The notes below the pieces were generated by a model. It made no database searches, was not told the origin of the DNA, and saw nothing but the letters and a program-made list of their open reading frames with translations. The position numbers were made by a program, and so were the translations under genes. From Pedobacter sp. (lineage in GTDB: Bacteria; Desulfobacterota; Desulfuromonadia; Desulfuromonadales; Syntrophotaleaceae): a stretch of 64,000 bases of DNA. The number at the start of each line of letters is the position of its first letter. Within the stretch, counting starts at the first letter, position 1. The stretch spans positions 96,001 through 160,000 of the forward strand of contig JBFWJC010000003.1 of NCBI GenBank assembly GCA_050253415.1, read 5' to 3'. Of the stretch, positions 1-64,000 are shown one piece after another.

Positions 1-34
1 TTTCTCAACCATCAGACCAAGGAGACGAGGAAAA

Positions 35-535
35 ATGGCAGAAACCATCAAGGCTGGAGATACTATCAGCGTAAATTACACCGGGCGTTTTGAAGACGGC
101 CAGGTTTTCGATTCTTCCGAAGGGCGTGAACCTCTCAAATTCACTGTAGGCGCCGGTCAGCTCATCAAAGGCTTCGACGATGCCGTCACCGGTCTTAAAC
201 TCGGTGAGAAAACCACCGTCACCATCGCTCCTGCGGACGGTTATGGCGAGCACCGTGAAGACCTGATCGTCGACATTCCCAAGGCCAATGTGCCTGAGGA
301 TATGAATGTCGAAATCGGCAAACGTTTTAACCTGCGTGATCAGAGCGGTCGCCCGGTACCTGCCGTGGTTATTGAAATCACGGAAGAAGCCGTACGCCTC
401 GATGCCAACCATGTCATGGCTGGTAAAACCCTGGTTTTCGACATCGAAGTCGTTGAAACCGGACTGCAAGCCGACGCTCCTGAATCCCATTGCGGCGATG
501 GCAGCAACGGGTGCCAAGGATGTGGCCAGCATTAA
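35..535 (+). CDS. slyD: FKBP-type peptidyl-prolyl cis-trans isomerase (SlyD-like) with short Cys/His tail
   Basis: YTGRFEDGQVFDSS, PLKFTVGAGQLIKGFD, DANHVMAGKTLVF motifs; tail HCGDGSNGCQGCGQH; AGGA RBS. Confidence 0.85.
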   Translation: MAETIKAGDTISVNYTGRFEDGQVFDSSEGREPLKFTVGAGQLIKGFDDAVTGLKLGEKTTVTIAPADGYGEHREDLIVDIPKANVPEDMNVEIGKRFNLRDQSGRPVPAVVIEITEEAVRLDANHVMAGKTLVFDIEVVETGLQADAPESHCGDGSNGCQGCGQH

Positions 536-561
536 TCGGCGCCATATATATCAGGTAATCA

Positions 562-592
562 GGGCCAGGTTTTTCCTGGCCCTTTTTTTATT
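562..592 (+). terminator. Rho-independent terminator
   Basis: GGGCCAGG-loop-CCTGGCCC followed by T run. Confidence 0.7.
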
Positions 593-775
593 CTGCAAGT
601 TTGTGCCAGCAGGTAAGTGGTCACAGTTTTTGCGAACTATTTTACTTCAGCCGTTCATTAAAAGTTAAAGCTTTTTGTATACGGGATATATGTGATATGT
701 AGTCATTATTGTTTGGATGAACTTCTGTCAGTATTCCAGTATGTTATACATTGCTCATGTGTTGAGGCACAGGTT

Positions 776-3751
776 ATGGTTGGTTTCCATTCCTTGAGAA
801 TCCCCAAAGGTTTACGTTTTCTTGGTATAACGGGGTGGCTGGTCGCCGTCACCCTGCTTTGGGCATCCAACTCTGTGGTCGTCGCCTCGGAATCCCCCGC
901 CAAAAAAATTCTGTATCTGAATTCCTATCATCAGGGCTACCGGTGGAGCGATGACATATCACGCGCCATCAAGCAGGTGTTTCAATCCGAGAAGGATAAA
1001 TCCCGCCTCTTCATAGAATATCTGGACACCAAACGCCGCCAGCCCGGCAACATGGCTGCCCAAGCCCGTCAATACCTGCACGCGAAATATCCGCAGGATT
1101 TTTTCGATCTGATTCTGTGTTCCGATGATGCTGCATTCAATTTTCTGCTGGATTCACGCAACGCGTTGTTCGGTTCGACGCCGGTCGTTTTTTGCGGGGT
1201 CAACTATCTCGACAGGGGGCTGTTAAAAGGTCAGCAGGGTATGGTCGGTATCAGTGAAGAAGCGGAAATCACCGATACCCTCGATCTGGCTTTAAGTCTG
1301 CATCCCGATACCAGACAGATATTTGTTGTCAGCGACCGGACTCAGACCGGTCTTAAAATTCTGAAAAAAATTGAAGAATTGCAGCCTCTTTACAGGCATA
1401 AGGTGTCCTTTGATATCTTGCCGGATACCTCCGCACTGGATCTTGCTATCCGGCTGCGTCAAATTCCATCGCAAAGTCTGGTGCTCTTTTGCCTTTTCAG
1501 TAGGGATGCGGCCGGGCAGTTTTATGAATACGACGAAGTGCTTCCCACGCTGGTTGAAAATTGCCCCGCCCCCATCTACGGTGTTTGGGATTTCAATCTC
1601 GGCCAGGGGATGGTGGGCGGCAAATTACTCACCGGCTATATGCAGGGGCAACAGGTGGCGCATATGGGGCTTAAAATCCTTCATGGTGTGTCTCCCGATT
1701 CGTTGCCTGCGGTAACGGTCACCAAGGGGCAGTATGCTTTCGACATGCGGCAACTCGAGCGGTTCGGCATCGATGTGGACCGTTTGCCGTCCCCCAGTAC
1801 TATTATCAATCAGGAACATCCTCTGTCGATTCGCTATCGCCTTATCCTTTTTGAAAGTCTTTCGGCCATTCTGGTACTGCTAGGGGTGATTTTTCTGTTG
1901 TTGCGCATAATACAACATCGCAAACGCCTGCAGGCGAGACTGGAAGATGCCACGACCCAACTGGAGAAGGAGGTCCGGGCTCGCACAGAACATCTTTCCG
2001 GTGCCAATCGGCAACTGCGTATGGAAATCCTGCAGCGCAACCAGTCGGCGCGTGCCCTCAAAGAGTCCGAACAGGAAAAGACTCTTATTCTCAACAGCTC
2101 ATCCGACTTGATAACGTATCTGGATACCGAGTTCCGTATCCGCTGGGCCAATCGCAAATCTCATGAGCTGGCCGGTCTGCATCCCGGAGATGTCCAGGGG
2201 CAATACTGCTACGAGGTCTGGCATGGCCTCGATGCTCCATGCATAGGGTGCCCGGTGGTCCGCGCGGGAAAATCCGGTCTGCCGCAACATGGCGAAGTTG
2301 TTACGCCGGATGGTAAGATCTGGCTGGTACGGGCATTTCCTTTTCATGACGCACAGGGGCGGGTGACCGGGTTTGCCAGCTTCAGCCTGGACGTCACCGA
2401 ACAGAAACAGGCCCAGCGTGCCATTCATCGCATGGCGTATTATGACCACCTGACCGGGTTACCCAACCGGGCGCTGTTTCAGAAGGAACTCGATCGGCGT
2501 CTGGAGGATGCGGTCGGCAGGGATCACGGCTTGGCTTTGATGTTCCTCGATCTGGACCATTTCAAAGGCGTTAACGATTCGCTGGGGCACGCCAAGGGCG
2601 ATCTTCTGCTACAGCGCATAGCCGAACGTTTGCAGGATTGCCTGGGTAAGGAGGATACCCTGGCGCGATTGAACGGAGATGAATTCATTTTTCTGCTTAC
2701 GGAGGTTGACGATCCGGAAGCTGTCATGGCCGTCGCTGGCCATGTGCAACGCATCATGGCCCAGCCCTTCGATCTCGACGGGGATGAAATCTATGTCGGT
2801 ACCAGTATCGGCATCGCCTGCTACCCGCTGCATGGCGTCGATGCCTCGAATTTGATCAAACGAGCCGATCGCGCCCTGTACGCGGCCAAGGAACGTGGAC
2901 GCAACGCCATCGAACTGTTTTCCGAACAGATCAACGCACGTTTTCATCGCCGTCATCAGCTGGAATCACGCCTGCAGCGTGCCCTGATGAAAGATGAGTT
3001 TTTCCTCGAATATCAGCCTCAGGTTGATTTGCGCAGCGGTCAGGTTATCGGGGTTGAGGCGTTGCTGCGCTGGAAAAATCGGGACCTTGGGTTGATCATG
3101 CCCGATGACTTTATCTCCCTGGCTGAAGAAACCGGATTGATCCGTCCTATCGGCGAGTGGGTGTTGCGCACGGCGTGCCGCGAATACCTGTCCTGGGGAA
3201 ATATCAGTTCCGTACCGGTGCGGCTGTCCGTAAATATATCCGGACAACAGATTAAGCACCCGGACTTTATCCCGATGATCGATGACGTATTGAGGACCAC
3301 CGGCTTTGATGCGCATATGCTGGAACTCGAGATTACCGAAAGTGTCGCCATGGAGGATGTTGAAACCAATATTCGTACTTTCCGCGAGCTGAAGCGCCGG
3401 CGAGTGCAATTGGCCATCGACGATTTCGGTACGGGATATTCATCGTTGAGCTATCTGCGACACTTCCCCATCGATCGCCTTAAAATAGATCGTAAATTCA
3501 TCCGGGATGTTGATGAATGTCCCGACAGCGCCTCGCTGGTCGAAGCGATTATCGGCATGGCGCGTAGCCTGTATCTTGAAATCATCGCCGAAGGCGTGGA
3601 AACCAGCGCACAAGTCGAGTATTTATGGAGGCACGGGTGTCTTCAAGCGCAGGGCTTTTACTTCGGTCGGCCGATGTCGCCGGAATCCCTGATGGAGCTT
3701 TTGCAAAAGCAGGACTTCTCCGATATGGTTGTATCCCTTCCGGTTGTTTGA
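776..3751 (+). CDS. Membrane sensor: periplasmic substrate-binding-like domain, PAS, GGDEF (NGDEF variant), EAL
   Basis: LNSYHQGYRW N-terminal domain, TM segment, DHLTGLPNR, LDLDHFK, NGDEF, VEALLRW, DDFGTGYSS; start uncertain (ORF track 692). Confidence 0.9.
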   Translation: MVGFHSLRIPKGLRFLGITGWLVAVTLLWASNSVVVASESPAKKILYLNSYHQGYRWSDDISRAIKQVFQSEKDKSRLFIEYLDTKRRQPGNMAAQARQYLHAKYPQDFFDLILCSDDAAFNFLLDSRNALFGSTPVVFCGVNYLDRGLLKGQQGMVGISEEAEITDTLDLALSLHPDTRQIFVVSDRTQTGLKILKKIEELQPLYRHKVSFDILPDTSALDLAIRLRQIPSQSLVLFCLFSRDAAGQFYEYDEVLPTLVENCPAPIYGVWDFNLGQGMVGGKLLTGYMQGQQVAHMGLKILHGVSPDSLPAVTVTKGQYAFDMRQLERFGIDVDRLPSPSTIINQEHPLSIRYRLILFESLSAILVLLGVIFLLLRIIQHRKRLQARLEDATTQLEKEVRARTEHLSGANRQLRMEILQRNQSARALKESEQEKTLILNSSSDLITYLDTEFRIRWANRKSHELAGLHPGDVQGQYCYEVWHGLDAPCIGCPVVRAGKSGLPQHGEVVTPDGKIWLVRAFPFHDAQGRVTGFASFSLDVTEQKQAQRAIHRMAYYDHLTGLPNRALFQKELDRRLEDAVGRDHGLALMFLDLDHFKGVNDSLGHAKGDLLLQRIAERLQDCLGKEDTLARLNGDEFIFLLTEVDDPEAVMAVAGHVQRIMAQPFDLDGDEIYVGTSIGIACYPLHGVDASNLIKRADRALYAAKERGRNAIELFSEQINARFHRRHQLESRLQRALMKDEFFLEYQPQVDLRSGQVIGVEALLRWKNRDLGLIMPDDFISLAEETGLIRPIGEWVLRTACREYLSWGNISSVPVRLSVNISGQQIKHPDFIPMIDDVLRTTGFDAHMLELEITESVAMEDVETNIRTFRELKRRRVQLAIDDFGTGYSSLSYLRHFPIDRLKIDRKFIRDVDECPDSASLVEAIIGMARSLYLEIIAEGVETSAQVEYLWRHGCLQAQGFYFGRPMSPESLMELLQKQDFSDMVVSLPVV

Positions 3752-4013
3752 GACCGTCTCTTCCTGTTCCAAAGCCGCATGTTCTTTTGGTCCGGCCAAC
3801 AGTAGGGCAGACCTTGGCAACATGGTCCTCCATCGCTATTCCTGTCATTGATCTGCTATAATGATGCCTCGTACGATTCATTTTATCGTCGCTTTACAGC
3901 CGGTTCAGTATTACCGACAGGCTGGTCCACGAAGAATATTTTGGGTCTTGCCTGCCAGGTGAAACGCTGCGACATCCCCGTTTTCGTTTTTTAACTCTCT
4001 AAGGAGATTTCTC

Positions 4014-4562
4014 ATGGCAAAAGATGGTAAGGCGCGTATCGGCATCCTGACAGTCTCCGATCGTGCCAGCAGCGGTGTCTATGAAGACCGTGGCGGCCCG
4101 GCTATCCGTAGCTATTTGGAAGACGTTCTGACTTCGCCCTGGGAAGGCGTCAGTCGCATGGTGCCTGACGAACAGGCCACTATCGAAGATGCCCTGATGG
4201 ATCTGTGCGATCATGCGGCCTGTTGTCTGGTCATTACCACCGGGGGCACCGGTCCGGCTCTGCGCGATGTCACACCCGAAGCGACCGAAGCGGTATGCAA
4301 CAAGATGATGCCCGGTTTCGGGGAACTGATGCGGCAGGTGTCGCTGACCCATGTGCCGACCGCCATCCTTTCGCGGCAGACGGCCGGCATTCGCGGCGGC
4401 AGCCTGATCATCAATTTGCCCGGTCAGCCCAAGGCTATTGCCGAATGCCTCGATGCCGTTTTTGCAGCCGTGCCGTTGTGCGTCGATCTTATTGGCGGAC
4501 CGTATCTCACCACCGACGAACGGCGTATTGTTGCGTTTCGACCCGGTCAAAAACCAGCCTGA
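4014..4562 (+). CDS. mog: Molybdopterin adenylyltransferase
   Basis: LTVSDRAS, TTGGTGPALRDVTPEAT, SRQTAGIRG, NLPGQPK motifs. Confidence 0.92.
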   Translation: MAKDGKARIGILTVSDRASSGVYEDRGGPAIRSYLEDVLTSPWEGVSRMVPDEQATIEDALMDLCDHAACCLVITTGGTGPALRDVTPEATEAVCNKMMPGFGELMRQVSLTHVPTAILSRQTAGIRGGSLIINLPGQPKAIAECLDAVFAAVPLCVDLIGGPYLTTDERRIVAFRPGQKPA

Positions 4563-4639
4563 TGTCGCTGATGCATGAATTTGAATTAAATGCTGTGCAA
4601 TTCCCTGAGTTGTGGGGGGATGGTGGCTCCGCGTTTTGT

Positions 4640-4932
4640 GTACTTATGCTGCTTTTGCCGTGGCTTCAGGCTTTGGCGAAAACCCTTTGTTGTTGCTGGT
4701 ACCCGCTGCCCTGGCCGCATCCTGTGCCTTCATGCTGCCCGTCGCCACGCCACCCAACGCCATCGTGTTCGGGTCCGGTCGTGTTACCATGATGCAGATG
4801 ATCACGAGCGGTTTCGCGCTTAATCTCATCGGCATTGTGCTGATTACCTTGCTGACCTATAGTCTGGTGGTACCGTTGTTTGATATTGTGTACGGTCAGG
4901 TACCCCTCTGGACAGGTTGCGCAGGCGGATAG
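4640..4932 (+). pseudogene. C-terminal fragment of a DASS/SLC13 sodium:dicarboxylate/sulfate symporter
   Basis: AASCAFMLPVATPPNAIVFGSG signature, but only about 100 codons and no N-terminal part between mog and this fragment. Confidence 0.8.
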
Positions 4933-5010
4933 GCTTGCCTGCAAGGGTGGCAACGTGTATGCTGCCCGTTTTCCGTTGCCTTCTCTTTGCATCATTGAAA
5001 GCTTAATTAT

Positions 5011-7152
5011 ATGAATACCCCCATTCGTTTTTTCGCCACCGCGCCCAAGGGTGTGGAACCGCTCCTCGCAGAGGAATTGCGCCAGCTCGGTGCTCTTGAA
5101 ATCGCCGAGACCCGCGCCGGAGTCGCTTTCCAGGGTACGCTGCAGACCGCTTACCGTGTGTGTCTGTGGTCGCGGCTGGCGAGCCGTATCCTGATGCCTC
5201 TGGCAGAGTTCAGTGCCACTGATCCCGATCATCTTTACGCGGCGGTCGCGGCTATGCCATGGGAGGAACACATGACCCCCGGCGGCACCCTGGTGGTCGA
5301 TGCCCAGGTGCGTCGTTCGGTGATCACCCATTCCCGGTTTGCCGCCCTGCGGATCAAAGACGCCGTGGTTGACCGCTTCCGCGAGCGTTTCGACCAACGG
5401 CCCTCCATCGACCTGGAACGCCCCGACATTCGCCTCAACCTGCATATGGATCGCGATCAGGCGACCCTGAGCCTCGACCTGTCCGGCGACAGCCTGCATC
5501 GGCGCGGTTATCGGGCCGAAGGGGTGCTGGCACCGCTCAAGGAAAATCTTGCCGCCGCCATTTTGCTGCGCGCCGGGTGGCCGGACGTGGCGGCAGGTGG
5601 CGGGGCGCTGGTCGATCCCATGTGCGGCTCGGGCACCCTGGTCATCGAGGCGGCGCTGATGGCCGCCGACTGTGCACCCGGCCTGACCCGGCCCTACTGG
5701 GGATTGACCGGCTGGCTGAAGCATGAGCCCGCGGTGTGGGAGGAACTGATGGATGAGGCCCGGCAACGCCGCGAGGCAGGGCTGTCGAAGCTGCCGGTCA
5801 TGATCGGTTATGACCGTGACCGCAAGGCTATCCGCGCCGCCACCGAGAATGCCCGCATAGCCGGCCTCGAGCAGTACCTGCGCTTCGAGCTGCGGGAGCT
5901 GGATGATTTGACGGAGGTGCCGGGTACCTCCGAAACGCGCGGCCTGCTGGTGACCAACCCCCCTTACGGCGAACGCCTCGGTGAGGTTGCGGAACTGCGT
6001 TTCTTATACGAGACGCTGGGGGAAAAGCTGCGCGCCCATTTCGGCGGCTGGCAAGCCACGGTATTTACCGGCAACCCCGATCTGGCCAAAAATCTCGGCA
6101 TCCGCGCGCACAAGCTGTACAAACTCTATAACGGCGCCCTGGAGTGCCGCCTGCTCAATTTCGACATCGCCGCCGATCGGTTTTTCGGCGCCAATGCCCC
6201 CCAGGCACCGCTGAGCGAAGGGGCGCAGATGTTCGCCAACCGGCTGCGCAAAAACATGAAGCAGCTGCGGCGCTGGCTTAAAAAAGAAAATGTCACCTGT
6301 TACCGTCTTTACGATGCCGACATGCCCGAATACTCGGTGGCTGTCGATATTTACGAAGATCGCGTGCATGTGCAGGAATACCAGGCACCGCCCTCCATCG
6401 ACAGCCGTCAGGCCGAACGCCGCCTGCACGAGGTGATGCGGGTGCTGCCCGAGGTGCTGGAAGTCGAACCCGATGCCATCACCCTCAAGGTGCGCCGCAA
6501 GCAAAAAGGCTCCAGCCAATACCAGAAATTCGACCGTACCGGCGAACGTTTCGAGGTGCGCGAAGGCAACTGCTGGTTCCTGGTCAACCTTACCGACTAT
6601 CTCGATACCGGCCTGTTCCTCGATCATCGCCCGACCCGTTTTATGTTGCAGGCCATGGCCGAGGGTAAAAGCTTCCTCAACCTGTTCGCTTACACCGGCG
6701 CAGCTACCGTGCATGCCGTCAAAGGCGGCGCCGCCACCAGCGTCACCGTCGATATGTCGCGCACCTACCTCGACTGGGCGCAGGACAACCTGCGACTCAA
6801 TCAACTGTCCGGACCGCAGCATCGCTTCGTTTGCGCCGACGTGCTGCAGTACCTCGAGCGGGAGCAGTCCCACTATGATCTGATCTTCCTCGATCCGCCG
6901 ACCTTCTCCACCTCCAAGTCGATGGAAACGACTCTCGATATCCAGCGCGATCATGTGCAGCTGATTCGTCTCGCCGCCGACCTGCTGACCCCGGGCGGGG
7001 TGTTGATCTTCTCCAACAACTTCCGTAAGTTCCGCATGGATTTTGAAGCCCTGCCGGAGTTGGAGATCGAAGACATCACCGCCGCCACCATACCGCACGA
7101 TTTTGCGCGCAACCCGAAGATTCACAACTGCTGGCGGATTATCAGGCGGTAG
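5011..7152 (+). CDS. rlmKL: Bifunctional 23S rRNA methyltransferase RlmKL
   Basis: THUMP region, APLKENLAAA, DPMCGSGT, NPPYGER, DTGLFLDHR, LNLFAYTG, DPPTFS; 713 aa. Confidence 0.95.
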   Translation: MNTPIRFFATAPKGVEPLLAEELRQLGALEIAETRAGVAFQGTLQTAYRVCLWSRLASRILMPLAEFSATDPDHLYAAVAAMPWEEHMTPGGTLVVDAQVRRSVITHSRFAALRIKDAVVDRFRERFDQRPSIDLERPDIRLNLHMDRDQATLSLDLSGDSLHRRGYRAEGVLAPLKENLAAAILLRAGWPDVAAGGGALVDPMCGSGTLVIEAALMAADCAPGLTRPYWGLTGWLKHEPAVWEELMDEARQRREAGLSKLPVMIGYDRDRKAIRAATENARIAGLEQYLRFELRELDDLTEVPGTSETRGLLVTNPPYGERLGEVAELRFLYETLGEKLRAHFGGWQATVFTGNPDLAKNLGIRAHKLYKLYNGALECRLLNFDIAADRFFGANAPQAPLSEGAQMFANRLRKNMKQLRRWLKKENVTCYRLYDADMPEYSVAVDIYEDRVHVQEYQAPPSIDSRQAERRLHEVMRVLPEVLEVEPDAITLKVRRKQKGSSQYQKFDRTGERFEVREGNCWFLVNLTDYLDTGLFLDHRPTRFMLQAMAEGKSFLNLFAYTGAATVHAVKGGAATSVTVDMSRTYLDWAQDNLRLNQLSGPQHRFVCADVLQYLEREQSHYDLIFLDPPTFSTSKSMETTLDIQRDHVQLIRLAADLLTPGGVLIFSNNFRKFRMDFEALPELEIEDITAATIPHDFARNPKIHNCWRIIRR

Positions 7153-7189
7153 GGAAGGGTGGACATCGGGGTAAAAGAATACAATCATA

Positions 7190-7307
7190 CTCGCGCTCGT
7201 TCGCTTCGCTCACTCAAGCCACAAAGAACACAAAGGACACAAAGGACACCAAAACAGATTTCCTCTGTGACTTGGAGTCTTGAGCGACTGAAAGGAGCGG
7301 GTGCGAG
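7190..7307. repeat. Intergenic palindromic REP-like element with internal 9-mer tandem (ACAAAGGAC-like x3)
   Basis: CTCGCGCTCG...CTCAAG at the left pairs imperfectly with CTTGAG...CGGGTGCGAG at the right; acaaagaac-acaaaggac-acaaaggac inside. Confidence 0.65.
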
Positions 7308-8374
7308 ATGGGTTTCTAAATTTTAGCCTTGGTTGTTTAAGGCGAAAGGGGAGGGATTTGAAGCGCATTCTCTGTTGCATGCTTTTAGGTCTGTCCATCC
7401 TGCTGACAGCTTGCGGTGATCGTTATATCGATGACCGTGCCGGGCTGATGAGCGCCGATGAGCAGGGGCGTTTGCGGATCTTTCAGGAAAAATTGCTGCA
7501 GGAACTCGACATCGAGCTTCAGGTGGTGGTGCTCGATGCCAGCCCCGGTGATCTCGACACGACGGCGGTGGAGTTGTTCGATGAGCGCGGCATAGGTAAG
7601 CGAACCAGGGGTGCGCGCGGGGTATTGCTGCTCGTCGATCCGGTCGGGCGACAGGTGCGCATGGAGATCGGCTACGACCTGGAAGGCATTTTCCCCGACG
7701 CTTTTGTCGGTTATATCGAGCAGCGCCAGATGGCGCCCTTTTTCGCCGCCGGGCGGGTCGCTGCCGGTATCGAGGCGACTGTCGAACTGGTAGTTGGCAA
7801 GGCCCTCGGGGCCATCGACGAAGGCAGTTATGCTCCTGACGAGACAGCGGGCGGTCTGGCCCATCTCTCCGGAGGGGCAGGGGCCCGCAGCGCCGTTGGC
7901 ATCGGTGACGGTGCGCCGGCAAAACCGACGCTGGATGATGCCTCCCAGTTCGGTGCCCAGCCATCCCCGCAGCAGACCCTGGCTGTTTACCTGGAAGTGC
8001 TACGCGGGCACATCAAAGATCCAAATCTGGAACTTTATTCCCCTGATACCCGTGATTTTTTCAGCAAATGGCTGGTGACCGACGCGCAGCAGGACAACGA
8101 GCGGCGCAGTCTGGAGGCCCATATCGGGCAGGGGCAGGTCTTGCAACGTGACGGGCGGGCGGTGATCCGCTTTCCGGTTAGCGAGCGCGGCTCGGCACCG
8201 TATTTCCTGGTGCGGGGGGAGGAGGGCTGGATGCTCGATTTCGCCTCTATGTGCAAGCTGGTCGGTTTCAACCACCGCAACCAGTGGCATCTGCGCAGCC
8301 TCGACCATCCCTTTATGTTTGCGTTTGAAGACTGGCAGTTTGATCAGAACGGCTTCCCGCACTCTGAGCAGTAA
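7301..8374 (+). CDS. TPM-domain lipoprotein
   Basis: Lipobox LLTAC, YIDDRAGLMS, GVLLLV..RQVRMEIGYDLEG; true start probably TTG 7358 or ATG 7379. Confidence 0.8.
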   Translation: MRDGFLNFSLGCLRRKGRDLKRILCCMLLGLSILLTACGDRYIDDRAGLMSADEQGRLRIFQEKLLQELDIELQVVVLDASPGDLDTTAVELFDERGIGKRTRGARGVLLLVDPVGRQVRMEIGYDLEGIFPDAFVGYIEQRQMAPFFAAGRVAAGIEATVELVVGKALGAIDEGSYAPDETAGGLAHLSGGAGARSAVGIGDGAPAKPTLDDASQFGAQPSPQQTLAVYLEVLRGHIKDPNLELYSPDTRDFFSKWLVTDAQQDNERRSLEAHIGQGQVLQRDGRAVIRFPVSERGSAPYFLVRGEEGWMLDFASMCKLVGFNHRNQWHLRSLDHPFMFAFEDWQFDQNGFPHSEQ

Positions 8375-8419
8375 TCCTGCTGTTGAACTTTGGTGTGGAC
8401 AACCAAGCCAAGATCATTC

Positions 8420-8511
8420 TCGCACAAAGCCACAAAGACACTAAGGAAAAGCCATAAATCCTAAGAATGTAATGGTTTAGGTCTTCTTCGTGACTCCGTG
8501 GCTTCGTGCGA
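8420..8511. repeat. Second imperfect palindromic REP-like element
   Basis: TCGCACAAAGCCACAAAGACAC ... GTGACTCCGTGGCTTCGTGCGA inverted arms; shares AAGCCACAAAG with the 7190 element. Confidence 0.6.
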
Positions 8512-8553
8512 AAAATAAGAAGTCGTTTTTGTCGTTTCTTTATTCCAGTTTTT

Positions 8554-8593
8554 CTTTGCGCCTTTGCGCCTTTGCGCCTTTGCGTCTTTGTGT
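8554..8593. repeat. Octamer tandem repeat CTTTGCGC x3 plus 2 variants
   Basis: ctttgcgc ctttgcgc ctttgcgc ctttgcgt ctttgtgt. Confidence 0.9.
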
Positions 8594-8637
8594 GAGCAAA
8601 GAATTACCTCGGTTATGGCTTAGAATTCACGTAAATC

Positions 8638-9204
8638 CTACATCCCCAGCGTATGCTCCCAGAGGATCTTGAGTCCGATACCGATCAGGATCAATCCCCC
8701 GGCGATCTCTACTCGCTGCCCCCAGCGCGAACCGACGCGGCGTCCGAGCAGCATGCCGATGATCGTCATGATCCCTGCAATCAGGCCGATGATCAACGCC
8801 GGGAACCACACCGAAATACCGACAATCGCCAATGACAGGCCCACTGCCAGCGCATCGATGCTGGTCGCGATGGACAGCATCACCAGCGACATGCCGCGCG
8901 TCGGGTCATCCCGCGATTCGCGGCTTTCCTCATCCTGGAACGCCTCATGGATCATCTTACCGCCGACAAACGCCAGCAATCCGAAAGCCACCCAGTGATC
9001 GTAGGTTTCAATCCAGCGCTGTACGGTCAGACCGGCCAGCCAGCCGATAATAGGCATCAACGCCTGAAACAGGCCGAAGTGCCAACCGAGCCGAAACAGG
9101 TGGCGTCCGGTGAGGCGTTCAAGGGTCAACCCGCAGCCAAGAGCCACGGCAAAGGCATCCATGGCCAAAGCGAGGGCCAGACCGAAAAGGGTAATCATAT
9201 CCAT
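8638..9204 (-). CDS. mntP: Manganese efflux pump MntP family
   Basis: ALAMDAFAV, FGLFQALMP, ATSIDALAVG; hydrophobic 188 aa. Confidence 0.9.
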   Translation of the reverse strand: MDMITLFGLALALAMDAFAVALGCGLTLERLTGRHLFRLGWHFGLFQALMPIIGWLAGLTVQRWIETYDHWVAFGLLAFVGGKMIHEAFQDEESRESRDDPTRGMSLVMLSIATSIDALAVGLSLAIVGISVWFPALIIGLIAGIMTIIGMLLGRRVGSRWGQRVEIAGGLILIGIGLKILWEHTLGM

Positions 9205-9388
9205 AAAAAATATCCTCTAGTGTACGGCATGTTTGTGGTGACACGGGCGGTTTAGCAGTCTTCGCGAAAGATGTCAACCTGCATGGCAGTGCCAATATAA
9301 TGGGGCTTGTACTGCAACGCACTCCGTTATAACATTGGCCAGACTTTACCGGGTGGTTCCGGAATTAAATATTTGGAGAGGACATATC

Positions 9389-10171
9389 ATGAAATCGCTG
9401 CTTATTTTTATTGTTATGTTGTTTTGTGCTTCACCCTGTTGGGCCTTCCCCAAAGAAAGCTGCGGTGAGCAGCGCTGCATCGACTGTCATACTCTGACAA
9501 AGGAAGAAGCCAAATACCTGCTTGGCAAACAAGCCGACCAGGTGCTGAATATAGAGCCTTCCGAGGTGCAGGCCATGTGGGTGGTCGAGGTTGAAAAACA
9601 GGGTAAGCGTTTCCCTGTTTATGTCGATTTTACCAAGAGCTTCGTCATGCGTGGTGAGATCCTGCGCCTCAAGGACGGTGAGAATATCACCACCCAGCGC
9701 ATCGCCAGTCTCAATCGGGTCGATGTCGCCGCGATCCCTGTTGCCGACGCCCTGATCCTCGGCGATCCCAAAGCACCTAAAAAGGTTATCGTCTTTACCG
9801 ACCCGCAATGCAGTTATTGCAAAAAACTTCACGCCGAAATGAAAAAAGTGGTGAGGCTGGATCCGAGCATTGCCTTCTACATCAAGATGATGCCCCTCAA
9901 TATCCATCCCGAAGCCTACATGATCGCCAAGAGCATCGTCTGCAACCGTTCCCTGACCATGCTGGAAGAAAGCTTCGCTGATCGTCCCGTTCCGCCGCCG
10001 TTGTGCCGCGGTGAAGCCGTCGACCAGAATATCGCCCTGGCTCGCAAACTAGGATTTAATTCCACACCGACCCTGGTGATGCCCGACGGCCGGCCTTTCT
10101 CCGGCTTTCGCGATGCTGCGACGCTGCTCAAGATGCTCGATTCCAAGGTTAATATGTCTGATAAGGAGTAA
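9389..10171 (+). CDS. dsbC: DsbC-family thiol:disulfide interchange protein with N-terminal CxxCH
   Basis: Signal peptide, CIDCH, VFTDPQCSYC active site, NSTPT cis-Pro loop; GAGGA RBS. Confidence 0.85.
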   Translation: MKSLLIFIVMLFCASPCWAFPKESCGEQRCIDCHTLTKEEAKYLLGKQADQVLNIEPSEVQAMWVVEVEKQGKRFPVYVDFTKSFVMRGEILRLKDGENITTQRIASLNRVDVAAIPVADALILGDPKAPKKVIVFTDPQCSYCKKLHAEMKKVVRLDPSIAFYIKMMPLNIHPEAYMIAKSIVCNRSLTMLEESFADRPVPPPLCRGEAVDQNIALARKLGFNSTPTLVMPDGRPFSGFRDAATLLKMLDSKVNMSDKE

Positions 10172-10208
10172 GTCGGCAAGTAACGCCTGACCTTTTTATA
10201 GTTGATTG

Positions 10209-10258
10209 AAAAAGCCGCCCCTTGCGCAGAACTGTGCATGGGGCGGCTTTTTATTTTT
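10209..10258 (+). terminator. Rho-independent terminator after dsbC
   Basis: AAAAAGCCGCCCC...GGGGCGGCTTTTT. Confidence 0.8.
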
Positions 10259-10413
10259 GGTGCGTGTAGCGTGGGGTTATTCAGGTCGTTTCATTATTAG
10301 AAGGTTTGACACCTGTTAATGTGAAGGTGTACAAAAATGAAGTTTTCAGAAGCGTTGTGAGCGGAAAGTCAGGTTTTTGATCGGGTTTTATGAAGGTGAA
10401 CAAGACGCTTAAT

Positions 10414-10536
10414 AAGTGGAAAAATCATCGGGGTATTTTCCACTTTTACCCCTTTAATATCGTGATAGGTGGAAAATAGTCCATATATAATGAGTGATAT
10501 GACGGAAAATTTTCCACCTATCAACAATGTTAGGAA
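10414..10536 (+). mobile_element. Candidate integron attI site with upstream inverted repeats
   Basis: CCTATCAACAATG/TTAGGAA resembles the attI core AAC-NNN-GTT; GTT at 10529 opens cassette 1; GTGGAAAA motif occurs four times as two inverted pairs. Confidence 0.6.
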
Positions 10537-10550
10537 AACAAGGACATATT

Positions 10551-11000
10551 ATGTGCAAATTATTTGGCCTACTCTTTCTAGGTTTACTCCTATTTGGTTG
10601 TTCTGGAAATCCGACAGCAATAAGAGGTGGTGAAATAGCAAATAAAAACCTCCACAAACAAAGATCGCCAATACGAGTAATTGTAGAAGTTTTGGAAGGT
10701 GGAGTAGCTGTTATGAGGCCTGTTTGGGCCGGAGAAAAAGGTGCTAGCATCATAAACGTTGCTGATGACACTTTAAAAGCAGATATTTATAAATTATTTC
10801 AAGAAAAGTGCGGTTTTCAGAAAGCCGATCTTAAAGAGGTAAGGGTGGTTGAACATAAGCACCCTTTCTATTATGAGGTATGGGTTTTCAGTGACACGCA
10901 ATCAAAGAACGCTGACGGCACGACAGGGGTATCGCTAATTCTTAATTTTCCAGCCTCAGGAGGCACAGACATTAACTTAATTGGCAACTGTCGTTCCTAA
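10551..11000 (+). CDS. Hypothetical lipoprotein (gene cassette 1)
   Basis: Lipobox LFGC; AGGA RBS; stop codon inside the attC R'' box. Confidence 0.8.
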   Translation: MCKLFGLLFLGLLLFGCSGNPTAIRGGEIANKNLHKQRSPIRVIVEVLEGGVAVMRPVWAGEKGASIINVADDTLKADIYKLFQEKCGFQKADLKEVRVVEHKHPFYYEVWVFSDTQSKNADGTTGVSLILNFPASGGTDINLIGNCRS

Positions 11001-11097
11001 CAAGCCACTCCACCGGATGGTACAAGGAGCGGCGGTTCTCGTTAAAGTCTTTGCTTCGCCAGTGGCACAGCGCCACCGGTGAGCTATATCGTTATGT
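10995..11097 (+). mobile_element. attC site 1 (intact)
   Basis: R'' TCCTAAC, 5-nt spacer, L'' ACTCCACC ... L' GGTGAGC, 6-nt spacer, R' GTTATGT. Confidence 0.85.
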
Positions 11098-11100
11098 TTC

Positions 11101-11184
11101 CAAGTTACCCACGAAAAGTGGACACCCTCATCAATGAGGTTACTCTAGATCGAGAGGTGTCAACATGGCCAATAAGAGAAGCTT
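11101..11184 (+). mobile_element. IS3-family left-end remnant (IRL, leader, first codons of orfA)
   Basis: TTACCCACGAAAAGTGGACAC...TGAGGTTACTCT...AGAGGTGTCAACATG resembles the IS3 left end as recalled; terminal TG lost; no transposase follows. Confidence 0.65.
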
Positions 11185-11185
11185 A

Positions 11186-11261
11186 CGAATGCACTCGGAC
11201 GGCAAAAGCCGCGCCGCTTCGCTCTGTGCCGTTTCCCAGCCGGTTATGCTGAGTGTCATGT
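11186..11261 (+). mobile_element. attC site 2 (decayed, R'' missing)
   Basis: L'' AATGCACT CGGACGGC ... GCC GGTTATG CTGAGT GTCATGT (GTT mutated to GTC). Confidence 0.6.
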
Positions 11262-11319
11262 GTTTTGTAACCCTTAAAGAAGCCATCTTTACGAAAACTT
11301 AATTGACGGAGGAAGAACG

Positions 11320-11784
11320 ATGAAGCAATCGAAAAACATTTTTTTGTTAAATGCCATTGTTTTAACCGGATTGATCCTGATGTTGCCGAAATTTTCGTAT
11401 GCGCACTGCCAGATTCCTTGTGGGATTTATAATGATTATGCCAGAGTTCAATCGATGCTCGAAGATGCCGCTACAATTGAAAAATCGATAAAATTAATCA
11501 ATGACTTGTCAGGCAAATCCGATGCCCAGTCAAAGAATCAATTGGTTCGCTGGGTAATGAATAAAGAAAAACATGCCCAAAATATTATCTCTACAATTAG
11601 TGATTATTTTTTAACCCAGAGAGTTAAACAGAATCAAAAAGACTATGCTGAACGCTTGATAAAACACCATGCGGTAATTGTTTCAGCAATGGAAGCCAAA
11701 CAAAATGCTGATATGAAATATGCTAAAGCCCTAAAGGATTGCATTGAGACTCTGTTACCTTACTATCCTGAGCAAAAGCACTAA
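11320..11784 (+). CDS. sodN: Nickel superoxide dismutase precursor (gene cassette)
   Basis: Ni-hook HCQIPCGIY directly after a signal-peptide-like leader ending SYA; RWVMNKEKHA; GGAGG RBS. Confidence 0.92.
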   Translation: MKQSKNIFLLNAIVLTGLILMLPKFSYAHCQIPCGIYNDYARVQSMLEDAATIEKSIKLINDLSGKSDAQSKNQLVRWVMNKEKHAQNIISTISDYFLTQRVKQNQKDYAERLIKHHAVIVSAMEAKQNADMKYAKALKDCIETLLPYYPEQKH

Positions 11785-11791
11785 ACAGCAC

Positions 11792-11852
11792 GTATAACAA
11801 TTTGCTGCACGGGAGCGCAAAAAGCGCGCGCCCCGTGAGCAATGAGTTAGAT
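11792..11852 (+). mobile_element. attC site 3 (intact, 61 bp)
   Basis: GTATAAC-AATTT-GCTGCACG...CGTGAGC-AATGA-GTTAGAT with the unpaired base at position 4 of L''. Confidence 0.9.
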
Positions 11853-11915
11853 TGCAGAATATAAAAATAGAAAGAATAAGGATCTTGGACTTTTCAGTAA
11901 ATGGGGGAGAAGACC

Positions 11916-12356
11916 ATGAATTTTCAAATGGATCATATTGTTATCAACACTGTTGATATTAGCAAGTCGCTTCATTTCTACACGAAAATTCTTGATTTGC
12001 CCGGCGAACGGATAGAAGAATTTAAAAACAATCAAGTTCCCTTCCCATCAGTTCGAATTACAAAAGACACCATCATCGACCTTTTCCCAAAAAAACTTTG
12101 GAAAACAACAAATCCTGAAAACGTTTGCCGCCCCAACCTCAATCATTTCTGCCTCTCTACGAGTAAAAATAATTGGGAATCGCTACAGGAAAAACTTAAA
12201 GAAAACCATATTTCTATTGACGATGGCCCATCTAAACGATGGGGCGCTCACGGTTCAGGTGTTTCTATCTATTTTCGTGACCCAGATGAAAACGTGATTG
12301 AAGTTCGTTATTACGAAAATGAGGAGGTTGACCAAGCTTGCATACTCAGTTCGTAG
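11916..12356 (+). CDS. VOC/glyoxalase family protein (gene cassette)
   Basis: MDHIVINTVD..SLHFY, LNHFCL, GAHG..SIYFRDPDENVIE. Confidence 0.88.
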   Translation: MNFQMDHIVINTVDISKSLHFYTKILDLPGERIEEFKNNQVPFPSVRITKDTIIDLFPKKLWKTTNPENVCRPNLNHFCLSTSKNNWESLQEKLKENHISIDDGPSKRWGAHGSGVSIYFRDPDENVIEVRYYENEEVDQACILSS

Positions 12357-12373
12357 AATTGTAAGGGAAGACA

Positions 12374-12490
12374 ATCAAACAAACTAATCAACCTGATGGA
12401 AAATACGTCTGTGCTAATTGGTAAAACAAAACCATATTGAGGTGGTGCACACAAGGACGCGTCGCCGTCGGTTATAATGAAACGTTAGAT
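12374..12490 (+). mobile_element. attC site 4 (near-intact)
   Basis: R'' ATCAAAC, L'' AATCAACC ... L' GGTTATA, R' GTTAGAT; internal GTGC/GCAC stem. Confidence 0.75.
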
Positions 12491-12496
12491 AGCAAA

Positions 12497-12883
12497 ATGA
12501 ATTTTACTAAAACAATTACAGCATATTTGATTCTGACAATTGGCTATCTTGTAATTGCAGTAAGCATTAACAAGCCGGTCGTCGATATCGCTGCGGCTGT
12601 TTTCGTCTCATGTTTTGCATTTCTTTTGGCCAAGCCCGACATTAAAGGAGTCGCTGTTTCCTTGTTTGTCTCAACGTACCTATTTGTAAATGTCATTCTC
12701 TACACAATTGTGAAAAGCCAAGGCATTAAAAATCCAATTCTATTTATTTATTCGGAAACCACCGCAACTGAACTTGTATTCGGGACCGTCCCATTCATTT
12801 CAGGGGTTACGTCCTATCTTGCTTGTCAATGGATATCTAACCAAAAGATGAAGTCGGACGAGGACCTTCCCCCGCTAAAATAG
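12497..12883 (+). CDS. Hypothetical membrane protein (gene cassette)
   Basis: About four hydrophobic segments; ATG 6 nt after attC4; reads through truncated attC5. Confidence 0.7.
   Translation: MNFTKTITAYLILTIGYLVIAVSINKPVVDIAAAVFVSCFAFLLAKPDIKGVAVSLFVSTYLFVNVILYTIVKSQGIKNPILFIYSETTATELVFGTVPFISGVTSYLACQWISNQKMKSDEDLPPLK
12835..12860 (+). mobile_element. attC site 5 (left half only)
   Basis: ATCTAAC-CAAAA-GATGAAGT-CGGACG, then abrupt switch to an IS-like end; TATCTAAC is the exact complement of cassette start GTTAGATA. Confidence 0.75.
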
Positions 12884-12913
12884 ACACCTCAACCCAATCA
12901 GGAGGCGTATATG
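12861..12913 (+). mobile_element. Second IS3-like left-end remnant
   Basis: GGACCTTCCCCCGCTAAAATAGACACC followed by GGAGG-ATG; same layout as the 11101 stub. Confidence 0.5.
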
Positions 12914-13720
12914 GCAAATCAACGACGGGCGCTTTTCCTTTCCCATGGGGGCGGCCCATTACCGCTTCTTGGGGACAAGTCTCATGAAGAAATGGTCCAG
13001 TGTCTGAAAGAAATTGAAGCGACCATTGAAAAACCGTCGGCCATTATCATAGTAAGTGCGCATTGGGAGGAAAGTAGCCCAACCATAACTTCGGGAGCCA
13101 ACCCGGAGCTGATATACGATTACTATGGATTTCCTCCGGAGGCTTACACGATTGAGTACCCTTGCCCGGGAGAACCGTCCCTGGCTGGCCAGATAGCCAA
13201 GCGGTTTGCGGAAGCAGGTATCGATGCCAGGCTCACCGGAGAGAGGGGATTCGACCACGGCCTGTTTGTACCGCTGAAAATCATGTACCCCGAGGCTGAT
13301 ATCCCGTGTGTGCAACTGTCGCTGCTCAAGAGTCTTGATCCTGCCGAACACGTCAAAATGGGGCAAGCCCTTCAATCCCTGGGTGATCAATCGTTACTCC
13401 TCATCGGGTCCGGGTTTTCCTTTCACAATATGAACGCCTTTTTTGCACCGGACACGGATGAAACCAGGGCCATGAATGAAGCATTCGAGAATTGGCTGCT
13501 TGAAACGTGTCAAAATCCGGATCTTGAGGAAGAAGAGAGGATGCAACGACTCGTACATTGGGCGTCCGCACCTTCCGCACGTTATTGTCACCCGAGAGAA
13601 GAGCACTTATTGCCGCTTCACGTCTGCTACGGATTTGCCGCATCGGCGTGCACGGAATCCTTTGAATTAAACATCCTGAACAAAAAGGCGAGCATGTACC
13701 TTTGGGAAATCGAAGGCTAA
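12911..13720 (+). CDS. LigB/DODA-type extradiol ring-cleavage dioxygenase (gene cassette)
   Basis: LFLSHGGGP, VSAHWE, YDYYGFP, RGFDHG, GSGFSFHN, HPREEHLLPL; stop inside attC6 R''. Confidence 0.92.
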   Translation: MANQRRALFLSHGGGPLPLLGDKSHEEMVQCLKEIEATIEKPSAIIIVSAHWEESSPTITSGANPELIYDYYGFPPEAYTIEYPCPGEPSLAGQIAKRFAEAGIDARLTGERGFDHGLFVPLKIMYPEADIPCVQLSLLKSLDPAEHVKMGQALQSLGDQSLLLIGSGFSFHNMNAFFAPDTDETRAMNEAFENWLLETCQNPDLEEEERMQRLVHWASAPSARYCHPREEHLLPLHVCYGFAASACTESFELNILNKKASMYLWEIEG

Positions 13721-13827
13721 CAAGCGACTGCAACGGATTGCAGCTCTTTCGAAAGTCTGCTGAGTTTGGCAGGAGTTGTTTTTCTGTTGGGCCTAAATTC
13801 GGTTCGGCAACATGCTGCGCCGTATAG
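13715..13827 (+). mobile_element. attC site 6 (right half decayed)
   Basis: GGCTAAC-AAGCG-ACTGCAAC-GGATTGC intact left arm; right arm GCAACATGCTGCGCCGTATAG degenerate. Confidence 0.6.
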
Positions 13828-14468
13828 TGAATTGTCAAAAAGGGCGATGAAGCAAATGATGATTGCTGCGACAGCTATCTCAGCCTTGATAGGCATATCT
13901 GCCCTCTGAACGGCCCCCTCCGTATTGCGATCAAAGATAATATTGTGGTAGAGCCCTTGGGGGAAGACCACTTCGACTTATCGAAATCTCAACTTTTCTC
14001 TTTCACAATTACCTTCAAAAACTGCCTGCAGGACGATTTTTAGTGACAATCAGAAGTGTCGCTGATTTCAGCTGAAATCTTTTTCTCTGGCATAACTTCA
14101 TGCCGCAAAAAACAACGCCATATCAACACGCTCCGGTACAGAAGACACTGATAATTTTTGCTTTTTAAAGGCATGGTGGGCTTTTGGTTGAGGATACTCG
14201 TCTCCGTAGTTACCTCCAATCAGAGGCCGTAGGCGGGTCATGAAACAGCCGTTGGGTAAGGTTCACAACTTTCAATTTTTGAAAATGGTGGTCTTGCCCG
14301 ATGGCTGTTTTTTTTGAGCCGCTTCAATGTCCACAGGAGATGCAGCCAGCCTGGTTGACGGTCGGATGGTTGCACGGCCAATGATGATATCCACCTTGGC
14401 TTGAGTATTGCCAGTATATCTATGGACGGGTATCACATTGAGACTTGCTTGCATACCGAGGAGACCAT

Positions 14469-15254
14469 ATGAGGCACTTTAGATTACAAGGCAGAACCGT
14501 AATTGTAACAGGGGCTGGTCGTGGTATTGGACATGGCATTGCCATCAGGCTTGCAAAAGACGGAGCCGACGTGGTTGTCAGCGATATCAATGCCGAAGAT
14601 GTCGACAGGGTCGTGAAGGAAGTTGAGGCCTGTGGGCGCAAGTCGCTGGGGATTGTTGCGGATGTGACCAAGCGTCAAGAAGTGTATGACATGGTGGATG
14701 AGGTTGTCGATGAGTTTGGACAACTTGACGCTATGGTGGCCAACGCCGGAATCGCACAGGTGAAATCAGCTCTTGAGCTGACGGACGAGGATTGGGACAA
14801 CATCTTTGCTGTGAACGTCAAAGGCGTATTTCTGTGCAATCAAGCTGCTGCAAAGCAGATGGTAGAGCAAAAAAGCGGAAAGATCATCAACTGCGCATGT
14901 ATTGCAGCACATACGGGCCTCGCTATGTTGTCGCATTACACCGCTACCAAATTTGCCGTGCGTGGATTTACTCAGGCATTAGCCAAAGAATTGAGGCCTT
15001 TTGGCGTTCAGGTAAATGCGTACTGCCCTGGCATCGTGGAAACGGCCATGTGGGATCTTATCAATCAGGAAATGGCGAAGGAGCCTGCACTTCCCAATGG
15101 TGAGACCCTGAAACAATATACCGAGCTTATCTCTGCCGGTCGCGCTGTGACGGCCGATGACGTAGCGGCCTTTGTTGCCTACCTGGTTTCGGAGGATTCC
15201 GACTATATGACGGGACAGTCCGTAATGATCGATGGCGGGCTTATCATGAATTGA
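14469..15254 (+). CDS. Acetoin reductase / 2,3-butanediol dehydrogenase-like SDR
   Basis: TGAGRGIG, NAGIAQVK, YTATK, VNAYCPGIVET.MW, YMTGQSV.IDGG match the BudC subfamily. Confidence 0.85.
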   Translation: MRHFRLQGRTVIVTGAGRGIGHGIAIRLAKDGADVVVSDINAEDVDRVVKEVEACGRKSLGIVADVTKRQEVYDMVDEVVDEFGQLDAMVANAGIAQVKSALELTDEDWDNIFAVNVKGVFLCNQAAAKQMVEQKSGKIINCACIAAHTGLAMLSHYTATKFAVRGFTQALAKELRPFGVQVNAYCPGIVETAMWDLINQEMAKEPALPNGETLKQYTELISAGRAVTADDVAAFVAYLVSEDSDYMTGQSVMIDGGLIMN

Positions 15255-15406
15255 TAGATTCAGTTCAGATATTGAGGGCGGGCCAAGTCAGTTTGGCCTT
15301 TTTTCAGGCAGTAACAAGGCAAAAGATAGTATGGATGAACGAATTCCGGAGATATGACGGGTTTGCCTGCCAAACCCGACCAGACACCAACTAAGGAGAA
15401 CATGCA

Positions 15407-16150
15407 GTGAGTTACGATATTACTAACAAGACGATCTTCATTACCGGAGCCAATCGCGGTATTGGCAAAGCTATCGTAGAGGAATTCATAAAACAGGGAG
15501 TTGCCAAGGTCTATGCTGCGGTGCGCAAGGTAGAGAGTGTTGCTCCATTGGTTGCCTTATATGGAGACAAGGTCGTTCCTGTCAAGGTCGATGTGGCGGA
15601 TGAAGAGTCGATCATCAAAGCGGCCAACGCAGCGCAAGACGTTGATGTCGTGGTCAACAATGCCGGTGTTTTAAGTATGTCATCGGTATTCGACGATAAT
15701 GCGATGGAGGCGTTGGCTTTTGAGTTGGATATCAACCTTTTTGGCCTGATGCGCGTCGCGCGTGCCTTTTCTCCGGTTCTGAAAGCCAACGGTGGTGGAG
15801 CTTTTGTGCAACTCAATTCCGTGGGATCTTTGAAAACAGTGCCGAATATCGCTACTTACTGTACTTCCAAGGCCGCTTCATATGCGATCACTCAAGCATT
15901 GAGAGAGGCCTTCGCCGAGCAGGGGACCCATGTTGTCAGCGTCCATGCGGGGCCGATCGATACGGAAATGCTCAATGACACCGGATACGGAGAGATCGCA
16001 GAACCGCCTTCACTGGTTGCTAACGGCATCATTAAGGCATTGAAGAATGGCGAGTTTCATCTTTTCCCCGATTCATTGGCCAGGCAGGTCGGCTCCGTTT
16101 ATGAAGGATTTGCGAAGAATGTTATTCTGGCCTCGGTGACAGAGGGCTGA
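15407..16150 (+). CDS. Short-chain dehydrogenase/reductase
   Basis: TGANRGIG, VNNAG, YCTSK; TAAGGAG RBS with GTG start. Confidence 0.9.
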   Translation: MSYDITNKTIFITGANRGIGKAIVEEFIKQGVAKVYAAVRKVESVAPLVALYGDKVVPVKVDVADEESIIKAANAAQDVDVVVNNAGVLSMSSVFDDNAMEALAFELDINLFGLMRVARAFSPVLKANGGGAFVQLNSVGSLKTVPNIATYCTSKAASYAITQALREAFAEQGTHVVSVHAGPIDTEMLNDTGYGEIAEPPSLVANGIIKALKNGEFHLFPDSLARQVGSVYEGFAKNVILASVTEG

Positions 16151-16304
16151 TTCCTGTCTTATACGTCTTTAGAGATGGATAGCAAGGGGGCTGGGCAAGG
16201 ATATTGTTCAGGCCCCTTTGTGGTCTGGCTGACCAAGTCTCATCGATATGTCAGCGCTGGCCTGCAGGGCATTCCTTGCCGTTTGTCGTCTATGATCCCG
16301 GCGG

Positions 16305-16362
16305 CCCACTCCCCACTCCCCACTAACAACTGACAACTGACAACTGACAACTGACAAGTGAT
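16305..16362. repeat. Compound heptamer tandem repeats CCCCACT x~3 and AACTGAC x4 (+1 variant)
   Basis: Read directly from the sequence. Confidence 0.9.
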
Positions 16363-16504
16363 AATCCCTATACCATTAGAATTCTTGACGAATTGATACA
16401 CTTGGCGTTACCTTGACTCGGCTTTATGGGAGTAGGTTAGCCTTTGAGTTTTGATCTTTTGATGGATGGAGTGATTGTTCGAGGGATGATCAAATAGTTT
16501 GATA

Positions 16505-16542
16505 AAACCGCTCGGCGCTGGTGAAGTGTGAGCGGTTTTTTT
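16505..16542 (+). terminator. Terminator-like hairpin upstream of the sulfotransferase gene
   Basis: AAAACCGCTC...GAGCGGTTTTTTT. Confidence 0.65.
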
Positions 16543-16637
16543 GTATCTGGGCCCTGGCTGGCATCGGATCGTAAGCTGATTGCGTCATTTAAGGTTGTTT
16601 GGCTTGTTCGAATGGAATGAAATGGGTGGGATGCAAA

Positions 16638-17375
16638 ATGTCAATCAAAGTTATCGGTGCCGGATTTGGTAGGACAGGTACGGCTTCACTGCGCACTGCA
16701 CTTGAAAAACTCGGATTTAACAAGTGTTATCATATGCACGAAATATTAGTCGAGCAATCAAGAGCCAAGTCCTGGTATAAGGCAAGCCAAGGAAAAGACG
16801 TAAATTGGGATCGTGTGTTTGAGGGTTACCAGGCGATGCTGGACTGGCCAGGTTGTAGTTTTTATAAGCAACTGGTGGAAAAATATCCGGAAGCCATGGT
16901 GATATTAACCGTAAGAGACCCTGACGAATGGTATACAAGCGTATCTAAAACCGTTTATCCTTTATCAAATTCCTTTTCAAGGTGGCACGCCTGGTTTTCT
17001 CCCACAGCCCGTATGATGAAAGGCATGCTGTTCAGGGTTATCTGGGAAGGGACCTTTCATGGAAAGTTTGAAGATAAAGAATATGCCAAAACGATATTTA
17101 AACGGCATATAGATGAGGTTAAAAGCACGGTTTCTAGAGAAAAACTATTGATCTATAAGGTAACCGAAGGATGGAAACCACTGTGCGAATTTTTAAAAGT
17201 AGACGTGCCGGAAGAACCTTTTCCAAGAATTAATGGACTGGAAGAATTCCATCTAAAAGGAAATGAAATACTTTCATTGTTTTCAAGTCTTTATAGTCGC
17301 GAATTAGGGACTAAAGTTCTCCTTTTTGTTTTAATCCTATCGTTTCTCTGGTTCGGCGGCAGAATCTGTGGGTAA
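16638..17375 (+). CDS. Sulfotransferase-like P-loop protein
   Basis: KVIGAGFGRTGTASL, CYHMHE, LDWP, VILTVRD..W, GWKPLCEFL..PFPRIN; C-terminal TM. Confidence 0.85.
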   Translation: MSIKVIGAGFGRTGTASLRTALEKLGFNKCYHMHEILVEQSRAKSWYKASQGKDVNWDRVFEGYQAMLDWPGCSFYKQLVEKYPEAMVILTVRDPDEWYTSVSKTVYPLSNSFSRWHAWFSPTARMMKGMLFRVIWEGTFHGKFEDKEYAKTIFKRHIDEVKSTVSREKLLIYKVTEGWKPLCEFLKVDVPEEPFPRINGLEEFHLKGNEILSLFSSLYSRELGTKVLLFVLILSFLWFGGRICG

Positions 17376-17431
17376 GGGTAATTTGGGGGACCAATCTTTT
17401 AGCCCTCGTTTTTCAGGCCCCCTGCGTTAGG

Positions 17432-17591
17432 AGGCTGTTGGTCTATCCATGAGCCGGCTGCTAATTCGACTTTTGAGAACGTATTCCAGCTCCTTTTCGG
17501 CTCATAAGTACAACAATGACCTTCAAATGAGCTAAAATCTGTTCTCTAGCATCCAGATTTTCGCTTCGGCCCGTATCGTCCGACACGACCT
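17432..17591. mobile_element. MITE-like element with decayed terminal inverted repeats
   Basis: AGGCTGTTGGTCTA ... TCGTCCGACACGACCT; ends resemble the palindrome at 51044-51074. Confidence 0.5.
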
Positions 17592-17603
17592 TGGGAGAAC
17601 ATC

Positions 17604-18542
17604 ATGTCCGTCAGGCCCAATATTCTTGTCATCGGTGGCAGCTATTTTGTCGGTCGTGTTTTCATTGAACAGCTTCTGGCCCTGAACCAGTACAACATCT
17701 ACGCACTGAACCGGGGTACCGTTCCCATGCGGTTGGAAGGTGTCACTCAGCTGCGTTGCGACCGCAACGATGGGGCGTCGCTTCGACAGGTGGTGCCCGA
17801 TGTACCCTGGCAGGCGGTGATCGACTTCTGCGCCTATACGCCGCAGGATATCGAAACCACCATGCAGGCTCTTTCCGGTCATCAGCTGGCTCAATATATT
17901 TATATCAGTACGGCAACGGTGTACGAACCCTCTTCCCGGCAGCCCATCGACGAATCGGGCGCCACTCTTTGCGCAAGCCAACCGCACCTGGGTCCGGCCG
18001 CAGACTATGGCTTCCAAAAACGGCTGGCTGAGCTGGCGGTGATCGAGCAGTGCGACCGGCGCGGTATCCCCTATACCATCGTGCGCCCGACCTTTATCTT
18101 TGGCAAATACAACTACGCGCCGCGCGAGAGCTATTTTTTCGAGCAGATTCTCAAGTACAATGCGGTGGTGATCCCCGATCATGACCCCCCCGCGCGATTC
18201 AGTTTTGTTTCGGTTTGGGACGTGGCGTTTATCGTCGCCGACTGCATTGCTAACCCGGCGGCTTACGGCGAGATCTTTAATGCCTCAGGGGATGAAGAGT
18301 TGTCCTACCCGGCGCTGGTTGCCTGCTTTAAAGAGGTGACCGGTATCGAATTTACCGTCAAAAAACTATCCATTGCCGAGATTGAAACACAGAGAATTCC
18401 TCTGCCTTTCCCCTTGGATGAGGATTTGCTGTATTCCGGTCGTCACAGCCAACAAGTATTGAACTACCGCTACATTCCATTTAAGAAGGCCATGCAGGAA
18501 ACCTATCGTCTCTACCGGTTGGGGCTCGGACTTGATGGATAG
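17604..18542 (+). CDS. NAD-dependent epimerase/dehydratase family
   Basis: VIGGSYFVG, LNRG, YIYIST..VY, YGFQK, RPTFIFG. Confidence 0.88.
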   Translation: MSVRPNILVIGGSYFVGRVFIEQLLALNQYNIYALNRGTVPMRLEGVTQLRCDRNDGASLRQVVPDVPWQAVIDFCAYTPQDIETTMQALSGHQLAQYIYISTATVYEPSSRQPIDESGATLCASQPHLGPAADYGFQKRLAELAVIEQCDRRGIPYTIVRPTFIFGKYNYAPRESYFFEQILKYNAVVIPDHDPPARFSFVSVWDVAFIVADCIANPAAYGEIFNASGDEELSYPALVACFKEVTGIEFTVKKLSIAEIETQRIPLPFPLDEDLLYSGRHSQQVLNYRYIPFKKAMQETYRLYRLGLGLDG

Positions 18543-18861
18543 TGTCCGGAGGAAAAAAGGGGACATTGTATTTAAAATTGTCATAAGTCAGTAAGGTATG
18601 GTGGGCACCAAACCACTAATTTCGGCGAGGCGGGAACGAAAGGCTACTCATCAAAGATAAAAGATAAAGGGGATATGCTCTGCCATTTTTGCGATATATC
18701 CAAATAGGTATCTCCTGCTGCTATTCTCCTCCTTGACAAGGGTTTTTCTTTGCAGGATTATCCGGCTTCGCAGCACCCTGGATTTTACGAATATACCTTT
18801 TACGTCCTGGAAAGTATTCCGGCCGGAGGTATATATGATTTGGCAGCCAAGTGAGGAGAGC

Positions 18862-20157
18862 ATGGGCATTTTTTCCCGATTCCATATCGTATTCATGTTC
18901 CTGTTGTACAGTGCTGTACCTACCTTGGCGGCTGTGCCGCCATCCTCGATCAACCTTAAAGTGGAGGCTTCCGCAGCCGATCTTGCCGCTATCATTAACC
19001 AGTCTCTTCCCAAACAGCTTTACACCGGTCAAGGAGCTCTGGGAACATCCGTCACGGTTCTTCGGGCGGGTCCGGTGGGCGTCACTGCGTCTGATAATTT
19101 TGTCTATCTCACGCTGCCTGTTCAGTTGACATTCAGCAATGCCGTATATGAGAGCTACCCGCTCCGGGCCGGACTGAGGTTTAAGGTCAAAGTGAATGTC
19201 ACTCCGGACTGGCGCCTCAAGACCGAACTTTACTATACCGGGTTATCGGATAATTTAGCCGACACCTTCAAGCTTGGGCCGCTGTCGTTGAAACCGAAAA
19301 GCATGGTCGATGATATCACTCAGCCCGTGCAAAAACTGCTTGCGCCGATCATCGACGCCAAAGTTAATGATGCGATCCAGCTTCGCGCAAGGATTGCTCC
19401 ATTGTGGCGAAATGCGTTTTCACCGACACTGGTCAGTAAAGAATACTGTACGTGGCTGAAGCTGACTCCGCAAAAAATTGTCATGAGTCCACTGCTGGCG
19501 GTAAACAATACGATACGGCTGTCCATGGGAGTCGTTACCGGTGCCGAAATAACTGTCGGGCCAAAGCCGGCCGCAGCACCCTTAAAGCCGTTACCTCCGG
19601 TACGGCAATATCCGGCTTTCGACAAAAGGTTTCATATTCAGCTTGCTTCCGACATCTTCATGGCCGACCTTGTGACCGCGCTGAACCCGGTGTTGCTCGA
19701 CAAGACCTTCGGTGAGGACAAAAAGATAACCATCAAAAGTTTCAACCTGAAGGGGGAAGACGGCCGTCTGGTTGTTAATTTGAACGCCTCCGGAGACTTC
19801 AAAGGTGAGTTAACGCTGTTTGCAAAGCCTGTCTACAATGCACTGAATAATTCGCTTACTTTTGAGAATGTCGATTTCGACACAAAGAACGCAGGGTGGT
19901 TGATAAGTGCCGGAAGTTGGCTATTCAGCAGTTCCATTCGTAGCGCTATCAAGACGAAGCTCGACAGTACTGTTGTCGAACAATTGGAGCAGGCTCGCCT
20001 TAAAGTGTCTTCGTTGCTGTCCTGCGTGCAGGTAGCTGAACATGTAAAATTGGCGGGTTCCGTCGAATCTTTGTCTCTTGGCGAAGCAACGGTGCTGAAT
20101 GATCGTTTATCGGTTCGTGTCATTGCCCGGGGCGAGTCGAACATCAGCCTGAAATGA
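18862..20157 (+). CDS. Exported protein, probably DUF4403 family
   Basis: GAGGAG RBS, signal peptide, long beta-rich ORF with WLKLTP motif; family assigned from recall. Confidence 0.6.
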   Translation: MGIFSRFHIVFMFLLYSAVPTLAAVPPSSINLKVEASAADLAAIINQSLPKQLYTGQGALGTSVTVLRAGPVGVTASDNFVYLTLPVQLTFSNAVYESYPLRAGLRFKVKVNVTPDWRLKTELYYTGLSDNLADTFKLGPLSLKPKSMVDDITQPVQKLLAPIIDAKVNDAIQLRARIAPLWRNAFSPTLVSKEYCTWLKLTPQKIVMSPLLAVNNTIRLSMGVVTGAEITVGPKPAAAPLKPLPPVRQYPAFDKRFHIQLASDIFMADLVTALNPVLLDKTFGEDKKITIKSFNLKGEDGRLVVNLNASGDFKGELTLFAKPVYNALNNSLTFENVDFDTKNAGWLISAGSWLFSSSIRSAIKTKLDSTVVEQLEQARLKVSSLLSCVQVAEHVKLAGSVESLSLGEATVLNDRLSVRVIARGESNISLK

Positions 20158-20250
20158 CGCGGCCATAAAAACCTTGAATATTCGAATACTTGCTGCCGGG
20201 TTCCTTAACGGCAAACTCTTGCCTATCAATGAATTGAATAGGAATTCAAA

Positions 20251-20730
20251 GTGAAAAACCCCCACTTGGCTCTTAAGGTTATCGGAACTGTCCTGGTTGC
20301 TGCCGTCGCGGTTGGTACCGGAATATTTATCGTGCGGGAGTTGCCTGGCTACAAACAACATAAGACATCTGAAGTTGAATCAAAGCTGATAGAGTCGTTT
20401 GAGTTGGCTGCCGAACAAATTAACGGTCACGTTCCCAAATTGATCGATAACGATACGCTTCTTGATAAGGCCAGCGTCGGACCCGGGCCCCGTTTGACAT
20501 ATCACTACACGTTGCCGAATCGAAAATCCGGTGAAGTCGATGCAGATTTGATGCTGTCGATTCTGAAACCCGATGTAGTGACTAAGGTTTGCGGTAATGA
20601 AGATATGAAAACCACCCTTCAATATGGTGGGATCTATACCTATTCGTATTCAGGCAATGATAATGTCGCCATTTTAACCTTTGACATAGCCAACCAGGAC
20701 TGTGGACCAGAAAAGGTTACCCCTGAATAA
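20251..20730 (+). CDS. Hypothetical protein with N-terminal membrane anchor
   Basis: 159-aa ORF, single N-terminal TM, two Cys. Confidence 0.65.
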   Translation: MKNPHLALKVIGTVLVAAVAVGTGIFIVRELPGYKQHKTSEVESKLIESFELAAEQINGHVPKLIDNDTLLDKASVGPGPRLTYHYTLPNRKSGEVDADLMLSILKPDVVTKVCGNEDMKTTLQYGGIYTYSYSGNDNVAILTFDIANQDCGPEKVTPE

Positions 20731-20877
20731 TGTAATGTTCTAATTTTTTGTTGTTCATGCCAAACTTACAGGGTGGATATGGAAAGCGGCTTGCCTCTGT
20801 TGCCTTGTTTCACTGTGGTATCGATGGAGGTTCCCGCATGCCATGTTCAGTCCGCTGGATAAATCAGGAATGCTGCC

Positions 20878-21657
20878 ATGGAACTCGATCTCTACCAGAT
20901 TGATGCCTTTGCTGAGAAAGTATTTGAAGGTAACCCCGCCGCCGTTTGTCCGTTGGAAGCGTGGTTGCCGGATCGCCTGATGCAGGCTATTGCCGCAGAA
21001 AACAACCTGTCCGAAACGGCTTTTTTCGTTAAAACCGGCTCCGGTTACCATATCCGCTGGTTTACTCCCTCAGCAGAAGTCGATCTGTGTGGGCATGCCA
21101 CACTGGCCTCTGCGTTTGTCTTGTTCCATTGTCTCCGCTATGATCGGGATGCCATTCATTTCGAATCGAAAAGCGGTCCCCTGGTCGTACGGCGCGACGG
21201 GGATCTGCTGGAAATGGACTTTCCGTCCCAACCACCGCAGACGTGTGAAGTTCCCGGTGCTATTTACAAGGCGTTTGGTGTCATGCCTGTTGCCTGCTTG
21301 AAATCCGAAGATTATCTGGTCATTCTTGAGGATGAGAAGGCTGTTGCAACGGCTGATCCCGATATGTCTATGCTGAAGGAACTCGATCTGCGGGGCGTCA
21401 TCATCACGGCCCGTTCCGATCGCTACGATTTTGTCGCCAGATTTTTTGCTCCCAGGGTAGGGGTCAACGAGGACCCGGTGACAGGGTCCGCCTATACCCA
21501 GTTGGTGCCTTATTGGGCCAAGATGCTGGGGAAAAACCGGTTCAAGGCCAGACAGATTTCACAGCGCGGTGGGGATGTGCACTGTTTCTTGTCTGGAGAT
21601 CGGGTAATAATTTCGGGCAAAGCCGTAAAATATATGGTTGGCCGCATTGACGTCTGA
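20878..21657 (+). CDS. PhzF family isomerase
   Basis: DAF..GNPAAV, NLSETAF, EVDLCGHATLA, EDPVTGSA. Confidence 0.93.
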   Translation: MELDLYQIDAFAEKVFEGNPAAVCPLEAWLPDRLMQAIAAENNLSETAFFVKTGSGYHIRWFTPSAEVDLCGHATLASAFVLFHCLRYDRDAIHFESKSGPLVVRRDGDLLEMDFPSQPPQTCEVPGAIYKAFGVMPVACLKSEDYLVILEDEKAVATADPDMSMLKELDLRGVIITARSDRYDFVARFFAPRVGVNEDPVTGSAYTQLVPYWAKMLGKNRFKARQISQRGGDVHCFLSGDRVIISGKAVKYMVGRIDV

Positions 21658-21774
21658 CGCAGGCCTGACCGCTTAGGCGTTGCATGGTTTCTGCATGGCG
21701 AGATGAATGATGACAGACGGGGTTGCCCATATCCATAAATGTATAGATGATCCGGAAAGGCCGGTAACTGAATT

Positions 21775-22689
21775 ATGTTTATTTCATTCATAATACCCAC
21801 ATATAACTACGGTCATTACATAACGAATTGCCTCGATTCCATTTTGGAGCAGGAGCGCAATGATTGTGAAATAATCGTGGTTGATGACGGTTCCACGGAT
21901 AATACGCGTAGCATTATTGGCGATTATGCCAGAAATCAGGCCGATGGCAGGATTCGGTACCTTTACCAGGTCAACAAGGGGCCTTCGGCAGCACGCAATG
22001 TCGGGGCAACTCAGGCCCGGGGGAAGTATGTGTGGTTTGTCGATTCAGACGATCGACTGGTTGCGGGGGCTCTGGACCATGTTCACGCAGCTATCGAAAC
22101 ATTTGGAAATCCGGCATTTATCTTTGGCAGCCATGTCTATGTCAACGAAAAGGGAAGGAAAACCACCCGTTTTGCGAGTGACATTGGCGTTGACAGGAAT
22201 GAAAATTTCACAAAATTTATTCGGAAGAAAGTTTCCGGTATTTCTATTGGTTCACTCATTGTTCGCCAGGATGTTTTTGGAACTCTTCGCTTTCCTGAAG
22301 GGATCCATAACAACGAAGATAATATCTTTTTCGGGCATCTGCTCGCCACCCGACAAGGGGGTTCGTGCCGCAGTATTCTTGTCGAAAAAATCGGCCATAA
22401 AGACAGCTTGCGCTACAATGACCATTCCATCAAAGAGACAGGATTGACTGTAGACAGGCTTTTTGATGATCGACTTCTCAATGAGAAGCAGATGTCCTTG
22501 AGAAATATTTATCTTTCAGATAATTATTACGCCCTTTTCCGTACCCGATACCGCAATAACGAATACAAGGAAGCACTTTTGTTTTATAGAAAATCGATTG
22601 TCGCAAACCCTTTTCAGGTGTTTAGCGTCCACCGATTTAAACAGGCAATTCGATGTTTTATAAAAGCTTTAGGAAGCAACCCTTCTTGA
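21775..22689 (+). CDS. Glycosyltransferase family 2
   Basis: IIPTYN, VVDDGSTD, NKGPSAARN, FVDSDD. Confidence 0.92.
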   Translation: MFISFIIPTYNYGHYITNCLDSILEQERNDCEIIVVDDGSTDNTRSIIGDYARNQADGRIRYLYQVNKGPSAARNVGATQARGKYVWFVDSDDRLVAGALDHVHAAIETFGNPAFIFGSHVYVNEKGRKTTRFASDIGVDRNENFTKFIRKKVSGISIGSLIVRQDVFGTLRFPEGIHNNEDNIFFGHLLATRQGGSCRSILVEKIGHKDSLRYNDHSIKETGLTVDRLFDDRLLNEKQMSLRNIYLSDNYYALFRTRYRNNEYKEALLFYRKSIVANPFQVFSVHRFKQAIRCFIKALGSNPS

Positions 22690-22711
22690 TAACGGTGAAT
22701 CTTTGAAGCCT

Positions 22712-23002
22712 CTTTACCGGCAAATGGTCGGCATCGGGGTACGCTGCCAGGCGCGCTGCCCGAACCTCTACCGGAGCACTGAGGTAAAAAACGGCACCAT
22801 TGGCGCGCATGAAATCACGATTTGCCTCGACATCACCATCCCACCGCCCATGGCGATCACGGTTCAGGGTGCGGTCACGGTACGCAACGCTTCACTTCAC
22901 TTTCACGGCGGCGGAAGCCTTTCCAGCCTTCATTGATAACGACATCGGCGACGATAAGGCTGGTTGTTTCCAGCCTGTAAAGGTCCGTATCCACAAAAGG
23001 GG
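22712..23002 (-). pseudogene. aroL: Shikimate kinase (AroL-like) pseudogene
   Basis: Frame-shifted pieces PFVDTDLY..VADVV.NEGWKGFRRRES / EALRTVTAP*TVIAMGGGMV / NRDFMRANGAVFYLSAPVEVRAARL; P-loop N-terminus absent. Confidence 0.85.
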
Positions 23003-23026
23003 CAAACCGCAGTTTGCCCCTTTTGT
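22993..23026. terminator. Hairpin, likely terminator of the M48 peptidase gene
   Basis: ACAAAAGGGGCAAAC-CGCA-GTTTGCCCCTTTTGT perfect 15-bp stem. Confidence 0.75.
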
Positions 23027-23081
23027 ATGGATTTATCTTTGCCCTTAACCCGGACATGCCTCTCTTGCAAGAAGCAGCGAT

Positions 23082-24629
23082 CTAGTCAACCAGTCTGGCG
23101 CCGGTAACCGCGGCCTGTACTTTGCGCAGAGCTTTGGCGTCGGCCAGGGGACCTATGCCGGTGGCCATGCGCGAGGCTGCTTGCGGACCGATGTGATTGG
23201 GCACCCGCAGAGGAATTTTCCGATGGCGTCCGGCCGTGTCGGTGAGCAGGACGACAACATCGACATCGGTCACAGTTACCCCGGTGCTGTTGACCACCTC
23301 GATCAGCAGATAGTTGCTACGATCCAGGCCCAGACGAACGTTGAGATATTTTTGCGGATTGTCAGGCAAATCAAGACGCACCAACGAAGCTGCGGCTTCC
23401 TGTCCGGGTTGGGACTTGGATTCGGCGGCTGCGGCAAAATATTGCTTGGCTTTGGTGCGATCGCCCTGGGCCAAACTTGCCTTGCCAAGGGCGTTGAGGG
23501 CCGGAGCCGTCGGCAGCAGCTTGGTACTGTATTCCAGATCGGCCACGGCTTTATCGCGCTGACCGAGTTGCTGCAGCGCAAGGCCGCGTTGCAGGTAATA
23601 GTGGAAGTAGCCGTTGTTGCGTTCCAATGCGCGGTCGTAGTTGGTCACCGCATCCTGGTAGAGTCCCTTTTTGAACAGCACATCGCCGCGCAGGGCATGG
23701 AACAGAGCTTCTTTGGGCTCGGCGGCCAGGGCTTTTTCGGCCAGCATCAGGGCTTTGTCGGTCTGCCCGTCGGTCAGGGCCTTACGTCCTTCATCGTAGG
23801 CTGCGTATGCTTCCTTGTCTTTTAACAGGGGAGCGATCTTCTGTCTGTAACGCGCTGCGCCGATCTCTCCGCCCGGTGCAAAGGCGAGCGCAGTCTGACG
23901 GTTTGCCTCGACCCGCTCCATGGAGGGCGGATGGCTTGCAAACAGGCCGGACAACCAGTCGCTGTTGCGTCCTTCGGAAAGTCGGACAAAGGTTTCCTGC
24001 AGCGTGATGGCCGCCCGCGGGTCATAACCGGCCCGTGCCATGTATTGCATACCGTAATAGTCTGATTCCAGCTCGGCATCCCGGCCGTATTTCTGGGTGA
24101 CCAGCCCGGCGCCAACGGTAGCTCCGCCTACCGCCAACTGGGCGTACTCACTGTTTTGCGAGGCCAGGCCGACGGCCAACACCGCCCCCTGAAGCAACAT
24201 TCCCCGCTCCATCCCTTTGGCACCATGACGCGCTGCAGCATGTACGATTTCGTGGCCGAGTACCGCCGCCAGTTCCGCTTCGCTGTTGAGTTCGGTCAGC
24301 AGGCCGCGGTTGATGGCGATTTTGCCGCCCGGCAAAGCCCAGGCGTTGGGGGTGGAATCGTTGATGACGTTGAATTCGTAGGGCAGTTTGCGGTCACTGA
24401 CCGCTGCCAGGCGCTGCCCGACACTGGCAACATAGGCATCGATGCCCGGCTCGGTGGTGTAATCGCCGCCCTGCATCTGGCGACTGGGAACATACTGCTC
24501 TTGGCCGATGTTGATTTCAGTACTCTCCGGCACCAGGTTCAGTTCCGTTTTGCCCGTCACCGGGTTAACGGCACAGCCTGAGAGTGCAGCGGCGACCAGC
24601 AGCAGGCAAATCGTTAATGTTTTGCGCAT
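23082..24629 (-). CDS. M48 metallopeptidase lipoprotein with TPR repeats (BepA-like)
   Basis: Lipobox LSGC, NAWALPGG, HEIVH, ELESD, SHP; TPRs. Confidence 0.92.
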   Translation of the reverse strand: MRKTLTICLLLVAAALSGCAVNPVTGKTELNLVPESTEINIGQEQYVPSRQMQGGDYTTEPGIDAYVASVGQRLAAVSDRKLPYEFNVINDSTPNAWALPGGKIAINRGLLTELNSEAELAAVLGHEIVHAAARHGAKGMERGMLLQGAVLAVGLASQNSEYAQLAVGGATVGAGLVTQKYGRDAELESDYYGMQYMARAGYDPRAAITLQETFVRLSEGRNSDWLSGLFASHPPSMERVEANRQTALAFAPGGEIGAARYRQKIAPLLKDKEAYAAYDEGRKALTDGQTDKALMLAEKALAAEPKEALFHALRGDVLFKKGLYQDAVTNYDRALERNNGYFHYYLQRGLALQQLGQRDKAVADLEYSTKLLPTAPALNALGKASLAQGDRTKAKQYFAAAAESKSQPGQEAAASLVRLDLPDNPQKYLNVRLGLDRSNYLLIEVVNSTGVTVTDVDVVVLLTDTAGRHRKIPLRVPNHIGPQAASRMATGIGPLADAKALRKVQAAVTGARLVD

Positions 24630-24924
24630 GGTTTTACCTCGATGGAAAATGGCGGAGTAACACTTACGTTACGATACTTTTTTACCATAACATCTACTAA
24701 TCCTTGCGACAACTATCCTGACACAGGGGGCGGCGGTCGTTCTTACTCTTGTATTGAAATTGGACAATTCTGCCAGACGAAAGGCTCTCTGGTAAATATA
24801 CGGATCTCTATGACTGGATTGGTGGGGCACGGTTTCGATTTCATATTACCTCTGGTATGGTGGCAAAAATCCGTATTCAAATGGGTATATTCCAAGGGGG
24901 TGCCATTTTTTCGTGGTTTTAACG

Positions 24925-24961
24925 CAAAAAGCCTGACGGGTTTACCCGTCAGGCTTTTTTA
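24925..24961. terminator. Bidirectional terminator
   Basis: AAAAAGCCTGACGGGT-T-ACCCGTCAGGCTTTTT-like stem. Confidence 0.8.
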
Positions 24962-25049
24962 ATTCATTTTGCTACTCTTGGTGGATTTTGGACTCTATGC
25001 GGAGCCTGACAGGTATTTCTGGATCAAAGTTAGACTGCTGTCATCGAAA

Positions 25050-25391
25050 TCAGGCCAAAGCCCCTTCAAAAACCATCTCTACGACTCCGCCCAGATCATT
25101 GTCGTTATAAAAGGGGATGTTGACGATGGTGAGAGTTCCTTCGGGTCCATCCATGGTTAGATGATTGGTCTTGATTTTTCTGTTTGCAAAGTCCTGGTAG
25201 ATGGTTTTCATCTTTTCCATGGTTTCCGGTTTATGGCAAGCCGCCATGTTTTTACCAACTTGCAACCCGGGAATCTCCAGTTCATCGAATAATTCATACG
25301 CTCTTTGATTGGCGTACGTTACATTGAAATCCGGATCGGATACGATGACAGCCGTGTTGAGGCTGTCCCAAAAATTGGTGTTGTTGCACAT
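25050..25391 (-). CDS. Small stand-alone PAS domain protein
   Basis: AVIVSDPDFNVTYAN, VGKNMAACH; GGAGGG RBS. Confidence 0.75.
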   Translation of the reverse strand: MCNNTNFWDSLNTAVIVSDPDFNVTYANQRAYELFDELEIPGLQVGKNMAACHKPETMEKMKTIYQDFANRKIKTNHLTMDGPEGTLTIVNIPFYNDNDLGGVVEMVFEGALA

Positions 25392-25927
25392 GGTGACCCT
25401 CCTGAGAACGCATGAATAAAAGATAGTGTGCTGCAATGGCCCTTCATCGGCAACAAGTAGCCAGGTAATTTGCAAAGGTACTTACCGGACAGCACAGTTG
25501 TGAGATACAGTCGAAATACCGTCGTGGAATTTGCCTTCATGATATGTTTGGATGAAACGGTGTTCTACTGTCGTCTATAAGGTGGCGGAATGTCAACTCG
25601 ATATTTGGATGGGGGGCGGAATTATAGATTTCTTACAAGGTTGCAAGACGCGTTCAGGCCTCAATAACTGTCCCGACCTTTCCGAAAAGAACCGGTCGCC
25701 GAGTCTGGCCGAAGGGACGGTCCACGGAGTTTTCGCAGGGAACCGTCCATCGGATCTTCATGTTTTGCCCTCAATTCGAATTGCCAACAACCTGCTGTGG
25801 CTGTTTCAGGCGTTTTCGATGGATAGACATTCCAAGCCTACCAGAAAAGCATGGCATCCCCCTGCTTATTGTATCCATCGCCAATGGGGGAGGGCAGTTG
25901 GGTCTGGATGAGGTCCCACAGGCGTGT

Positions 25928-26740
25928 CTAAAAATAGCGGCGGGCGCCCAGGTATTTTTTGGTGGTGCCGGGGTGGGCCAGTTCGGCAATTTTGATTTCG
26001 TCATTGCGTTTGGGGGCGTGGACAAATTTGCCGTGGCCGATATAAATGCCGACATGGCTGACCTGATTGTTGTGACCGAAAAACACCAGGTCGCCATCGG
26101 TCAGTTCTTCCAGGGGGATATGCTGGCCGACTTTGAATTGTTCCGCCGAGGTTCGGGGGATATTGACTCCGCACAGGTAGTAGACCGATTTGACGAATGC
26201 GCTGCAATCCAGCCCTTCTACCACCGTATTGCCGCCCCATTTGTAGGGGATTCCGACGAACCGTTCTGCGGTTCTGGCGGCTATGTCACCCATTTCGGTG
26301 TCATGTTTCGATTTTTTGATCGGTTTGATTGGTGCGGCCGGGCTTTCGCTCGCAGAAACTACAGGCTCGGCGGCGGCCACGGGGGTAGCTGGCTCGACTG
26401 TAGAGGGAGTCAGGGGCTGGATATCCTTGGCGAGCGGTGATGCGATGTAATAAGAATCCACGAGTTTGGAAACGGCCAGGTCCTTGACGGCCATTTTAGC
26501 CTCTTTGCGGGTCGCATAGTTTCCGAACCGCACGGCAAACACGTTATTCTCCTTTTTAAAATAATAGGCTTCGATGCCTTTGTCCTGAAGTTTGGATGCA
26601 AGCCGTTCGGCATTGTCGACTTTGGAAAAAGCACCGACCTGCACGCTATACCCCAACTTGCTTATTTCGGCAACCGGCTGGGCCCAGGCCGGAGCGGAGA
26701 TGACGGCAAATGCAAATGCGCCTATAACCCATTTTTTCAT
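25928..26740 (-). CDS. SPOR + NlpC/P60 cell-wall endopeptidase
   Basis: YSVQVGAF (SPOR), PYKWGG..GLDCSAF, HVGIY, FVHA; signal peptide. Confidence 0.92.
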   Translation of the reverse strand: MKKWVIGAFAFAVISAPAWAQPVAEISKLGYSVQVGAFSKVDNAERLASKLQDKGIEAYYFKKENNVFAVRFGNYATRKEAKMAVKDLAVSKLVDSYYIASPLAKDIQPLTPSTVEPATPVAAAEPVVSASESPAAPIKPIKKSKHDTEMGDIAARTAERFVGIPYKWGGNTVVEGLDCSAFVKSVYYLCGVNIPRTSAEQFKVGQHIPLEELTDGDLVFFGHNNQVSHVGIYIGHGKFVHAPKRNDEIKIAELAHPGTTKKYLGARRYF

Positions 26741-27134
26741 CTGTTCGGTGAGCATTTTTAACCTCGGACGTAAAAGGCATCCGCCTGGAGTGCCGAAAAA
26801 TTTATGGCTGGACATATGATAGAGAGATGGCACGACGGGAATCCGTCGCGGTCATAATCAATAATGCATAATCGCATGCGAAGGCAACGAAAATCGCAAC
26901 GGTTGCTCCCGGAAAACTGAGGGGTAGGGGGATGTCGGACCAATAGGCTGAAATCCAACCTTTTTTAAGGATCATAGATGGCCGCCATGGTGTCCTGCCG
27001 GAGCCTTTGACATCCCTTAACCATGTTGCGAACGGTTACCGGAAAATTGCATCCAGAGTTGATCTGGACAGCGATTGGTGAGAGTATGTTCTGCGTATAC
27101 GCAACCTATACTCGTGAAGCCGGAGGACCAACCA

Positions 27135-27749
27135 ATGTGTGTTTCCAATAATATCAATCATACCTTGCAGCATATTGAACAGCGCCGCAGTATCCGTTCA
27201 TTTACGGATCAGCCGGTTTGCGAAGAAGACTTGATGGCAATTTTGCGTGCGGCCAACCATGCGCCATCTGCTCATAATCAGCAGTCCTGGCACTTTGTCG
27301 TTATTCGCGGGGAACGCAAGAAAGCTCTCGCCAGCCTGGTGAATGCCCGGGCCGGCGATTTCCCCAAGGCGGCGTCTGTGTTGTTGCGTATGGCAGCCAG
27401 GAGTATCAATTCCGCTCCGGTGGTGGTCGTGGTCGCCAATACCGGTACGTTGATCAATCATGGTACTGAACTGTTTCAGATCGAGCACAGCCAGTCTGTT
27501 GAATTTTTCCAGACCATGGAGATTCAAAGTTCCGCGGCGGCGATTCAAAATCTGCTCGTTGCAGCGACGTCACTCGGCCTGGCCACGGTATGGTTGGGGG
27601 TGCTGTTTCTCATCAAAGACGAGGTGTTGCGTTTTATGGGTGAGCAGGAGGGTGAGTTTATGGCGGTTATCCCAGTGGGCTATGCTGGCAAGGTTGGTAA
27701 AGCGCCGAAAAAGATCGCCTGTGAAATGATGGTGAAGTGGTTGGATTGA
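27135..27749 (+). CDS. Nitroreductase family protein
   Basis: RRSIRSF, APSAHNQQSWHF, QNLLVAATSLGL; GGAGG RBS. Confidence 0.9.
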   Translation: MCVSNNINHTLQHIEQRRSIRSFTDQPVCEEDLMAILRAANHAPSAHNQQSWHFVVIRGERKKALASLVNARAGDFPKAASVLLRMAARSINSAPVVVVVANTGTLINHGTELFQIEHSQSVEFFQTMEIQSSAAAIQNLLVAATSLGLATVWLGVLFLIKDEVLRFMGEQEGEFMAVIPVGYAGKVGKAPKKIACEMMVKWLD

Positions 27750-27818
27750 CCCGGGCTTTCATAGGCTCTTTACGAAATGAACTCTGCGAGGTCCCTCCCG
27801 TTCTGACGGGTGGGGTCT

Positions 27819-30113
27819 TTATGATACCTGCTCTATGCTTATAGACTGGTTGTTGTGGTTGGACAGAAAAGACTCAACTTTTTCCACCGGCATCGGTCGG
27901 GCAAAATAATATCCCTGCATCTCGAAGCATCCCCGTTGATGCAAAAACATCATCTGCTCCTCTGTTTCGACACCCTCTGCAATGACCTTCAGTCCAAGAC
28001 GGTCAGCCATAACCATGATGGTTTCGACAATGGCTGCGTCGTCTTTGTCGGCAGGAATATCTCTGACGAAATCCTGGGCGATTTTTATCCGGTCGATGGG
28101 GGAGTTTTTCAGGTAACTCAGGGATGAGTATCCCGTGCCGAAATCGTCTATGGAAATTTGGACCCCGCGCATTTTTAGATCGACGAGAATTTCGATGGCG
28201 TTATCCAGGTTTTCCATGAAGACGCTTTCGGTAATTTCCAGTTCCAGAAAATGAGGCTCCAATCCGGAAAGTTCCAGCGCTTCTTCAATGCGTTCCACTA
28301 ATCCGGGTTGTCTGAATTGCTGGGCGGACAGGTTGACGGCCATGCGCATGGGGGGGAACCCCATGTGCCGCCACTTCATGGCCTGATGGCAGGTTGTGCG
28401 CAATATCCAGTCGCCCATGGCATGGATCAACCCCGTTTCCTCGGCTACGGGAATAAACATGCCGGGCGCGATAACGCCTGTCTCCGGGTGCTGCCAGCGT
28501 ACCAACGCCTCCACCGCGATAATGTCCCCCGTCCGTAGGTCGACCTGAGGTTGGTAGACCAGGAAAAATTCTTCATTTCTTATGGCGCGGCGCAATCCTG
28601 CTTCGAGATGGTGGCGTTCGATAACCTTGCGGTGAATCTCGTCGGTGAAAAAGCGATAGGTGTTGCGTCCTGATTTTTTGGCTTCGTACATGGCCATGTC
28701 GGCATTTTTCAGGAGGGTTTCCGAATCCCTGCCGTTTTGAGGGAACAAAGCAATGCCGATGCTTCCCGATGTGTAACATTGGAATTCGCCCAAATCGAAG
28801 GGAGTTTCGCTCAAAGCTGTGAGTATCTCATTCGCTCTGTGGGCAGCTTCAGCGAAATTTTGCACGTCGGTCAGCACCAGCACGAACTCATCACCTCCGA
28901 GCCGTGCCAGGGTGTCTCGACCGTTCAGTAGCTTGCGAAACCGGGAAGTAAGCTGTATCAGTAATTCATCGCCTTTGGCATGGCCGCTCGTGTCGTTGAT
29001 CTGCTTGAAATCGTCAAGGTCCAGCATGCATACGGCGATCGCTTCGGATCCGAGCGATGCTTGCTTGAGCGCCTGGTCCATATGCTTTTTAAGTGCGATG
29101 CGATTGGGGAGTCCTGTCAACGCATCACAATAGGCGAACTGTCTGATTTCGCGCTCGCTTGCTTTTTTGCTGGTGACATCACTGAAGTAAGCTGTCAGCG
29201 ACAAGGGCCTCTGCGAGGTGTCTCTGGTCACAAAGGCCTGTACTTCCAATTCAAATACGGAGCCCCGGTTTCTTTGGGCGAGCAACTCGCCTTGCCATTT
29301 CCCTTCGGTTTTGAGCGCCTCAATGGCACGCAGCCCCTCTTGAGGCTCTTTCAGAAAGGAAGTGAACGACTTACCGAGCATTTCCAAGGCACAACTGTAG
29401 CCGAACAGTTCCAGCAGAGCTGGATTGGCATAGGTGACTGTACCATCCATGGTTGCCATGCCTACGGGATTACTGGATGAATCGATGGCGTATTGGGCAA
29501 GGAGCAGCTTTTCTTCCGCCAACTTGCGATCGGTAATATCGCGGATGGTCGAGCGACGCCCGAGTAGATGACCTCGAAAATCGCGCATTTGGCGGCACAG
29601 ATGTTCGACCCAGCGCGTTTCCGAATCAGCTGTCATGATTCGAAACTGGCGAAAGCATGAACGTTCATGGCAAATGGACTGCTTGTACAGGTCATAATCG
29701 TCAGGATAAACAATTCTTTCGAGGAGACCATGATCCTTCTGGAAGTCATCGGCGCAATAGCCGGTTATACGTTCGCAAGAAGGTGAGGTGTAGATCAGAT
29801 TTCCGTCCGGCGCAGTCCAGAATTCCCAATCGTAGGTGAAATCGGCAACCGTTTGAAACAGCTTCTCCTTTTCGCGTAGCGATTTGGTCGTGTTTCTGCA
29901 TGTTTTGATGGAATATAATAGGGCTATCGCCAAAAGTGAAAATACGCCGCTAATAATCAGAATAAGATGGATGCAGCTGAGGGAGGATATGTCCTGGTTG
30001 CCGGTTGCGCTAAAACCATTGCAGGGCACTCCCAGCAGCAGTCCCGTAGCCAACAGGCGAAAGGCTGATTTGAGGGGTTTTATAAAAGCGCCACTGCTTA
30101 TTTCGGTTTGCAT
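27819..30113 (-). CDS. Membrane PAS-PAS-GGDEF-EAL protein
   Basis: DALTGLPNR, GGDEF, VEALVRW, DDFGTGYSS intact; start set downstream of riboswitch and terminator. Confidence 0.9.
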   Translation of the reverse strand: MQTEISSGAFIKPLKSAFRLLATGLLLGVPCNGFSATGNQDISSLSCIHLILIISGVFSLLAIALLYSIKTCRNTTKSLREKEKLFQTVADFTYDWEFWTAPDGNLIYTSPSCERITGYCADDFQKDHGLLERIVYPDDYDLYKQSICHERSCFRQFRIMTADSETRWVEHLCRQMRDFRGHLLGRRSTIRDITDRKLAEEKLLLAQYAIDSSSNPVGMATMDGTVTYANPALLELFGYSCALEMLGKSFTSFLKEPQEGLRAIEALKTEGKWQGELLAQRNRGSVFELEVQAFVTRDTSQRPLSLTAYFSDVTSKKASEREIRQFAYCDALTGLPNRIALKKHMDQALKQASLGSEAIAVCMLDLDDFKQINDTSGHAKGDELLIQLTSRFRKLLNGRDTLARLGGDEFVLVLTDVQNFAEAAHRANEILTALSETPFDLGEFQCYTSGSIGIALFPQNGRDSETLLKNADMAMYEAKKSGRNTYRFFTDEIHRKVIERHHLEAGLRRAIRNEEFFLVYQPQVDLRTGDIIAVEALVRWQHPETGVIAPGMFIPVAEETGLIHAMGDWILRTTCHQAMKWRHMGFPPMRMAVNLSAQQFRQPGLVERIEEALELSGLEPHFLELEITESVFMENLDNAIEILVDLKMRGVQISIDDFGTGYSSLSYLKNSPIDRIKIAQDFVRDIPADKDDAAIVETIMVMADRLGLKVIAEGVETEEQMMFLHQRGCFEMQGYYFARPMPVEKVESFLSNHNNQSISIEQVS

Positions 30114-30187
30114 TGGGTAAATCTTGGATAGGTGCCGTTTGCTGAATTTATTCAGCTTGAAAAGGCTGTTTCCTTGAGTCCACAACC

Positions 30188-30233
30188 AAAAAAAGCACCC
30201 AAAGGCCCTGGGATGCCAGGGATATCGGGTGCT
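30188..30233 (-). terminator. Terminator (expression platform) downstream of minus-strand riboswitch
   Basis: Minus strand AGCACCC...CCCTGG/CCAGGG...GGGTGCTTTTTTT. Confidence 0.75.
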
Positions 30234-30279
30234 GGATAAACGGTATAGTTGTAAGATTTTATATATATTTATGGTCATT

Positions 30280-30360
30280 TCTTCGGTAACCCGGCTATCC
30301 CCTGGAAAGGACCCGTGGCTTTGCGTCACCGGGTTACCCCGGTTTTGCCAGTATCGGAAA
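30280..30360 (-). promoter_or_regulatory. c-di-GMP-I (GEMM) riboswitch
   Basis: Minus strand GGCAAAACCGGG-GTAA-CCCGGT-GACGCAAAGCCACGGGTCC...GGATAGCCGGGTTACCGAAG. Confidence 0.9.
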
Positions 30361-30670
30361 TTTGTATGGCCCCATAATAGCCAGTGGAATTAAAATGTCC
30401 ACAAAAATAATTAAAAAAAATGATGCAAGGTGCCGAAAAGACAGATACCGAGACTCCTTTGTTTTCTACAGAGGTGAACGCTACGCAAAACTGGGATGAT
30501 ATTGACACGATTCCTGCATCGGGGGCTTGTTAGCTTGAAACTTACGCTAATGCCTGGTTCTTAACAAAATATTGACAGCCTGGAAGGGGATAATCCCCGG
30601 TTCCTGGTGGTGTGGTGGACCTTTACAGGGTCTTCTGGCGTTTCGTCGAATTTCGCGGAGAGTCAAGATT

Positions 30671-31645
30671 ATGAAACAATATGCTTCACAGGAGATTCTG
30701 CTGGAAAGCGGTACCAATGAAATGGAGATTCTCGAGTTTTACCTGGGAGGTCAATCGTTTGGTATCAATGTCCAGAAATTGCGGGAGATCATCTGTTACG
30801 ATCCTGCCAAACGTACAGCCATGCCGGAATCCCTGCCCTCGGTTCTCGGGGTCTATATGGTACGGGGGACGTCCATCCCGCTTGTTGATCTGACCAGCCA
30901 CCTGCGGCAGCGGACCGCCGTGGCTCCGGATGCTGATGCTCGCTGTATCGTGCTGGTTTGCCAGTTCAACCAGAAAGTGACGGGATTCCTTGTTGATGGT
31001 GTGAACCAGATCCACCGGGTTAACTGGCAGAATGTCGAGCCCATGGCATCGATCATCGAAAGATTCCGCCCTCGTTTTACCGGCACTATTCACGTCGAGG
31101 ATCGAGAAGTCCTGATCGTTGACCTCGAACACATCGTGGCCGAGGTGGATCCGGAAATGAGCATGTCCTTTGACCATGAAACGGAATCGGCTTCGGATTC
31201 ACTTGCGTTGCTTAAGCGTGGGAATATCGGGTTGATGATTGCCGAAGATTCCGTGATTATTCGTCTTGGCATTCAAAAGGTTCTGGCCAATGCCGGATAT
31301 GCCAATGTCAAAGCGTTTGCTGACGGGGAGGAATGCTATCAGGAATTGTTACGACTCAAGGAACAGTCGGATACCGAGGCGGAGTTTTTGAAACATACAC
31401 GGTTGCTGATTACCGATATCGAAATGCCACGCATGGACGGACTGACTCTGTGTCGCAGAATTCGCGAGGAGTTAGGCTTGAAGGATCTCAAAATTATCAT
31501 GTTTTCCTCTTTGGTTACGGATCAGATGGCCCACAAGTGCCGTTCGGTTGGCGCGGATACCTGGATAAGTAAACCTCAGATTCCCACCTTGGTAGAGCTT
31601 GTGGATGGTTACTGTCTTGGTGGAAAATCGCCTACGCAGAAGTAG
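30671..31645 (+). CDS. cheV: Chemotaxis protein CheV (CheW + receiver)
   Basis: ILLESGTNEMEILEF, FGINVQKLREI, AEDS, ITDIEMPRMDG, FSSL, SKP. Confidence 0.92.
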   Translation: MKQYASQEILLESGTNEMEILEFYLGGQSFGINVQKLREIICYDPAKRTAMPESLPSVLGVYMVRGTSIPLVDLTSHLRQRTAVAPDADARCIVLVCQFNQKVTGFLVDGVNQIHRVNWQNVEPMASIIERFRPRFTGTIHVEDREVLIVDLEHIVAEVDPEMSMSFDHETESASDSLALLKRGNIGLMIAEDSVIIRLGIQKVLANAGYANVKAFADGEECYQELLRLKEQSDTEAEFLKHTRLLITDIEMPRMDGLTLCRRIREELGLKDLKIIMFSSLVTDQMAHKCRSVGADTWISKPQIPTLVELVDGYCLGGKSPTQK

Positions 31646-31851
31646 TCCGATGTTTGTTGGTTGCATCACGATTTAACTGCAGAGATATTTCTGCCCATTT
31701 GTGTAGTCAATGTTGCATGTTTCATCAATGAGTCTATTTGTGGTTTTGTTGGACTGATCTAATCAGACGTAGTTTCTGTATATATTCTAAATATAAGCGG
31801 GTTGATATTTCTAACTTACATTGTTATAAGTCAATACATGATTCAATCAAT

Positions 31852-31935
31852 ATTATTATTTTAACGGCAAACTCACAGTGATGTGGGGACGCAAAGCCAT
31901 GGGTCCTTTTATTCAGGATCGCCAGGTTACATAAT
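31852..31935 (+). promoter_or_regulatory. c-di-GMP-I (GEMM) riboswitch
   Basis: GGCAAACTCACA-GTGA-TGTGGG-GACGCAAAGCCATGGGTCC...GGATCGCCAGGTTAC; AT-rich P1. Confidence 0.85.
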
Positions 31936-31950
31936 GAACAAAATTAAACA

Positions 31951-31992
31951 AATAAAAGCCCATCTTTCTCGTTGAAGATGGGCTTTTATTTT
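31951..31992 (+). terminator. Terminator downstream of plus-strand riboswitch
   Basis: AATAAAAGCCCATCTT...AAGATGGGCTTTTATTTT. Confidence 0.85.
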
Positions 31993-32059
31993 GTGATTAG
32001 AATACACAAAGCCATTAGCGCGGTACTGTTTGTTATTTAATCAATCACAGGAATTACCT

Positions 32060-34894
32060 ATGAGTGTTGTCTCTTCACGGTCTGCTGCTTATCAAGCGCT
32101 TCAAGATACCATCCGCACTATGCCAAATTGCATTGCTATTGTTGACCAAAACAGGCGCATTGCCGCTTGCAACTGGTACGGTCTGGAATCTTTTCCACCT
32201 CATCTGAAACATGCTCATCTCTTTTGTCATGAGATCTTTGATATTCACGCAGGACAGCCTTGCCAGCCCTGCGTGGTTGATACGGTTTTTGCCAGTGGGA
32301 AACCGGGAACTTTTGAAAAAAAACTTCCTGAAAACGGGGTCGTACATGTCGAAGCATTCCCTGTGTTTGATGAAACGGGACAGGTTGCTTTTGTTGTTCA
32401 GCAATTCAATTTTTCGACATTCCAACCTTATCCTGAAGATGAACTCGCCAATACGGCGCGGGTCATGGATACCTCCCATACGCCTTTTGGCGTGACCGAT
32501 GTTGAAGGGAGAGTGATGTATGTCAATGCGGCTTTCCTTGATATGTGGGGTTACAATCACAAAGGCGAAATCATAGGGAAGAATGTTTCTTGTTTGTGGA
32601 ACCGGGTAGAAGAGGCCGCAGCGGCCCTTGAAACTCTCCAACAACAGGACTACCTTTCCGCCGAAATGAGCGGCATAAATAGAAATGGCGATCCAGTTCG
32701 CGCACAGGTGTCGGGGTCGCTGATAAGGAATTCAGGTGGCAATTCATCCTGCATCTGGGTCTCCTTCCTCGATATTACGCAGTATAAGGATGTTGAAAAG
32801 CAACTTTATGACAGCGAGGCCCGGTTTCAGGAGATGGCCGACAGTCTGCCTCAGACCATTTTTGAGGCAGACACTTTTGGTCGGATTACTTTTGCCAACG
32901 CTTATGCTTTTCAGTTGTTCGGATACAACCAGGCGGATATTGATGCGGGGATTAATATCATGCAGGTCATTGCTCCCAAGGACAGGATAAAGGCCATGGG
33001 ACTTGCGCAGAGGGTGCTCCAGGGGGAAATGGAGATCCGGGCGGATGTCGAGGCCTGCCGTCGTGACGGGAGTCGTTTTCCGGTGTTGGTTTGCAGCAAT
33101 CCGATCATTCGCGACCAGCGTATCGTGGGATTTCGCGGCACGCTGATGGATGTAAGCGAACAAAAGCGTATAGAGAAATCGTTGCGTACCAGTCAGGAGC
33201 GTTACCGTGCCCTGGTCGAAAACCAGGTTGAACTTGTGATGCGTTGGTTGCCCGACACCACGCTCACCTACGTGAATCCGGCCTATTGTCGATTTTTTGA
33301 AAAATCCGAGGACCAGCTCATCGGCCAGAAGTTCCTGCAGCAGGTACCGGAGATCTACCATAAATATCTCGGCCGACAGATCGCGTCGGTGCTGGAATAC
33401 CCCAAAACAGTATACTCCGAATTTCAATCCATCGCGGCCGATGGCAGGCCTGCATGGCATCGCTGGAGCGATACTCCGATTGTCGATCAGGATGGCAAGG
33501 TGGTGGAATTTCAATCCGTAGGGATGGATATCACCGAGCTTAAAGAGGCGTATCAACGATTGCATCGGAGCGAATTGCGCTATCAGCATCTGGCCCAGCA
33601 TGATCCGTTGACGGGGTTGCCTAACCAGGTTTTGCTGTTTGATCGTCTCAAACACGTGGTTTCGAAGTGCCGTCGATTCGGTCGTGCTTTTGCTCTACTG
33701 GTGGTTGACCTGGACCGCTTCAAAAAGGTCACCGATGCCTTGGGTCATGATGGCGCGGACCGAGTGCTGTGCCTGGTAGGTCAACGCTTCGGGGAAGTTG
33801 TGCGTGAATCTGACACTCTCGCCAAGATGAGTGGCGATGAATTTGTCATTATTTGCGACGAAATCAACAGTGCCGAAGGGCCTTCGGTCCTGGCGCAAAT
33901 GCTGTTGGACAGCCTGTCTGTGCCCTTTGAAATGAATGGACACATCCTTTCGCTGTCGGCCACGGTCGGGATTTCCTTCTGGAAAGATGGCATAAGCAGC
34001 CTCGAGAGCCTTGTGCAAGAAGCGGAACTTGCCATGCAGGAGGGCAAACGGCAAGGCGGTAATCGTTACCTTTTTTTCAACCGCCAGATGAGCGAACGTA
34101 CCAGGGATGAAGTTTGCGTGGAGGGGCTTCTGCGTCAGGCTATCCAGAATGATGCTTTGCATCTGGTTTTTTTGCCGCAAATCGATCTGGCCTCCGGTAC
34201 CACTGCCGGCATTGAGACCCTGGCGCGCTTGAACGACCCTGACGGTAACTGTATCCTCCCAGGCGAGTTTGTTCCCATTGCCGAAAAAACCGGGCTTATC
34301 CTGGAGCTGGGGGATTGGGTTCTGGAAAAAGCCTGCGAACAGAATTGTCGTTGGCAGGAGGCGGGTTTTGTTCCGACTGTCATAACTGTCAACGTTTCCC
34401 CCGAACAGTTCAGTCAATCCGATTTTGCCGATCGGGTCATGGGCATACTGGCTAAAACAGGGATGAAACCTTGTTGGCTCGAGCTTGAGATCAACGAACG
34501 CGCCATTATGGAGAACGTTGTCCATGCTATCGAAGTGATGGAAATGTTGACCAGGGTGGGTGTTCGTTTTGCTATTGATGATTTTGGTAAAGGATTTTCT
34601 TCCCTGGCGCATCTGCGGCACCTGCCTGTCTCCAAGTTGAAAATCGACCGTACCTTTACCCGGCATGTGCCGGAGAATGCCTTGGATGTCAAGCTGGTCA
34701 ACGCTGTTGTTGCCTTGGCGCGTAGTTTGGGGGTACAAACGGTTGTGGAAGGGGTGGAAAGCGACACGCAATGTGAGTATTTCCGAGGACTACAGTGTGA
34801 TCTGGCACAGGGCTATTTGTTCGGACCGCCAAAATCGGCAGGGGAGATTTTCGATTTTTTAACCTGTCGTGACGGTGATGAGCCACCTGTGTAA
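32060..34894 (+). CDS. Cytoplasmic multi-PAS GGDEF(SGDEF)-EAL(ETL) protein
   Basis: About four PAS domains, DPLTGLPN, SGDEF, IETLARL, DDFGKGFSS. Confidence 0.9.
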   Translation: MSVVSSRSAAYQALQDTIRTMPNCIAIVDQNRRIAACNWYGLESFPPHLKHAHLFCHEIFDIHAGQPCQPCVVDTVFASGKPGTFEKKLPENGVVHVEAFPVFDETGQVAFVVQQFNFSTFQPYPEDELANTARVMDTSHTPFGVTDVEGRVMYVNAAFLDMWGYNHKGEIIGKNVSCLWNRVEEAAAALETLQQQDYLSAEMSGINRNGDPVRAQVSGSLIRNSGGNSSCIWVSFLDITQYKDVEKQLYDSEARFQEMADSLPQTIFEADTFGRITFANAYAFQLFGYNQADIDAGINIMQVIAPKDRIKAMGLAQRVLQGEMEIRADVEACRRDGSRFPVLVCSNPIIRDQRIVGFRGTLMDVSEQKRIEKSLRTSQERYRALVENQVELVMRWLPDTTLTYVNPAYCRFFEKSEDQLIGQKFLQQVPEIYHKYLGRQIASVLEYPKTVYSEFQSIAADGRPAWHRWSDTPIVDQDGKVVEFQSVGMDITELKEAYQRLHRSELRYQHLAQHDPLTGLPNQVLLFDRLKHVVSKCRRFGRAFALLVVDLDRFKKVTDALGHDGADRVLCLVGQRFGEVVRESDTLAKMSGDEFVIICDEINSAEGPSVLAQMLLDSLSVPFEMNGHILSLSATVGISFWKDGISSLESLVQEAELAMQEGKRQGGNRYLFFNRQMSERTRDEVCVEGLLRQAIQNDALHLVFLPQIDLASGTTAGIETLARLNDPDGNCILPGEFVPIAEKTGLILELGDWVLEKACEQNCRWQEAGFVPTVITVNVSPEQFSQSDFADRVMGILAKTGMKPCWLELEINERAIMENVVHAIEVMEMLTRVGVRFAIDDFGKGFSSLAHLRHLPVSKLKIDRTFTRHVPENALDVKLVNAVVALARSLGVQTVVEGVESDTQCEYFRGLQCDLAQGYLFGPPKSAGEIFDFLTCRDGDEPPV

Positions 34895-34972
34895 TGCATC
34901 TGTAAAATGTTTAGCGTTGGGTGTTACCTGCTTCAGGCGCCATTTTTACGAATGGCGTATCGGGAGCGACTA

Positions 34973-35962
34973 TCAATCTGGTATCGCATGGTTTGATAGA
35001 CCCTTCTTTGGTAAATCATCAATCTCTTTTGCCTCTGAAGGAGCCCCGCAGGTGCGATTGCGTCCGCTATCCTTGGCCTGATAAAGGGCTTTGTCGGCCT
35101 GTGAAAGTAGTGAGTGGATGCTGACATCCTGTGGATTCAGTGCAGCCAGACCCAGGCTTATTCGCATATGTATAATGCCGGTATCTGTTTTAAGCTCGGT
35201 GTTTTCAATGCTCCTGCGGATGCGCTCCGCAACCGACCATGCCTCGTTTAGATCTGTCGACAGGCACAGGATGGCGAACTCTTCACCACCGACCCGGGCC
35301 AGGATATCGGTATCGCGTAATTGGGGTCGAATGGTGTTCGTCAGATGAGCCAATGCCCGGTCGCCTTCAATATGGCCAAAACGGTCATTGATGGATTTGA
35401 AATGATCGACATCGAGGGATATCAGGGAAAGATTATGATGACGGCGTCTGGCAAGTTCACATTCCTTTTCCAGCCTCTGCATGAAGTAGCGCCGGTTATA
35501 AGCGCCCGTCAGGTCATCCAGTTCAGAAAGACGCTTCAGGCGTTCTTCCATCGTTTTTTGTTCGCTGACATTGATGGCGAGCCAAACTGCCGCCGGTTTT
35601 TTGCCGGGGTGTGAAGCTACCGGGTATACCCGCCCATGAAACCACTGCGGTCCTGTCGGGCCATTTGTTTCGGTGACGCAGACTTCGGCAGAGTCAAGGA
35701 TATAGTCGCACGTTTGCAAGGCGCCGGTATCGATGGCTTTTCGCACCACATCAAGAAACAGTTTCCATTTTTCTTCCGGCAGGACATCCTGCATGAAGCA
35801 ACCGATCAGGCCCTGTCCTGAATCATAATGGGATCGCGAGCGGCCTCCGAATACAGCCACATATCGGCCGTCATAGTCGAGTACAAAAATCGGTGCAGGA
35901 AGCGAATCCGCCACCGCCTGGATCTGGTCATATAACTCAGTGCATGCCTTGTCCTGGCTCAT
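34973..35962 (-). CDS. PAS-GGEEF diguanylate cyclase with I-site
   Basis: DDLTGAYNRR, DVDHFKSIND, RDTD-5aa-GGEEF. Confidence 0.92.
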   Translation of the reverse strand: MSQDKACTELYDQIQAVADSLPAPIFVLDYDGRYVAVFGGRSRSHYDSGQGLIGCFMQDVLPEEKWKLFLDVVRKAIDTGALQTCDYILDSAEVCVTETNGPTGPQWFHGRVYPVASHPGKKPAAVWLAINVSEQKTMEERLKRLSELDDLTGAYNRRYFMQRLEKECELARRRHHNLSLISLDVDHFKSINDRFGHIEGDRALAHLTNTIRPQLRDTDILARVGGEEFAILCLSTDLNEAWSVAERIRRSIENTELKTDTGIIHMRISLGLAALNPQDVSIHSLLSQADKALYQAKDSGRNRTCGAPSEAKEIDDLPKKGLSNHAIPD

Positions 35963-36314
35963 AACTCTTCCTTACTTACGGATTAGCTTGAAGTATACGC
36001 TGATTGTGTGGGATTTTCCAGCTTTTCACTCAGGTTCCAGATCAGGTGATGGTTTGGAGGTTGGGGACTGCTGTTTGGGCAAACCGTGATGCATCACCGC
36101 ATCGTTTCGTGGCGGGGCGGCATTTCGAACAGGGGGGATGTCTGGCGAAAATGTCTATCGATATACTGAAAATCGAAAAGGGGTATGGCAGTCAAGGTAT
36201 CCGCAGGTCATTGTTTTTTCACTGCTTTTAAGCCCAGGGTATATATTCCTTGAACAATGTCTCCAATTTTGTTAAAAAGGGCGTTCTATTTTATCTAAAA
36301 GGAGGGCTCTGACA

Positions 36315-37082
36315 ATGGGGCTTATGACTGGTAAACGCGGCATTATTTTTGGTGTGGCGAATGAACTGAGCATTGCCTGGGGAATCGCCCAGCAACTGCA
36401 TGCTGCCGGGGCCACTCTGGCTTTTACTTATCTCAATGGTGCTCTGGAGAAACGCGTTCGTCCTCTTGCCGAGAGTGTCAATGCTGATCTTATCCTGCCT
36501 TGCGATCTCGCCAAGGATGAGGATATCGAAGCGGTATACGAAGAGGTTGGCAAGAAGTGGGGCAAAATCGATTTCGTTGTCCATGCGGTGGCTTTTGCCA
36601 ACCGCGATGACCTCAAAAACCCCTTCAGCCAGACCAGCCGTGCCGGTTTCAGCCTTGCCATGGACATCAGCGCATACACCCTGGTCGCTGTGACTCGCGG
36701 TGCACTGCCGTTGATGAATGAAGGTGGCAGCATCGTCACTCTGTCGTACCTCGGCGCCGTTCGCGCTGTACCCAACTACAACGTCATGGGCGTGGCCAAG
36801 GCCGCACTGGAAGCATCGACGCGTTACCTGGCCGCCGAAGTGGGCGCCAAAAACATCCGTGTGAACGCAATTTCGGCCGGTCCTATCAAGACCCTGGCTT
36901 CTTCTGCGGTGGGGCAGTTCAAGGAAAAACTGCGCATCATGGATGAAGTCGCGCCGTTGCATCGTACCGTCACTCAGGAGGAAGTCGGAAAGTCGGCTCT
37001 TTACCTGCTGTCCGATCTTTCCAGTGGCGTTACCGGTGAAGTGCACTATGTCGATGCCGGTTTCAATTTCGTCGTTGGCTAA
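36315..37082 (+). CDS. fabI: Enoyl-ACP reductase
   Basis: GVANELSIAWGIA, YNVMGVAKAALE, ISAGPIKTLA. Confidence 0.96.
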   Translation: MGLMTGKRGIIFGVANELSIAWGIAQQLHAAGATLAFTYLNGALEKRVRPLAESVNADLILPCDLAKDEDIEAVYEEVGKKWGKIDFVVHAVAFANRDDLKNPFSQTSRAGFSLAMDISAYTLVAVTRGALPLMNEGGSIVTLSYLGAVRAVPNYNVMGVAKAALEASTRYLAAEVGAKNIRVNAISAGPIKTLASSAVGQFKEKLRIMDEVAPLHRTVTQEEVGKSALYLLSDLSSGVTGEVHYVDAGFNFVVG

Positions 37083-37117
37083 GTCGAAATGACAGTGCTT
37101 AAAACCTGTATATCTGC

Positions 37118-37149
37118 AAAAGGACCTTTAGGGGTCCTTTTTGTTTTTT
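37118..37149 (+). terminator. Rho-independent terminator after fabI
   Basis: AAAAGGACC...GGTCCTTTTTGTTTTT. Confidence 0.7.
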
Positions 37150-37157
37150 AGGGACTT

Positions 37158-38801
37158 ATGCTAATTCACGGAAATCTGACGGGGCTCAAATCCAGCCAGA
37201 TCAAGGCGTTGGAGCGGATTTACCGGAGGCGGGTGCCACCGGATCAGATCGTTACGCCGGAGTTGGCCCGTTACCTGACCGAACAATCTCTTGAGATTCG
37301 CCGTCAGATCGGGTTGATTATCGATCGCAGCGGCACGGTTCGGTACGTCATTGTCGGTGATGATCGTGAAATCGTGATCCCCGATCTGTCTGACTATGGC
37401 CGTGGGCGTAGCGGCCTGCGAGGGTTGCGCTGTATCCACACCCACTTGGCTGGCGAGTCGTTGAGCGAGGACGACCTGACCGACCTGGCGTTACTGTGTC
37501 TTGATTTGATGGTAATGATCAGCGTCGGTGAGACCGGCTTGCCCGGACGGGTTGAGTATGCTCATCCGCTCCCCCCCAACCCTGAAGGCAAAACGGTTGA
37601 GATTACAACCGTGCCCTCGGTGTACGATCTGGATCTGGATCTCGACAGGGTTTTACGCTCGCTGGAACAGGAACTTGAAACCAAGATTGCCGAAACCGTC
37701 GACCTTTCCGATCCCAGAGAAAAAGGCATCCTTATATCCGTCAGTCAACAACCGCGCTATGAAGTCGAAGATTCCCTCGATGAATTGACTGAACTGGCCC
37801 GCACCGCCGAGGTAGTGGTGCTGGACAGATTCATTCAACGGCCGCGCCAGCTGAATCCCAAATACCTGCTGGGGGAGGGGAAGGTCAAAGAGGTCATTAT
37901 CCGCGCCCTGCAACAAGGGGCCACCCTGTTGATTTTTGACCAGGATCTCAGCCCGGCGCAGGTAAGGGCCATCGCCGAAATCACCGATTTGAAAGTCATC
38001 GATCGTTCCCAGTTGATTCTGGATATTTTTGCCCGCAGGGCCCATACCCGCGACGGTAAGGTTCAGGTCGAACTGGCGCAGCTTAAATATATCCTGCCGC
38101 GCCTTGTCGGCCGGGGGGTCGCCTTTTCGCGGCTTATGGGTGGCATTGGTGGTCGCGGTCCCGGGGAAACCAAACTGGAGATCGATCGTCGTCGCATTCG
38201 CGATCGTATAACCCGGCTCGAAAACGAACTGAAAAATCTGTCCAAGGGGCGTTTGCAGAGGCGGCAGCGCCGAATTCGTTCCGGCGTGCCGATTATTTCC
38301 ATCGTCGGTTATACCAACGCCGGCAAGTCGACCCTGCTTAATGCCCTGACTCAAAGCAAAGTTTTTACCGAAGATCTTTTGTTTGCAACCCTCGATACCT
38401 CCAGCCGACGATTGCGCTTTCCCATGGAGCGTGAAGTCATCATTACCGATACCGTCGGTTTTATTCGCAAGCTTCCAAAAAGTTTGATTGGCGCGTTCCG
38501 TGCAACACTCGAGGAGCTGCAAGACGCAGATCTGCTTTTGCACGTGGTGGATGTTTCCAATCCACGGTTTGAGGAGCATATCGCTGCGGTGGAAAAAATC
38601 CTTGATGATCTGGATCTTGGGTTGATCCCCCGACAGCTTGTTTTCAATAAAATGGACCTTGTATCGGTTCAGCAGGTCGAAGCGTTATGCCGTCGGTTTG
38701 ACGCCATTGCGGTCAGCGCCCGTGACCGCAAGACCTTTGAACCCTTACTGGAAATGCTCGAAGGTCGCTTCTGGCCTCGGGAAATGGAAGGGTCGGATTG
38801 A
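37158..38801 (+). CDS. hflX: GTPase HflX (long form)
   Basis: LILDIFARRA, GRGPGETKLE, GYTNAGKS, DTVGFI, NKMD. Confidence 0.96.
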   Translation: MLIHGNLTGLKSSQIKALERIYRRRVPPDQIVTPELARYLTEQSLEIRRQIGLIIDRSGTVRYVIVGDDREIVIPDLSDYGRGRSGLRGLRCIHTHLAGESLSEDDLTDLALLCLDLMVMISVGETGLPGRVEYAHPLPPNPEGKTVEITTVPSVYDLDLDLDRVLRSLEQELETKIAETVDLSDPREKGILISVSQQPRYEVEDSLDELTELARTAEVVVLDRFIQRPRQLNPKYLLGEGKVKEVIIRALQQGATLLIFDQDLSPAQVRAIAEITDLKVIDRSQLILDIFARRAHTRDGKVQVELAQLKYILPRLVGRGVAFSRLMGGIGGRGPGETKLEIDRRRIRDRITRLENELKNLSKGRLQRRQRRIRSGVPIISIVGYTNAGKSTLLNALTQSKVFTEDLLFATLDTSSRRLRFPMEREVIITDTVGFIRKLPKSLIGAFRATLEELQDADLLLHVVDVSNPRFEEHIAAVEKILDDLDLGLIPRQLVFNKMDLVSVQQVEALCRRFDAIAVSARDRKTFEPLLEMLEGRFWPREMEGSD

Positions 38802-38821
38802 AATCCGGTTAATGTGAACGA

Positions 38822-40672
38822 ATGGCTAAAAGATATATAGTATTTTTGCTCGTGGGGCTGATGGCTGGTTGCCAGATGCCTGTGCGGCCTGTTTCGGGAC
38901 CCTCGGATAGCGGCAAAAATTCTCCCGCGCGCCCCGGAGTAGCAGCAAAAAGTGCCGGGCAGGTCAAATCGCTGGCCGGATTGACGGTTGCCGATGGATT
39001 GGACGGGAGCGAAGACGAAGACGAACAAAACCTGGGAGAGGGGGAAGATGTGGCCGATGGCTGTGTCGTCACTGTTGACCCCGAAACCCTGGAGGACATG
39101 GAACTTCTTTCGGATGTTGACAAATTGCCGCCGGAAGACGAAGGAGTTACTGCGGTCGAGGGTGATCAGGTCTATGATATTTCGGTAGTGGAAAACGAAA
39201 AAGTCCGTTATTTCATCGACTACTATGCCAATCGCGGTAGCCGTGGATTCCGGCGGTGGCTTGAACGCTCGGGGCGTTACCTGCCCATGATGCAGGCCAT
39301 CTTTACTGAAAAAGGGTTACCCCGTGATCTGACGTATCTCGCCATGATCGAGTCGGGTTTCAACGAAAAGGCGTGCAGTCGTGCCAACGCGGTAGGGCCG
39401 TGGCAATTTATGGCCGGTACCGGTAAGATGTACGGTCTGCAAAACGAATGGTGGCGCGATGAACGGCGCGATCCGATTAAATCGACGATCGCTGCAGCCC
39501 ATCATCTTCGGGATCTTCATGCACGTTTTGAAGGCGACTGGAACCTTGCCATTGCCGCATACAATGCGGGTGCTGGCAAGGTCAGTCAGGCTATCCGGAA
39601 TTCCGGAAGTCGTGACTTCTGGAAGCTCAGCAGGGAAGGTCACTTGCATACGGAAACCCGCAATTACCTGCCTAAACTGTTTGCGGTGCTGCATATCGCC
39701 AAAAATCCTGCGAAATACGGTTTCGAAGATATTCACTATCAGGAACCGCTGGCGTATGACGAAGTCGCATTGCCCAGTAGTACGGATCTGGATATCGTTG
39801 CCCGGTTGTGTGGGGTGGAGTACGATGCTATTCAGAAACTTAATCCCGAATTGAAACGTTGGTGCACGCCGCCCGGCATCAAAGATTATAAGTTACGTAT
39901 TCCCGTCGGTAAGCGTGATGCCTTTTTGACCGCATATGCAGGAATTCCCGCCAACCAGCGGGCAAATTACAGCCATTATCGGATCCGCTCAGGTGATACG
40001 CTCGGTGCCCTGGCTGCGCGTTTTGGAGTCAAGACGCGGGATATCATGACTTTGAACCGCATCAAAAGCCCACGCAGCTTGCGCATCGGGACGGATCTTA
40101 TCCTGCCGCTGAGCCCCGATTATGCCCAGAACGCTTTGGCTTCTCTGGGGGATGATTATGACCGCACTCCGGTAAGATCCCACAAGGTTCGACAGGGGGA
40201 TACGTTATGGAAGATAGCGCGCCGGTATAATATGTCGCCGGCTCAACTGGCGGCTAAAAACGGCATGCGCGTTGATGGCGTGTTGCGCCCCGGTAAGGTT
40301 TTGAAGGTGGCGGGCAGTGCCGCGGTATCGGCCAGGTCGGCCGAGACCTACAAAGTGCGTTCGGGCGATAATCTATGGACAATTGCCAAGCGTTTCGGGG
40401 TAAGCACGGATCGACTGTGCGCCTGGAACGATCTGAGCAAGGCCAGCGTTTTGAAGCCGGGCATGGTTCTCAAACTATCCGGAGTTGCCACGGGGACACA
40501 ACCACGAAAAATCGTTTATCAGGTTCGTTCCGGGGACAGTCTGTGGAGTATTAGTCGGCGCTTCAGTCTGTCCGTGGTTAAGATCAGGAACTGGAACAAT
40601 CTTGCCAACAATCAGGTGCTGCGCCCAGGGCAAAAACTGACTCTTCATGTCAGTTCGGACCATCGGGGATAA
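38822..40672 (+). CDS. mltD: Membrane-bound lytic transglycosylase D with LysM repeats
   Basis: Lipobox MAGC, AMIESGF, GPWQFM, AYNAG, ETRNYLP, four clear LysM domains. Confidence 0.9.
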   Translation: MAKRYIVFLLVGLMAGCQMPVRPVSGPSDSGKNSPARPGVAAKSAGQVKSLAGLTVADGLDGSEDEDEQNLGEGEDVADGCVVTVDPETLEDMELLSDVDKLPPEDEGVTAVEGDQVYDISVVENEKVRYFIDYYANRGSRGFRRWLERSGRYLPMMQAIFTEKGLPRDLTYLAMIESGFNEKACSRANAVGPWQFMAGTGKMYGLQNEWWRDERRDPIKSTIAAAHHLRDLHARFEGDWNLAIAAYNAGAGKVSQAIRNSGSRDFWKLSREGHLHTETRNYLPKLFAVLHIAKNPAKYGFEDIHYQEPLAYDEVALPSSTDLDIVARLCGVEYDAIQKLNPELKRWCTPPGIKDYKLRIPVGKRDAFLTAYAGIPANQRANYSHYRIRSGDTLGALAARFGVKTRDIMTLNRIKSPRSLRIGTDLILPLSPDYAQNALASLGDDYDRTPVRSHKVRQGDTLWKIARRYNMSPAQLAAKNGMRVDGVLRPGKVLKVAGSAAVSARSAETYKVRSGDNLWTIAKRFGVSTDRLCAWNDLSKASVLKPGMVLKLSGVATGTQPRKIVYQVRSGDSLWSISRRFSLSVVKIRNWNNLANNQVLRPGQKLTLHVSSDHRG

Positions 40673-40750
40673 GCTTTTGACATTTTTTAGGCACGTTGCT
40701 ACACTGCCTGGCGCATTGTATGTTAACCATGTGAAAGGATCCCCCCGTTT

Positions 40751-41476
40751 ATGATCAATCTGGCTATTTCATTGGCAGTGTATTTAGCTGTTGTCGGCCT
40801 GCTTCAGGTAACCGTCAGTCTCGATACCTGGATTAATGCCCTTATCGGTCTGGCTGTTTTTGCCCTGGTTTATTTCCTGCTGAGTCGTCGTGTGCTTAAA
40901 AAGCTTACTGCGGTGATGGAAGAGGTTCAGCGGGATATGCTGGCCGGGAGGGCCGAAAAGGCCATCAAAATTCTGGAGGCTTCCTTGCCCCTGGGTAAAT
41001 GGCAATTCCTGGTATCTTCTCAATTGCATTCCCAGATCGGCAGTCTTTACTACCTGAAGCGTGATTTCGGTAAGGCATTTGACTATCTTCAAAAGGGATT
41101 CAGCCGCCACTGGCCTTCGATGGGCATGCTTGCCATCTGTTATATGAAACGCAACAAACTTGATAAAATGGTGCAAACGTTTGAAAAGGCTGTCAGCTTG
41201 ACCCGCAACGAAGCCATGCTATGGAACTTGTATGCCTATTGCCTGGAAAAGGTCGGTAATCATGCCCAGGCCATTGAAGTCATGAAAAAAGGGATCAAGA
41301 AAGCAGGTAATGACGATAACCTGCAGCAAAATCTCGATGCCTTGCTTGAAGGCCGGAAAATGAAGATGCAGGTCTATGGTGATATGTGGCTGCAATTTCA
41401 TCTCGAAAAAACCGGTACCATTGTCAAGCAACAGACCAAGGCGATGCAGGGACGGCGCAAAATTGTAAGGCGGTAA
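40751..41476 (+). CDS. Membrane protein with TPR-like region
   Basis: Two N-terminal TMs then helical repeats; operonic spacing. Confidence 0.75.
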   Translation: MINLAISLAVYLAVVGLLQVTVSLDTWINALIGLAVFALVYFLLSRRVLKKLTAVMEEVQRDMLAGRAEKAIKILEASLPLGKWQFLVSSQLHSQIGSLYYLKRDFGKAFDYLQKGFSRHWPSMGMLAICYMKRNKLDKMVQTFEKAVSLTRNEAMLWNLYAYCLEKVGNHAQAIEVMKKGIKKAGNDDNLQQNLDALLEGRKMKMQVYGDMWLQFHLEKTGTIVKQQTKAMQGRRKIVRR

Positions 41477-41478
41477 TC

Positions 41479-42165
41479 GTGGCTCGCAAGAAAAAACAAC
41501 AAAAAAGCACCCGTGAATTTAAAGAAAGCCCCTTCAAAACATTGAAGGGGCTTGTCCTTTCTGGTCAAGCAACGTCTTCGGTGAAAAAAATAGAAAAGAA
41601 ACCTGAGGTGGAAGAAGAGGTTGACGATAGTTCCCTGTTTGAGCGGGAAATGACGATGTTGAATGTTGAAAAGCGTCATGGCAGTGAGGTTGGTCGGCCT
41701 TTGCCGCCGGAATCCCAGGAATCGGAGCCCACTCCGGTACATAACCCCACTCCAGTGACTGATCAAGAACTCTTTCTTTCCGCCCTTGGCAGTATGGACA
41801 GCGTTTTCAGGGACGAACTGCCGCAGGAAGAGGAACCACATGCCTCGCCGCGGCGTATGAAACAGTTGCGCCAGGGGAAGCTTGCTCCCGAAGCGCAGCT
41901 TGATCTTCATGGCGCAACCCGTGAGGAAGCGCGGCAAAAAGTTGGCTATTTTTTAGAGGATTGCGTTTATCAGGGTTATAAGACCGTCCTTGTCATTACC
42001 GGCCGGGGAAAGGGGTCTCTCGAAGGTCCTGTCCTGCGGGATGATATGGAAAAGTATCTTTCCCACGATGCATCAGCCTGGGTGGTTGAATGGGGGCGTG
42101 CGCCGGCACGATATGGTGGGGACGGCGCGTTAGTCGTGTATTTAAGATCCTCACTGAAAAAGTGA
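41479..42165 (+). CDS. Smr/MutS2 domain protein
   Basis: LDLHG, VITGRGKGS, GGDGALVVYL; GTG start. Confidence 0.9.
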   Translation: MARKKKQQKSTREFKESPFKTLKGLVLSGQATSSVKKIEKKPEVEEEVDDSSLFEREMTMLNVEKRHGSEVGRPLPPESQESEPTPVHNPTPVTDQELFLSALGSMDSVFRDELPQEEEPHASPRRMKQLRQGKLAPEAQLDLHGATREEARQKVGYFLEDCVYQGYKTVLVITGRGKGSLEGPVLRDDMEKYLSHDASAWVVEWGRAPARYGGDGALVVYLRSSLKK

Positions 42166-42177
42166 TGTTTCAATATC

Positions 42178-42211
42178 AAGAAAGGCCGCAGCGTTTGCTG
42201 CGGCCTTTCTT
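42178..42211. terminator. Bidirectional terminator between smr and rne
   Basis: AAGAAAGGCCGCAGC...GCTGCGGCCTTTCTT-like stem. Confidence 0.8.
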
Positions 42212-42266
42212 GTTGATGTTCATGGGGAGTGCTGATTCGTCCCTGGAGAGGATTCTATCAGACGCC

Positions 42267-44768
42267 TCATTGTTTATCGGGAGCGGACTCCGGAACGACA
42301 GTCTCTGTGGCTGGTTTGGCCGCAGTTTTCCGGGGTCGGCGGGCCGGTTTTTTCTTGATGGGTTCCCCGGTGTCCGCTTCTGAGGATGCTTTCGCGGGTT
42401 CTGTTACGTCGCCAGTTGGCTTTTTAGTCGTGGTGCGACGTTTTGGGGTGGCCGCCGCTGTTTCTTTGACCGGTGTTTCATCGGTGACTTCCGTAACCGT
42501 GTCAACCGTGGCATCCGCGGCTTTTTTCGCAGTGCGTCTTGGCCGGGATCGCCGGGCCGCAGGCTTGACGGCCGCCGGTTCTTCAACAGCGCTCTCCTGG
42601 GTCACGGGTGCTGCTTCGGTGCCAGCTGGCAGTGGTGCTTTATCCGTTTCCGCCGGTTCGGTTTTTACGCGACTCTTGGCCGGGGTCCGTTTTCTGGCCG
42701 CCGGTTTAACCTCGGGCTTAACCTCCGGTTTAACCTCCGGTTTAACCTCCGGTTTAACCTCCGGTTTAACCTCGGGCTTAACCTCAGGTTGCGCTTCAGG
42801 TTGCGCTTCAGGTTGCGCTTCAGGTTGCGCTTCAGGTTGCGCTTCAGGTTGCGCTTCAGGTTGCGCTTCAGGTTGCGTAATCGCTCTTTTGGCCGCAGGT
42901 TTCCGCCGGCGGGGCCGAGGTCTTCTCGCCGGTTTTTCCGGTTGTTCGGCTGTAACCGCTGCATCCTCTGCAGTGGCCGTGGCTATTTCCGTAACGGGTT
43001 CTTGGGCTATATCCGCCTCGGCGGGGATTGTTCCCGAAGTTACCGTTGCGGGTTGGCCCTGTTCTGCACCCTCGGGCGAGACAGGCGTTGCTTCACCGGT
43101 GGTGTCTGCTGCAACCTCCTGGCCGTTAGCATTCTCTGCGGAAGAGGATTTGCGGCGTCTGCGCGGACGGCGTTTGCGTTTTGCCGGCTTTTCTTCGACG
43201 TCGGCTTCTTCGGTTGGCTGGATATCGTTAGATTCGGCCATGACGTGGCTGGCTTCGATGTAAGCGGTAGCCTGTGCCGATTCTTTTTCACGTTTGTGAA
43301 ATTCGATCTCGCCCTGGCTATTTAAGTATTCCGGGCAAGCTTTGATATGGATACGGATATCATTGGTTTGCTCAATGTTTAATAGTTCCGGGCGTTTATT
43401 GTTGAGCAGGTAGCTGGCAACATCCAGTGGGACCATCGCTTCTACCCGCCCGACATGCCCCTTCGCGAGTCCCGCATGAATTCTGCGTAAAAAGGATAGG
43501 GCCTGCGCCTCAACCGTCTTGATTTTGCCACTGCCGTTGCAGTGGGGACAGACTTCAAAAGACGCTTCGGCGAGAGCTGCCTTGATACGCTGGCGGCTCA
43601 TTTCAAGTAATCCGAACTGGCTTATGCGACCGATGCTGACCCTGGCTTTGTCCATTTTCATGGCTTCCTTGAGGGTCTTTTCCACTTCGCGAATATGCTT
43701 GCGGTCACGCATATCGATAAAATCGATGACCACCAGCCCCCCAAGGTCACGCAGACGTAACTGGCGTGCAGTCTCGATAGCTGCTTCAATGTTGGTTTTG
43801 TAAGCGGTTGCTTCGACTCCTTGCTCGCTGGCCATTTTTCCGGAGTTGACATCGATGGCCACCAGGGCTTCGGTACTGTCGATGACGATAGACCCACCAG
43901 ATGGAAGCATGACCTTGTTTTTACTGATCGACTCGATCTGCTCTTCAATCTGATAGCGGGCGAATATAGGTCGGCGCTCCTGGTGCAGTTTGACCAGTTC
44001 GGCGTATTCGGGCATCACTTCCTGGAAAAATTCGCGTGCTTCAGCGGACACCCGGGCATCATCCACCAGTACTTCGTCCATATCATCGCTGAAATAGTCG
44101 CGGATGGAACGGATAACAAGATTGGATTCTTTGTATACCAGGGCAGGTGCCTTGGTGGTGCTGGAAAGGGTTTGGATCTTGTTGTACAGGCGCAGCAGGT
44201 AGTCAACATCACGTTTGAGATCGGTTTTTTTCTGGGTGCTGCCGGCGGTTCGCACGATATAGCCCATGTCCTCAGGGATTTCCAGGCTATTCATGAGTTC
44301 CTTGAGTTTTTTCCGATCCGATTCCTTTTCGATTTTACGTGAGATACCTTTGGTGTCGGATTCCGGCATCAGGACCATATACCGCCCCGGGAGAGAGAGG
44401 TAAGTAGTCAGGGCTGCACCCTTGGTCCCACGCTCTTCCTTGACGATCTGTACCAGGATTTCCTGTCCGCGTCTTAGCAGGTCGTTGATTCGCGGTCTTT
44501 TTCCTTGTTCAGTGCGCCCTTCGGCGGCTTGGAAAAAAGACGGATGGATTTCTCCAACCTGAAGAAATCCAAGGCGTTCGCTGCCATAATCGACAAAGGC
44601 CGCCTGGAGTCCCGTCTCGACGCGGGCTACGACGGCCTTGTAAATATTGCCTTTGGTTTGTTCTTTGCCGGATATTTCAATATCCAGCTCTGTCAGGGTC
44701 CCGTCTTCAACAATGGCAACCCTGTGCTCCTCAGGATGAGTAGCGTTGATGAGCATCTTTTTAGTCAT
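42267..44768 (-). CDS. rne: Ribonuclease E
   Basis: MLINAT..EE.RVA, KGNIYK, AAFVDYG, IDVNSG, LRDLGGLVVIDFIDM, CPHCNG; long disordered C-terminus. Confidence 0.96.
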   Translation of the reverse strand: MTKKMLINATHPEEHRVAIVEDGTLTELDIEISGKEQTKGNIYKAVVARVETGLQAAFVDYGSERLGFLQVGEIHPSFFQAAEGRTEQGKRPRINDLLRRGQEILVQIVKEERGTKGAALTTYLSLPGRYMVLMPESDTKGISRKIEKESDRKKLKELMNSLEIPEDMGYIVRTAGSTQKKTDLKRDVDYLLRLYNKIQTLSSTTKAPALVYKESNLVIRSIRDYFSDDMDEVLVDDARVSAEAREFFQEVMPEYAELVKLHQERRPIFARYQIEEQIESISKNKVMLPSGGSIVIDSTEALVAIDVNSGKMASEQGVEATAYKTNIEAAIETARQLRLRDLGGLVVIDFIDMRDRKHIREVEKTLKEAMKMDKARVSIGRISQFGLLEMSRQRIKAALAEASFEVCPHCNGSGKIKTVEAQALSFLRRIHAGLAKGHVGRVEAMVPLDVASYLLNNKRPELLNIEQTNDIRIHIKACPEYLNSQGEIEFHKREKESAQATAYIEASHVMAESNDIQPTEEADVEEKPAKRKRRPRRRRKSSSAENANGQEVAADTTGEATPVSPEGAEQGQPATVTSGTIPAEADIAQEPVTEIATATAEDAAVTAEQPEKPARRPRPRRRKPAAKRAITQPEAQPEAQPEAQPEAQPEAQPEAQPEAQPEVKPEVKPEVKPEVKPEVKPEVKPEVKPAARKRTPAKSRVKTEPAETDKAPLPAGTEAAPVTQESAVEEPAAVKPAARRSRPRRTAKKAADATVDTVTEVTDETPVKETAAATPKRRTTTKKPTGDVTEPAKASSEADTGEPIKKKPARRPRKTAAKPATETVVPESAPDKQ
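42702..42877. repeat. Two-block 12-bp coding tandem repeat in rne (QPEA x7, then QPEV/KPEV x7)
   Basis: CGGTTTAACCTC units followed by AGGTTGCGCTTC units. Confidence 0.95.
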
Positions 44769-45100
44769 GAAAATCCTTCCGACTGCCGCACGCGACAGCC
44801 ACTAAATGGGTTAGGGCCGAAAATATTCGGCTTGTCAGTTTTCCCGTGCCGGACGAATCGGTCCACCGGGCCTATGGGCGGTGGTGATCGCTGGCTGAAC
44901 ACGGTACGGAAAGACCGTTGATACTTTTATATGGTCAAGGCATGGTGCCCGACGGCATACATTGAAAATGGTGGGAAAACCCCGATAACTGATAAATTCA
45001 ACTAGTCAATGAGACGGAGGTGCAGAGCTCAGGATTTCCCTGTGGGGTCTCGTCTCTTTCGAGGTTTTACCTGAGCTTCTATTGTGCTATAAAAAGAGCC

Positions 45101-47029
45101 ATGCTGCAACTGCGAAATATTATCAAGGATTTTGGAGACAGGCGCCTGTTCGCTGGTATTAACTGGCATGTCAGGCTTGCTGATCGCATCGGGCTTTGCG
45201 GAGAGAACGGCACGGGTAAAACGACCCTGCTCAGGGTTCTCGCCGGAGAGGTGGCGATCGATGGTGGCGAGGTACAGAGTGCCAAGGGCACATCCATCGG
45301 CTATTTGCCGCAGGATGGTCTGGTGCATGCCGGTCTCAGCCTGTTTGATGAGGTGCGTTCGGCCCTTTCCGAGCTCATGTCCCTGGAAGCGGAACTGCGA
45401 TCTCTCGAGGCGCAAATCGGTGCTGACAGCCCTCCGGGGATGTTGGAACGTTATGCCGTGGTTCAGGAGATTTTCCGTCACCGCGGCGGCTATGCCATCG
45501 AGGCGGAGATCGGCCGGGTTCTCGGCGGTCTCGGTTTTGCCGAAAGTGACTGGCAAAAGCCCTGTGAGCAGTTCTCCGGTGGGTGGCAGATGCGTATCGC
45601 CCTGGCCAAACTGCTGCTGCAGCGACCCAATCTGTTGTTGCTGGACGAACCGACCAACCATCTGGACCTGCCGGCACGGGATTGGCTTGAGAATTATCTG
45701 GCTGATTATCCGTTTGCCGTCGTGCTGGTATCCCACGACCGGTTTTTCCTTGATCGGGTGGTAAACCGTATCGTTGAACTGTGGAACGGCGCCTTAACGG
45801 AATATACCGGGAATTACAGCACCTATCTGGTAGAGCGGGAACAGCGTATCAGTGCCCTGCGTGCTGCACGCATGCGCCAGGATGAAGAGGTTGCCCGTAT
45901 TGAAGCCTTCATCAGTCGGTTCCGTTATCAGGCCAACAAGGCGACCCAGGTGCAGAGCCGCATCAAGCAGCTTGAAAAGATTGATCGCATTGAAGTGCCT
46001 CCCGAGCGCAAAAGCATCGCTTTTCAGTTTCCCGCCCCCCCTAAAGGCGGACGTCTGGCATTGGAACTGGAAGACATCGAACAAGGTTATGGTCCGTTAA
46101 GCGTATTGCGGGGGGTGTCCCTGAGTATCGAGCGGGGGGAACGCGTGGCGCTGGTCGGTGCCAACGGTGCGGGCAAGTCGACTCTCATGCGTTTAATGGC
46201 TGGTACCGAAGCGCCGCGTAGTGGTGTTCGAAAGGAAGGACACAACCTGGATCTGGCCTATTTCGCCCAGGATCAGGCGAGAGTGTTAAATCCTTCCCGT
46301 ACGGTCCTGGAGGAATTGACGGCGACGGCGCCTTTTGACATGGTGCCGCGGGTTCGCGATATTCTCGGCGCTTTTTTGTTTTCCGGTGACGATGTTCATA
46401 AACCGGTATCGGTACTCTCCGGAGGCGAACGCAACCGCCTGGCTCTGGCTATGTTGTTGCTGCGACCGGCAAATTTGCTATTGCTGGACGAACCGACTAA
46501 CCATCTTGATCTGCAATCCAAAGATGTCCTGTTGCGTTCTTTGCTGGCTTACCAGGGGACTCTTGTGTTCGTATCCCACGATCGCTATTTCGTCGATCGC
46601 CTGGCGACGCGGGTAATTGAGGTTGGTGGTGGCTGTGCCGTTTCCCATTTGGGCAACTACGAGGATTTTTTGCGGGACAAGGCTGCCGGTGGAGATCTCA
46701 GTCATTCGGCAGAGCGCGTCGAACAGAGGCAGGTTGCCGCCACGGGTGGGGAGGACAACGCGACTACGGCCTCGGCAGCATCCTATGAAGATCGCAAAGT
46801 AGCCAAACGCGAGGAGCGGCGGAGGCAAAAGCAACTTGCCGAAATCGAAACTTTGATCGAAGTTGGGGAACAGAAGCTGGCTGAATTGGAAGCAACCATG
46901 GCCGATCCTCAACTGTATGATGATCCCCAGCGATCCCGGCAGGTCGCGGATGATTACGAAGCTTTGCAGAATGAAATTGCTGATCTTTACCAACGCTGGG
47001 AAGCGTTGCACCTTGAAGAAACGGCCTGA
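45101..47029 (+). CDS. ABC-F family ATP-binding protein
   Basis: Two ABC cassettes (GENGTGKT/FSGGW; GANGAGKS/LSGGE), DEPTNHLD x2, no TM. Confidence 0.95.
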   Translation: MLQLRNIIKDFGDRRLFAGINWHVRLADRIGLCGENGTGKTTLLRVLAGEVAIDGGEVQSAKGTSIGYLPQDGLVHAGLSLFDEVRSALSELMSLEAELRSLEAQIGADSPPGMLERYAVVQEIFRHRGGYAIEAEIGRVLGGLGFAESDWQKPCEQFSGGWQMRIALAKLLLQRPNLLLLDEPTNHLDLPARDWLENYLADYPFAVVLVSHDRFFLDRVVNRIVELWNGALTEYTGNYSTYLVEREQRISALRAARMRQDEEVARIEAFISRFRYQANKATQVQSRIKQLEKIDRIEVPPERKSIAFQFPAPPKGGRLALELEDIEQGYGPLSVLRGVSLSIERGERVALVGANGAGKSTLMRLMAGTEAPRSGVRKEGHNLDLAYFAQDQARVLNPSRTVLEELTATAPFDMVPRVRDILGAFLFSGDDVHKPVSVLSGGERNRLALAMLLLRPANLLLLDEPTNHLDLQSKDVLLRSLLAYQGTLVFVSHDRYFVDRLATRVIEVGGGCAVSHLGNYEDFLRDKAAGGDLSHSAERVEQRQVAATGGEDNATTASAASYEDRKVAKREERRRQKQLAEIETLIEVGEQKLAELEATMADPQLYDDPQRSRQVADDYEALQNEIADLYQRWEALHLEETA

Positions 47030-47092
47030 AAAAGGACCTGTCCCGTACGCAAAATCCGAAGGATGGGACTTGTCATGCTTTACGGAGGATTC

Positions 47093-47746
47093 ATGATCGT
47101 ATTACCACGAGGCAAACCGGTCAAAGAGGGGGGACGCACCCTTGGCATGGACTGGCATGAAGTGCTGGAAAAACTGCATGATGGTCATTTCACCGGTTAC
47201 CTGAATTTTGTTGCCGATTATGGTCGTGGTCTGTTGTTGTTTGTTCGTGGTCAGTTGGTAGTGATTCGTTACTGTATGCGTGATGATGTACTTGCTGGCG
47301 AAGTTGCCCTTAAGCACATTTTTTCGGCGTCACTGTCGGGTCACGCCAGCCTGGACATTTATCGGTTGGAGCCAGTTCTTGCCCTTGAAATATTCAACCT
47401 TATCGAGGGAGAGACGCTCTACCAGGGGCAACATCGCGACCTGCTGGATATTCCATTTCTGCTCGAACGGTTGAAGTCTGATTGTTTTAGCGGTGGGTTG
47501 CATGTACAAGCCGGGGATGAGGTGGCGATTATTCTCATGGAGGAAGGCCATTTTCTCGGATTTTTTCATGATGGGCATCCGGGTATCATGACCTCCGCCG
47601 ACCTCTCCACCTCGGTGGCATGGCAACCTGGAGCCAAAATCGATGTAATCCGATCTGCAGGGGTCACCGATTTGGATCTGCCTGATTTTTTTCAGGAACT
47701 CGATCTGGGACCTCTTTGGGAAAATGCCTTGTTACATGCCGGGTAA
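47093..47746 (+). CDS. Conserved hypothetical protein (two repeated subdomains)
   Basis: [21 protein letters not shown] / [13 protein letters not shown] internal repeat. Confidence 0.7.
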
Positions 47747-47769
47747 ACAAACTGGGGAAAGGGCGTGGT

Positions 47770-48297
47770 ATGAAACGGGAAATTTTCGGAAGAATGGAAT
47801 TGCTCGTAGGAGATATCACCCAACTGCAGGTCGACGCCATCGTCAATGCGGCGAACCGTAGCCTGCTCGGAGGGGGTGGTGTGGATGGGGCCATTCATCG
47901 CGCCGCCGGTCCGGATTTAGTCGAGGAGTGCCGTACCCTTGGTGGGTGCGAGACGGGTGACGCAAAAATCACCGGCGGCTATAAACTTCCCGCGCGTCAC
48001 ATCATTCATACGGTCGGCCCGGTGTATCACGGTCGTCCTGACGACCCAGAGCTGCTGGCATCCTGTTATCGCACCAGCTTGCAACTGGCTCGCAAGCATG
48101 GCCTGGCCAGTGTAGCTTTTCCTGCTATAAGTTGCGGCATTTATGGGTATCCCGTGGATCAGGCCTGCCGTATTGCGATTGATACGGTGCGCGATTTTCT
48201 TACGGACAGCGCGTTGCCTGAAAAGGTATTGTTTGTTCTTTTTTCCGAGGAGTTTTTCCGTATCTATCGTGACTATTTACGCAAGGTAACGGCCTGA
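47770..48297 (+). CDS. ymdB: Macro-domain O-acetyl-ADP-ribose deacetylase
   Basis: [41 protein letters not shown]. Confidence 0.92.
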
Positions 48298-48385
48298 TAC
48301 CTCTCAACCTGCGGTTAGTACTCCGTGCGATGAATCGACACGGTTAACCGCACGGGACGCAAGCGGTTCGAAAATCGGAGATTTG

Positions 48386-49495
48386 ATGAATATCCTGTTG
48401 CTGGAGCCGTATATGGCCGGTTCGCATGCTGCCTGGGCGAGCCAGTATGCCGCATACAGCCGGCACCAGGTGCAGGTGCTGGGACTGCCAGGTCGACACT
48501 GGAAATGGCGCATGCATGGCGGTGCTGTTACCCTGGCCGGTCAGTGGCTGGCTAAGCAAGCTCCTGTCGATTTGCTGCTTGCCACAGATATGCTTGATCT
48601 GGCTTGTTTTCAGGGGTTGACCCGTTATCGTTGTGGCGCCGTGCCATCGGTTCTTTATTTTCACGAAAACCAACTGACTTATCCTTGGTCTCCACGTGAT
48701 GCCGATCCCGGTCAACAGCGTGATGCTCACTACGCTTTTCTGAACTTTACCAGTGCCTTGGCCGCGGATTCCGTTCTGTTTAATTCGCGTTACCACCATG
48801 ATGCCTTTTTTGAGGCGTTGCCCCGCTTTTTGAAACGTTTTCCCGATTGCCGACAACTGGACGATGCCACGCGTATTCGTGATAAAAGCCAGGTGTTGCC
48901 ACTTGGGCTTGATTTACGCCGGCTGGATGCTTCCCGGGAAGAGAAGACTCTTTCCAAGTCCGGGCCGCTGATTCTGTGGAACCATCGTTGGGAATACGAT
49001 AAAAATCCGGAAGCGTTCTTTTCAGCCCTGTTCGTTCTTGCCGATGAAGGCTGGCCTTTTGAGGTGGCTGTACTCGGGGAGTGTTTTGCCGAGATACCTG
49101 ATATTTTTCAGCAGGCGCAGCAACGTCTCGGGGACCGCATTGTTCATTTCGGTTTTGCACGTAGTTTTGACGAATATGCGCGCTGGTTGTGGCGGGCCGA
49201 TATTTTGCCGGTCACCTCGATTCACGATTTTTTCGGTATCAGCGTAGTCGAAGCCATGTATTGCCAAACCTGGCCTCTGCTTCCGCGACGTCTTGCGTAT
49301 CCGGAACACCTCCCGGCAAAGTGGCATGATCGGCATCTGTACGACAGCTCGCAGGAATTGCTCGATGGCTTGCGGGCGTTGTTGGCCGATCCCTCGGTGA
49401 TGGACGGGCAAAACCCGCGTGCATGGGTAGAGGGTTACGACTGGCATTGGCAGGCATCGCGCTATGATAGCCTGTTTCAATCGATGATTGTATAA
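48386..49495 (+). CDS. GT-B glycosyltransferase, DUF3524/GTDC1-like
   Basis: EPYMAGSH, LPGRHWKWRM, YFHENQLTYP, WNHRWEYDKNP, FFGISVVEA. Confidence 0.85.
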   Translation: MNILLLEPYMAGSHAAWASQYAAYSRHQVQVLGLPGRHWKWRMHGGAVTLAGQWLAKQAPVDLLLATDMLDLACFQGLTRYRCGAVPSVLYFHENQLTYPWSPRDADPGQQRDAHYAFLNFTSALAADSVLFNSRYHHDAFFEALPRFLKRFPDCRQLDDATRIRDKSQVLPLGLDLRRLDASREEKTLSKSGPLILWNHRWEYDKNPEAFFSALFVLADEGWPFEVAVLGECFAEIPDIFQQAQQRLGDRIVHFGFARSFDEYARWLWRADILPVTSIHDFFGISVVEAMYCQTWPLLPRRLAYPEHLPAKWHDRHLYDSSQELLDGLRALLADPSVMDGQNPRAWVEGYDWHWQASRYDSLFQSMIV

Positions 49496-49497
49496 CT

Positions 49498-49676
49498 GGT
49501 TTTCATCCGGAAGCGGACCTTTTCCTTAATCTCTGCGTCAATTTGCACGGTTGCTTCTGCGGCGTAAACCACGATGCCTGGGCGCAACCGTTTAACTTCC
49601 TTGACCTTGAGAGAAATTGCTCGTTTCCCCTGTTAAAACGTCACTGTATTCATCCAATGTTTCCGGATGTACAAAC
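49498..49676. mobile_element. MITE-like intergenic element
   Basis: GTTTTCATCCGGAA ... TTCCGGATGTACAAAC terminal inverted repeats; internal CGGTTGC/GCAACCG stem. Confidence 0.5.
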
Positions 49677-49794
49677 TAACTATGCATTGTTACCCCGGAT
49701 TCCTTAAAGAGGCGCTTCGTTCAGGAAAACTTGCTATAATGGGCTGTCTCCTGAGTTCGAGAATAGCTATTTTATTAATCATATCGGAGCTGCA

Positions 49795-51045
49795 ATGAAC
49801 GACGATTTTGACGATTATCCTTTTTTCTCCGATGAAGAGCGGGATCTTCTGGAAATGGCCCAGGTGGCCTTTCAACAGGGTGACCTGGTCCATGCGCTGG
49901 AACTTGGCGAAGCCTGGCTCGAGGATCACCCCCTGGATGTCGAAGCTATGCATTTATGTGCCCTGGCTGCTGCTGGTCAAGGGGACGAGAGCAAGGCCAT
50001 GGCTTTGTATCGCAAAGCCTTACGGTTTGAACCTGCGCATGGAACGCTGCATCACAATATCGGTGCTCTGCTGGAAAGGCGCAAAGACTATGTGAATGCC
50101 TTATATCATCTCCGGCGGGCTTTGGAACTGCAGCCTGATTTCCCAGAAATCTACATGAATCTTGGCAACGTCCTCGATGCACTGGGTCAGTCGGAGGAAG
50201 CGCTGGCCATGTACCAGGAGGCCTTGCGGCGCCTGCCCGATACGGACGATGTTTATTTCAACCAGGGATGTACCTTAAACCGCATGGGGCGCTATCTGGA
50301 GTCGTTGGAGAGTTTTGAGACGATATTGAAGGACGATCCTGATAATGCCGCCGCTCTGAACGGCAGAGGGTTGGCTCTTGTCGGTCTGGGGCGTGATGCA
50401 GAGGCGATCGACGCTTTTTCCGCAGCCATACGATACGCTCCCGACAGCACCCTGTATCTTTACAATCGTGCTTTGGCCCTGCGTGGCCAGCAGCGCTTGC
50501 AGGATGCACTGCTGGACCTGGATAAGGCTTTGATTATCGATGCAGGGTTTTTGGAAGCATCGTTGCAAAAGGCGGAAGTGCTTCATGAACTGGGGCAATG
50601 GGATGCAAGTTGGCAGGCTCTGGCAACCGCAGGAATTTCCGACCCGGCTCGCCCGGAAATCGCATGCTGTAAAGGGCTTTTGCTGGAAAGCCAGGGTGAT
50701 CTGAATGGCGCCCTGATGGCATTGGAGCAATGCCTTACCAGTTTCCCCAACGACCGAAAGGCTCTCGGTCATAAGGGGCTGGTGCTTATGGAGCTTGGCC
50801 GGTACGACGAGGCTATCCTTTGTTTTAACGCGGTTCTGGCGCAGGGTGAAAATCCGGAAATAGCTTACCGCCGGGCCTGCATTTACGCACAACAGGGGCA
50901 GGTTCGCAAAGCGGTTCAGTCGCTTGGTCAAGCTGCCGCCCACGATCCGGCCAAACTGTTGGCCGCCCAAACCGATTCTGCTTTTGATGCTGTAAGAGAG
51001 TCGCCGTCATTCAGGCGCCTGTTCAAGAAGTATCACCTCACCTAG
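49795..51045 (+). CDS. TPR repeat protein
   Basis: Multiple TPR motifs; C-terminal YRRACIYA...D.AFD. Confidence 0.88.
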   Translation: MNDDFDDYPFFSDEERDLLEMAQVAFQQGDLVHALELGEAWLEDHPLDVEAMHLCALAAAGQGDESKAMALYRKALRFEPAHGTLHHNIGALLERRKDYVNALYHLRRALELQPDFPEIYMNLGNVLDALGQSEEALAMYQEALRRLPDTDDVYFNQGCTLNRMGRYLESLESFETILKDDPDNAAALNGRGLALVGLGRDAEAIDAFSAAIRYAPDSTLYLYNRALALRGQQRLQDALLDLDKALIIDAGFLEASLQKAEVLHELGQWDASWQALATAGISDPARPEIACCKGLLLESQGDLNGALMALEQCLTSFPNDRKALGHKGLVLMELGRYDEAILCFNAVLAQGENPEIAYRRACIYAQQGQVRKAVQSLGQAAAHDPAKLLAAQTDSAFDAVRESPSFRRLFKKYHLT

Positions 51046-51074
51046 TAGGCTGTCGGACTATCCGACAGCCTACT
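51044..51074. repeat. Perfect palindrome AGTAGGCTGTCGGA-CTA-TCCGACAGCCTACT
   Basis: 14-bp arms, 3-nt loop. Confidence 0.85.
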
Positions 51075-51095
51075 GGCGTTGCCGGAGCCTTTTTT

Positions 51096-51787
51096 ATGTC
51101 ACAGGAAATGCGGTCTATTACCAAAACCACCTTCCGGGTGCAGGGTATGCATTGCACTTCCTGTGCGCAGAGCCTGGAAAAAAATTTACGCCAGATCGAT
51201 GGGGTATCTTCGGCTCGGGTTAATTTTGCCGTGGAAAAGGCATCGGTGCATTTCGCTGCCTCTGTGGTGGATAAATCAGAGCTGTTTGCTGCTGTGCGCG
51301 CGGCCGGTTTCAGACCGCTGACTGCCCGTAGCGCTATTGATGAAGCCCGGCAGGAACGTACCGAGCGACTCTGGTTGGTTTTTTCCGCAATGTTGACTCT
51401 GCCTGTTTTGCCGCTGATGTGGTGGCATCCTTTCGGGGCAAAAACCCTCTATGTCATTGTCGGGTTGGCCACCGTCGTCCAGTTCAGCGCCGGACTTACC
51501 TTCTATCGTGGCGCATGGCAATCCTTATGTAACCGCTCCGCCAACATGGATGTGTTGGTGGCTCTCGGAATCCGTGCGGCCAGGGGGTATTCAATCATAT
51601 GTTCTGGGCGTTTTTTTACAATATGGTAGGCATACCGGTTGCCGCTGGCGTCCTCTATCCGCCGTTCGGGGTGGTTCTCAAACCCGAGTATGCAGGATTG
51701 GCCATGGCTTTGTCGAGCGTCTCGGTGGTGACCAACAGTTTGTTGTTGCGCGGCTACGGGGCACGTTTACGGCGTCGAATCACCTGA
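51096..51787 (+). pseudogene. copA: Heavy-metal P1B-ATPase (CopA-like) pseudogene with large internal deletion
   Basis: GMHCTSC HMA domain and [10 protein letters not shown] joined out of frame to C-terminal [36 protein letters not shown] and GDG motifs absent. Confidence 0.9.
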
Positions 51788-51797
51788 GGAGGGTTCC

Positions 51798-52259
51798 ATG
51801 CGTCAGCGGATGATCGGGGTTATTGGGGCGGGTACGGCTACAGCCACAGGTTATGAAGCAGCCCGTCAGGTAGGGCGTCTGATTGCCGAGGCCGGTGCGG
51901 TGCTGGTATGTGGCGGACTCGGCGGTGTCATGGAAGCTGCCTGTCGTGGCGCCTGCGAGGCCGGCGGACAGACCCTTGGCCTTTTACCCGGTCCCGAAGC
52001 AGCGCAGGCCAATCCATGGGTGACTCTGGCGGTGCCCACCAATCTTGGACATGCACGCAATGTAATCATTGCCCACACCGCCCAGGCGTTGATCGCCGTG
52101 GAGGGAGAGTTTGGAACCCTGTCGGAAATGGCTATCGGTCTCAAACTGGGTAAGCCGGTCGTGGCGCTTGGCAGTTGGCCCGGATTGCCCGGTGTGATTT
52201 ATACCAATACGCCCGCGGAGGCCGCTGCAAGAGCTATGGCAGCCATTGAAGACTTGTAA
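51798..52259 (+). CDS. TIGR00725-type Rossmann-fold (LOG-like) protein
   Basis: IGVIG, CGGLGGVMEAA, ARN, GTLSE, KPVV. Confidence 0.88.
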   Translation: MRQRMIGVIGAGTATATGYEAARQVGRLIAEAGAVLVCGGLGGVMEAACRGACEAGGQTLGLLPGPEAAQANPWVTLAVPTNLGHARNVIIAHTAQALIAVEGEFGTLSEMAIGLKLGKPVVALGSWPGLPGVIYTNTPAEAAARAMAAIEDL

Positions 52260-52276
52260 ATAAAAATACCTTTAGC

Positions 52277-53338
52277 GTGAGGAATGCAATGACGGCTGAA
52301 GCGATGGTGGATTTGAAACATACCCTGGAGTTTACCGAGAAGTTTCTGGGCTGGATGCGCGGTCGCGGCGCGGTTTTGATCGTCACCCACGACCATCCCG
52401 ACCCTGATTCGCTGGCGGCGGCCATGGCTCTTAAACACCTGATCACGATAAAAACCGGTCAACCCACCACCGTGGCTTTCGGCGGGATGATAGGCCGGGG
52501 GGAAAATCGGGTCATGGTGGAGAAACTGGAAATCGACGTGGTTCCGCTTGATTCCCTTGATCTGAATCGTTTTCAGGTGGTGTGCATGGTCGATAGCCAG
52601 CCGGGCACGGGAAACAATTCCTTCCCGCGGGAGCGCAAGGTTGATCTGGTCATCGATCATCATCCCGCTCGCGAGTCGTGCCAGGATGTACGCTGGGTCG
52701 ATGTGCGCGACGAATACGGTGCAACCGCTACCATGTTGTACGAATATCTTGAGGCGCAACAGGTATCGTTCGGGACCAAACTCGCCACTATCCTGTTTTA
52801 TGCCATAAAATCCGAGACCCAGGATCTCGGTCGTGACTGGATCCGGGCAGACCGACGCGCCTACCTGCAGCTATTGCCGTTGGTCAATAACAGCATCCTG
52901 TTCGATATTATTCACCCTGAGGTTCCACGTGCTTATTTCGCCCACTTCAGTCATGCCATTCGTAATGCCATAATTTACAAAGATGCTCTGGTGTTCAATC
53001 TTTATGAGATTGACACCCCGGATATGGTTGCCGAACTTGCCGATTTCCTGTTGCGGGTTGACGAGGTCAAGGTAGTACTTGGAATGGGACATTATAAGCG
53101 GAGTATGGCATTGTCGTTTCGCACCTTGCGCCACGACCTCAATGCTGGTGAAATTCTGCAGTCCGTTGTCGCCGGTCTGGGCACGGCTGGCGGACACGGC
53201 ATGATTGCGGGCGGTCAGATCCCCTGCATTGCCGGTGACCGGGAAACACTCCAGCAGCTGGAACAGACACTTACTCACCGTTTACTGCAGGAGTTGGGTT
53301 GCTACCCTGTGCCCGGCCTGCCGTTGGTGGCCGAATAA
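52277..53338 (+). CDS. DHH family phosphoesterase
   Basis: HDHPDPD, VD, IDHH, GGH..AGG; exact start uncertain. Confidence 0.92.
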   Translation: MRNAMTAEAMVDLKHTLEFTEKFLGWMRGRGAVLIVTHDHPDPDSLAAAMALKHLITIKTGQPTTVAFGGMIGRGENRVMVEKLEIDVVPLDSLDLNRFQVVCMVDSQPGTGNNSFPRERKVDLVIDHHPARESCQDVRWVDVRDEYGATATMLYEYLEAQQVSFGTKLATILFYAIKSETQDLGRDWIRADRRAYLQLLPLVNNSILFDIIHPEVPRAYFAHFSHAIRNAIIYKDALVFNLYEIDTPDMVAELADFLLRVDEVKVVLGMGHYKRSMALSFRTLRHDLNAGEILQSVVAGLGTAGGHGMIAGGQIPCIAGDRETLQQLEQTLTHRLLQELGCYPVPGLPLVAE

Positions 53339-53413
53339 AACGGATAGGTCCGTTTTATTGACATGGGAAGAAGCGCCGAGGTATAAGAAACGGCTCGAAC
53401 CGAAGAGGAGACT

Positions 53414-54487
53414 ATGATCCGTTTTTTGATTCCCATATTGAGTTTACTGTTGGTCCTGCCTGCTCACGCGGCTGTGGAAGTTATTTTGGAAGGGCAGCCC
53501 CCGGTACGGATTCAAGAGGTGTATCACCGCGATGGTATGGCTTATCTGGCCATTGACGATGTGTTGCCCGTGCTAGGTTTGAAGGGGCGCTGGCAGTCGG
53601 TTGAACATGTCTATGAAATCACGACGCCACAGGGCCGCGCCATTATTTCTCCCGGGAGTCATTTTTTGCGCATTGGCAGCCAGATGATTCCTCTTGCCCA
53701 ACCACCGCGATTTGTGGACGGACGCTTGCGGATATCGGAAAGTTTTCTTCAGAACCAACTTGTTGGCCTGGTGAATCGCTCGGTGGTTTATCGCAATCTT
53801 GATCCCAACAATACCCAGGATCCTAATCCCGGTACACAACTCGATCGCCTGTTTGCTTTTTTGCTGAAGCGCGAACCCGCCGATGCAAAGGATCTCAGGG
53901 CGGTAACCAAAATTGCTATTGACCCAGGGCATGGCGGAGAAGACCCGGGTGCCATCGGGGTAGGCGGTATCAAGGAAAAACAGGTTACCCTGGCCATCGC
54001 CCAAAAGGTGGCAAGGCAGATCAAGATGCAGCTTGGTATGCCGGTTGTCCTGGCCCGTAATGACGATTATGCCCTCACACAGGATCAGAGGCTGCAAGCC
54101 TTTTCCCAATCAGGCGCCGATGTGTTGATGGTGTTGCATGCCCAGGCATCCTTCGCTTCGTCTCCCCATGGTATTGTTCTGTTCGTACGGCCCCGTGAGG
54201 AACAGGCTTCCGGTACCGTAGCGGAGAATGATGGCAGTATGCAATTGGCTCAGACTCTCAAATCGTCCCTGTTGGCAGCGGGATTGCCGGTGCAGGGTAT
54301 TCTAAGGGCCCCGTTGTTGCCTTTGGGACGCGGTGATTTGCCCACAGTATTGGTGGAAGTGGGGTATCTGAGCCATGTCGACGATCAGGCTCGCCTGACC
54401 GTAGAAGAGGGGCAAAGTGCTATAGCCGCAGCTCTGTTTAATGGTCTCAACACCTTTGCCGAAAAAAAGCAGGAGGATTTTCTGTGA
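53414..54487 (+). CDS. N-acetylmuramoyl-L-alanine amidase (Amidase_3)
   Basis: Signal peptide, [24 protein letters not shown]. Confidence 0.88.
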
Positions 54488-55218
54488 GTGATTCCGTAAC
54501 CCGTCGTGCCGATGGTCGAACTCCCTCCGAGTTGCGAACCGTATATTTCAGTCGTGGTTTTACCCGCTATGCCGAGGGATCGGTGCTGGTATCGTTCGGA
54601 GAAACCCGAGTTTTGTGCAATGCTACCGTCGAGGATGGCGTGCCGTCATTTCTTCGCGGTCAGGGGCAGGGCTGGATCACCGCGGAATATTCCATGTTGC
54701 CTCGCGCAACCCATGTGCGCTCTTCGCGGGAAGCAACGCGTGGCAAAGTGAGTGGCCGCACCAGTGAAATTCAACGCCTGATCGGTCGTTCCCTGCGGGC
54801 AATCTGTGACCTTGAGGCTCTTGGAGAAAGGACCATCCTCATCGACTGCGATGTTCTGCAGGCCGATGGCGGCACGCGAACAGCTGCTATTACCGGCGCC
54901 TACGTGGCTTTGCACGATGCCATTTACGGCCTGATTCGGGAAAACCACCTGGTTGACTCACCGCTACGCGATAGCGTTTCTGCCGTGAGTGTCGGCTTGG
55001 TCGATGGACATCCGCTGCTGGATCTTGATTATGGCGAGGATTTCCGGGCCGAGGTCGATATGAATTTTGTTATTACCGGGTCCGGGACTTTTGTCGAGGT
55101 GCAGGGAACTGCCGAGGAACGCCCCTTTACCATGCAGGAACTGGACGACTTACGCAATCTGGCCCTGGCGGGCTGCCGGGATTTAAACCGGTTGCAGCTT
55201 CAGTCTCTGGAGGCATAA
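54484..55218 (+). CDS. rph: Ribonuclease PH
   Basis: [30 protein letters not shown]. Confidence 0.97.
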
Positions 55219-55220
55219 CG

Positions 55221-55811
55221 ATGGAACTGCTGGTTGCGACACGTAATATCGGTAAGTTAAAGGAAATACAGCGGTTGCTGACTGATACCGGCATTATTGT
55301 CAAAGGGTTGGAGGAGTGCGGCGATCTTCCCGACGTTGTGGAAGATGGCGATACGTTCGCGGCCAATGCCCATAAAAAGGCTGCCATCATGGCTCAATTG
55401 ACCGGTTATCTCACCCTTGCGGATGATTCCGGTTTGGCGGTCGAGGCGCTCGACGGCCGACCGGGTATCTATTCAGCCCGTTATGCCGGCGATTGCGCTT
55501 CGGATGCCGATAATAATCGTAAGTTGCTTGAGGATATGGCCGATGTGGCTTTCAGTCATCGTCAAGCGGCTTTCCATTGCGTGCTGGCCCTGTGCACCCC
55601 TGATGGCGACTGCCAGCTGTTCGAGGGGCGTCTTGACGGGATGATTCTTGAGCAGGCCAGGGGGGATGGAGGCTTTGGTTACGATCCGCTGTTTCTGGTA
55701 CCTGAATACGGTCGAACCCTTGCGGAATTGCCGCTGGAGATAAAAAACCGCATAAGTCACCGAGGTCAGGCATTCAAACGTCTTGGCGAATATCTCCGAA
55801 AGAGCCATTAG
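55221..55811 (+). CDS. rdgB: XTP/dITP diphosphatase
   Basis: [33 protein letters not shown]. Confidence 0.96.
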
Positions 55812-56047
55812 TTTTCCTTTCAACTTTCTTCCCTTTATATCCCCCCCATCCGAATTGTCGCACATAATCCTTTTGTGTAGTCCCCGGCCCGAGCCGGGGA
55901 CTGTGCTCCAAGGTTTTTCTCATCACCACTACTGCAAGTAGAATGTTGCTCACCCGTTGTGCAGGTTTTTGCGGGCTGTGGTTGCATCGGCGCCAATATG
56001 CTGCATAATTAACAGCGATATGTATTTTCACCATGATAGAGGGCTCT

Positions 56048-56574
56048 TGGCTATTTTTCGTTTCCTGTTCGTATCGATGTGCGCTTTGCTGTTCTGCCCC
56101 GGTTGTGGCAGCGTGCAGAAACCGCCCAGTGTGGTCGGCAGCATCGATCTTCAGCGTTATTCAGGCACATGGTACGAAATTGCTCGTTATCCAAACCGGT
56201 TTGAAAAAGGCTGCGAAGGGGTAACAGCGACCTATCGGATGGTTGAGGATGGCAGTCTGGAGGTCATCAATCGTTGTCGTCGCGCGGATTCCGAAGGGAG
56301 TGTCAGTGAGATCAAGGGGCGCGCCAAAGTTCACGATGAGCAGAGTCCTGCTAAATTCAAGGTGACCTTTTTCTGGCCCTTTTACGGTCACTATTGGATT
56401 ATCGACTTGGCGGATGATTACAGTTGGGCAGTCATCGGGCACCCGAGGAGGAAGTATCTATGGATCCTTGCCCGACAAGCGCACCTGGAAAAGGATGTGC
56501 TTCAAAAAATTCTGTTACGCATAGTCGTCCAGGGTTACGACCCTGAAAGACTCATTTATCCGAAGCAGCCATGA
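56048..56574 (+). CDS. blc: Bacterial lipocalin
   Basis: RYSGTWYEIARYP, KVTFFWPFYG.YWI, YLWILAR; start uncertain. Confidence 0.88.
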
Positions 56575-56646
56575 AAAGATCCGTTTCAATCGACACAGTC
56601 ATGGAAACGGGTAGGTAATCACCCTAACCTAGAGGGAGGTGGAGCA

Positions 56647-56955
56647 ATGCGAAAATGGCAAATACTATTGGGAGGCGCCGCTTTATCGGTCATGGTTCTA
56701 AGTGGATGTTCAGCGCAGCTCAGTGCCACCGATCGTGAATTGGTCAATCAGGCCGTGCAATCCGGTCAGATGGCTGCGGACCAGGCTCAGAAGGCTCAAG
56801 TGTCCGCCGGTATGGCAAGCGATGCGGCAATGCGCGCCGAAGAATCCGCCCAGCGAGCTGAAGCTGCTTCAGCCCAGGCGGACAAAAGCGCCGCCGCTGC
56901 TCAAGCCAGCGCTGAGAAAGCGGAGCGCGCTTTTGAAATGTGTCAGAAAAAATAA
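56647..56955 (+). CDS. Alanine-zipper outer-membrane lipoprotein (Lpp/OprI-like)
   Basis: GGAGG RBS, lipobox LSGC, Ala-rich coiled coil, C-terminal KK; hairpin terminator follows. Confidence 0.82.
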   Translation: MRKWQILLGGAALSVMVLSGCSAQLSATDRELVNQAVQSGQMAADQAQKAQVSAGMASDAAMRAEESAQRAEAASAQADKSAAAAQASAEKAERAFEMCQKK

Positions 56956-57113
56956 TCAGGAGGTTTTCCCACAATGCCCTGCAGTGCAAGCTGTGGGGCA
57001 TTTTTTTTGCATGGGTGGGATAGCGCAAAAGTCCCCATCCTGGTATTGCCTAAAAAACATGATGGGAATGAAGCAATGATTTTTCAATCCAATATCCATG
57101 AAGGTTCTTTCCT

Positions 57114-58082
57114 ATGTCATGTCTTATTACGGCAATAATTTGTACGCATAATCGGGCAGACTATTTATCTCGGGCGCTGGACAGCCTGGTTTGCCAAAGT
57201 CTGCCGCTGGATCAATACGAAATACTGGTTGTGGACAATGCGTCAACGGATGGTACTGCGTCGTTGGTTCGCGAGTATCAGGCAAAGTATCCACACCTGG
57301 GTTATCTGCGGGAGGATAACCTGGGCTTGTCGATTGCGCGAAATCGCGGCTGGCAGGCAGCGCGGGCGGATTACGTGGCGTTTCTGGACGATGATGCCGC
57401 AGCGTGCCACGAATGGCTTGAAACACTATTGGAGGTTTTTCAAAGGATTACGCCGACCCCTGGATTTATTGGGGGCAAGGTTACTCTGGATTGGGAAACA
57501 TCACGTCCTGCCTGGCTGACCGATTCAATGTTGTCTCCACTGGCCTATCTTGACTACGGCGAACTAGGTCGTTATTTGCAGGACGAATATCTGTGGGGGG
57601 TGAACATTGCCTTTCCCCGAGCGTTGCTGGAAAGTGTCGGCGGATTTGCTGAGAACCTGGGGCGTAAAGGTGAATGCTTGATTTCAAATGAAGAAACCTT
57701 GCTTCAGGACAAACTGTGCGCCATGGGTTATAAGGGCTATTACCAGCCCGAAGCCGGGGTTGCGCATTTAGTGCATCACAGCCGGCTTAGGAAAAGTTGG
57801 TATCGGCGCAGATATTTCTGGCAGGGGTATTCGGATGTTCTTTCACTTATCTCAAATGACGCGCCTGTTGAGAAGAACGTTTTTCTATCCTTGCTGAAAG
57901 AGGTGTGGGCATTGCTCTGGCGGGTGAAGAAGGGCTACAAGTGCTTGCTACCCTATAAAAAATTCAATGGCCTGCGTTATCAGTTGCAGGTAGCCAAAAG
58001 CTTCGGGGCCGTGGTCGCCTGGTACAGGCTGATGTACTTCCCTGAACGTTATTGCAATAGCGGGATTGTGAAGGAACGTTGA
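57114..58082 (+). CDS. Glycosyltransferase family 2
   Basis: IICTHNR, VVDNASTD, GLSIARN, FLDDD. Confidence 0.92.
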   Translation: MSCLITAIICTHNRADYLSRALDSLVCQSLPLDQYEILVVDNASTDGTASLVREYQAKYPHLGYLREDNLGLSIARNRGWQAARADYVAFLDDDAAACHEWLETLLEVFQRITPTPGFIGGKVTLDWETSRPAWLTDSMLSPLAYLDYGELGRYLQDEYLWGVNIAFPRALLESVGGFAENLGRKGECLISNEETLLQDKLCAMGYKGYYQPEAGVAHLVHHSRLRKSWYRRRYFWQGYSDVLSLISNDAPVEKNVFLSLLKEVWALLWRVKKGYKCLLPYKKFNGLRYQLQVAKSFGAVVAWYRLMYFPERYCNSGIVKER

Positions 58083-58093
58083 CGCTGGGATGA

Positions 58094-58999
58094 TTAATCC
58101 TGGGATATGACGGTAGGCACGCCACGGCCCAGATGAATTTCTTTTTCTACAACATCCCGGTTCACTTGGCCTTGACCGGTGATTTGTGTAATCCGCTGCA
58201 GAGTTTCCTCCAGTAAAACCTGGTCGCTGATAGTGTCCGAACGATGAACCTCCATCAGCAGCTTACCGTTGTGCATGCCGATTTTAACCGGTTGCCATAA
58301 AATACGGACGGCGTCCCCGACTTTTACACGGGCAAACAGGTCTCTTATATCCCAGGGATAAAGGCGCAGACAACCGTGACTGATGCGGCGGCCAACCCCG
58401 TACGGTTTACTGGTACCATGAATGCCGTAACCGGGTGCCGAAAGGCCGATCCAATATTCCCCCAGAGGGTTTTCGGGACCGGGGGGAATGCTGGCGGGAA
58501 GTTTCGGGTTTTCCAACCGTATGGACGCCGGGGGATGCCAGGCAGGATGAACTATTTTTTCAATGACTTCAAAGGACCCTTCGGGCGTGTCCCATCCCGA
58601 TCTGCCAATGCCTACCGGATAAACGCGTACCCGCAACCTGCTTTGTTCCTGCCAAACGTAATAGAGACGAAGTTCCGCCAAATTGATGGTGATGCCGGGT
58701 TGGATGTCTGCGGGTAGTAAAAAGGCATAAGGTAGCAAAATCCGTGTGCCATCCTGAGGTAACCAGGGGTCAACTTCTGGATTGGCGTTGCGTAAAGCGA
58801 GGTATCCCAGCCCCCCTTGGAGGGCAAGTTCAATTAAAGTATCCCCGGGCCGCGTATGATAAACCCGGTGCCTGCCAATCAGCGGGGATCCGCCGATTTG
58901 TGGAAGCAGGCTTTCGTCAGGCTGGATGGGATACCAGCCGTAGACGGTATTGCAACATAGGCATATTACGCCGAAAATACATGCAAATAATTTTCTCAT
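58094..58999 (-). CDS. L,D-transpeptidase (ErfK/YcfS family)
   Basis: LysM-like N-terminus, INLAELRLY, GPENPLG, IHGT...SHGCLRL. Confidence 0.92.
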   Translation of the reverse strand: MRKLFACIFGVICLCCNTVYGWYPIQPDESLLPQIGGSPLIGRHRVYHTRPGDTLIELALQGGLGYLALRNANPEVDPWLPQDGTRILLPYAFLLPADIQPGITINLAELRLYYVWQEQSRLRVRVYPVGIGRSGWDTPEGSFEVIEKIVHPAWHPPASIRLENPKLPASIPPGPENPLGEYWIGLSAPGYGIHGTSKPYGVGRRISHGCLRLYPWDIRDLFARVKVGDAVRILWQPVKIGMHNGKLLMEVHRSDTISDQVLLEETLQRITQITGQGQVNRDVVEKEIHLGRGVPTVISQD

Positions 59000-59773
59000 G
59001 GGCCAGACTATACCGTAATCATGTTTCTTGGAAAAGATACTTTTGCCTAAAGATCTGAACCGTCAGCCGTTTGAAATCATTTGAAGATATGTGGGGAAAT
59101 GGCCAGGTGGCCAACACATGTTGCCAAAAATTGACCCGTAAATACACGTTCGGAATAACCGCTCAAGGCTCAGACGGCCACTAATCCCTTGCATAAAAAA
59201 TTGTAGATTATTTTTTTTATCCTGAAAAAAAATATTTGTCTGTTATTATTCTAGGAATACCTTGTCTTGTTTTATGCAGAGCAGCCGTTTATAGTCAGTT
59301 TGGGTAATCGGGTGTTGCAAAAGTTCGGCACAGGCTGTTTTGCTGCGGCTATTTGTTTGTTGACCGCATTCGGTCGCGTGTATTGTCGATGCGTTGTGAG
59401 GGGCACTTCTTCCGTACAATCCTCCCCATATCCTCCTTCTCGAAGGCCTTTTCGGAAATATTCAATTCCTGAGATAACGCATCCTGTTCTGGCAGTTTTG
59501 ACGGTTTAACAAGTGATGCACATTGCAGGGCAGCGTTTCCGTTTGTCAGAGGGGCAAGATCTTTTGATTTTTCTATGGCTCTGACGCTATGGCTAAAATT
59601 AATGGATGAATAAAATGTCCGTTCTATGGCGAGATGGTCTTTTTACTTACGCGTTCTGCGAATATTTACGAAACAGTTAGCATTGGTTTGATTCCTTGCA
59701 GACGATGGTCTCTGTGCCATGGTCGGGGAGTTCTAAAGTGAGCCAGTATTGCATAAATAATGGATCTGATCTG

Positions 59774-61579
59774 ATGGGGGAGACAAGCGGGTATCTCAAC
59801 CAGGACCTTTCCACGAAAAAGTTTCAGGCCTTATCCGAGGCTTTTGGTGGTGTGCTATATGAGCTCTATCATCCCGGGGGCAAACTGGACTGGTCTGAAC
59901 ATTGTTGGAGAATGTTTGGTTTTTCACGCGAGGAAATGGGCAGCGATATCCAAAGTTGGCTTATGCATATCCACCCGCAGGACCGTGCCCATGCCTTGAA
60001 AGAAATGTATCGGGTGATGCGCGCAGGCCATCCCATGCATATTGAATACCGCGTTCAGCACAGCGAAGGCCATTATCTGTGGGTGCGTGATGACAGTTAT
60101 GTCTGCTGTCGGAGTGACGATAATGTCTGCCATGTCATTGGTTATCTGCAGAATATTACCGAAACCAAACAGCGGCAAAAAGATCTCGGACTTGCGCGAC
60201 GTGCTATCGATTCATCTATCAACGGTATAGCGTTTACGGATATGGAAGGGCGCTTGACCTATGTCAATAAGTCCTTTGTCGATCTTGTGGGGTTTGATAA
60301 GCCTGAAGATATTCTCGGGCAGCAGGTAGGCCATTTTTGGAAGAATCCCAAAAAGGCCCGCGTAGTTTTGCGTGCTTTGCAGACATCCAGGGATTGGAGT
60401 GGTGAGATTGTCGCGATGCGTCCCGATGGTAAATCGGTTTATTTTGAAGTTTCGGCCCACGTAGTCGAAGATTCAGAAGGAGAACCTCATTGCTACATGG
60501 CGTCGTTTGTTGATGTCACCGAGCATAAGCAAGCTGAACAGAAGGTTCAGGAATCCGAAGAAAAGTATCGCATGCTGTTTTCTTCCTGCTCGGATGCCAT
60601 TGTTATTTTTGATGCAACGACCTATCGGATTGTCGATGTCAATGAGGCAGCTCTAGCTCTGTACGGTTATACGCGGGAAGAATTCCTGGCTCTTGATGTG
60701 CTGGATCTGAGTGAAGAACCGGAGCAGAGTCGATTTCGCCTGCAGCAGATTGTCAGTGGTGTTCTGCGGCAGTTTCCGCTGGTGAGTCACCGTCGCCAGG
60801 ACGGTAGCAGCTTTGATGTTGAGATCTCCGTGGGGGCTTTTACCTGGAAAAAAAGAAAAGTATTTGCCGCATTTTTGCGGGACGTCAGCGACCGAAAGCG
60901 TATTGAGGAACTCAAGGATGACATGTTGTCAGCCGTCAGTCATGAAATGCGTACGCCCCTGACGGCAATTTTGGGATTTACCGATTATTTGCTGAAATCA
61001 AAGGACAGTCCGGCCGGGCAAAAGGATTATCTGAATATCATTCAACAACAAAGTGAGCGTCTTAAGGAACTGGTGGATAATCATCTCAATCTGCAGCGCC
61101 TGCGCGCAGGCTACGGGGTTGGCAGCATCCATCCGGTAGAAGTTTTCCCCCTGCTGCATGGCGTAGCGAATATGTTTTCCTCTGCCCGTGGACGGGATCG
61201 CATCCGTATCCATTGCCCGGAGGCCTTGCTGCCTGTTCGGGGCGATGAAAACCAGCTCTATCGGGCATTGCATAACCTTATTTCCAACGCCATCAAATAT
61301 TCGCCCGAGGATGAAGAAATAGTTTTGGGGGCCCGTCAGGATAACGACGGGGCTGTTGTTTATGTGAAGGATAAGGGGGTTGGAATTCCTCTGGAACACC
61401 AGACCATGATTTTTGACCGCTTTTTCAGAGTGCAGTCCGAACACCCCAATATGCGAGGCACCGGTTTGGGCTTGTCATTGGTTCAGGAAATCGTCAAAGC
61501 CCACAATGGCAGCATCTGGCTGGAAAGTGCTGTCGGTCAGGGGAGCTGTTTCTATTTAAAACTGCCTTTTTACAACTGA
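59774..61579 (+). CDS. PAS-domain sensor histidine kinase (orphan)
   Basis: Three PAS, SHEMRTPL, NLISNAIKYS, DKGVGI, GTGLGL; start uncertain. Confidence 0.92.
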   Translation: MGETSGYLNQDLSTKKFQALSEAFGGVLYELYHPGGKLDWSEHCWRMFGFSREEMGSDIQSWLMHIHPQDRAHALKEMYRVMRAGHPMHIEYRVQHSEGHYLWVRDDSYVCCRSDDNVCHVIGYLQNITETKQRQKDLGLARRAIDSSINGIAFTDMEGRLTYVNKSFVDLVGFDKPEDILGQQVGHFWKNPKKARVVLRALQTSRDWSGEIVAMRPDGKSVYFEVSAHVVEDSEGEPHCYMASFVDVTEHKQAEQKVQESEEKYRMLFSSCSDAIVIFDATTYRIVDVNEAALALYGYTREEFLALDVLDLSEEPEQSRFRLQQIVSGVLRQFPLVSHRRQDGSSFDVEISVGAFTWKKRKVFAAFLRDVSDRKRIEELKDDMLSAVSHEMRTPLTAILGFTDYLLKSKDSPAGQKDYLNIIQQQSERLKELVDNHLNLQRLRAGYGVGSIHPVEVFPLLHGVANMFSSARGRDRIRIHCPEALLPVRGDENQLYRALHNLISNAIKYSPEDEEIVLGARQDNDGAVVYVKDKGVGIPLEHQTMIFDRFFRVQSEHPNMRGTGLGLSLVQEIVKAHNGSIWLESAVGQGSCFYLKLPFYN

Positions 61580-61740
61580 TCCTTGACTTTCGCCAGGCAT
61601 GTCGATTCTGTTTTGCAATTTCGCCAATCGTTACAAGGACTTTGCCTTAACGGCGACGGGTAAACAGTTGACACTTTTGTCTGCGGCGTTGTATTATATT
61701 CAAGGTTTGTTTAATGCTCACAAAGTTTGGAGGGGTGTCT

Positions 61741-62118
61741 ATGATCAAGATCGATTTTGAAAAAATGGGTGGCCTGGTGCCAGCCATTATTCAGGACTAC
61801 CAGACCAATGAAGTGCTGATGGTGGCATTTCTCGATGAAAAGGCACTGAATCTGACTTTGGAAACCGGGAAAACCTGGTTTTTCAGCCGCCGGCGTAACA
61901 AATACTGGATGAAAGGCGAGCAATCCGGAAACACCCAGGAAGTCAAAGAGGTGCTGACCGATTGCGATGCCGATACCGTGGTCATCAAGGTAAAACAGAA
62001 CGGCGGCGCAGCATGTCATACAGGCAACCGCACCTGCTTTTATGTGCGCTGGGAAGACGGTGCCTGGGTAGAGCATTCCGAACCCCTGTTCGACCCCGAT
62101 GAGGTATATAAAAAATGA
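61741..62118 (+). CDS. hisI: Phosphoribosyl-AMP cyclohydrolase
   Basis: [30 protein letters not shown]. Confidence 0.96.
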
Positions 62119-62990
62119 GCCGCCAACTCAAGCTGGGTATCCCTAAGGGCAGCTTGGAAACGGCAACGGTAGATTTATTTCAAAAGGCCGGTTGGAATAT
62201 CCGGGTGTCCTCCCGCAATTACTTTCCCGCTATCGATGACGAAGACATCAGCTGCAGTCTGATCCGCAGCCAGGAAATGGCCAAATATGTCGAGCGTGGT
62301 ACCATCGACGTCGGTATCGCCGGCCGTGACTGGGTGATGGAAAACGATTCGGATGTCGAGGTACTTTGTGACCTTGTCTACTCCAAGGTTTCCAGGCGAC
62401 CGGCCCGCTGGGTGCTTGTGGTAACCAACGATTCCCCGGTACACAAACCGGAAGATCTGCAGGGAAAGACCATTTCCACCGAACTGGTCGGTTTTACCCG
62501 GCGTTATTTTTTAGAGCGCGGTATCGATGTCGATGTTGAATTTTCCTGGGGGGCTACCGAGGCCAAGGTCGTTGAAGGTTTGTGCGATGCTATTGTTGAG
62601 GTGACGGAAACCGGCTCGACTCTCAAGGCGAATAACTTGAGGATAGTGGAAACCCTCATGGAGTCGACACCCGTCATCCTTGCTAACAAGCAGGCCTGGC
62701 AAGATCCCTGGAAGCGCGGCAAGATCGAACAACTGTGCACACTGCTGCAGGCGGCACTGCGTGCCGAAAAGATGGTTGGCCTGAAAATGAATGCAGCCTA
62801 CGACAAGGTGGAGGATATTATCCGCATTCTGCCAAGCCTGTACCGTCCGACGGTGGCCAATCTCTATCAGTCTGAATGGGTATCCATCGAGACGGTGCTG
62901 CACGAAAAAGAGGTGCGCTGCATTATCCCGGAGCTGGTTAAACTGGGCGCGCAGGGGATTGTCGAATATCCCCTCAACAAGATCATATAA
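62115..62990 (+). CDS. hisG: ATP phosphoribosyltransferase (long form)
   Basis: [22 protein letters not shown]-terminal regulatory domain. Confidence 0.96.
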
Positions 62991-63126
62991 AACAGTTTGT
63001 ATTCGGGAATTGGTTAGTCAGCTACCATGCTGATGGCTGGTGTTCCCTGCGATTGAGGCGGCGAGACCTTGCTGTCGATGTTGTTTGCCGTTTGAATATT
63101 ATTTGATCGTTATATGGAGAGTTTTT

Positions 63127-63540
63127 ATGGAAAGAACTTTTGCTATTGTTAAGCCTGATGCCTTTGCCGCAGGTCATGCCGGTCGTATTCTGGCGCGTAT
63201 TTATGAGGAAGGTTTTTGTATTATCGGCATGAAGAAACTGAACCTGAGCGAAGAACAGGCTGCCGGTTTTTATTATGTGCATAAAGACAGGCCGTTTTTT
63301 GATGACCTCAAAGGTTTCATGAGCAGCGGTCCGTGCATTGCCCTGGTGCTGGAAGCCGAAGGCGCTATTCGCAAATGGCGCGATCTTATGGGGGCCACCA
63401 ACCCTGCGGATGCCGGGGAAGGTACTTTGCGCAAGGAGTTTGGAACATCGCTGGGACGTAATGCGGTACATGGTTCCGATGCCGCAGAAACCGCCGCTTT
63501 TGAAGTGGGTTATTTCTTCTCTGGGATGGAGCTGCTTTGA
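63127..63540 (+). CDS. ndk: Nucleoside diphosphate kinase
   Basis: [24 protein letters not shown]. Confidence 0.97.
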
Positions 63541-63585
63541 TCGGTTTTCGCCGTTTTCTCTAAGTTGTATAGGGACTTGTGCCCG

Positions 63586-63620
63586 GAAAGCCCTTCAGAT
63601 ACAATCGGAGGGCTTTTTTT
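63586..63620 (+). terminator. Rho-independent terminator after ndk
   Basis: AAAGCCCT...AGGGCTTTTTTT. Confidence 0.7.
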
Positions 63621-63710
63621 GATGGTTTGGCCATCTTCTGCATTTTGCAAAAGTATTTTTTAAGTTTTTTAAAGAACCTCGCGGTTTGTACCGTTGCATG
63701 GATAATATTG

Positions 63711-64000
63711 ATGGATCACGATACACGAATCGACCTTAAGAATCTCACCCTGGAAGAGTTGACAGAATTTTTGGCCGGTATGGGCAAGGAGCGATTCCGA
63801 GCCAGCCAGGTCATGCGCTGGATGTATGGCCGCATGGTGGACAACTTTGAGGCCATGAGCGATTTGTCCAAAGCCTTGCGGACAGAATTGCAGCAGCGTG
63901 CCCGCATCAGTCATCTGGAACCCGAAGCCACGGAAGACAGCAGGGACGGAACCCGCAAGTATCTGTTTCGCCTAGAAGACGGCGAAACCATCGAAACGGT
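63711..64000 (+). CDS. rlmN: 23S rRNA/tRNA m2A methyltransferase RlmN (5' part, truncated by window end)
   Basis: [40 protein letters not shown]; follows ndk. Confidence 0.9.

Follow-up and report, generated by a model that had tools for sequence, protein, structure and literature searches.

Positions 10406–13827 of the window (the whole 64-kb stretch of DNA analysed here, on contig C3) carry integron gene cassettes that are headed by an attI site and have no integrase gene among or near them. We consider it fairly probable that this is a genuine cassette array with its own attI, one of four orphan-attI arrays in the genome on which an integron integrase (IntI) encoded elsewhere acts in trans. 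The best reading of the data is a CALIN that has an attI of its own and a promoter-like region, is serviced in trans now or was until recently, and is partly eroded. As in other CALINs, at least two attC sites lie close together on one strand with no integron integrase nearby; intI and attC do not occur together in the locus, as they do in a complete integron.

The native left flank of the array is a gene for a DsbC/DsbG-like thiol:disulfide protein (9335–10171, plus strand; Pfam Thioredoxin_2, 1.5e-17), which is conserved in same-genus relatives (76–93%) and is followed by a terminator-like hairpin and T-run (10209–10252, plus strand; inverted repeat I1, with 21-nt arms that are 90% complementary, then TTTTTATTTTT). 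The native right flank is a short-chain dehydrogenase (SDR) gene (14469–15254, plus strand; Pfam adh_short, 4.2e-63). Between them, five ORFs lie co-oriented on the plus strand. The first, at 10551–11000 (listed from 10527), lacks a Pfam match and encodes a predicted lipoprotein, as judged from inspection of its N-terminus; with its own attC it makes up cassette 1 (10530–11091). It is followed by genes for a nickel superoxide dismutase (SodN; 11320–11784; Pfam Sod_Ni, 3.1e-36), whose translation begins with a leader resembling a signal peptide on inspection; a VOC/glyoxalase protein (ORF 11901–12356 in a cassette spanning 11847–12485; Pfam Glyoxalase, 1.3e-11); a small hydrophobic protein without a Pfam match (12497–12883); and a LigB-type extradiol dioxygenase (12911–13720; Pfam LigB, 1.9e-31). 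GC content is 36–41% over about 10300–12850 and 50–66% in the flanks. The co-orientation described in the preliminary description holds for all five genes, while its account of them as mostly AT-rich does not extend to the fifth, LigB, at about 50–55% GC. The interval between the first attC site and the next, decayed one contains no cassette gene; it is an IS3-family left-end remnant that includes the first orfA codons (11100–11185, plus strand), 93% identical to C7:24089–24168, where the counterpart heads an intact orfA/orfB element.

The attC sites were assessed with a purpose-built covariance model (R1), distinct from that of IntegronFinder and trained solely on 13 attC sites in the array beside intI on contig C1. 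In the helices of R1, 92.6% of cells were paired, a value reached by none of 500 shuffles, and 6 of 12 pairs had changed on both sides. Searched against the 64-kb window at E ≤ 10, R1 gave exactly three matches, all on the plus strand and within 1.5 kb, and these reproduced to the base the coordinates first proposed for attC1 (10995–11097), attC2 (11792–11852) and attC3 (12374–12490). The intact, 103-nt attC1 scored 65.2 bits (E 2.5e-13 in the window, 1.6e-11 genome-wide), was the sole window site to pass E ≤ 0.01 in the genome-wide search, and is 85–87% identical to attC sites of two same-genus relatives. The 61-nt attC2 scored 24.6 bits (E 1.9e-3). The 117-nt attC3 (27.7 bits, E 3.5e-4) is eroded as compared with its paralogue on C1, which scored 48.2 bits; its R'' reads ATCAAAC, where the paralogues have ATCTAAC. 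In the cmsearch alignments, all three sites have an R'' ending in AAC, an R' beginning with GTT, L''/L' pairing and the conserved bulged base.

Six attC sites had originally been proposed, and the other three fared less well. With filters off over 10100–14500, R1 placed the decayed site at 11180–11261 (plus strand) as the fourth-best match over 4.4 kb, with 10.1 bits and an E of 0.45 that is not significant alone; its L''/L' halves are discernible, and both R boxes are mutated. The same search gave 5.2 bits (E 6.9) at 13715–13770 and no match at 12835–12860. The R''/R' ends, L''/L' pairing and bulge described above were not found at 12835–12860 or 13715–13827 and were marginal at 11180–11261. 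By inspection, the truncated or decayed attC at 12834–12900 (plus strand) has a clear R''–L'' half and lacks the GTT of R'; the LigB cassette ends in a degenerate, attC-like stretch (13715–13827, plus strand) with an R''–L'' half, GGCTAAC AAGCG ACTGCAACGG, that resembles the family. In unconstrained bottom-strand DNA folding, 11792–11852 formed the canonical hairpin of R-box, internal loop and bulged L-box (z −4.9; none of 200 shuffles was as stable), the only canonical hairpin obtained, while the two long sites gave z values of −2.1 (10995–11097) and −0.1 (12374–12490) and the decayed sites values near 0. The differences among the attC sites do not indicate foreign, diverse origins, as had been suggested, because the array beside intI in this genome contains all three types as well.

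Cassette boundaries give indirect evidence of recombination by IntI. The complementarities between cassette starts and their own R'' that had been quoted are present in the sequence: the start of cassette 1, GTTAGGA, is complementary to its own R'', TCCTAAC, at 4/4 outer bases, and the start of the hydrophobic-protein cassette, GTTAGAT, complements ATCTAAC at 12835. Of 41 cassettes across the genome, 23 begin with a sequence that matches their own R'' at 4/4 outer bases, as compared with 1 of 41 in a control pairing. The VOC cassette occurs in three arrays of the genome with different neighbours in each; the copies at C1:1756547–1757219 and C8:112942–113583 are 95–96% identical to that of the window, and the homology begins at GTTAGAT and stops at ...CGTT, with G|TT breakpoints on both sides. 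The 4–5% difference between the window copy and the other two indicates that it was not recently transferred from either of them.

Upstream of cassette 1 lies the attI (10406–10531, plus strand), which comprises four RTGGAAAAT/ATTTTCCAY boxes in alternating orientation and a core, TATCAAC-AAT-G|TTAGGA, in which the crossover falls at 10529–10531; the inverted repeats I2, I5, I14 and I15 belong to it. What had been put forward as a candidate attI (10416–10531) is homologous to the attI region that adjoins intI on C1 (84% identity, 98/117 bases). When 22 attI copies of this genome and related ones were aligned, conservation broke off exactly at the crossover point, ...TGTT, in all 22, and the sequence downstream differs in each. 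Ten attI copies are adjacent to intI, one in this genome (on C1) and nine in relatives, with some 25 nt separating the attI region from the start codon of intI; orphan copies retain the same four boxes and core. Among public loci, RTGGAAA/TTTCCAY boxes were found upstream of intI in 12 of 13 with an IntI of at least 65% identity, and occurred 0–1 times in 12 whose IntI is at most 58% identical. The boxes co-occur with this IntI clade and are putative binding sites for the integrase. It has been proposed that cassettes insert at non-att sites and that small CALINs arise thereby (bioRxiv 10.1101/2022.09.11.507474, in the part available to us), and by analogy IntI might have placed these cassettes singly into an attG-type site, the upstream repeats being unrelated to attI. 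We regard this as very improbable, since it is contradicted by the 84% identity of the 117 nt before the first cassette to the intI-side attI and by their shared G|TT end.

A candidate Pc, a promoter-like site that points into the cassettes, lies within attI (10462–10491, plus strand; GTGATA-18-TATAAT, 10/12). Its −10 region is kept as TGCTATAAGG in most attI copies, and it may be active; the region contains nine promoter-like sites against 7.4 expected, and the candidate is defined by its match to the consensus. A look-up of RNA runs returned none.

The integrase that could serve the array is encoded on C1. The TIGR02249 model matched 12 places in the genome, none of them on C3; one match, on C1, exceeded the cut-off (447.6 versus 265 bits, model positions 2–315, no stops) and corresponds to an open frame of 333 aa, the one full-length integron integrase of the genome. 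Within the 64-kb window, tblastn with this IntI gave a best E of 1.5, revealing neither intI nor a remnant, in keeping with the first report that none lies upstream; the window attI is thus not beside an intI. The intI-linked integron (C1:1750302–1759659) has intI and 15 intact attC sites within 8.4 kb. Five attI copies are present in the genome (the intI-side copy plus four orphans, three of them long and one short), and each is followed by attC sites and heads a cassette array. These findings support the earlier view, namely a CALIN-type array in which attI was kept and the integrase either was lost or acts in trans; a full-length IntI is available elsewhere in the genome.

The attI copies differ mutually by 11–19% and are therefore paralogues rather than collapsed repeats. 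This bears on whether a metagenomic chimera, created by assembly or binning, could underlie the array or the point where it joins the dsbC-like gene. The genome is in 18 contigs, several arrays lie at contig ends, and repeated cassettes of 95–96% identity could mislead an assembler. Nevertheless, Logan contigs of run X1, which may be the source sample, cover 9300–11137 (dsbC, attI, cassette 1 and attC1) and 12429–15300 with 0 differences; among the records listed, 11892–12292 is covered only by a contig with 7 differences. The same arrangement from attI to LigB and SDR is moreover found in a same-genus relative (G006), and orphan-attI array architecture recurs in a closed genome (G005), leaving an artefact with hardly any credibility. 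The best sequencing run holding the stretch is a metagenome; the genome thus appears to be metagenome-assembled, and the co-residence of C1 with its intI and C3 with the window therefore rests on binning.

Comparison with relatives revealed cassette turnover in the dsbC–SDR interval. The G006 locus comprises, in order, a short attI from which about 70 bp are missing, two cassettes unlike those of the window, an attC that is intact (44.4 bits) at the position orthologous to 12834–12900, the same LigB cassette beginning directly after it, and the SDR gene. In G005, another same-genus relative, the interval is empty, the SDR gene (90% identical) lying about 690 bp from the dsbC-like gene. The LigB gene is 86–89% identical in G006 and G001, where it is contiguous with the SDR gene, and is absent from G005; its degenerate attC-like end has the same degenerate form in G006. 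The LigB gene, at the inner end of the array, is an old cassette fixed in the lineage, and it is likely that only the attI-proximal part is still exchangeable. Of 17 genomes of the family, 8 carry orphan attI copies, the closed one among them. Differences between arrays could also stem from homologous recombination between repeated attI or attC sequences.

The main alternative is that the locus is an inert fossil: a second complete integron, formerly located behind the dsbC-like gene or copied to that place, from which intI was cleanly deleted, leaving attI and cassettes only to decay and to take no part in recombination in trans. The array is indeed eroding: of the six attC sites proposed, one is truncated and two are degenerate, none of these three being significant, attC3 is weakened, and the IS3 remnant interrupts the array. 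The attI deletion in the G006 orthologue points the same way, as does G009, whose orphan attI persists without any intact intI, so that orphan copies can persist as fossils. The two orphan copies of G007 still have the initial intI codons, suggesting that the gene was deleted in that lineage. In the window, by contrast, there is no intI remnant, and the other two long orphans of this genome have a native terminator 20–55 nt from attI and therefore no room for one. All four boxes and the core are retained by the orphans; between orthologous orphans attI is better conserved (94/116) than the flank (32/58); and the cassettes next to attI differ both between this genome and G006 and between the two orphan copies of G005, which are identical at 115 of 116 positions and yet have different first cassettes. 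Given these observations, we think the inert fossil somewhat unlikely.

If, as we favour, the array is serviced in trans, IntI from the C1 locus would excise cassettes as circles from any array by attC × attC recombination, a reaction established for integrons generally, and would re-insert them by attC × attI recombination at G|TT in any one of the five attI sites, that of the window included. We infer that C1 IntI acts on the window attI in this way. The promoter-like site in attI would then transcribe the first cassettes, each orphan attI thereby adding one 'first position' for expression. The left boundary of orphan attI is sharp, 10–13 nt ahead of the first box, and several orphan loci are accompanied by a ~160-nt promoter-plus-terminator element ('X'). 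Tentatively, the Desulfuromonadales lineage might possess a distributed integron, in which one integrase serves several dispersed attI pads, each with a promoter, and orphan attI spreads as a discrete module.

The array resembles CALINs (Cury et al., 2016; PMC4889954) in having at least two co-oriented attC sites with cassette genes, no nearby intI and a complete integron elsewhere in the genome. It differs in beginning with a full attI homologue and a promoter-like site, whereas CALIN cassettes are described, in the part of that paper available to us, as cut off from Pc. With sedentary chromosomal integrons (intI, attI, Pc and cassette array) it shares an attI with a G|TT crossover, attC-bounded cassettes mostly of accessory or unknown function, and complementarity between cassette start and own R''; however, it has no intI in or near it, and this genome has five attI per intI, where attI is described as 'typically one' and close to the integrase in the accessible text of PMC9024848. 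It shares its attI family, attC types and VOC cassette (95%) with the C1 integron, but it is partly eroded and has neither the intI nor the 15 intact attC sites of the latter. Delta-attI-type gene cassettes of mobile integrons, as far as the portion of PMC12901181 consulted describes them, also carry attI-derived sequence away from intI; there, partial attI pieces form cassette ends inside mobile-integron arrays, whereas the window has a complete attI heading a separate chromosomal array.

As these data show, comparison allows attI to be defined for a chromosomal integron clade, through four conserved boxes, a core and an end of conservation at G|TT, and the attI so defined was then found heading integrase-less arrays in nearly half of the family genomes. 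CALINs occur about as frequently as complete integrons, and their origin (by integrase loss, rearrangement or off-target insertion) and their function are debated. To our knowledge, attI sites are known in only a few integron classes and have therefore never been searched for, which is one reason that the debate persists. If orphan attI copies are not used, they still form a dated fossil series of how integrons lose their integrase. If they are used in trans, one integrase could run several platforms for cassette capture and expression per genome, altering the way in which one counts cassette expression and 'silent reservoirs'. Were the distributed integron to prove true, several cassettes would simultaneously occupy the expressed 'first position', and the origin and function of many CALINs would differ from the view of them as 'integron debris'.

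In the genome under study (G000; 4.1 Mb in 18 contigs, with the window at C3:96001-160000), five open reading frames, all co-oriented, lie between a DsbC-like gene (9335-10171; Pfam Thioredoxin_2), followed by its terminator hairpin (10209-10252), and a short-chain dehydrogenase (SDR) gene (14469-15254). GC content is 36-41% across about 10300-12850, as compared with 50-66% in the flanks. The first frame has no Pfam family and was read by our own inspection as a lipoprotein; the others encode a nickel superoxide dismutase (11320-11784; Pfam Sod_Ni, 3e-36), a VOC/glyoxalase protein, a small hydrophobic protein and a LigB-type dioxygenase (2e-31). In the superoxide dismutase, a SodN borne on an integron cassette, the Ni-hook motif HCQIPCG is preceded by a 28-residue hydrophobic leader, predicted to be secretion-signal-like and unlike the short propeptide of Streptomyces SodN. 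Inside the array, 11100-11185 is an IS3-family left-end remnant (~85 nt, with the first orfA codons), 93% identical to C7:24089-24168, where orfA and orfB are intact (C7:24089-25340). At Rfam gathering thresholds, no family matched features of the array; the only matches in the window were two c-di-GMP-I riboswitch aptamers elsewhere, divergent and ~1.5 kb apart (30281-30358, minus strand, 66.4 bits; 31856-31934, plus strand, 61 bits). Ranked by E-value over 10100-14500, a single weak match (STnc560, E 0.14) fell on the terminator hairpin.

A crude scanner for R'', R' and L boxes caught the three main attC sites, but background scored equally high and it was dropped for a covariance model; its false positives included a tandem 12-nt unit (GGTTTAACCTCC-like) at 42704-42794. 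The model was trained on 13 attC sites from the intI-linked array on C1, with R-box and L-box helices annotated, after removal of a duplicate site and of the site paralogous to the third attC in the window. In these helices 92.6% of alignment cells were paired, a percentage reached by none of 500 shuffles (slid controls, 19-40%), and both-sided changes occurred in 6 of 12 pairs. Applied to both strands of the 64-kb window at E<=10, the model returned three matches, all on the plus strand and exactly where the preliminary description had placed the main sites: attC1 (10995-11097; 65.2 bits, E 2.5e-13), attC2 (11792-11852; 24.6 bits, E 1.9e-3) and attC3 (12374-12490; 27.7 bits, E 3.5e-4). At genome scale there were 46 matches with E<=0.01, among which attC1 was the only one of the window's sites. 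Six attC sites had been proposed. With filters off on 10100-14500, the decayed site at 11180-11261 scored 10.1 bits (E 0.45), a degenerate attC-like stretch at 13715-13770 within the proposed 13715-13827 scored 5.2 bits (E 6.9), and 12835-12860 gave no match. Folded without constraints, the bottom strand gave clear support for the 61-nt site, 11792-11852, alone (z -4.9); z was -2.1 and -0.1 for the long sites. We therefore regard three sites as solid and a fourth as plausible; the other two can be made out by eye alone, as R''-L'' halves.

The proposed rule that the start of each cassette complements its own R'' was borne out across the 41 cassettes of G000. At the four outer bases complementarity was 4/4 in 23 cassettes, 3/4 in 10 and <=2 in 8, while in a control using R' of the same site it was perfect in 1, 3/4 in 15 and <=2 in 25. 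In the window the values were 4/4, 2/4 (a cassette spanning the IS remnant and the decayed site) and 3/4. Further copies of the VOC cassette (11847-12485), 95-96% identical, are found at C1:1756547-1757219 and C8:112942-113583. In pairwise alignments high identity extends from GTTAGAT to ...CGTT, and the neighbours on both sides differ among all three arrays; such boundaries with differing neighbours are the footprint expected of integrase-mediated cassette movement.

One full-length integron integrase gene, intI, is present in G000, on a contig other than that of the window (C1:1750302-1751246; open frame 333 aa; TIGR02249 447.6 bits, cut-off 265). Its product is 78-97% identical to integrases in public MAGs (Pelobacter sp. 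/ Desulfuromonadales), and its linked array, with 15 obvious attC sites, extends over 8.4 kb until the contig stops. C-terminal fragments of integron-integrase genes also occur at C2:470321-470557 (95.7 bits), ~1 kb upstream of same-strand attC matches (C2:471387-473668), and at C4:260659-260784 (50.5 bits).

The 117 nt ahead of the first cassette of the window (10416-10531), previously a candidate attI, are identical at 98/117 positions (84%) to the stretch that separates the start codon of intI from its first cassette on C1. At C1:335760-335885 and C2:119437-119564 there are two more copies (88-89%). A fifth, short-form copy on the minus strand (C1:7562-7640) comprises box 1 plus a single TTTTCCAC box joined to the core TTATCAACAATGTT, and heads the attC cluster C1:3833-7129. 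All five copies have co-oriented attC sites downstream. Profile search and tblastn detected no intI or remnant near the four copies outside the C1 integron, in agreement with the earlier observation that none lies upstream of the window's attI. The same element stands beside intI in relatives' genomes G005 (twice), G003 (twice), G006, G011, G015, G016 and partly G002, divergent from intI and ~25 nt from its start codon. An alignment of 22 copies, 9 intI-adjacent and 13 not, revealed four boxes of alternating orientation (RTGGAAAAT / ATTTTCCAY), a conserved TGCTATAAGG block and the core TATCAAC-AAT-GTT. In 22/22 copies conservation stops at TGTT, beyond which each differs (GTTAGGA, GTTGGAC, GTTGAAA etc.), and orphan copies, those with no adjacent intI, keep the same conserved positions as intI-adjacent ones. 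Of 13 public loci whose IntI is 65-97% identical to that of G000, 12 have the boxes upstream of the gene, with diverged spacers; in 12 loci whose IntI is <=58% identical, and likewise in intI-internal controls, they occur 0-1 times. Judged by sequence, this homology, the TGTT limit and the clade-restricted boxes identify the element as the presumptive cognate attI region of this IntI clade, and we infer that IntI may bind the boxes. A promoter-like site (10462-10491; GTGATA-18-TATAAT, a consensus match only) is directed into the cassettes. That attI might itself fold like an attC was considered, some orphan copies having TAAC 5 nt ahead of box 1, but was unsupported (covariance model 9.2 bits, E 0.72).

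Assembly of the window by a chimeric junction would be an alternative source of this arrangement. Logan contigs of the best-matching public sequencing run, which may be the source sample, cover 9300-11137 and 12429-15300 with 0 differences, which speaks against such a junction; among the records listed 11892-12292 is covered by a paralogous contig alone. No RNA run was among those listed for the stretch. Parts of the array left uncovered in three other runs, X2-X4, were not used as evidence. Contigs of run X2, a metagenome, join 10532 to 12378 and 12403 to 12862, with short sides and 90% likeness. At the first of these joints, on a high-depth contig, the attI end passes directly into attC3-R''-like sequence, the shorter side being only 37 nt; this contig may represent another attI copy in a related organism. 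We conclude that the cassette array of the window and its integrase-less attI are both genuine; this supports the description of the locus as an array of CALIN type (an attC cluster lacking an integron integrase) that kept its attI and either lost its integrase or is serviced in trans.

In G005, a single-contig genome of the same genus, ~690 bp separate the dsbC-like gene from the SDR gene, and this interval lacks attI, cassettes, LigB and attC. G006 has an uninterrupted block of LigB, degenerate attC and SDR gene, at 79-89% identity. Before LigB come a short-form attI, which has lost boxes 2-3, then two unrelated cassettes and finally an intact attC (44.4 bits) directly adjoining the LigB cassette, at the very point where half an attC remains in the window. 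The dsbC-like gene of G006 is on a separate contig, which ends within the gene, so that shared synteny concerns the right side only. In G001, LigB-SDR is preceded, on the side of the dsbC-like gene, by an unrelated chemotaxis-receptor-like gene and two N-masked stretches. These comparisons indicate that LigB is an old, fixed cassette and that attI-proximal cassettes vary among species. In two other genomes of the genus (G003 C15, G004 C1) the membrane-protein gene to the left of the dsbC-like gene lies 10-13 kb from it rather than adjacent, so the dsbC neighbourhood is variable on both sides.

attI-like copies were found in 12/17 genomes of the family (all in the collection) and in 0/14 genomes from other families of the order. 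Orphan copies occur in 8/17: G000, G002, G005, G006, G007, G008, G009 and G013. Both orphan copies of G007 retain the first intI codons, and G009, a closed genome, has an orphan attI and no intact intI. At one of two attI copies in G008 (locus L029, C57:293600-294359), a 300-aa tyrosine-recombinase-like ORF (TIGR02249 positions 5-179, 122 bits) follows in the cassette direction, replacing the usual divergent intI. In relatives, attC matches lay <=2.5 kb downstream of orphan attI at 5/10 loci; of the five that gave none, two are <750 nt long. The closed genome G005 has two orphan copies 8.7 kb apart, 115/116 identical and with at least 300 nt of upstream flank in common, whose first cassettes differ. 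Homologous exchange between repeats could mimic part of the turnover. Where orphan copies of G005 and G002 have a common flank, attI is the better conserved, with identity of 94/116 versus 32/58 in the flank.

The left boundary of orphan copies is sharp, 10-13 nt ahead of box 1, as compared with about -25 for the start codon of intI. An origin by IntI recombination at a left pseudo-core (TATCAGCAG/GTGG, resembling TATCAACAAT/GTT) was rejected in that form, because orphan copies still carry sequence to the left of that point. Directly upstream of several orphan copies is a repeated element of ~160 nt, X, which combines a promoter-like site (TTGACA-17-TATTTAT) with GGAGGGGACATG and a strong hairpin terminator. 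Clear examples are those at C1:335590-335745 (extracted locus L010:1330-1490) and C1:~7700-7850 and those of the G005 and G002 loci; the C2 attI copy has a partial X, and the window shows no more than a faint trace of it (10285-10350). Three further copies have no attI nearby (C6:187629-187781, C2:681698-681854 and C4:260819-260979); the C4 integrase fragment adjoins a copy of X. Against Rfam, X gave a sub-threshold match only (BcKCsr2, 20.8 bits; gathering score 40). Its short ORFs are not conserved, and it may therefore be a small-RNA gene family. X and attI may spread together as one module.

CALINs and chromosomal integrons are known kinds of structure. According to two papers, an integron has 'typically one' attI, close to the integrase, attI sites outside class 1-3 integrons are unknown or poorly described, and CALINs were not searched for attI (PMC4889954, PMC9024848). 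Origins proposed for CALINs are integrase loss, rearrangement and insertion at non-att sites (bioRxiv 10.1101/2022.09.11.507474), and a preprint on Xanthomonas views CALINs as ancestral remnants (10.1101/2025.06.18.660453). Among the papers that it listed, our literature search found no mention of orphan attI or attI copies; it was swamped by irrelevant matches and is thus weak evidence that the arrangement is absent from print. An attI-headed CALIN, with five attI to one intI and recurring in the family, seems not to have been described before.

G000 appears to be a metagenome bin, so the presence of intI and the window locus in one organism is inferred; the closed genome G005 has the same architecture. 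Arrays on C8, C16 and C1 reach contig ends. The simplest working model would be a distributed integron. Against this, the window array is visibly eroding (weak attC scores, IS remnant), its VOC copy has diverged by 4-5% from the others, and fossil orphan copies exist (G009, and the deletion in G006). In favour of a distributed integron are the VOC cassette common to several arrays with exact G/TT boundaries, the differences in first cassette between orphan attI copies that are orthologous or nearly identical, and the degree to which orphan copies are conserved. One IntI would excise cassettes from any array and insert them at any attI copy, each attI supplying a promoter.
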